In this document: in pieces, positions 1 through 64,000 of the stretch
How the letters are laid out: every line of letters begins with the position of its first letter
Numbering within the stretch: position 1 is the stretch's first letter
Assembly: GCA_965213685.1 (NCBI GenBank)
Contig: CBDBZY010000064.1
Coordinates: 928,001-992,000 of the forward strand
Direction of reading: 5' to 3'
Source of the DNA: a bacterium
GTDB lineage: Bacteria; UBA8248
Length of the DNA stretch: 64,000 nucleotides
The notes under the pieces: generated by a model
Seen by the model: the letters and a program-made list of their open reading frames with translations, nothing else
Database searches by the model: none
What the model was told of the DNA's origin: nothing
Made by a program: the position numbers and the translations under genes

Positions 1-165
1 CGGTGCCGTGGAGCATGCGCCTTCCGCTGGGATGGCCTGGCCGGTCACGCATGCATATGCCTATAGCGGAACACGTGGCTGTTAGTTGCCAGCATTTGTG
101 GCTGCCTATTGCCTGCAGTTGTGGCTGTCTGCCCGGATTATTTTTCTTCTTGCCGAATATCCTTT

Positions 166-2329
166 ATGGTCGACACTGAGGAGCGTGGTACCGGGACCCC
201 AACCGGCGGCGAGGTGGAAGGAGTACCCGGGACGTCAGGCGGAGTGCTGGGGATGACGCTGTCGCCGGAGCAACTGGCGCTGATCGACGGCATGATCGCC
301 GCCCGCCTCGCTGCCGCGACGGGCCATACCACTGCTCCCGACCCAGCCACCTCCGGGGCAGGAGGAGCGACATCAGCTGCGACCCCTTTTTTTTATAGTG
401 ACAAATTTGTGCCAGTGTGGCACAGCCTACAGGAAATATAGGTACAAGAGCTAATACTAATCCTGAGGCCAAAAAGAAATAGAACAAAAAAAACATACAC
501 AAAGAAAAAGGAAATGTAAAGCAACAACGGAAAGAAATAAGAGGAAAGAAAGGACACAATAATTACTGACTACAGCTGCATTATGAGTCTTTTGAACATT
601 GCTGGGGATGATAGTTCTGTTGTGTCAAAAGGGAGGTCATTCCAGCAGGTGATGGCAGAAGGAAAAAAAGAGTGCTTGAAAGAGTTTGTGTGGTACAGAG
701 GGAGAGTGAGCTGATGTTGATTTGCATGTCTGATGGCATATGGAATATTCCTGGGTTGCAATGGAGACGATGGTAGCAAAATATTACCCTTAACCATATT
801 AAATAATGTGAGCAGTTTCATCTTCTTTCTGACATTGAAACAGCATGAAAAGTGGTCAGAAAGAGACTCATAGTTAGCTCTCCATTGCTTTGACCACACC
901 CTTAAAGCAAACTGGTGAACATTCTTGATGGCTGTTTTGTCTTTGAGCAGGTGGGGACCCCAAACCACACAACCATATTCTAAGTGGGGCATAATCACAG
1001 TTTTGAACAGAACATGTAGAGTATGTACATTACAGTACGCATAGAAGTTTCGAAACAATTTCAGTCAGTTTGCTGGATTTGTTGCACTGTATTTGAATAT
1101 AATGGTTCCATGATAGATCCTCAGAAAAATTTAATCCGAGATATTTATAATGGGAAACTCTTGTAAGTGGTTGGCACTCTCCAGTATATATGTTAGTTGT
1201 AGGAACAGTTGGATGTGACTTCCTGGAGAACAACATGTAACAACTCTTCTGAGAATTCAGAGTGAGGTGATTGTTGGTAACCCAGGTACGATACCTGGTA
1301 AGTTATCATTCGCAGTTACGCTGTAGGCAGCCAGTAATGGCCCGATTGTTTTGTCTCGTTCGCTGTGTTTTTGTCTCGGCTGGCGCCGGGTCCCGGTCTC
1401 CGGGTCCCACCACCAACCGACTGATGGGGTCGTTCATACCCAGTTCTTTGTCTTTGCTTTTCAGGCTCGCTGCCGGTGTTCTCATCAGCGACTCTGCCGT
1501 CCACTGACGGTGGAACGGCTGTGGGGTCTTCTGGCCCCGCCCTCGTGTGGCCGACGGCTGTCTCTTCTGTCCCGAGTGGACCGGCCCCCTCAACAGCCGA
1601 TTTGGCACGCTTGCCGGGGTTCGGCTCTGTTCCCCCGAAGCTCGTGAAGAGAATTGTGGAGGAGTTTGTCGATATCTGGGAGCTCCTCCCTGAGTCATGG
1701 CAGCTAGAGTCCGAAGGCACCTGCTGCCACTCGAAGCGGCTGCGCCGCAGCCTGGTCACGGACATCGGTCTGTGGACCCAATGTTACGCCACGATGGCCG
1801 CGATTCTCTCATCCGCCTATCCCGAGAAGGCCCCCCATCTCTTCGCCTACCTGCGAACGGTCACAAAGGCAAGTCGCACGTTCGAAGGGTCAGCGTGGGC
1901 CTCCTATGATGTAGCCTACCGCCTGCAGGCAGCGAATCGTGGCTCCCTCGACTGGGGTGTTGTCGACCCCGCCTTGTACAATGAGGCCTTCGCTGGCCGG
2001 GCTAAGGTGGTGCCTCGATGTCGGTACTGCCTGGCCGACACACATGGCTCCCAGGAGTGTCTTCACTCGCCACTGGACGGGCCTGGTGGGAGCGTTACCC
2101 CGGTCGATGGCCGTGCTCCGCGCCCACAGCGCACCCGGCCGGGAGTTGCCGGGAAGATCATCTACGTCGGCCGCAATGCCGATACGCCCACCTCTTCTCT
2201 AAGTGCCGACGCCCACACCCACAGGCCGAGTGTGAAGAAGGGCACAGGCAGCAGCTTCCCACCATGCCTCCGGCTTCTCCCCAGTCCGTCCCCCGGGGGC
2301 CCTCGGGAGTTCCTAACCAGACGGCCTAG
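166..2329 (+). pseudogene. gag-like ORF1 of the YR retrotransposon: leader exon (166-384 + 1282-1297, split by a LINE), intron 1298-1464, main exon from 1465
   Basis: Removing the LINE gives GCG ACC CCA GGT ACG ATA CCT G|gtaagt. Acceptor ttgcttttcag|GC restores the frame of ORF 1476-2363. The zinc-knuckle-like C-terminus (CRYAHLFSKCRRPHPQAEC) lies in another frame after a lesion near 2155. Confidence 0.75.
387..1281 (-). mobile_element. 5'-truncated LINE (CR1/L2-like) 3' fragment inserted in gag
   Basis: ORFs 1030-1236 and 570-1058 contain KYLGL..LSWN, PHLEYGCVVW and SFFPSAITCWNDLP. Poly(A) at 387-394; ccc duplication/microhomology at the junctions. Confidence 0.9.
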
Positions 2330-2454
2330 TCTTCTCCCATTCCGGAGAGACTGCCATGGATGACTGCGAGGCCCCCAGAGCCGGAATTATTGTGTTCATT
2401 GTTACCTTGCTATTCTGCTTGTGTTATCAGCTATTGCATCTTGCTCTCCCACAG

Positions 2455-3465
2455 GCGCGTACGCATATACGGGGGACCTAGTAGCATTGAATGGGGAGGG
2501 TCCGGATAACCCCTCGCCGAGCGACCCCGCCCTGCAGCTAATATCATCACCTCTCACTAGTCGACTGCAGCAGTGGCGGGAGAGGCTCTCCCCTCACCCG
2601 GATCAAGTGTTCGTTAACTATGTGCTGGGGGGGCTCGAGCATGGTTTCCGCATTGGCTACCGGGGTGGTATCCGGCTGACCGCGGCAGCGGGTAACCTGC
2701 ATTCAGCGAGGATGCATCCGGAGGTGATTGACAACTATATCTCCGCAAAAGTCAAAGGGGGCAGAATGCTAGGTCCGTTTCGCCCAGGTGCGATCTCGCG
2801 TCTCCACTTGAGTCGCATGGGCGTGATCCCCAAGAGCCACACCCCTGGCCGTTGGCGGCTGATTACTGATCTGTCCCACCCCGAGGAGTAATCAGCCGCC
2901 AACGTTAATGACGGAATCCGACCAGAGCTGTGCTCCCTCAAGTACACCTCCGTCGAGGCTGTCGCGGCGATTGCCTCCCGACTCGGCAGGGGGGCTCTGT
3001 TGGCCAAGCTGGATATAAAGTCGGCCTACCGTCTGATTCCTGTACACCCATGCGACCGGCACCTCCTCGGCATAGAGTGGAGGGGCGCCCACTACGTCGA
3101 CCCGTTCGGCCTTCGTTCGGCCCCTAAAGTATTTACTGCCGTGGCAGACGCTCTACACTGGGCCATTGTACGTGAAGGGGTGCCGATAGTTGACCACTAC
3201 CTCGACGATTTTATTACGCTGGGCCCACCAGACTCTGCGGAATGCCAGTAAAACCTCGACAGAATACTGTCTGTTTGCGCCGACCTGGGTGTTCCCCTAG
3301 CGTTGGCAAAGCTCGAGGGCCCGTCACACCGTCTGACATTTCTTGGCATCGAGCTGGATACGATGGAGGGCGTACTGCGCCTCCCCCAGGATAAGCTGTG
3401 CCGCCTGAGAGGTCTCCTGGCCCAGTGGTTGCAACGTAGAGTGTGCCGCCGTCGTCAGCTCTTCT
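2455..3465 (+). pseudogene. Reverse transcriptase of the YR retrotransposon (two in-frame stops; RNase H region apparently deleted)
   Basis: ORFs 2421-2891, 3000-3251 and 3303-3488 share one frame, with stops at 2889 and 3249. Motifs WRLITDLS and YLDDF. The sequence jumps from RRVCRRRQL directly to the YR N-terminus. Confidence 0.9.
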
Positions 3466-3481
3466 TCGCTACTGTGAGATC

Positions 3482-4725
3482 GGTTTAGCCTAGTCGACGC
3501 GGAGGACTTACCGCTCTGGATTGAACCGTTTTCTGTCTTTTTGTACTGCATACGGGGTACCGACCCCTTTTCCGGTGTCTGAGACCCTCTTATGCTACTT
3601 TGTCGCATCGCTAGCGCGGGACGGCATTGCGCCGGCTACCATAAGAAACTATCTGGCGGCGGTTCGACACGCCCAGATTGTACTAGGTCTCCCTGAGCCT
3701 CGAGAATCCTCTACCTTACCCCGCCTCAGGCTCGTCCAGATTGGGGTGTTAAGGGAGGGCGAGTCATGATTGCGTTCTTCGTCAATTACTCTACCGTCGC
3801 TTTCCCCCTACATTTACCAACGCTAAAACGACAGCAATTATTTGGCGCGGTTGCAAATTCGCTGGGAAAAAATTTACTCCCCTTTGGCGAGCATCCACCT
3901 CTTCACCGGTTGGCGCCACACAGCGCCGCACGTCCAACGGTAGCGGGAAATATGAATTTTTCCCAGCGAATTTGCAACCGCGCCAAAGAATTGCTGTCGT
4001 TTTAGCGTTGGTAAATGTAAGGGGAAAGCGACGGTAGAGTAATTGACGAAGAACGCAATCATGACTCGCCCTCCCTTAAGGGAGCACGCGAGTTCGGGTA
4101 CCGCGGTAGCAACCAGACTCCCTATTACGCCGGTCCTCCTCCGCCTCCTGCGCCCGACGGGGGTGTCGAGAGGTTACGACGAGTGCCTTCGGTGGGCGGC
4201 GGCGTCTCTGTGCTTTTTTGGGTTCTTCCGCGCTGGTGAGATCACAGTCCGACGGTGTCTGCCTTCGATGAGGCAGTCCATCTCTCCTGGGGCGATGTGT
4301 CAGTGAGCGAGGATGGCCGCACCCTGCGAGTGTTCCTGAAGCGCACCAAAACTGACCAGCTAATGAGAGGTACCGAGGTCTACGTCGGCACTACCGCGAA
4401 CGACCTCTGCCCGGTCACGGCCATTCGAGATTACGTTGCCCGCAGGGGCGTGTCCCCTGGAGCTTTCTTTCGCCTCGCAGACGGAACCCCGCTGACGAAC
4501 GTGGAGCTGGTCCGGCAGGCGTTATCCCGAGCTGGCGTCTCAACCAGCGGCTACTCGGGCCACAGCTTCCGTATCGGAGCTGCTACGGCGGCGTTTCAGG
4601 CCGGGGTTCCAGACTCAGTCATCCAAGCCCTTGAACGCTGGGCCAGCCCCGCCTTTCTACGCTATATTCGAACCCCGCGGGGGCACCTGGCGCAGTACTC
4701 GTACGCCTTGGTGCCAAGGAACTGA
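3482..4725 (+). pseudogene. Tyrosine recombinase of the YR retrotransposon
   Basis: GLA*STRRTYRSGLNRFLSFC N-terminus and R-HxxR-W-Y catalytic residues. Stop at 3491, MITE at 3753-4075 (removal restores GVLREHA), frameshift near 4250. Confidence 0.9.
3753..4075. mobile_element. Kolobok-like non-autonomous element, palindromic derivative
   Basis: TTAA on both sides (3749-3752, 4076-4079); termini GGGAGGGCGAGTCATG...CATGACTCGCCCTCCC; same family at 39678 and 52004. Confidence 0.8.
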
Positions 4726-4985
4726 ACTCGTCTTCTTATGTGCTGTTGTTGTTGTTGGTTGTTGTTGTGAGATATATACTGTAATAGTCACGCCTCGAAG
4801 GCCGTAGACGCATGACTCTGCGCTATTAGGGTGTCTTGGGGGGGTGAACCCCTCCCACTCCTTGGGCAGGGGCGGAGCCTCACGCCGGGAAGGCTCCACC
4901 CACCTGGGGGGAATACCCCCGTTGACACGCCGACCATAGATATTTACCTTAGGTACGGGATTGGAAGCATGAGATTAACCCGAAA

Positions 4986-5672
4986 CACTCCTCGTTGTTC
5001 ACGGAAGTGATAAATGGGGTAGCCGGTATATAGGAAACAGGGAAGAAGACAGATTTGTCTTGGTTTTCTCCGTTTACTGGTTTTAGCTTCGAGACAAGAC
5101 TAGACAAGACAACGGTATATGTGGGCTATCACGGACACGTGCGGTGCGCGAGGGGAGGAGGTACTTTTGTGTACCTGCTGCGTCCTCGGAGAGACAGCTA
5201 TGGCCAAGCATTCTCGCTTTATACGTTCGACAATGTCAACTATGTGTCGTGGTGCATAGTACACGGGGCGTCTGTCATCATGTTGAGTGCAAACACTGAT
5301 ATAGCTCTCCTCTAGCACGAACTGTCAACACTCATGTACTCCAACATGAAGACAGAGGCCCCACGCACAGTACACCACGACACATAGTTGACATTGTCGA
5401 ACGTGTAAAGCGAAAAAGCTTGGCCATAGCTATCTCTCCGAGGACGCAGCAGGTACACAAAGGTACCTCCTCCCCTCGCGCACCACACGTGTCCGTGATA
5501 GACGACGCATGTTGTTAAGCCTAAGGCCTATGTCCGTTCCCTCACTTGTTGAAGTATAACAATAGTCTTGTCTCGAAGTTGGAAGCAGTAAACCAAACGA
5601 AATCACCAGTTTCCCTCTTCTTTCCTAACCGATGCTTAAAACATTCCACTTCCGGGAACAACTAGGAGTGTG
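4986..5672. repeat. ~690-bp imperfect foldback (MITE-like) element
   Basis: Ends ACACTCCTcGTTGTTCaCGGAAGTG / CACTTCCGgGAACAACtAGGAGTGT; arm ~5125-5285 is the reverse complement of ~5343-5502. Confidence 0.8.
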
Positions 5673-6771
5673 TCAGGCGATAATGTACAGAGTGAACGGG
5701 CGCACGTGATCTGCTATGCGCCGACTGCCATAACGCAGCCCAGTCCTCTGGCCATACCCAAATGGCCCCCAATCGCTGGGTCCATGACATACGATGGGAA
5801 TGGTGGTTAGAGGGTGGGACTGGGCTATCTAGAGGAAGGTAGGTTAACTTAATACAAATTTTGCTGCACCACTTATTTTTACAAACCACAGGCCCAGAGG
5901 CCGAGGAGGGCCGACAGCGTCACGTGAGTCCCGCGAAATTGCTTGCCCATAGAAACACGGTTTCCTGGTGTGTCCATACTGCTTGAGGTACAAGCCTGGG
6001 TTTTATACTGCAGAAGTGCTATGAGGTGCGAAGACGATTGAGGCCTGGAACCCCGCGGAACCTCACCGGCGACGCAGGAGCCGAGTCAGTATGTGTTCTA
6101 CCTGGCCCACGCCCACACAGGTGCCTGCATCCACGGACAGGCGACCATGACGCTATCAAGGAACCCCCACGAGACCATAGCCATCTCTGCTTCTAGGAGC
6201 TTACGCACGCTGTCTTCACCCTTGTAGTCAGTGCCTCGTAACCAGGGCCCCTCCCACAATGGGAGGGGCCTGGGCGTGAGGAATTCATTATTGTACGTTA
6301 CGTCACTTCCTGTCGGACTCGCCGGCGCCACAGGCCGTCACACCTTTAGAGCAGTTGGGAACGGAATCAGGACAGTGGGCAGCGCCAATGGCTGTCATGT
6401 ATGTGCATATGGTGCATAGTAACCAAGTTTGCGTAAAACAATTGGGTTGACCTAGCACAGTGCGAGTGAGAGACTGCATCCACCATCCATGATTGCTATC
6501 AATGGTGAGTGTGTAAGACAGAGAGTTAGCACCAGAACTACGACATGCTGTACATAAACCATAGATAAGGGAGCTTTGAATTCCTATGCATAAACACCGT
6601 AGCTGCAGGTAGATTCTATATAAAACAGTAGCACTGTGACTGTCGTAGCTATTCATAATGTAGCGTAGTTGTACATTATCTTTACCCTCTACCGGCAATG
6701 GAACGCCAGCAGATCGTGCTCATCCTTGAGCTAGTAGCTACCACCTGTGTTGACCACTCACCGTGACAATC

Positions 6772-13148
<6,377 letters not shown>

Positions 13149-13595
13149 TTGTGAACATGCATACTGTGAGATCACACTGTCCAAATGATTTGTTTTGATG
13201 ACTGATGTGCATAGCAATGTTCTGTCAAATATGGAATGTAAACACTCAGACCATGGTCATAGGCAATGTACATAGTATGTGCATGGAGGAGTGAGTTTCA
13301 TGGTAGTGTGGGAAGTGCTAAGATACATATATACTAGCTGTATGTGTATGATGCATGAACAAGTGCAAAAAGTGACAATGTTTGTGTTGTACACTGTACA
13401 GTGTCAAAACTGTAGTTTGTTGAGTAGCCTATATAGTTCCCAGGCGTTGGTTGGGGCCAAGTACTAGGCTGTGGATAATGTTGCTTCGTGTAGAATGAGG
13501 TCAAAATGAATCACTATGGCACAACAATACACAGTCATATAATGATATCGGGTTAAAATCATGCATGAGGCAGAGGAGACACCATGCACAATGCT

Positions 13596-20245
<6,650 letters not shown>

Positions 20246-20651
20246 CTGAAAGAATAGAAAGTACCAACGGTTATTTAGAGTACATTAACATGTACATGTA
20301 CAATGGAAATACTAGGCTTTGTACTCATTGCCACTTCATTGCAGGCCCGTACGCAGGGGGGGTTCGGGGGGGTTTGTACGAACCCCCCTTTCTGCAGGCA
20401 TACCCTTAATTACCGTTAGAACAGAACTCCGGGAAGCTTCACCTCACGCCCGGCGAATTCTACATGGACCAGTTCACAATGCGCAACGGGGCTACGCTGA
20501 TTACCGCTCAGTTCTGGGATCGATGAACTGTGAAGCCGCAGGGCCGGCCATGGCCGCCCCAGTTTGTGGCCCCCTCCCCCAAAATTACGATATTACAGTG
20601 TCGCGATCGGCGCTGCCAGGCGATTATCGCGTCGTATGCGCATGCAGATTC

Positions 20652-23600
20652 TTTTTTTTTTGTTTTTTTTTTTGTATAACACTTTTTGATATGCAAATAC
20701 AAAATACCAAAGGATATACAAAATAGCAGATGCTAATGAATGGTATACCCTATACATAAGTTACTATAAATTTAATCTACACAGTACCTATACACATACA
20801 TGTACTGAGTGCAGGTAATCCAAAAGTAGTTTCTTGAACTGAGAAAGTGTTGGGGCCTGCACAATATGTTAGGGGAGGTTGTTCCACAAAGAACACAAAA
20901 GTGGGATGAAGGATGTATACATGTACTGAGTGCAGGTAATCCAAAAGTAGTTTCTTGAACTGAGGAAGTGTTGGGGCCTGCACAATATGTAGGGGGAGGT
21001 TGTTCCACAAAGAACACAAAAGTGGGATGAAGGATGGTTTGAAAGCATTAGAATGAGAAAAAGGCTGAACTAGTTTAAGACATGAGGTAGATCTTATTGA
21101 AACAGGTTTCTTGAAATGCAATATGTTTGGAGGGAAGAACATCTGGTTGTGAATGATCTTGTAGAAAGTACATAAGCTCAAATATTCCCGCCGTGCAGCC
21201 AAAGTCAGGATCTTGGAGTTCAGAAGCAAATCTCCATAAGAAAGATCCCACTGTCTAGTACATATACGAAGTGCCATTTTTTGAGTGTTTTCCAACTCAT
21301 CAATGTTCTTCTTTAGGTGTGGGTTCCACTTCCACACCTGGCTTGCATACTCCATATGTGGATGAAAAATTGAGGAATAGAGTTTCATGAACTGTTGTGG
21401 ATTTACAAGCCCATAAAATTGTCTGTACAGCAATCCCAGTAGTTTACGTACCTTTCGAGCAGTGTTATGAATGTGTTCTGACCAGGATAGGGTTGAAGTG
21501 ATGGTTACACCCAAATATTGAAACTCATGTACTCTTTCAATTTCTGTTGCTCTGATGGTTAAGACAGGTGGCTCTGCTCTCAGTTTTTTCTTGTTGGAGA
21601 GAATCATGTATTTGCTTTTCTGTCCATTGAAGTTTAAATGTTTGCTGTCCGACCATTCGTTGATTAAGTTTAGGTCTTCCTGAAGTTGTAAAAAGTCAGA
21701 GTTAGACTGAAGAACTTTATATAGTACAATATCATCAGCATACAGGACCAGTTTGGAACTGGAAGATAGTTTCAAGGTGCTGATGTCATCAATGAACATG
21801 ATAAAGAGCAACGGGCCCAGCACTGAGCCTTGCAGCACACCAGAGACTGCAGGTAATTCAGGTGAAGTCACTCCGTTGACTACAACTCGTTGGATCCGGC
21901 CACGCAGGTAACTGCAAGTTCATCTGAGGATTGCTGGACTGAGTTTCAATTCCTGAAGTCTACTAAGGAGACACCAGTGGGAAACTGAGTCAAACGCCTT
22001 TTTGAGATCCAGAAAAACCGCGCAAATTTCCCTGCCTGAATCAAGGTTTTGTAACCAATGATTTGTTACATTTAGTAGAGTGGTGGTGGTAGACTAGTGG
22101 GCCTGAAACCCCCATTGGAGGGGTGATATAGGATGATGAGTCTGGAGAAAGTCAGTTAGAACACGATGGACATACTGTTCAAGGACTTTTACTTAAAACT
22201 GGCAGTAATGATATTGGTCGATAGTTCGAAGGACTTGAGAAGTTTTTGGACTTTGGTATGGCAACTACATTAGACTGTTTCCAGAGAGTTGGAAAACAAC
22301 CCAATTTTAGTGATTGGTTGAATAACAGAGTCACAGATGGTGCAATAGAAGAGGCAGTGGCTTTAAGCATGCGAGCAGAGATATTGTCAGGACCATTAGC
22401 TTTAGATACATCAAGATTACTCAGAAGTTGGAGGACTTCTTCCTCTGAACACAAAATTTTGTCATGGAACTCTCCCACCTTCTCAAGTCGATCCATGTCA
22501 GAAAAGTCCATGGGAGGTGTAGAGTAATTGAAGCATTGAGAAAAGAACTCATTGAGCACTTCCGCTTTTTCACTATGAGTATGTGCTTCAGTACCATTCA
22601 ATGATAGAGTAGGTAGTGAGCTGTTTTTCCCTTTGGTAACATGTTTGATGGCACTCCAAAACTTTTTAGACCCTGAGAGGCTCAACTTCTGTAGATAGTC
22701 CTTTTTAGCATGACGTAGCATGCAAATTGACATTGTTTCTGCACTTTTTGTATTTCTGATATACTCTGTTATCACCAGTGGTTTTAGCCTTCCTAAACAG
22801 AGTGTTTCGTTTTCGCATGGCTTGCAGTATTTTCTTTGTTAACCACGGAAAGTTTTTCCTTTTGGGTAGCCTGACTTTAGGGATACATTGCACCATAATT
22901 TCCATAAACTTGTCTTGCCACTTGGCCAATGAAACATCCATGCCCTCTGCCATCAGATCTTCCCAGTCTGTAGAAATAATGAGATCATTGGCCCTGTCAA
23001 AATCCGCTAGATCATACCTCCAGATTTCTCTTTGACTTCCTTCATCCTGAGGTGGAAGTGACGTTACTGAGGTGGAAATTTGCAAGTCAATGCCATTGTG
23101 GTCTGATGAAGCCAAAGGTGGAATAGTGTTACAGAAATTTAATAATGAAGGAGTGGATAGAAATACAAGATCTATTAGAGAATCCCTGCCCTGGGGGTTT
23201 GTGTGAGTGGCTGAATTAACAATTTGAACAAGTGAAAAAGGAGACATGCATGACAATAAACGGCGGTATAAAAATGAAGAGGTACAAAAATAATTAATAT
23301 TAAAATCTCCAAGTAATACAAAACAGTTACGAAAAGCAGATGGGTCTAGGGAATATAAAGCCGTACAAAGATTATCAAAAGTATCACATTTAGAAGAGGG
23401 TTGACGGTAAAAGAGACTGATACAACAATTTGAAACAAAATGAGAAAGCGATACAGAAATAATCATCAATTCTAAGTTCCTAAAACCACAAGATAAAACC
23501 TTAACAGACAAAGAACAATGCACATACATCAGTATGCCTCCACCATGGCGATTTCTGTCCAGCCTGTGTATCTGATAATCACCAATTGATATCTCATTGT

Positions 23601-25510
23601 CTTCTATGCTTTCAGATAACCATGACTCGACAATGCAGATAATGTGAGGGGATTTTTGCTCAACCAATGCTCTCAGTTCATCAATCTTGGGCAGCAGACT
23701 TCTGGCATTGAAATACAGAATGTTTAATGGAAGTGACCCAACTTCCCTACATTCTGAGCTAGCACCCAACATGATTGAATTATGGAAGTTGTCACAAGAA
23801 GTACTATCAGTATCAGTAGGAGAGCTTACGCCCTGCATGGAAAGTTGAACATTATCTACTTGTGGTCTAAAAAAGGTTGTAGAGTAGGTGAACGGTGACT
23901 GAAAACAATTTCTGCTTCATGTGCTGAAATGTCTAAAGCAACTGCAGGTGAGTTTGAAACTGAGGCTGCTTGAGGATGTTTAGATACAGGCAAAGGAGAA
24001 GGCTCAGAGGGAGAGACACTAGAACCGTCAGGGACAGTCTCTTTGGGGGCAAAGCAGGACTCCAAACTCCATGCTATCTGTATCTTTACTGCTGGCCATT
24101 GTTCGTCTAGAAGAGCTAAGATTTCTTCAGGACCATGTACAACAAACCACCACCTTGTTTTGTTTCCATTGGTTCTAAACTTGCGTCTCACTTGGAGAAC
24201 CTTAGGAAGGTCTGGGCAAAGCATGAAAATTGCATTTTTAATCACAATAGCAGAACAGCTTTTCATTGTGCCCCAAATTCTTCGTTCACCAGGGACCTTT
24301 GTTCAGTTGCTAACAAAGCTGGAAACATTGACACCCTCGCCCACACCCCTGCTGCCACCGCCTACACCCCTACTGCCACCACCCACACCCCTACTGCCAC
24401 CACCCACACCCCTGCTGCCACCACCCACACCCCTACTGCCACCACCCACACCCCTGTTGCCACCACCCACACCCCTGCCCACACTCCTTCCACCACTCAC
24501 ACCACTTCCCTTTTTCACTGGCTCAATTTCTTCAGTTTCTTTTCCCTTCCCCTTCCCCTTCCTCACCACTTCCGTCCATGCACCACCCTCTAAATCTTTG
24601 GGCTTGCAGGAACTCATCACTGAGGTACTGGTGGCTTGTCCTGGATGAGGAAGTGCAGTGCTCAAGTTGGACACAGATTCTTTCAGTTGAGCAACTTCCG
24701 TCTTAAGGGATGCAACTGTATCCTGCAGGCTTAACACAAATTGCTGCAGGTCTGGTAGACAATGGTAAGCTTTCAAAGTCTCTTTCATGCACTGTGTGCA
24801 AATCCAGGGCATACCACTGTCTTGAAGTGCTTGATATAACTCATCGCCGACGCCAACACAGCACGCATGCGCCCATTGCTTATGGTGTTCCTCGCACCAC
24901 AGTGCTTGCTCACCGTCGTCTTTCAAGGTCGCCTCACGAATACCTTGGTTGCAAACAAAGCATGAGTTGCTGGAACTGGTCAGAGTCGCGGCAATCAAGG
25001 GCTCACTGCCTTCCACCGACTGCGCTGCTCCCATCCTGACATCACTGCTCGAGGGCTGTATGGAGGACCATACGGTGGGGTCTTGGCTCCGAGGCCCACT
25101 CCGGCCAGTCTCGCCAGTCTTGGTAGCCCTGCCAGTCTTGGTAGGAGTAGGCAACACATGTAGTGACGGCAGTAGCGCCTTGGGAGAAACAGCGTTAACA
25201 TTTCTCTTCTTGGACTGCGACATCTCACTACTTCTTGTGCCAGGAAAGTTGCCGAAATCCAAACGTCTCTGTTCGTATTGCAGACTGTCAGGGCAATCTT
25301 TAGTAGCCGCTCCAACTTTCAATGCTCGCTCGTCAGACTGTCTGAGCCTTAGTATTTCAGTTTGTAGTAAATCAACACGGCTACACACCTCAGCTACGTA
25401 CGTTTCTATGTTTCTTGTCACGTTTCCAGACGCAAAAGCGCATGGATGCTGACTTCCAGAGTTTTCTCTCTTTCAGAGAGTACGCTATCTTCGCAGCCGC
25501 TTTCACCTCT
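20652..25510 (-). mobile_element. Near full-length LINE (CR1/L2 group): ORF1 PHD plus coiled coil, ORF2 APE-RT, frameshifted
   Basis: ORF1 PHD (CFVC...WCE.HHKQWAHACC...WICTQC) in 24303-25421 plus 23856-24266. APE motifs NARSL, ESWL, GDFN, IDLVF, SDH. RT motifs YRPISLL, QGSVLGP, YADD, YLG. A-rich tail at 20652-20673. Confidence 0.93.
24341..24480 (-). repeat. 21-bp tandem repeat encoding (GVGGGSR)n in LINE ORF1
   Basis: About 6-7 copies of cccacacccctactgccacca. Confidence 0.95.
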
Positions 25511-26193
25511 GAACAGGGCCATAGCCGCTAATACGTTTGATTTCAAGTGGATAGCTTTCTGGGGCATAACCTTCTTCGTTGCATGAGTACTTACCCGCTC
25601 AAAGCGCTCGCATCACTAGATCTTAATTACTATGTTGCATACATGTACAGTTGCTCACTAACTTTTGCCGTCAAAACTAACATGCAATGTACTCTTGCAG
25701 TATTACCTCCAAATTGCTCTAGATGCGATCTCAGCATGACTAAAATTCAAAAAGTTTCTGGGGGGGCATGCCCCCAGACCCCCCTACTACGGCGCACTTC
25801 ACGTGCCACAACTCTCCCCAGCGTATCATTTCATACTCGAGTTGCTTTACGGCCACCCCACTTCAAAAGAGCTGGCGCCGGCCCTGGAAGGCAAAAGGTG
25901 TGGTTTCGCTGCCACTTGACGGTGCATGTGTAGTTCAGGTTACAGCGCATTATCAGCAATTTGCCAAAGAAGTTATTGAACCCCCCTTTTAAGAATCCTG
26001 CGTATGGGCCTGCATTGGAGTGCCTTTCCAAACCCATAGGCAGCAAACGGAGTGGGTGGGTGCTTTCTTTGATTAATTGGACCTTATGAAATACGGCTAA
26101 CTTACTCATTCAGAGAATGTTATAATTACCTGAAGTGGTGTGTCATACACTTGGTGTACACTTACAAATATTTTACAATAAACTGTTAAGTAT

Positions 26194-26574
26194 CAGGGGT
26201 GGCTCCTGAACAAAAGTTGAGTAGTTTCTAAGGGCTAAGAATTTGCTGCAGACAAAATACTGCAGTACTTAGGGGGGTAGTCTTCCGAGCCATATATACG
26301 TATTTTCAAAACGTAGGCGACGCGCGTGGGACTAGTTAGGGGGGTCTGGGGGCATGAGCCCCCAGGAAAATTTTGAAAATCAGGCTTCCAGAGATTGAAT
26401 CTGAGCCATATGTTGAGCAGTTGTGCAAATAAAATCAAAATTAATGTCACCTTGAATTCTCACCGCTAATAATCAATGCGCACGTGTAGTGCTACGCTTG
26501 GCGGTAAAAATTAATGGCGGGCAAAGTTTGACCAGTTTCCAGAAACCCCAGAAACCCCCCAGGAGCCGCCACTG
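26194..26574. mobile_element. Nested CAG-ended MITE with 5-bp TSD
   Basis: CAGGGGTGGCTCCTG...CAGGAGCCGCCACTG; TSD agtat; absent from the 59725 copy. Confidence 0.8.
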
Positions 26575-26672
26575 AGTATCGTACACGCAGACGTATAATG
26601 CTACTTATATGCGCAAAGACTAATTCAAGCACCGTTGGTTCACGTACTCACGCAGTACAGTAAGCATGTGGG

Positions 26673-26797
26673 TAGTCTCGTGAACCAGACTGTATTCCGT
26701 GAACGCGCATGCGCGAGCGAAAGGGGGAAGGGAGTAAGGGATAATACTTTCGCTCGCGCATGAGCGTTCACCAAATACGGTCTGGTTCACGAGACTA
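26673..26797. mobile_element. AcademH-like MITE (125 bp)
   Basis: TAGTCTCGTGAACCAGAC TIRs; 9-bp TSD gcatgtggg; equivalent copy at 60067-60176. Confidence 0.8.
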
Positions 26798-27638
26798 GCA
26801 TGTGGGCAAACATGCGCATAATTGTATTACTCAATTCTTTGAAAGTAGGCGTGACACGCTCGCGTCAAATGCTCAATGTGGACCTCTGTGCAAACGGGGC
26901 GGGTGCGTACGCACCCTACGCACCCCCCCTGCCTACGGGCTTGCTTTCCTCATAGCAGGCACACTACCACTGGAAATGAGAGTGGATACCGTTAACAAGT
27001 GGGGTTGGAATTATTTGTCAAAGTAGCTATTGCATCACAACCAATGGGATGCATCAAGACATACGCAGAGCAGAGCAACTCCTCCCTGAGGACAACTGCT
27101 ACTATGGCATAAGATGCTATCCTAGCATCATTTCATTTCAATTGATGTATAGACCATATGAAGGAATATGGTGTACAATTCATAAGCTGCTGAAGTATGA
27201 TATGTGCTTAGTGTTTAGCCTGTACACACATAAACATTAGAAGACTCTGATGTTCAAAAATGTACTAACAGCAAGTGAGTACGTCATTCAAAATATCCAG
27301 TTTAATAATACTACTGTGCATTTTAGTGACTAGGGGGTTACTGTTGAGTGTAGAGACACAAGAAATCTCCCTCAGTATTTATGCATGTGACCCACACCCT
27401 TACTTTAGTCTAGCTGACAAAGACAAGCGTATGCATCGAAAAGAACATGTTCCATTACAAACTCTTATTTGAATTGTAACCACTTGCATGGTTGTTGCTT
27501 GACTGGACCACTGAACTGAAATACTGGACTAACATTGTTCACAATTGCTAGTATTTACAGAAGAGACTGCAAGTGAGTGATAGCAGTTAGATCTGGGAGT
27601 GTGTCTTCTCCAGGGCTGTATCCCAATGCTACATATAA

Positions 27639-29164
27639 CAAGTAAATAAAACATTTTCCAAAAATGTACAGGGATGTAGGGATGGCAGTGCCAAAAACCA
27701 CAGCAACTAGGTGTAGAGACAGGGCATACAAACACTGCACAAATAACCCCATCCCTACATCTTTTTTTTTGTACGTGACATATTTCTTTATGCTGTAAGA
27801 TTACTGGGAGACGATAATGTGCATGAAAAAAGATGTAGGGATGGAGTTATTTGTGCAGTGTTTGTATGCCCTGTCTCTACACCTAGTTGCTGTGGTTTTT
27901 GGCACTGCCATCCCTATATCCCTGTACATTTTTGGAAAATGTTTTATTTACTTGTTTGTGTCATTTGTTGCTGTACAACAGTACACCATATAGGAGGGTG
28001 CTGTTCTAGTGCACTTCCTTCAGGCACTAAAAAGCAAACTCGTGACCACAGACAGCTTATGCTATGTGTCATAGGCTGGGAGTATATAAAGTTGAGGACC
28101 ACCACTTGGGGAAGGGGCTGAGCCCCTTTAAAAAGTTCTTAGCTACTCACTGCACATATGTGACTGCCAAGCATCATCAACATTTGTTGCATGCAAACAT
28201 AAGGAAAATGAAATCAGCTGCTACAGTAGCTATATTGTAGGTGTTCTAGCGATAATAGGTGTAGCTTTAATAGTACATTGAAGTAAGATGCTACTTGAAG
28301 AGCCAATCTGACGGCTGTGCCAGAGAAATGTTTTGGCAGCTGAAGAATTCTTCGGCCAACCTCGTTCCGAAACCTTTCACGTCTAAGCGCATGCGTGAGC
28401 GACTACGCATGCGCTTATGTAGGTCAAGCAACGCCTATGTGTATATAGAACCATAGATAATAGAACCTACGGGTTCGTTCTCTTATCTATGATAGAACAC
28501 TGGGCGGGTAGTTAGAAGGCTTACCCATGTATACGTACTATGGGCGGGTCGGTGCGATTACTTCATAGGGAGTATACCGACTCTCTCAGAGACGTCGTTA
28601 TGCATAGCGTCTAGCCTTTACGTAGAGCTCCTTTGAATAGGATGTGTCTGCGCTATTCCCACAAGAGAGTCGCTCAGCTAGCGCGGCGCTAGGCGTGGTC
28701 TCCATGTTATCTCTCACGTGCTCAAAGTTATGCCACGTAACATTATTAGACAAATGTCTTCTATAGACCAAGTATGGGGAAAGCGACTGAGGTTTGTTCA
28801 CCAAGGTTTGCCAAGATACCATCGATTTGTTAGTAAAAGGCACTGCGCACACACGAATGAAGGTGATTGGTGCGAAAACCACGGTTAAAACTTCAGCCAC
28901 TTCTGATGTAGGCCGTTTGACAAAATCTCTTAAGAAGATGAAGATGAATAATTTGACCTTTCGGCGGTTTTCTGTCGGCAAGTGTGGCGATGCATTTTAG
29001 CTACGTGGGGGGTATCGTTGGATAGAGAAAGGTTGGAATAGGATAGCTATGTACCTAAAAAGGCTTAGAACGCGAGCGCTAAAGAGTTTAGAAGGCTTTC
29101 TAATGTACGCACACTATGGGCGTGTCGGTGCCATCCCTACATAGAGAGTCTACTGACTCTCTGA
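27639..29164 (-). mobile_element. Long-hairpin-ended Helitron-like element, copy H1
   Basis: Minus-strand A|TCAGAGAGTC...CTTG|T; terminal inverted arms 27638-27770 / 27826-27955. Confidence 0.7.
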
Positions 29165-29848
29165 TGTGTATTAGGGTCTAAAAAGTGCACTGTAGTTTAT
29201 GTCAGTGGGCACGACAGAGTGCAAGTTATATCCTGGTATGAGTACAGTATCAACTGCACCTGCTCAAATTGGATGCAATAAATTGAGAGTCCACCTCCTC
29301 ACTGAAGTTTTTAATCCTGTAGGTTAACCAGTAATGGTTAACTGAGGTTAATGGCCCAACAGCCTGAGGGCATGGCATGCAGTGGTTCACACATGCGCAC
29401 GATGAGGGAAGTCACGTGACAGTTGGTGGTAGTCGGACAGAGCTGGCTCGGTGGTGGTTGCTCTTGTGAGAGCAAAGCTTTCCCACCCACTCATCCTTGG
29501 GCTGTCTGGGGGTGTGTGTATGGGTTATTTACAAAAGGGGGAAGGGTCTTTGAGTAGTCATTGCTCTGGGAGGGTGTTTCGTGACAGACCGGGCTCTGCA
29601 TCTCCAGGTGAAACCTGTGACTGTGTCTGGGCAAGAGGGGCAGGTGAGCCATTCCAAGCTTGCAGGCGCAACCCGGAGGCGGGGGGCAGTTTGCCTGAGG
29701 CCACTCCCCTCTTGTCCGCCAACCCAGGGCAATGCACAACTATAGGTAGTAGGGGTACTATCTGGTAGGGGTAGCTAGTCTGGAGGGGCCAATAGTGGTG
29801 GGGGTGGGAGGGGGGGAGCAAAAGTGGCCATTAATTAAGTTGTAGCCA

Positions 29849-31935
29849 CACTGCAATAGTGGTTATCTCAGTTGCAGCTGCAATGTCATCATGTCACTCC
29901 CACACTAGGTTCTTACTTCTCCTATACCCTTGAGACTGTGGAATGTGTAGGGAGTCTCTGGATTGACCAGAGTACAGTGTGTTGTGACAGGAACTTGACA
30001 TGTGATGCCACAATGGGAGGTCACTGCCATGCAGGGGGCGTAGGAAGCACTCCGGCCAGTCAGGCCATGGCCTGACCAGTATTTCCATTGAAAATGGGCG
30101 TGGCACAGTGTGGTAGGCATGGCCCCATGTAAAATGGATGTAGCAACTGTCCACAACTATTGGAGCTAGTTCTCAGTCTGAGAGGAACCATATCAGCCAG
30201 GTCTTGAAATTAACGTTCCCAAGTGTTCCTTGAGAAGTTAATTATTTCAGCATTGATCATTTTAATATTCAACATTAATTTTAAAAAGTCTGTATATTAT
30301 TTCCAAGATGAACATGGCTCGATCTTAGTGTACACATTATGGATGTTGTAATAATAGACAAACATTATGGGTGTGGTAATAATAGCCTGTCAATACGATT
30401 TTTTCTTCCTATTCCACTGCCATGTCATGCACAATAGACTAATGGACTGCCATTTATAAACCCTATCACTCAATCCCAAATACCTATTGGAGGATTTCCT
30501 ACCCATTTGCACATTCTTTATACGTATCTGTTCAGTGCCAGGCATTGAGAGAACAAACATAACTGAGATAATGGTTTTGCAAGTAGCTTTTGCTGGTAAC
30601 AACAGGTCTAGTCTATTGAGCTAGACCCTCCTTCTGCTTTTATGCAAATCTCCACAATTTGGATACAAATGGAGGAGAAAGTCTAATTCAATAAACTAAG
30701 TTTATTCCTGTGTACTGGTATATGTAAGAATAATCTTGTTTCTGTACAGATGACAGGCTTTGCAAGACTAGTTTGGGTTAGTCTAAATTCATCTTGTGAC
30801 CTTTATTGTGTCAGGCTACAGTAAAATGCTACTTCCAATATCCAATTTTTACTACATTTGGAGTGTCCCACTGCACTTTGTTGTATCATGGATGAGTATA
30901 GCAGACACATGCAATTATGGTTAGTAAAACAGATACTTCTCATGGAATCAGTTCCTTGTGAGCATGTGGTCACACATGCATACAATGCAAGAGATTTCAC
31001 AGAATAATATACATACATATGTGTGGGATATATGTCCTCTCCCACATACACTGGGGACTCAGACCAGGATCACTGCCAAAGAGTTCGGACACGTGCTAAC
31101 TATAATATTAAATTAATATAATGTGGCTCTGCCAGGATCACTGTGAAACTTGTACTATTTTTGGAGTAACTTGGGAATGAGTCATTGCCTGATGTGTGTG
31201 CATCATACATCAGCGTATGCTGGCCACAACGCAAGTGAATATCGCGCATGGCAGTGGACCAAAAGAATGTTCATAAAGGAGACAAAAGGTTTGCTTGGTT
31301 AGTTGGGCCATGGCCACCCTGCTGTGCTGGCCTTGGGACTGTTGAGTAGTGTGTGGGGGATGATTATAACAAAGGGACACATGCATCATCACATATTCAA
31401 AAGTGTAATTCTTTAGCACCTTTCTATGCAGTGTTGAGTGTATGTACAATGAAGTGGGTGTCTCTTATCTTTCATTTCAGCTTTGGAATTCAGCTTTGCT
31501 AGACAAAACACAAACCATGATGTTTTCAACTTATGGTTGGATGTCCTCAACTATATGTACACTTGGGATTGTCGTGGGAAATGTTCTATACTCTTGCAAA
31601 TGAGAACAATGCATAGGAATGTTGCTCCTACTATGTATGTACATGCATAGATATCTTCAAAACAAATGTACTGGCACATTCCAAGCATGACCCTCAATAC
31701 TAGCAACACTATTAATTCACCTGTTACGACACCTATGTAGGTCATTCAACATATAGTATGCCTTTGGTGTACATGAAGGAGGCTTAGTACTAATGCAGTG
31801 TCCCCGAATGTGACCAGCACATACCACACGTAGGGTCAAGGGTATAAGAGAAATACGAACTCAGTGTGGGAGTGACATGATGACATTCAGATGCAACTGA
31901 GAGGGGTTAAAATAACCATCTCTTGTGTTCCAGTG
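29849..31935. mobile_element. CACTG...CAGTG-bounded (EnSpm/CMC-like) non-autonomous element
   Basis: ~90-bp imperfect inverted ends (ctcagttgcagctg..gtcactcccacact / agtgtgggagtgac..gcaactgag). Related compact MITE at 60548-60950 and a fragment at 17482-17585. Confidence 0.55.
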
Positions 31936-34900
31936 CTGTGCAAAGGCTTTAGAGTATAGAGTACAATATTAAAAAGCAAGGATCAGTTTCTGTGGCTTAC
32001 CTTTTTACATCAGAGAGAAAACTGCCGAGTTCTTCAAGGTTGTTTTGATTACGGTTGAACACTGCAAAAGTAAATGCATGTACAATGTATATTGTAGGCT
32101 AACCAGATTAGGATTTCAAACCCGCTATTATTCGTATACAGTATAGGTCTGTAACCATATGCAAAACAGTTACCAATCCTCGCGCCAACCTTACTTGCCC
32201 CACTTTCCAAAATACGAAATGAAAACCTACCGTTATTTTGCTAGTTCACGCCGCATACATGTAGCAACGCACCTTGTCCGGGGAGACGTCAACCCAGCCA
32301 CTAGGGGTACTTCTAGGATTCTCAAAAGTAAGCACCCTATCGGTCGCGCACAAGCCTTGAAGCTGGATGGCCACGGGAACAAAAACGGCGGTACGAAGCC
32401 GCAGTCCGCGCGCAATGAGACTGAGCGATGGGGGGTAATGTGTGAGCCACGCCTTATCCCGCATGAGAAGGCGTGGCTCCACAAGTCTGCTATAGCTGAT
32501 TAAGGGTGTATGCGAGCATAATGAGTTGTTTCGCTAGTTCACACTCGTATACATGTAGCTGTATCGTAACGCACCTTGTTCTGGGGCACTTTAACCCGGC
32601 AACTCTCGGACTTCTTGTAGGACTCACAAGTAGCCCAATGCAGATGGTATGACCACTTGTTCCGTATTGTCTGACACCCAACCACCTGTCAATACATCAC
32701 TGATCTTTTAGACCATTAGAAGAATCTACTCCTTTCGTGGAAGGCGCAAACTTTCAACCTGGTATAACCAGCTCCACTCCTTTGTATTAAACTGAGAACA
32801 TTAACATGTACATACAATGCCATGTTAATGCCATGGCCTGACCAGTATTTCCATTGAAAATGGGCGTGGCACAGTGTGGTAGGCATGGCCCCATGTAAAA
32901 CGGATGTAGCACCTGTCCATGACTATTGGAGCTAGTTCTCAGTCTGAGAGGAACCATACCAGCCAGGTCTTGAAATTAACATTCCCAAGTATTCTTTGAG
33001 AAGAATTTCAGCATTGATCATTTTAATATTCAACATTAATTTTAAAAGTCTGTATATTATTTCCAAGATGAACATGGCTCGATCTTAGTGTACACATTAT
33101 GGGTGTGGTAATAATGGCCTGACCAATACGATTTTGCTGCCATGTCATGCACAATAGACTAATGGACTGCCATTTATAAACTCTATCACTCAATCCCAAA
33201 TACCTATTGGAGAATTTCCTACCCATTTGCACATTCTTTATACGTATCTGTTCAGTACCAGGCATTGAGAGAACAAACATAACTGAGACAATGGTTTTGC
33301 AAGTAGCTTTTGCTGGTAACAACAGGTCTAGTCTATTGAGCTAGACCCTCCTTCTGCTTTTATGCAAATCTCCACAATTTGGATACAAATGGAGGAAAAC
33401 GTCTAATTTAATAACTAAGTTCCTGTGTACTGGTATATGTAAAAATAATCTTGTTTCCATACAGATGACAGGCTTTGCAAGACTAGTTTGGGTTAGTTTA
33501 AATTTCACCATCTTGTGACTTTTATTGTGTCAGGCTACAATAAAATGCTACTTCCAATATCCAATTTTTACTACATTTAGAGTGTCCCACTGCACGTTAT
33601 TGTATCATGGATGAGTATAGCAGACACATGCAATTATGGTTAGTAAAACAGATACTTCTCATGGAATCAGTTCCTTCCAAGCATGTGGTCACACACGCAT
33701 ACAATGCAAGAGATTTCACAGAATAATCAGAGAGTCGGTAGACTCTCTATGTAGGGATGGCTCCGGCCCGCCCATAGTGTGCGTACATTGGAAAGCCGTC
33801 TTAACTCGCGAACGCTCGCGTTCTAAGCCTTTCTGGACCCCTAGCTATCCTATTCGAACGTTTCTCTACTCAATGATACCCCCCAAGTAGCTTTAATGTA
33901 TCCCTAGGCTTACCGGCAGGAAACGGGCGAAGTGGTGATTTCTTTTTCTTTCTAATTCTTCTTCTTCTTCTTAAGAGATTTTTTTCAAACGACTTTTCTC
34001 GAAACTGGCAGAAGTAATCACCGTAATTCTTTACAGATCAACTGTAATCACTACGGCGTATGATCTGCCTTAACGGCATATTAGCATCTTCTCAAATAAG
34101 CAGAAACTAGAAGCATGGACAACATGCCCATATTTGGGAGCCATTTGCTAATAATTGTCACGTGACACAAATTGCAAGCACGTGAGGGCCGCCCGCCTCG
34201 CGCGCTCGCGCTCGCGCACAATCGTTCAAAGCCACGGCTTCCCCAGCACAGAGCAGCCTGTTTCAGCAGTATCTTACTTCACTGTTGTTTCAGAGTTGGA
34301 CTGTTCGTGTACGGATGGCGTCAAACAACCAATTGTGCGTGTACATAGGCCTACAAAAGCTTTCTTGGAGCGGACGCTTTTGTTCTCTTCAAGCCCCTCT
34401 GAGCACCAAGCGGCATTGTTCCAGCGACTTTCTACCAAACGGTACGCCCCCAAGATTGCATCACTGAGTTTCACTTCCGAGTAGGAAACGGAATCTTAGC
34501 AAACTTTCACAGTGGTGAACAGTAGTATAATCTGCCGGGTCGTACTTGGAAGTCACTGATACTTCCCAAGTAGCTAACGTCTATAGGTTTCGAGGGGCTC
34601 AGCCCCTTTTCCACAAACACACTAACATACATGCATACTAAAGGTGTTGGTGCTGAACTTAGAGAGAAACAACCTCCAGCCTGTATGGTAGTGTGGTACA
34701 ACAAAAGGCACACAAACAAGTATGAAAAACATTTTCCAAAAATGTATAGGGATGTAGGGATGGCAGTGCCAAAAACCACACAAACTAGATACATGGATGG
34801 CAGTGTTCAGGCAACACAGAGGACTACACAAGTAACCCCATCCCTACATCATTTTTTTTAATAGAACGTCTATCTAAGATTTGTTGTCAGAGTACTGGAA

Positions 34901-36870
34901 ACAGCTTTGGGCGGATAACAAAAATGAAAAATGATGTAGGGATGGGGTTACTTGTGTAGTCCTCTGTGTTGCCTGCACACTGCCATCCATGTATCTAGTT
35001 TGTGTGGTTTTTGGCACTGCCATCCCTACATCCCTATACATTTTTGGAAAATGTTTTTCATACTTGTATAATGTGGCTCTGCCATGATCACTGTGAAACT
35101 TGTACTACCTTTGGAGTAACTTGGGAATGAGTCATTGCCTGATGTGTGTGCATCATACATCAGTGTACGCTGGCCACAACGCATGTGAATATCACACATG
35201 GCAGTGGAAGAATGTTCATAAAGGAGACAAAAGGTTTGCCTGGTTAGTTGGGCCATGGCCACCTTGCTCTGCTGGCCTTGGGACTGTTGAGTAGTGCGTG
35301 GGGGATGATTATAACAAAGGGACACATGTATCATCAAATCCTCAATAGTGTAATTCTTTAGCACCTTTCTATGCAGTGTTGAGTGATGTACAATGAAGTG
35401 GGTGTCTCTTATCTTTCATTTAACCTTTGGAATTTAGACAAAACACAAACCATGATGTTTTCAGCTTATGATTGGATGTCCTCAACTATACGTACACTTG
35501 GGATTGTCGTGGGAAATGTTCTGTACCCTTGCAAATGAGAACAATGCACAGGAATGTTGCTCCTACTATGTATGTACATGCACAGGCATCTTCAAAACAA
35601 ATGTACTGGCATATTCCAAGCACAATCCTCAGTACTAGCAACACTATTAATTCACCTGTTATGGCACCTATGTAGGTCATTCAACATATAGTATGCCTTT
35701 TGTGTGCATGAAGCAGGCTTAGTACTAATGCAGTGTCCCCGAATACCTGGTGTGTGACCAGCACATACCACACGTAGGTGTGAACAACTAAATCGTGCTT
35801 ACTATGTATAACCCCTTACACTGTGGCTAAGGACCTCCCATATTTGGACATAGAAATATGAGCAGTATAGCAAAGGACAGTCCAGTAGTGTACTATCCAC
35901 ACATTTTCCACATGCCTTCGTCTCAAGGGTATAAGAGAAGTAAGAACTCAGTGTGGGAGTGACATGATGACATTCAGATGCAACTGAGAGGGGTTAAAAT
36001 AACCATCTCTTGTGTTCCAGTGCTATGCAAAGGCTTTAGAGTATAGAGTACAATATTAAAAAGCAAGGATCAGTTTCTGTGGCTTACTTTTTTACATCAG
36101 AGAGAAAACTGCCGAGTTCTTCAAGGTTGTTTTGATTACGGTTGAACACTGCAAAAGTAAATGCATGTACAATGTATATTGTAGGCTAACCAGATTAGGA
36201 TTTCAAACCCGCTATTATTCGTATACAGTATAGGTCTGTAACCATATGCAAAACAGTTACCAATCCTCGCGCCAACCTTACTTGCCCCACTTTCCAAAAT
36301 ACGAAATGAAAACCTACCGTTATTTTTGCTAGTTCACGCCGCATACATGTAGCAACGCACCTTGTCCGGGGAGACGTCAACCCAACCACTAGGGATACTT
36401 CTAGGATTCTCACAAGTAAGCACCCTATCGGTCGCGCACAAGCCTTGAAACTGGATGGCCACGGGAACAAAAACGGCGGTACGAAGCCGCAGTCCGGGGC
36501 TGAGCGACGGGGGGAAATTGTGAGCCACGCCTTATCCCGCATGAGAAGGCGTGGTTCCACAAGTCTGCTATAGCTGATTTAGGGGTGTATGCGAGCATAA
36601 TGAGTTGCTTTGCCAGTTCACACTCGTATACATGTAGCTGTATCGTAACGCACCTTGTTCTGGGGCACTTTAACCCAGCAACTCTCGGACTTCTTGTAGG
36701 ACTCACAAGTAGCCCAATGCAGATGGTATGACCCCTTGTTCCGTATTGTCTGACACCCAACCACCTGTCAATACATCACTGATCTTTTAGACCATTAGAA
36801 GAATCTACTCCTTTCGTGGAAGGCGCAAACTTTCAACCTGGCATAACCAGCTCCACTCCTTTGTATTAAA
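30060..36870 (+). repeat. Local tandem duplication (~30060-32790 vs ~32825-36870)
   Basis: Near-identical blocks starting gccatggcctgaccagtatttcc; the second block carries the H2 insertion; a third copy lies at ~57415-61640. Confidence 0.9.
33727..35066 (+). mobile_element. Long-hairpin-ended Helitron-like element, copy H2
   Basis: A|TC-AGAGAGTC-ggta-GACTCTCT start, CTTG|T end, arms 34716-34858 / 34927-35067; absent from the paralogous blocks. Confidence 0.75.
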
Positions 36871-37251
36871 CTGCAAGAAGTCTCCTTCCCAAGATTGATG
36901 AACTAGGTGCTAGTGTGGAAAATGTTGAGCCAACTTAATCTGCATAGTGGAATTTCAATGGCGGGTTATATAGGTTAGACCGGAACAGGCATGGTGTTGG
37001 AGTCATATTTCACTTGGATCACTAATGATGGGTTCTCCCAATCTCTCTTTTTTTCACCACTTTTGAAATAAGGAATTTTTTTAATGCCACCTGGATCTTC
37101 TCCTGCAGATATTCTTACCCCGCGCACGCATGCGCACAGCGAGTTAATAATGCCTTCCAAGGGGCACGGACATGTATACACAAAAGTACTACAAGCAGGG
37201 TAATAACTCAAAAAAGGAGATAAAAGTGAGCAATATCTGAAAAAAATATCA

Positions 37252-37660
37252 TTACAAAATAGCATGAATAATGGCCTCGGATGTGGAATGTTCAGGCATC
37301 CGCAGCGGCCTGTAGTGTGCATTGATGACATGTTCTAGGAGAGGGACTTCACAGCTGTCACAGTAAAGGCACGGCTTTTCCCCTCTTCCATGGTGACTCA
37401 TTAGCCTTATGAGGGCTTGCACACATTTGGTGTACCTGCCACCACACTCAAGGTCACTATCCCAAATCCTAGACCTCTCTGCTACTGCTGCAATCATGGA
37501 GGCTTTTTCCTTGCATTTCTTAACTGACATCATATGGTCTTTCTGCAATAACTGGTTTCTCATCAACTTGAAACAGAAATCTTCCCTCCGCAACAATTTC
37601 CCCACAAACTCACAACCAAACCATTCTACCAATTCCACACACTCTCCAAACACACAGACT
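37252..37660 (-). mobile_element. LINE 3' fragment with zinc-ribbon-like motif
   Basis: ORF containing GEKPCLYCD...LLEHV. Confidence 0.5.
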
Positions 37661-37705
37661 CAATATCATCAACACATGCATGCCACAGGGGCGGATCTAG
37701 GCCCG

Positions 37706-37736
<31 letters not shown>

Positions 37737-37864
37737 CTCCCTCCGCTAAAATACCACCATGGGCGCATGCGCATTGTCGAGTGGGCCCGTAGGTGAATGC
37801 TACGCATTCTAGTCGAACATCGCGCGCGTATTACACGGAGGGCATGATTTTCCCACTGACCAGG

Positions 37865-38127
37865 TCCCAAGTGTATTCTTCAACTATATCTTGCATTGAT
37901 AAGACCTCATACGGAATATGCAAGTCAAGTATGGAGCCCGTATGTGCAAAAAGACATTGACCGTCTTGAAGGTGTGCAAAAATATACACAGCGCATGCAT
38001 GTGCTCTAAACAGTGGAAAGTGGGATACCATAATCTACATGCATCTTTTGGTGTTCCCGGTTTGAGTGACCACAGACTGTACTTAAACCTGTGTATGATG
38101 TATAAGATAATACATAAGGCCAAGTAG
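37865..38127 (+). mobile_element. CR1/L2-like RT C-terminal fragment
   Basis: EYASQVWSPYVQKDIDRLEGVQK...LNLCMMYKIIH across frames. Confidence 0.7.
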
Positions 38128-38839
38128 AGTAAATTGTTAGTTTCTCATCGCCGTGCGCGCGCTCTTCCGGCCAGCGTGCGCTACGTTTTATTCGGTTTGC
38201 AAGCAATGACGTAGTTATTAATACAGTAGATTCAGCTCAAAATTTGTATTAGGGGGACTCTCAATCCAGCATGTAGCGACTCCGCCGAGTGTCAGTGACA
38301 CCAAACCATCCATACTGTCATTACTGCCTAAGAACTCTGACGTTTATTGTCGTCCGCATTCGTTAACGTCATAGTGCTTAGGCATTAAGCAAATGGTAAA
38401 TAATAAAAATAAAATTCCTCTCTGCGTCCCTATTTTGGATACTTAAGTGGATGAGAAACTAGTAATTTACTTTACTTGGCCTAAGTTAATATACCCGAGC
38501 TGGAAAGGTGAACATACCTCTCCTTTTTCTGAAACTCTGCATCTGTAGCAACTGTAGGCCTCTCTTGATGACGAGATTGACGGCCCTTACTGAAACGACA
38601 ACTCAGGCCATGTGTCCCAAGTCTGTTTCCCGGTAGCATGAGCAAATATGTGGTCGGCAGAGAGATGCTCCAAGCCTGGTGGAGGGGTGACTTAGTAGCT
38701 ACACGAGTAATTGCAATCTCTCCCCGCTTTCTTCAGTTTCTATACTAGAGACTTGTGTGGTTCCCATTTTGTTGTGTGGATCATTGTTGTGTGAATCATA
38801 GTTGGAGAGTTTTGAAGGGGAGTTTGCAAAATGAATTCT

Positions 38840-38960
38840 CACTCAAGCGCAGGCCGAAAGCAGCAATAGGGAGCGCATTGAGCCAGGCGCCTGACTCTGG
38901 GCATGCAATAGCCAAGAGACGGGCCTTGGACTGACTATCTGGAGCCTCCTCCAAAAGCAT
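38840..38960 (-). mobile_element. CRE-like non-LTR retrotransposon fragment
   Basis: SKARLLAIACPESGAWLNALPIAAFGLRL. Confidence 0.55.
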
Positions 38961-39677
38961 GTTATTATTATTTTTATTACTATTATTCTTAAATATTTTT
39001 ATTACCAAAACAAGGTGAAAGGTACAGCAAAGAGAAGAAAAGAAAGAGCAGAGCACATAAGAATGACTGACATGAAAGTGCCCTTAGAAGTGACTCACAT
39101 AGAGAATGTAAACCATAAGTCTTCTAATAGAGATGCTCTGTTTTTGAGACGTAAGCTCTCTCACGCGCGTACACCTATGCGCTTTTTAGAATTATGCACG
39201 TAGGTATCATCATGCTTTATTATTGGCGAAATCAAATTTGGCGGATGCTTGCGATTCGCCAAACCGCCAAATTAAAGTCCTCGCCAAATTTTCCTGCTAC
39301 AGTGGAACCTCCCTTAACGGACCCTCCGAGATGCTGACAACCTAGATAGAAGAAGAACGGGATTGGAAACCTAACATTAACCCGTTTTATCCGTGGTACG
39401 GTCACGTGAGGGCGAGTACTCGATGGACGGTGGTGAATATCATGGTTATGAGCGTCAAACAACACAAGCAGTATTGTAAAAGTGATTTTTCACTAGTGTT
39501 TGTTTCACCCATAGATAGGTTCACCTTCCTGGCACCATACGTCTTCCTTTCAGAATTCTTCTTCTGAACTAATCAAAACTACCCGTTCCATTTGCACACG
39601 TCTCACGCCTTACATGAGAGATACTGGAGGTACCATTCCATACAAAATACACTGTTATTACCACACGTTTGACTTAA

Positions 39678-40552
39678 GGGAGGGCGAGTCATGATTGCGT
39701 TCTTCGTCAATTACTCTACCGTCGCTTTCCCCCTACATTTACCAACGCTAAAACGACAGCAATTCTTTGGCGCGGTTGCAAATTCGCTGGGAAAAAAATT
39801 CATATTTCCCGCTACCGTTGGACGTGCGGCGCTGTGTGGCGCCAACCGGTGAAGAGGTGGATGCTCGCCAAAGGGGAGTGAACTAGTTTATGCGCAATGG
39901 GTTGCTCGAGGTTTGGCTTGCTATTTTACGGCAGAATTTGCTACCGTTTTTCTAAATTCTGCAGCACAAAACTACGTTATTTTGCTAACAGGCATCATTA
40001 GGAGAATACAATAAAACATAAATCAGGCAAAATCATGTCTTAGGGTCGTCCTGCCTTAATAGTTTTGCGTGATATGTCGGTTCATAGAATTATAAAATTT
40101 ACGCAATATGCATATCGTTAATTATAGAAAAACAATTTGCCAATAACGGCTAATGCTGCAGAGACGAAACTTCGGTGGATGATTACTAAGCATGTTGGCT
40201 ATCTAAGTTTGCTTTAAAAATCCGTGCTAAATCTTTCTTTCTAGACATATAATCGTTTTCTTCGTGCTGCAGAATTTCGAAAAACGGTAGCAAATTCTGC
40301 CGTAAAGTAGCAAGCCAAGCCTCGAGCAACCCATTGCGCATAAACTAGTTCACTCCCCTTTGGCGAGCATCCACCTCTTCACCGGTTGGCGCCACACAGC
40401 GCCGCACGTCCAACGGTAGCGGGAAATATGAAATTTTTCCCAGCGAATTTGCAACCGCGCCAAAGAATTGCTGTCGTTTTAGCGTTGGTAAATGTAGGGG
40501 GAAAGCGACGGTAGAGTAATTGACGAAGAACGCAATCATGACTCGCCCTCCC
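39678..40552. mobile_element. Kolobok-like element, rearranged inverted composite
   Basis: TTAA flanks; two right ends facing outward; an internal inverted left end with TTAA at ~40056-40059. Confidence 0.8.
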
Positions 40553-41122
40553 TTAAATCGCTACTTCTAACACGAGCAAGTAGTAAAAGGTCCACAAAGT
40601 CAACCGTACCGCTACCATCGTTTACCTCCGTTCGTAGAAAACCAGGCTAATTAACAGTCTAAGTCACTAGAACACACGTAGAAAAACACATATAACAAGC
40701 TTTCTGGCTACTAAAACTATCATAGTCTCAGCTATAGGTCCACAACCTCTGGACTAAACCGTACCGCGGAGTAGGAAGTGCCGCCCCCCCATTGAAATGT
40801 ACGGCGTGCATGACGTCATGTGACGTCCGTTTCCAGCTTCTGTCTACGGTACAACGGACAGCAGGCACCGTTTGATTTTAGCATGCGTCTAGTACATTTC
40901 TACGGTGGCCCACAGGGTTCACCCGCCGCGCCCGTACCCGCTGCAGCGTCACACTTGATGTGTTGGGCGCTGTAAGTGTCTGTATTTATGCACGCAACTT
41001 CACGTGATCTGCTAAGTGCTGTCTGACCATAAGAAATGTCAACAAATGTCGAGTATGGCAGGCAGGCAGGCAGGCAGGCAGCAGGCACCGTTTGATTTTA
41101 GCATGCGTCTAGTACATTTCTA

Positions 41123-41317
41123 CGGTGGCCCACAGGGTTCACCTGCCGCGCCCGTACCCGCTGCGGCACCCCATGCTTATACACCCGCCGCAGCGGTATC
41201 CGGCACCTGCGCCCGTACCCGCTGCGGCACTCGCTGCGGCGGGTGTATAGAGCATGGGGTGCCGCAGCGGGTGCCGCCGCGGGTACGGGCGCGGCGGGTG
41301 AACCCTGTTGGCCACCG
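41123..41317. mobile_element. GC-rich palindromic MITE with 10-bp TSD (MULE-like)
   Basis: CGGTGGCC..CAGGGTTCACC TIRs; TSD tacatttcta; partial duplicate with its flank at 40861-40950. Confidence 0.65.
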
Positions 41318-41463
41318 TACATTTCTAACCTCCGAGAAACGGACAATTGTAACCTCTCTGTTCCGGACAACGGACATTCAGAATGATCGTGGCTCTACAA
41401 AAAAGTCTCTAAGAGCGAACAGACTGAAAGCCACGCCCCCTCGTACTAGGGAAGGCGTGGCTC

Positions 41464-44400
41464 TGTCACATCAAATTTGGTCCTAATGAAAAGTGGTCCT
41501 AGGACCATTTCTGTCCCGTCAAAATTGGTCCTAGGACAATTTTTGTTCTGTCAAAAGTGGTCCTAGGACTGTTTTTGTCCTGTCAAATTAGGTCCCCTAG
41601 GACCAAATGTGTCAACAAAAATGGTCCTACCTAAGCAGTTTTGGTCCTACACAGGACCGTTATTGTTCTGTCAAATTTGGTCAGTTTTTGTCTTCTTGTC
41701 AATTGTGATGCTCCTCACAGACATACACTGTCAACAACTTCCATATACCTCTGCATCCCTACACCCAAGGTTTTGTTGACATGTTCCACATGAATATTGA
41801 AAGTAGAACAATAAATCAGTCGTGATGTTCAATATCATAATAATAGCAAAGAGGATAAATATGCACAAGTCCTTAGTTACAAGCATGACACTGCCATTCT
41901 GCTCCTTTCATAAAAGCACCCTTGGGAGGAGCAACGCAAGTACTCAAATGGAACCACTCCCTACATGTTGTGCACTGTATCATGGCAGCTGTTGGGGTGT
42001 GTTGTGGCATTCAACATGTACAGAATACGTTGAACACCTGCTGCTTGGTCAGTTTCGTACGGTTCCGTCGCTCCTTAAGGACAGGAAACATGTTCAGGTT
42101 TCCATTTTCTAGGCTTCCCTGTAGGTGTTTCTTCCTTGGTTGAAGTGTACATTGCCAGGTTCATCCCCTGATGCCAGTGTATAGGCGAATGCCAAAGCAA
42201 AAAGTCCACAGTCAGCTCCTCCCATCTGCCTCTGAGTAGCCATGAACCTGCAAGCATACAAACACTGTGAATGCAACATACATATGAGATAGAGATTGGA
42301 TATACCTGATTGTTATGCTCCTTTCCTTTGTGCACAAAAGTGCAGCTATTTGAGCCTCTAGGTCCTTGGATGGCTTTCGAGCAAGGCTGTCATAGAGGCA
42401 GATCTCTCCAGGTTTGCAGCCAATGGTTGACACGGTGACCCAGTGATCACCACCAGTGTGGAGCACTTGCACAAAGTCCTTATGCTCAACAGCAAATGTT
42501 AGTGTTTTTCCCAAGCATACATCCTGAAAACCAGATACATGGAAAAACTGTTTCTCGATCAGCACTTGGCCTGCATTAATGAGCCTGTCGTTCAGCCACC
42601 CACCACTTTCCAAAGTGCACTTGTCTTCAAACAGCAGCCCTGCTACCCATTTCCTTGGTTCCTTTGTTGTGCATACATAATTGTCAAGACAAATCACCTA
42701 AAGGTGTGGTTGAGCTACCTTGGCTGAGGAAGTGGAGGGAGCAGTCTTAGATGAGGATGTCGATGGAGCATACTTGGCTGAGGATGTGGAGGGAGCAGTC
42801 TTAGATGAGGATGTCGATGGAGCATACTTGGCTGAGGGTGTGGGTGGAGCTGTCTTGGCTGAGGATATGCAGGATACGGAGGAAGCAGTCTTGGCTGAGG
42901 GTGTGAAGGAGACACTCAGGTGTAAGGGGGTGGATGGGTGGGAGGTGGCACTTGAATATGAAGCAGAAGAGTGGGGAATAGGTGATGGTGGAGTATGGAG
43001 GTCTGGGAAAAAGTCAGGGAGATAGCCTCCTGAGTTAACTGGAGTGCTGTAATGTGTAGGGCCAGCATCCACACCGTTCTCACTCCAATCCTACAAAGAG
43101 AAGGCAACGATGTGTGTGGCAGTATTACTGGTACACAATTAAATATCATTACAATGTACATGTACCTTGTTGACTGCAGTGTCAGCCTGAGGAGGGTTGG
43201 GTTGTGGAGTGTTGATTCCAGGGATGATGGACCAAGGAGAACTGGTCTGAGGAACTTGAGGATTGGAATGAAGTGAATTCACTGAAGACTGACGTGGAGT
43301 ATGAACTTCAAAACATAGCCTATGCTTCTTTGGCCGAGGAGGACTGAGCTGTGGAGACCTACACGGAAGTATAAGTCATCAATCTGAGGCAGCAATAATA
43401 CAAAGAGAACAACCTGGAGCATGGAGGTAGCTGCAGACGTGGGGGGAGTGGAGGGATTGAGTCATCAAGCCAAGACAGCTGTGATGGTGGGGTTGAGTCA
43501 TCCACAGAGAGGGTAGGTGAACTCTGTAAGCACAAACAAAGGTAAGGATGGTGTTGCACCAGTTCTAGAATTCTACAAACACTGTTGAATGTAGATCTGC
43601 TGTAGATTGCTAACCTCAGCCATTGGACTGGGGGGAGGAGTACTGTATGGCTTTAGATGGCCACCACTGACTCTTGGCACAACCACATCTATGTTGTCAA
43701 CTGCTCTCAGTGCATACAACGCCTTGCCGAGACACTTGGTGATAGTGTATGGTCCCTGCCACTTGAGATCCATCTTGCCACCCTTTCACTTCCTTCTGGT
43801 AAAATCCCTCAGCAATACCTTGGCTCCCAACTTATAAGCACCACCAACACAATGCTTCCGATCATAATGCTCCTTCTGCTTTTGCTGGGCGATGAGTATG
43901 TTTTCCTTTGCTGCTTGAATGATCTTCACATGATGTGTAGTTGCTCTGTCCACCTGTGAAAACAGGCAAATGAATGTTGCACACTAAACTACAGCAACAA
44001 TATACCTGGGAAGGTGACAGTTCTGGTTTCTGCTGGATCTCCTTCCGTATCAGGTCTGGATCATTGCCACACATCTGGAGGTCAATTGGTAGTACAGCCT
44101 TTCTTCCAAACATAAGCTCATAGGGAGGGTAGTGAGTGGATTCATGCCGAGATGTGTTGTATGCAAACACACGTGTGTCAAGAAACTGCTCCCACAGCTC
44201 CTTTTTTTCTGCCACATACTTCACTAACATGTTTTGAAGGGTCTGGTTGACTCGTTCGTCAAGTCCATTGGCCTGTTATTGTAGTAGGAACATTGTCTGA
44301 CACAACTATCTTTCGTGTACTATAATGTCTAGTACCTGTGGGTGATAGGCAGTGGTCAGCTTGTGCTTGATACCAAGGAGGTGCATGATCTCCTTGTTTA

Positions 44401-45417
44401 GGAGGTTGTTGAACTCCTTTCCTTGGTCACTTGTGCCAACTCTTGGCAAACCCATCCTCATGAAGAGCTAAGGGAAACAATCAAATAGTTATGAAGTTTT
44501 AATAACTAATTCTTCTCATTCTTACCTTGAAAAGTGACAGTGCAGTCTTGTCTTGTCTTGTCTGGGGTGGCAAAAGCCTCCACCCATTTGGTGCAGTAAT
44601 CACTGCAAGTCAGAATATAACGATTGCCAGCTGGGGATGGGTAGGCCAGTGGGCCCACAAAGTCAATTCCTATGTGGTGCCATGGAGCTTTCACAGGGAT
44701 AGTATGCAGCTCTGGACGCACCAGTGGCAGCTTTCCATTCACTTTCTGACAGACATCACACCTAGCAACCTAATGAGTGACAGTTGTAACTAAAAAAATT
44801 GAACTCAAGAGTTATGCGCTGCTTACCATCCCCTGGCAATCCTTCACTATGCCCTTCCATACAAACCGCTCATTGATGCGTGCTAAAGTCCTCCGAAAGC
44901 CTAGATGGCCCGATGTTGGATCAGAGTGACATGCGCGCAGGATTCGGATCTGCTCATCCCTGGTTCTGATGTACCGGATCAGTACCTCCGTCTGCAGTGA
45001 AATGCGTAATGGAAAAAACGCGGAGAATTTGGATAAATATACACACCTTCTTTCCGCCTAGGCGGCGGACAGTCTTCTTGTAGAGTAGCTCCCCATCACG
45101 CGTTACAAACTTCGCTGCCTTTCGGCGAATCACTCGCTTTTCGTTGCCTTTGCACCCGTTGGGGTAGCGTCCTTCGGTTAAGTAGATGTAGGCCTTGTCA
45201 AGAAGATCTCCGCTGGCTTCAATCTCCTTGTCCTGCTGCATCCCGACGGACTCGTGTAACAGTTTCGCGCCACAACAAAGTACGCATGCGTGTGGGACCA
45301 AAATTGTTGAGGGCCGATCAAATTTTACACAAAAAAAAGGTCCGGGTAGGACCAGTTTTGCATACAATTTTGATCCCCCCGGACCGTTTTTGATCCTGGA
45401 CCAAAATTAACGCGACG
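41464..45417 (-). mobile_element. Ginger1-type DNA transposon
   Basis: TGTCAC...TTTGGTCC terminus with repeated ggtcc/ggacc subterminal motifs at both ends; encodes an intron-containing Gypsy-like integrase. No clear TSD. Confidence 0.82.
41873..45241 (-). pseudogene. Multi-exon integrase (H2C2, DDE, GPY/F) + Ser/Pro linker + Ulp1-like protease + PHD finger
   Basis: CHSDPTSGH..CDVCQ; IGIDFVGP; SDQGKEF; AYHPQ|ANGLDER; WQGPY; WLND..HWVTV..YDSL..QRQMGGADCGLFA; CTTCREWFH..WQCHAC. GT-AG introns; frameshifts and a stop. Confidence 0.85.
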
Positions 45418-45744
45418 CAAGGAACCGACATCCAAGGCACCACGGAGGCGTGGCTTTTTGCCTTTTAACCCTTTCCTCTCGGCGATCGTGTACACAATCA
45501 TGCGGTGCGACTGCTATGTTATATCGAACTCAAATAGCTCAGGCCAAGTTGTTATGGCCACTAAAATGCTTAAGCAACTGTCGGTAGATTGTTCTTAGGG
45601 GTAGAACCAAGTTATGAGTCAATCTCCCAGATAGGGATACCTCTCTACAACGGACAAAAGGCCTGCTCCCAATGTGTCCGTTGTTCGGAGGCTCCACTGT
45701 ATACGGTACGTATTATACTGTACATGTATTTCTCATGTACACAG

Positions 45745-46713
45745 TTTCAACAGACTCAAGTAGAGCAATTCTGCGGAAGGGAAAATGGCCTTTCCATCTT
45801 GCCATCAAACCCTGAGGACTTGAGCACTGTTATGTCCCTAAGAATGGCTGCTCTAACATGAAGCGACTTTTGCTGATTCTTAATGGTGTGCTTGCTCCTG
45901 AGTCAGCACAGCAGACGAGGCCAGCAGAGGTGTGTATAGTGTATATGACCTCATTCTTATGATGGTATATTTAGTAATAGTTATAACACACGCACGAGGG
46001 ATGTATCGGATTTACAATCACGACGCCCGAGGGCGAAGCCGGAGGGTGGAGTGATTGTAAATTTTATACATCCTGACATGGGCGTGTTATCAACTGTTTT
46101 GTGGCTTCCTACTCTGCTACGTATGATATGGTGCTAAGTGTTTTGACTATTGAAAACAGAATCCTAGTAAGTGCTCATTAGTCTCCACCCCAGGGATACA
46201 ACTGGTTGTAACCCTACCTGCAGGGATACAACCGATTTGTAACCCTGGCGATCTCTTTGATCTACATAAGCAGTATGCCACAAATTATCCTGTATTAGCA
46301 CCAAACACTTGATGGTTTCCTTTTGTGCATGTAATTATTGCACCCATTTCCTTTGGGGTGCAAAGGTCAAATTATGTGTACCCGTTTCCCTTGGGGTGCA
46401 AAGGTCAACTTTTGTGCACCCACAGGGGAACCTGGAAACTGGTCTACTACAGTGATTGTTGCAATTTCAGATAAAAATGACTTGTATTGCAGACCTTGCA
46501 TTATGACCTGTATGCCCTTATGAATTATCTCACCATCCCCCCCTTCATACTACCACTCCATCACTTCTTATCACTCCACCAGGCTCCTCATGAAAGAATA
46601 TTTTGGTCAGCTAAGCAGTGAAGACAAGCGTCACACTTACATCATAAATTTTGTCATGAGTTAGATTTCTATTATTCTCTTTACCCAGAAGAGCAATATT
46701 CACACAATCATGA
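45745..46713 (+). pseudogene. Truncated, deleted duplicate of sulfotransferase A
   Basis: Lacks exons 1-2; ~50-bp deletion before VPKNG; ~390-bp deletion removing the 3'-PB motif. Confidence 0.9.
45972..46283. mobile_element. Non-autonomous insertion with terminal palindrome (possibly Crypton-like); related insertion at ~48336-48622
   Basis: ataacac..gggatgtatcggatttacaatcac-gcccgagggcgaagccggaggg-gtgattgtaaa..atacatcc..gtgttat; absent from unit 1. Family assignment is tentative. Confidence 0.45.
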
Positions 46714-47155
46714 TTGTGAACACGCATACTGTGAGATCACACTGTCCAAATGATTTGTTTTGATGACTCATGTGCATAGCAATGTTCTGTCAAATATGGA
46801 ATGTAAACACTCAGACCATGGTCATAGGCAATGTACATAGTATGTGCATGGAGGAGTGAGCTTCATGGTAGTGTGGGAAGTGCCAAGGTACCATGTACGC
46901 GTATACTAGCTGTATGTGTATGATGCATGAACAAGTGCACAAAGTGACAATGTTTGTGTTGTACACTGTACAGTGGTCAAAACTGTAGTTTGTTGAGTAG
47001 CTTAGTTCCCAGGCGTTGGTTGGGGCCAAGTACTAGGCTGTGGATAGTGTTGCTTCATGTAGAATGAGAATCACTATGGCACATCAATACACAGTCATAT
47101 AATGATATTGAGTTAAAATCATGCATCAGGCAGAGGAGATACCATGCACAATGCT

Positions 47156-55868
<8,713 letters not shown>

Positions 55869-58800
55869 CTGAAAAGAATAGAAAGTACCAACGGTTATTT
55901 AGAGTACATTAACATGTACATATACAATGGAAATACTAGGCTTTGTACTCATTGCCACTTCATTGGAGTGCCTTTCCTCATAGCAGGCACTACCACTGGA
56001 AATGAGAGTGGATACCATTAACAAGTGTGGTTGGAATTATTTGTCAAAGTAGCTACTGCATCACAACCAACGGAATGCATCAAGACATACGTAGAGCAGA
56101 GCAACTCCTCCCTGAGGACAACGGCTACTATGGCATAAGATGCTATCCTAGCATCATTTCATTTCAATTAATGTATAGACCACATGAAGGAATATGGTGT
56201 ACAATTCATAAGCTACTGAAGTATGGTATGTGCTTAGTGTTTAGCCAGTACACACATAAACATTAGAAGGCTCTGCATGTTAAAAAATGTAACAAGTATT
56301 AACAGCAAGTGAGTACGTCATAACCAGTTTAGTAATACTATGACTAGGGGGTTACTGTTGAGTATAGAAACACAAGAATACATGTATCTCCCTCAGTATT
56401 TATGCATGTGACCCATACCCTCAGTAGTCTAGCATGCTAGACCCTCTCCTTCCACTACGCACGCGATGAAGCCACACGTGGGGAGAGAAGAGACTGCAAG
56501 TGAGTGATAGCAGTTAGATTTGGGAGTGTGTCTTCTCCAGGGCTGTATCCCAATGCTACATTTGACGCTGAGGTTAATGGCCCCACAGCCTGAGGGCGTG
56601 GCATGCAGTGGTTCACACATGCGCACGATGAGGGAACTTGGAAGTCATGTGACAGTTGGCGGTAGACGGACAGAGCTGGCTCATTGGTGGCTGCTCTTGT
56701 GAGAGCAAAGCTTTCCCACCCACCCATCCTTAGGCTGTGTATGGGTTATATACAAAAGGGGGAAGGGTCTTTGTGTAGTCATTGCTCTGGGAGGGTGTTT
56801 CGTGGCAGACCAGGCTCTGCATCTCCAGGTGAATCTGTGACTGTGTCTGGGCAGGAGGGGCGGGTGGGCCACTCCTCTCACCCAAGTTTGCAGGCGCAAC
56901 CCGGGGGGGCAATTTGCCTGAAGCCACTCCCCTCTTGTCCGCCAACCCAGGGCAATACTCTACTATAGGTAGTAGGGGTACTATCTGGTAGGGGTAGCTA
57001 GTCTGGATGCTGTGCCACACCCATTTTCGATGTTCCTGTCACAACACACTCTACTCTGGTCAAGAGACTCCCTACACATTCCACAGTCTCAAGGGTATAG
57101 GAGAAGTAAGAACCTAGTGTGGGAGTGACTGTGAATAGTGGTGGGGGTGGGAGGGGGAGTGGGGGTGGGAGGGGGGGGAGCATAGGTGGCCATTTAAGTT
57201 GTAGCCACACTGCAATAGTGGTTATCTCAGTTGCAGCTGAAATGTCATCATGTCACTCCCACACTAGGTTCTTACTTCTCCTATACCCTTGAGACTGTGG
57301 AATGTTTAGGGAGTCTCTTGACCAGAGTAGAGTGTGTTGTGACAGGAACTTGACATGTGGTGCCACAATGGGAGGTCACTCCCATGCAGGGAGCGTAGGA
57401 AGCACTCCGGCCAGTCAGGCAATGGCTTGACCAGTATTCCATCAAAAATGGGCATGGCACAGTGTGGTAGGCATGGCCCCATGTGAAATGGATGTAGCAA
57501 TTGTCCACGACTACTGGAACTAGTTCTCAGTCTGAGGGGAGCCATATCAGCCAGGTCTTGAATTTAACGTTCCCAAGTGTTCTTTGAGAAGTTAATCATT
57601 TCAGCATTGATCATTTCAATATTCAACATTAATTTTAGTATATTATTTCCACTTTAAAGATGAACATGGCTCAATCTCACTGTAAACATTATGGGTGTGG
57701 TAATAATAGCCTGACCAATACGATTTTACTTCCTACTCCACTGCCAGGCCATGCACAATAGACTGGACTAATGGACTGCCATTGATAAACCCTATCACTC
57801 AATCCCAAATACTTATTGGAGGATTTCCTACACATTTGCACATTCTGTTCAGTGCCAGGTATTGAGATAACCATATATAATGGTTTTGCAAGTAGCTTTT
57901 GCTGGTAACAACAGGTCTAGTCTATTGAGCTAGACCCTCCCTTCTGCTTGTATGCAATTCTTCACGATTTGGATACAAATGGAAGAGAGAGTCTAATTCA
58001 GTTCCTGTGTACTGGTATATGTAAAAATAATCTTATTTCCATACAGATGACAGGCTTTGCAAGACTAGTCTAAATTTCACCATCTTTTATTGTGTCAGGC
58101 TACAATAAAATGCTACTTCATTTTTACTACATTTAGAGCGTTCCACTGCATGTTGTTGTATCATGGATGAGTATAGCAGACACATGTAATTATGGTTAGT
58201 AAAACAGACACCTCATGGAATCAGTTCCTTCCGAGCATGTGGTCACACACGCATACAATGCAAAAAATTTCACAAAATAGTATACGTACATATGGTGGGA
58301 TATATGTCCTCTCCCACATACACTTGGGACTCAGACATGGATCACTGCCAAACAGTTCAAACACATGCTAACTATAATATAAAATTAATATAATGTGGCT
58401 CTGCATATGATCACTGTGAAACTTGTACTACCTTTGGAGTAACTTGGGAATGAGTCATTGCCTGATGTGTGTGCATCATATATACATCAGCGTATGCTGG
58501 CCACAACGCAAGTGAATATTGCACATGGCAGTGGACCAAAAGAACGTTCATAAAGGAGACAAAAGGTTTGCCCAGTTGGTTGGGCCATGGCCACCTTGCT
58601 GTACTGGCCTTGGGACCATTGAGTAGTGTGTGGGGGATGATTATAACAAAGGGATACATGCATCATCACATTCTCAAATGTGTAATTCTTAAGCACCTTT
58701 CTATGCAGTGTTGAGTGTATGTACAATGAAGTGGGTGTCTCTTATCGTTCATTTCAGCTTTGGAATAATTCAGTTTTGCTAGACAAAACACAAACCATGA

Positions 58801-59015
58801 TGTTTTCAGCTTATGGTTGGATGTCCTCAACTATACGTACACTTGGGATTGTCGTGGGAAATGTTCTGTACCCTTGCAAATGAGAACAGTGCATAGGAAT
58901 GTTGCTCCTACTATGTACGTACATGCACAGGCATCTTCAAAACAAATGTACTGGCATATTCCAAGCACAATCCTCAATACTAGCAACACTATTAATTCAC
59001 CTGTTATGACACCTA

Positions 59016-59455
59016 CCGTAGATCGGGAAATTTTCAACTGTAGAAACTTTCGTCTGTCAAATTTTCGCGTTAAAATATTTTCGTCGCTCCAGCACACCGA
59101 CGAAAATTAAATACGACGAAATTTTAAATCTGACAAAATTTTAACGGCGTTTACGGTATCTGTACACTTGCGTACATGGATCGAGTCTCCTCTAGGATCA
59201 GGTAGAGAACCGATTGGTTCAACACAGCCATTTGCTTCACACGTGTACTCGCTGAATAGCCTCGTACCCAGGCCCCCGCGTTGAAGGCCTGGGTACGAGG
59301 CTACTCGCTGAAGTGCTTCGCGATCTTATTATTCGACTTGGAAAATATTTCGCGTGTTCTTATTTTTCGACGTGGAAAATATTTCGCGTGTTAAAATTTC
59401 GACGTTAGAAGCACCGACGAAATATTTTTAACGACGAAAATTTCCCGATCTACGG
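59016..59455. mobile_element. pogo-like MITE, TA TSD
   Basis: CCGTAGATCGGGAAATTTTC TIRs; empty site acctatgtag at 31731. Confidence 0.85.
59257..59303. mobile_element. 47-bp AcademH-like mini-element
   Basis: TAGCCTCGTACCCAGGCC TIR; 9-bp TSD ctcgctgaa. Confidence 0.8.
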
Positions 59456-59724
59456 TATGTAGGTCATTCAACATATAGTATGCCTTTGGTGTGTATGAAG
59501 CAGGCTTAGTACTAATGCAGTGTCCCCGAATGCCTGGTGTGTGACCAGCACATACCACGCGTAGGTATGAACAAATAAATCGTGCTTACTATGTATAACC
59601 TCTTACACTGTGGCTAAGGACCTCCCATATTTGGACATAGAAATATGCAAACGAGAGTCCAGTAGTGTACTATCCACACATTTCCACATGCCTTCAGTCT
59701 CAAGGGTATAAGAGAAGTATGAAC

Positions 59725-60335
59725 CAAGCCCGTAGGCAGCAAACAGAGTGGGAGGGTGCTTTCTTTGATTAAGTGGACTTTATGAAATATGGCTAACTTA
59801 TATACTCATTCAGAGAATGTTACAATTACATGAAGTGGTGTGTCAGTTCAAGTACTATAATGCCAATGATATACATTCAAAGGTGGTGTACACCTAAAAA
59901 TTGTTTACTATAAACTGTAAGTATCGTACACACAGACGTATAATGCTACTTATATGAGCAAAGACTCCAATTCAAGCATCGTTGGTTTACGTTAGTCTCG
60001 CGTAGCCAGACTCTCTCGCTACGCGAGACTAGGTTTACGTACCCACGCAGTAAAGTAAGCATGTGGTAGTCTGTGAACCAGACCGTATTCCGTGAACGCG
60101 CATGCACGAGGGAAAGGAGGAGGGGAGGACGCTTGCGCATGAACGTTCACCGAATACGGTCTGGTTCACGAGACTAGCATGTGGGCAAACATGCGCATTT
60201 TCAAAGTAGGCGTCACACGCTCGCTCCGCACGCGTCAAAACGCTGATTTACGCAACAACTATGCTCAAGGTGGACCTCTGTGCAAACGGGGTGGGTGCGT
60301 ACGCACCCCACGCACCCCCCCTGCCTACGGGCTTG
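59725..60335. mobile_element. CAA-ended MITE, 5-bp TSD
   Basis: CAAGCCCGTAGGCAG...CTGCCTACGGGCTTG; TSD tgaac. Confidence 0.85.
59993..60031. mobile_element. 39-bp AcademH-like mini-element
   Basis: TAGTCTCGCGTAGC...GCTACGCGAGACTA; 9-bp TSD ggtttacgt; empty site at ~26637-26645. Confidence 0.85.
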
Positions 60336-61916
60336 TGAACTCAGGGTGGGAGTGACATGATGACATTCAGATGCAACTGAGATAGGTTAAAATAACCATC
60401 TCTTGTTTGCAATTTTCCAGTGCTATGCAAAGGCTTTCGAGTATAGAGTACAATATTAAAAAGCAAGGATCAGCTCCTGTGGCTTACTTTTTTGCATCAG
60501 AGAGAAAACTCCCGAGTTCTTCAAAGTTGTTTTGATTACGGTTGATCACTGCAAAAGTAAATGCATGTACATGTATTGTACATTTTAACCTTGCAAGCAG
60601 TTGCAGCTCAATGACACCATCACACTGAATTTATATTTCTCCTATACTCTTGAGACTGAATGCATGTGTGGAATGTGTAGGGTGTCTCCAGTGTGACGCG
60701 TGTTGTGACAGGGACTTGACATGTGATGAGTAATAATAATAACTCAAGGGACTGCCCTGACAGTAATGCTAGAGCAGCCCCTTGCCAGTTCCTGTCACAA
60801 CACACATCATTTTGCAGACACTCTACACAATCCATACATACATTCAGTCTCAAGAGAATAGATAACTCAGTATGGGAATGAGATGGTGTCACTCAGCTGC
60901 AACTGAGATAACCTTAGCAAGGTTAAAATAACCATCTCTTTTTTGCAGTGTAGGTTAACCAGATTAGGATTTCAAACCCGCTATTTTTCGTATACAGTAT
61001 AGGTCTGTAGCCATATGCAAAACATTTACCAATCCTCGCGCCAACCTTACTTGCCCCACTTTCCAAAATACGAAATGAAAACCTACCGTTATTTTGCTAG
61101 TTCACGCCGCATACATGTAGCAACGCACCTTGTCCGGGGAGACGTCAACCCAACCACTAGGGATACTTCTAGGATTCTCACGAGTAAGCACCCTATCAGT
61201 CGCGCACAAGCCTTGAAGCTGGATGGCCCACGGGAACAAAAACGGCGGTACGAGCCCGCAGTCCGTGCACAATGAGACTGAGCGACGGGAGGTATTGTGA
61301 GAGCCACGCCTTATCCCGCATGAGAAGGCGTGGCTCCACAAGTCTGCTATAGCTGATTTAGGGGTGTATGCGAGCATAATGAGTTGTTTCGCCAGTTCAC
61401 GCCCGTATACATGCAGCTGTATCGTAACGCACCTTGTTCTGGGGCACTTTAACCCAGCAACTCGGGCTTCTTGTAGGACTCACAAGTAGCCCAATGCAGA
61501 TGGTATGACCCGGCTTGTTCCGTATTGTCTGACACCCAAGCACCTGTCAAAATACATCACTAATCCATTAGAAAAATCTACCACTTTCGTGGAAGGCGCA
61601 AACTTTCAACCTGGTACACCCAGCTCCACTCCTTTGTATACAATGCAAGAAGTCTCCTTCCCAAGTTAGGTGCTAGTGTGGAAAATGTTGAGCCAACTAT
61701 AATATGCATAGTGGAATTTCAATGGCGGGTTATATAGTGTCGTAGTCTCTCGGAACTTGTGAACTCTGGAGCCGCTCGGTTGATGGTGAGGCTATCGGTA
61801 ACTTTTCGAGGCTGTGTAAACTCACGTTTTTGAGGTTCCATTAGCTACTAATGGAGTGGAAGTACAAACAGTACGATCTGGTGTCATATACGCGGTTGGG
61901 AGCGGCTTTTCGGCTC

Positions 61917-63336
<1,420 letters not shown>

Positions 63337-64000
63337 GTGTCCAGCCAAAGTGGTAAGCCTATTGGAGAAGTATACGTTCTTGGGCTACTCAAAGCCAAGC
63401 AAGCTTCTGTTCCTACTCAAACATCTAGCACTGAGCTGATATAGTGTAATTATAATGTTGAGGTGATACTTCTACATGTAACTGTACTGAGATGTATATA
63501 TGATCAATGAGACTGCCTTGATTTGTTGTAGGAGTATATCACGTGCCCATGACCACCCTCCACTAACTCTGCTGGTACATGGTAGACGTAGCAAAGACTG
63601 CCATACTGTGTGTGTGTGTGTGTGTGTGTTTTGCAAGTGCAATGTTTGTGAATGATATTCAGCAGTGCCAGTCATAAGGCTAACATACACTTCTACAAAG
63701 ACATGCATCAAAAATGAATGGCATGACTACTGTGAATACATTATTTATCATTAAGCTGCGCGAGGGTTACACACTTTCCAAGTGCTTTTCATTATTGATG
63801 GGTTCTCCCAATCTCTCTGCCTCTATCATTTTTCACCACTTTTGAAATCAGCAAATTTTTTTTATGCCACCATCTTCTCCTGCAGATATTCTTACCCCGC
63901 GCACGCATGTGCACAGCAATGTTAATAATGCCTTCCAAGGGGCACGGACATGTATACACAAAAGTACTACAAGTAGGGTAATAACTCAATAAAAGTGAGC

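Follow-up and report, generated by a model that had tools for sequence, protein, structure and literature searches.

The window, i.e., the whole 64,000-nt stretch of DNA analysed, is sponge DNA within a mixed bacterial assembly, and its beginning carries a dead copy of a sponge tyrosine recombinase (YR) retrotransposon of the DIRS order, with the arrangement gag - RT/RH - YR and without a methyltransferase domain. We favour, with some reserve, the interpretation that this family expresses gag and RT/RH (reverse transcriptase and RNase H) from one shared leader exon, whose single phase-1 donor is used with alternative phase-1 acceptors in front of gag and in front of RT/RH. Splicing of the leader to gag is well supported; splicing of the leader to RT is predicted from the arrangement of the sites.

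The element is encoded on the plus strand. Its 5' untranslated part (1-165, left boundary undefined) has a GC content of 0.56 vs ~0.44 in the host contig, and the read depth in this bin is 431 in run X8 (a sponge metagenome) vs 9-12 in runs X1 and X5, implying that the element is multi-copy in the sponge of X8. The first part of the leader exon (166-388) starts with the ATG at 166 and, according to the ORF translation, encodes MVDTEE...LSPEQLALIDGMIAARLAAA..., whereas the last 9 nt of this exon, CGATACCTG, were placed at 1289-1297 by contig joints and the variant table of the X8 contigs (an A/G variant at 1293 gives ATG CCT G). Intron 1 (1298-1464, 167 nt) opens with the donor gtaagt (1298-1303) and closes with a polypyrimidine tract plus cag (1447-1464). 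It is followed by the gag exon (1465-2329, stop TAG ending at 2329), which contains an SLPVFS motif, a conserved core, a CCHC knuckle and a second knuckle, and by a gag-RT spacer (2330-2454) terminating in the second acceptor, ttgctctcccacag. The RT exon (2455-3470; translation, Pfam RVT_1) begins with (G)AYAYTGDL and is truncated before RNase H, and a tyrosine recombinase remnant occupies 3494-4725 (3494-3748 and 4080-4725; Phage_int_SAM_1, Phage_integrase and tblastn to other copies). The GC content falls from 0.70 in the leader to 0.54 in intron 1, is 0.64 in gag and falls again to 0.50 in the spacer, which we count in favour of the splicing model.

This copy carries several inactivating lesions. 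A 5'-truncated LINE-like insertion on the minus strand (389-1288; poly(A) end at 389, visible as a T run on the plus strand) splits the leader exon, and a palindromic MITE (3749-4079, no strand assigned; arms of 123 nt, 98% complementary) lies within the YR gene. Furthermore, gag is frameshifted at ~2100-2150, a different frame holding its second zinc knuckle and its true stop; RT is interrupted by two stops (2889-2891 and 3249-3251); and the RNase H region is deleted together with the start of YR. The limits of the LINE are defined by a second copy (window 387-1289 matches C64:1411285-1412192 with 89.6%, the similarity ending at 1289-1294, beyond which the other copy continues) and by a LINE-less X8 contig in which 388 is joined to 1289; its ORF fragments gave no family in Pfam. 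The MITE occurs at 46 further places in five contigs of G000, and an X8 contig joining 3748 to 4078 lacks it.

The splice signals named in the original prediction are indeed present in the window, at the coordinates given for them. These include the ATG at 166, the donor TACCTG|gtaagt (exon end at 1297, intron from 1298) and the read-through stop, since translation past the donor gives PGKLSFAVTL* and ends at the TAG at 1324-1326 after 10 codons. The first acceptor, tttgtctttgcttttcag|GC at 1464/1465, is in frame with the gag ORF (full codons from 1467, in-frame stop upstream at 1422), and the second, catcttgctctcccacag|GC at 2454/2455, is in frame with RT (upstream in-frame stop at 2361). As had been stated, neither downstream frame has an early ATG, the first in-frame ATG coming after 329 nt in gag and after 257 nt in RT. 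With the LINE removed, the leader exon measures 223 + 9 = 232 nt and ends in phase 1, a length and phase that come from the LINE-less contigs and not from the window copy itself; the donor and both acceptors are all in phase 1 with the frame of the leader ATG. The alternative donor proposed at 1286 has to be given up: the insertion spans 389-1288, as judged from the alignment limits and the 388-1289 contig joint, and this site is therefore LINE sequence rather than element sequence. The element sequence upstream of RT contains only one GT[AG]AG donor. The acceptors had been described as strong; they are present and in frame, but within the window copy taken alone such sites are no more frequent than chance. 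In fact, the ~3.6 kb element contains nine equally strict acceptors, a density equal to that of the host contig (0.0027 per nt), and their significance hence derives from conservation across copies only.

Two molecules in X8 bear directly on intron 1. A LINE-less contig joining 388 to 1289 retains the intron (depth 89), whereas a second LINE-less contig, reading 388 + CGATGCCT + 1464, lacks exactly the 167-nt GT..AG intron and shows the junction that had been predicted, 1297>1465 (depth 20; the shorter side spans 89 nt). The latter evidence is one contig from one run labelled 'DNA?', placed at 85% likeness; the four runs used all consist of contigs and no RNA run was among the 16 listed, so that the contig may be a DNA retrocopy. 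The idea of alternative splicing was thereby supported for its leader>gag half, with the intron kept in the genome, but the leader>RT junction was not among the 15 joints listed out of 28 for X8.

The support for the acceptors comes from diverged relatives, which share only 27-50% protein identity. We scored as strict acceptors YAG sites preceded by at least 9 of 12 pyrimidines and lying at most 61 nt upstream of a conserved motif. For the gag motif LP.F[ST], such an acceptor was found in six of eight copies (L002 and L005 among them being near-identical), and the two remaining ones, c1184 and L006, have by eye weaker phase-1 sites, cag|GC and tag|GC. For the RT motif Y.Y..DL, five of six copies have a strict acceptor, the exception being c1184 with a weak site out of phase 1. 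All 11 matches are in phase 1 and none is in another phase, compared with a background (294 sites in 105,476 nt and 4,445 in 1,635,321 nt) that predicts ~0.055 phase-1 matches per site; the motif anchors were, however, picked after inspection of the data and the copies are related, and the small probability is therefore only indicative.

Homologous proteins carry a trace of the same sites. The LP.F motif is found upstream of the core in 21 of the 36 gag homologues checked, and in 19 of these 21 an X-G pair stands within 14 residues before it, after residues with pyrimidine codons (LLAG|, LLTG|, PPPG|). This is the expected coding of yyy-cag|G in phase 1, and the sequence upstream of the X-G point is unrelated between the proteins. 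Similar footprints occur in RT homologues (CIAG|TYIYTRDL, FSAG|SYPHIRDL, VPAG|GYPYIRDL, SHAG|SYLYMRDL). The reading runs on across the acceptor region in every own-genome copy and in each of the 36 gag homologues checked, i.e., the intron has been kept, and the P0123 cluster alone has at least nine near-identical members that retain it. Taken together, these comparisons support the view that, in the diverged relatives, both gag and RT/RH begin at conserved acceptors of phase 1.

The donor and the leader exon could be followed in relatives as well. Donors read CCTG|gtaagt in the window, CCAG|gtaaga in c1168 and GCCG|gtgagt in c1205. In c1184, the donor CCAG|gtacgt is in phase 1 relative to an open frame of 59 codons, the Met-initiated product of which starts with MVDSE, and the proteins P0123 ('IG|EC') and P0126 ('PG|EA') imply G|GTGAG in phase 1; a phase-1 GT donor is thus kept in c1184 and implied in P0123 and P0126, in line with what the original prediction called for. 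In c1168 and c1205 the long leader frame does not match the phase of the copy's own donor, and phase 1 applies only to short ATG frames (MGSQRTPQP and MTPPTM..., respectively), for which decay or a different start codon could be responsible. The leader motif [FL][ST][PA]EQ.. is kept in P0123, P0126, L006, c1168 and c1205, and the start MVD[ST]E is common to the window leader and c1184. This pattern supports the leader as a putative conserved coding exon ending in a phase-1 donor. A phmmer search of the leader against 1.84 billion representatives returned two matches, P0121 (the window's own locus) and a 5,291-aa protein, which was matched in seven stretches and was discarded as low-complexity; neither the leader nor gag gave a family in Pfam. 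A continuous leader-gag ORF, which had been named as an observation that would count against splicing, is present in at least 9 of the 14 members of the P0123 cluster as well as in P0126, but is closed by a stop in the window. In these open frames, the intron-encoded stretch is unrelated between P0123 and P0126, while leader and gag are conserved; for the P0123 subfamily and P0126, an unspliced leader-X-Gag protein is therefore possible.

Several other explanations have to be considered. It is possible, though doubtful, that only intron 1 is real, be it constitutive or optional, and that RT/RH is made by reinitiation, by non-AUG or internal initiation, or by some mechanism that only intact copies would reveal; in that case the pyrimidine-AG string in front of RT would be a relic or have a different role. 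Indeed, the sole junction-bearing molecule joins leader to gag, no leader-RT fusion occurs among the 18 longer RT homologues, and c1184, lacking a phase-1 RT acceptor, has gag and RT in one frame with two stops between them. This explanation does not account for the strict phase-1 acceptors before RT in five of six diverged copies vs the ~0.055 expected, nor for the X-G footprint at the equivalent place in the RT homologues. Furthermore, there is no in-frame ATG between the upstream stop and the RT motif in the window, c1168, c1569 or c1205, and in the window the RT-frame stop at 2361 lies downstream of the gag stop at 2329, so that a frameshift from gag cannot reach RT. A splice from gag to RT was dropped for want of a suitable donor near the gag end: over the 700 nt leading up to the RT acceptor in the window there is no GT[AG]AG-like donor, nor is one conserved around the end of gag in c1168, c1205, c1569 and c1184.

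Complete absence of splicing is improbable. It would require the motifs to be chance or coding by-products, translation of Gag to run through the 'intron' or to begin at a non-AUG codon, and a deletion or an assembly artefact to lie behind the intron-less contig, but a chance deletion of exactly GT...AG, 167 nt, in a LINE-less copy is unlikely, and place and phase are kept in copies down to 27% protein identity. The nine strict acceptors of the window copy and the single contig behind the junction would suit such a scheme, as would the open leader-intron-gag frames of the P0123 cluster and P0126; however, the stretches encoded by the intron in the latter are unrelated while leader and gag are conserved, and read-through in the window ends after 10 codons. 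Even more remote is the idea that the acceptors are joined to a trans-spliced leader or to the donor of a host transcript, the ORFs being exons of other RNAs. The X8 contig links the element's own leader to gag in cis, the two acceptors agree in phase 1 with the donor and the frame of the leader ATG, and the leader peptide is conserved along with the element; these observations outweigh the ATG-less ORFs opening at acceptors and the precedent of a DIRS gag-derived exon in two mammalian genes, inferred to have its own acceptor in the accessible text of Abascal et al. 2015 (PMC4495291).

The assignment to the YR retrotransposons was made from the domains. In the broken window copy, RVT_1 stays under the Pfam cut-off of 29.6 with 17.8 bits (E = 0.0029); two relatives, P0147 with 46.4 bits and P0133 with 35.6 bits, exceed it. 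Matches that are significant but below the Pfam gathering scores were obtained for Phage_integrase (E = 6.3e-5; 23.3 bits against a cut-off of 27.1) and for Phage_int_SAM_1 (E = 4e-4; 21.1 bits against 22.3); the YR translation shows HSFRIGAAT and, at its C-terminal side, RYI, and tblastn revealed homologous YR segments after RT in four other copies. Both enzymes by which YR (DIRS-order) retrotransposons are recognised, a reverse transcriptase and a tyrosine recombinase, were thus found. A putative RNase H was recognised by eye in relatives as an SDASG.WG.GA...CDN stretch. DIRS1-like and PAT-like elements are defined by a methyltransferase-like domain between RNase H and YR. Such a domain was not found: the RT/RH ORFs of the 12 relatives whose ends were read (535-626 aa) finish right after RNase H, Pfam gave only RVT_1 in the RT/RH ORFs of the two relatives scanned, and in c1184 YR starts within ~150 nt after the RNase H stretch. 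With DIRS1-like, PAT-like and Ngaro elements the sponge element shares the zinc-knuckle gag-like ORF, RT/RNase H, the tyrosine recombinase and a YR frame overlapping the end of RT/RH. Their sub-groups are set by terminal repeats, and a search around the window copy and in five further copies, all of them decayed, gave neither direct nor inverted ones. Note also that a candidate third acceptor is located inside the 3' end of RNase H, 65 nt upstream of the YR motif LDI[ST][QK]L, and in c56 and c1189 it fits the overlapping YR frame in phase 1; for an acceptor before YR, which the original prediction could not assess in the window, the picture across relatives is mixed.

The distribution of the family was examined with gag (123 homologues at E ≤ 0.001; alignment A1). 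A single gag protein as query had no match in genome contigs or metagenome contigs, whereas the A1 alignment detected eight distant loci in metagenome contigs and none in genome contigs or viral contigs. Among 44 genomes of the bacterium's order, the only match was in G000 itself.

According to the shared-leader model, translation would start in the 5' leader exon of ~60-77 codons, which has an acidic start followed by a helix-like motif F/L-S/T-P-E-Q-L-x-L-I-D and would end in the phase-1 GT donor. Gag and RT/RH would have no start codon of their own, each opening in phase 1 right after a polypyrimidine-YAG acceptor. Joining of the donor to acceptor 1 (1297>1465 in the window) would yield a leader-Gag mRNA, whereas joining of the same donor to acceptor 2 (1297>2455) would skip gag and yield a leader-RT/RH mRNA, so that the choice of acceptor would set the Gag:Pol ratio. 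The unspliced RNA would be the template for copying, and we propose that genomic copies retain the intron for this reason. We infer those parts of the model in which the leader donor is joined to acceptor 2, translation starts at the ATG at 166 and the ratio is controlled. Going further, we tentatively consider an independently arisen, retrovirus-like sub-genomic mRNA programme in this sponge YR lineage, with two or three acceptors and a shared peptide on Gag, RT/RH and possibly the recombinase. The sole start codon would then lie in the leader, the acceptors would be those reading cag|GC in the better-preserved copies, and the shared N-terminal peptide of ~60-77 residues could recruit the separately made enzymes to Gag, replacing a Gag-Pol fusion.

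Comparable solutions exist in other retroelements. In foamy viruses, Pol is translated from its own spliced mRNA, made with a donor in the 5' leader and an acceptor in gag; the same logic would apply to the joining of the sponge donor to acceptor 2. Foamy virus Gag is made from unspliced RNA, and Gag and Pol each have an AUG of their own, unlike the two AUG-less ORFs of the sponge element, which would be fused to the leader peptide; the latter element furthermore has a tyrosine recombinase rather than an integrase, and no LTRs were seen. The env mRNA of avian leukosis/sarcoma virus uses a 5' donor a few codons into the first ORF, and its product shares the AUG and first residues of Gag. There, the shared part comprises six codons in an element with LTRs and integrase, compared with ~77 codons in the sponge element. 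Drosophila copia makes a spliced sub-genomic gag RNA. Penelope-like elements keep a spliceosomal intron in their genomic copies, in this respect resembling the sponge element; they belong to a different RT clade and have a GIY-YIG endonuclease, and we know of no alternative acceptors feeding separate ORFs in them. In Arabidopsis Ty1/Copia (PMC5580714) and barley BARE (PMC3735527), splicing of the element splits the RNA pools and tunes Gag vs Pol, with the unspliced RNA being copied, according to the available parts of these papers. In these Ty1/copia elements the intron takes out pol and Gag is over-produced from a single ORF, whereas in the sponge element an intron would precede each ORF and its removal would provide the start codon. 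As to foamy viruses (Spumaretrovirinae), the accessible text of PMC3196705 describes Pol as a separate precursor rather than a fusion of Gag with Pol.

No description of spliced DIRS/Ngaro expression was found in the literature searched, the scope of which excluded Goodwin and Poulter 2004, Repbase notes and supplements. The surveys PMC3266345 and PMC3783388 do not mention introns or splicing, and PMC4157794 mentions them only generically; leader exons, introns and ATG-less ORFs of DIRS-order elements are not described in any of the three. Introns appear in PMC7192593 only as an engineered marker, and PMC5890265 has only 'intronless' for retrotransposon genes. Exons of LAP2alpha and ZNF451 are derived from DIRS gag, as stated in the accessible part of PMC4495291, and resemble the sponge element in having a conserved acceptor directly before gag, but are domesticated mammalian exons; the sponge gag has no LAP2alpha match in Pfam at E ≤ 0.01.

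How the separate or overlapping ORFs of DIRS-order elements are expressed is not described in the surveys searched, and a conserved leader combined with alternative acceptors would amount to a defined expression strategy for them. If true, the retroviral solution, in which the unspliced RNA serves as genome and the spliced RNAs as messages, would have been reached here independently. It would furthermore explain the unrelated N-termini given to gag and RT proteins by automatic gene callers, and the acceptor before gag would explain the easy exonisation or capture of DIRS gag by host genes such as LAP2alpha and ZNF451.

The assembly GCA_965213685.1 comprises 71 contigs (8.0 Mb), in which contigs of ~65% GC are mixed with contigs of 43-53% GC; the one carrying the window (C64, positions 928001-992000) is 1.64 Mb long with 44% GC. 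The sequencing runs that contain the stretch bear the labels of sponge metagenomes or of coded organisms, and a palindromic MITE at 3749-4079 of the window is found again on contigs C16, C18, C41, C56 and C64. Because of the GC content, the run labels and the presence of the MITE on several contigs, the window is DNA of the sponge host that was binned together with a bacterium. The assembly combines a bacterial bin (the ~65% GC contigs) with at least five MITE-bearing sponge contigs (the five named), ~3.7 Mb in total. The MITE has arms of 123 nt (98% complementary), occurs at 46 further places over five contigs, and has a summed word depth of ~94,000 in run X5 versus 10-30 for its flanks. A second palindrome at 5072-5593 (arms 5121-5285 and 5342-5506; 165 nt, 90%) is bounded by 31-nt inverted repeats (5072-5102 and 5563-5593) and is single-copy within the assembly. 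At 6917-7210, long microsatellites of (CT)n and (CCCT)n come after a duplicated block of ~65 nt.

The leader frame of the element opens on the plus strand at ATG 166 and is broken at 389, where a 5'-truncated LINE-like repeat in minus orientation begins with its poly(A) end, visible as a T run. Positions 387-1289 match C64:1411285-1412192 (89.6%); the likeness stops at 1289-1294, and the other copy runs on. The donor at 1298 (CGATACCTG-gtaagt) lies just 3' of the LINE insert, and unspliced read-through from the leader meets a stop after 10 codons. The first acceptor (tttgtctttgcttttcag-GC, exon from 1465) opens the gag frame (SLPVFSS..., with a conserved core and a CCHC knuckle), which has a frameshift at ~2100-2150 and a true stop ending at 2329. 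A spacer of 125 nt, ending in the second acceptor (catcttgctctcccacag-GC), leads to the RT frame (exon from 2455; AYAYTGDL...), which is interrupted by two stops (2889, 3249) and is cut short at ~3470; a tyrosine-recombinase (YR) remnant, split by the MITE, occupies 3494-4725. The earliest in-frame ATG of gag comes after 329 nt, that of RT after 257 nt. The shared leader exon, donor and two acceptors of the original prediction are thus present in the window sequence, and all its coordinates are correct except for the status of an "alternative donor" at 1286, a position that falls within the LINE.

Leader and gag have GC contents of 0.70 and 0.64; the values for intron and spacer are lower, at 0.54 and 0.50. 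Under a strict rule (YAG with at least 9 pyrimidines in the preceding 12 positions), the element proper contains nine acceptors, a density equal to that of the host contig (0.0027 per nt); taken alone, the acceptors of the window copy are not above chance. The donor is more distinctive, being the sole GT[AG]AG that the element's own sequence has 5' of RT.

Contigs of four runs were placed on window positions 1-5000 at 85% likeness. In X8, a sponge metagenome run labelled 'DNA?', one contig (depth 89) joins 388 to 1289, i.e., it lacks the LINE and contains the intron. A second one (depth 20, shorter side 89 nt) reads ...388, CGATGCCT, 1464.... As position 1464 and the exon end are both G, and with an A>G variant at 1293 that is also found in runs X1 and X5, this contig reads exactly CGATGCCTG, the boundary and GCTCG, and is therefore the 1297>1465 junction in a LINE-free copy. 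Such exact loss of a GT...AG segment, seen in one contig of one run, is a splicing signature, irrespective of whether the contig is cDNA or a genomic retrocopy of spliced RNA. LINE-less contigs also set the leader exon at 232 nt, which bears out the proposed phase 1 after LINE removal. Of the two junctions predicted, leader-gag was found in this one contig, and leader-RT (1297>2455) was absent among the 15 joints listed of 28. We regard splicing of the leader to gag as well supported. Contigs of X1 and X5 skip 2880-2927, and in each of the four runs contigs connect 3396 with 4331 through intervening sequence; hence, the sponges of these runs possess at least one paralogous copy of ~88% identity.

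Of 702 candidates from a protein search with gag (ENA, Logan, JGI and NCBI contigs), 123 were homologues at E<=0.001. When 26 of them were aligned with the window copy, conservation set in abruptly at LP[VI]F[ST], with unrelated sequence upstream. The motif upstream of the core was present in 21 of the 36 homologues checked (these 26 and ten longer ones), and in 19 of the 21 X-G follows Leu/Ser/Pro/Cys/Phe-rich residues at most 14 residues before the motif. This footprint, which recurs in RT homologues (e.g., CIAG-TYIYTRDL, FSAG-SYPHIRDL), would correspond to a polypyrimidine tract and cag-G in phase 1, translated by a gene caller reading through. The leader is present in three of the ten longer proteins (P0123, P0126, P0127), e.g., MSTDPG...FTPEQLVLIDRLIAARVA. 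In P0123 and P0126 it continues with 'IG-EC' and 'PG-EA', implying a G-GTGAG donor in phase 1; an unconserved stretch and then LLAG-SAASLPLF and SIAG-PLPTF follow the donor point. As both proteins keep the leader and the implied donor, the leader is a coding segment that is conserved together with its phase-1 donor.

Seven further DIRS-like fragments were detected in the assembly by tblastn and profile searches (c850, c1168, c1184, c1189, c1205, c1569, c56; 27-57% protein identity), and an alignment-based scan added eight distant metagenome loci. At least five decayed fragments are clustered on both strands within ~45 kb (C64:1166500-1210500). The original prediction had called for conserved splice motifs, and these are kept: a strict acceptor lies at most 61 nt upstream of the gag motif in 6/8 copies and of the RT motif Y.Y..DL in 5/6, and donors occur in c1168 (CCAG-gtaaga), c1205 (GCCG-gtgagt), c1184 (CCAG-gtacgt) and the copy L006 (GGAG-gtatgc). 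All 11 strict acceptors are in phase 1 and none in other phases (expected ~0.055 per site), with anchors picked after inspection and copies related to each other. Weaker phase-1 acceptors precede gag in c1184 (gcatctgcag-GC, then TLPLFPSS) and L006 (gttatag-GC); the RT site of c1184 is in another phase. An open frame of 59 codons puts the c1184 donor in phase 1; the Met-initiated product of this frame starts with MVDSE (MVDTE in the window). Leader peptides align about [FL][ST][PA][EQ]Q. The donors of c1168 and c1205 do not match the phase of the long leader frame and fit only a short ATG frame. The G form at 1293, seen in X1, X5 and X8, creates ATG CCT G-gt and thereby an in-frame ATG that precedes the donor by two codons; short ATG frames ending in phase 1 at the donor are also found in c1168 and L006. 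Because of these frames, the true start codon could be the late ATG instead of ATG 166.

Frameshifting from gag is ruled out in the window copy, since the RT-frame stop at 2361 lies downstream of the gag stop at 2329. No in-frame ATG exists between the upstream RT-frame stop and the conserved RT start in the window, c1168, c1569 or c1205. The 700 nt before the RT acceptor of the window contain no donor-like GT, and the gag ends of four other copies share no conserved one. The leader donor and both acceptors are all in phase 1 and both acceptors read cag-GC, so that GGC would be the codon at either junction. RT probably shares the leader donor with gag; alternative splicing of the leader to RT is plausible and slightly more likely than not, and it might then set the gag:RT ratio.

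A candidate third acceptor (...cccacag-GC or ...ccttcag-GC) is located at an FLS..PQ motif within the 3' end of RNase H in c56 (C56:70000-77500, local ~5488), c1189 (C64:1187000-1193500, local 4713) and c1184 (C64:1181000-1188800 reverse, local 5965). Its distance to the downstream YR motif LDI[ST][QK]L is 65 nt in c56 and c1189, where it agrees with the YR frame in phase 1, and 64 nt (phase 2) in c1184; c1569 differs. This site could be a leader-YR acceptor or merely coding sequence. The RT/RH ORFs stop 10-25 codons past a conserved WTSPSW (proteins P0133-P0148; c56, c1184, c1189), with a Val-stop end in 5 of 12 RT/RH proteins examined. Read one base earlier, the DNA of the WTSPSW end gives the conserved YR start LDI[ST]QL; therefore, the YR ORF, in the -1 frame, overlaps that of RT/RH.

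By its sequence, the element is assigned to the DIRS order. RT exceeds Pfam's cut-off in relatives; the YR domains of the window fragment are significant, yet under Pfam cut-offs. RT/RH ORFs of 535-626 aa in relatives leave no room for a methyltransferase domain, and no terminal repeats were found around the window copy or five other decayed copies. Its gene order is like that of Ngaro. Surveys of YR retrotransposons (PMC3266345, PMC3783388, PMC4157794) say nothing of introns in the elements or of their splicing, and the literature searched (which excluded Goodwin and Poulter 2004 and Repbase notes) holds no description of spliced DIRS/Ngaro expression. An acceptor before gag fits Abascal et al. 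(PMC4495291), who inferred that the DIRS gag-derived exon of LAP2alpha and ZNF451 had carried its own splice acceptor. Functional analogues are foamy viruses, which express Pol separately (PMC3196705), and Ty1/copia elements with their spliced gag RNAs (PMC5580714, PMC3735527).

The original prediction had counted a continuous leader-gag ORF against splicing. No such frame exists in the window copy, which has the early stop in its read-through, but it does in the P0123 cluster, a young subfamily of 14 members (at least 90% identity, on different contigs): at least 9 of the 14 retain an intron that does not close the frame, so that leader, intron read-through and gag form a single open frame of ~420 aa. 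In this subfamily, intron retention may yield a long Gag isoform.
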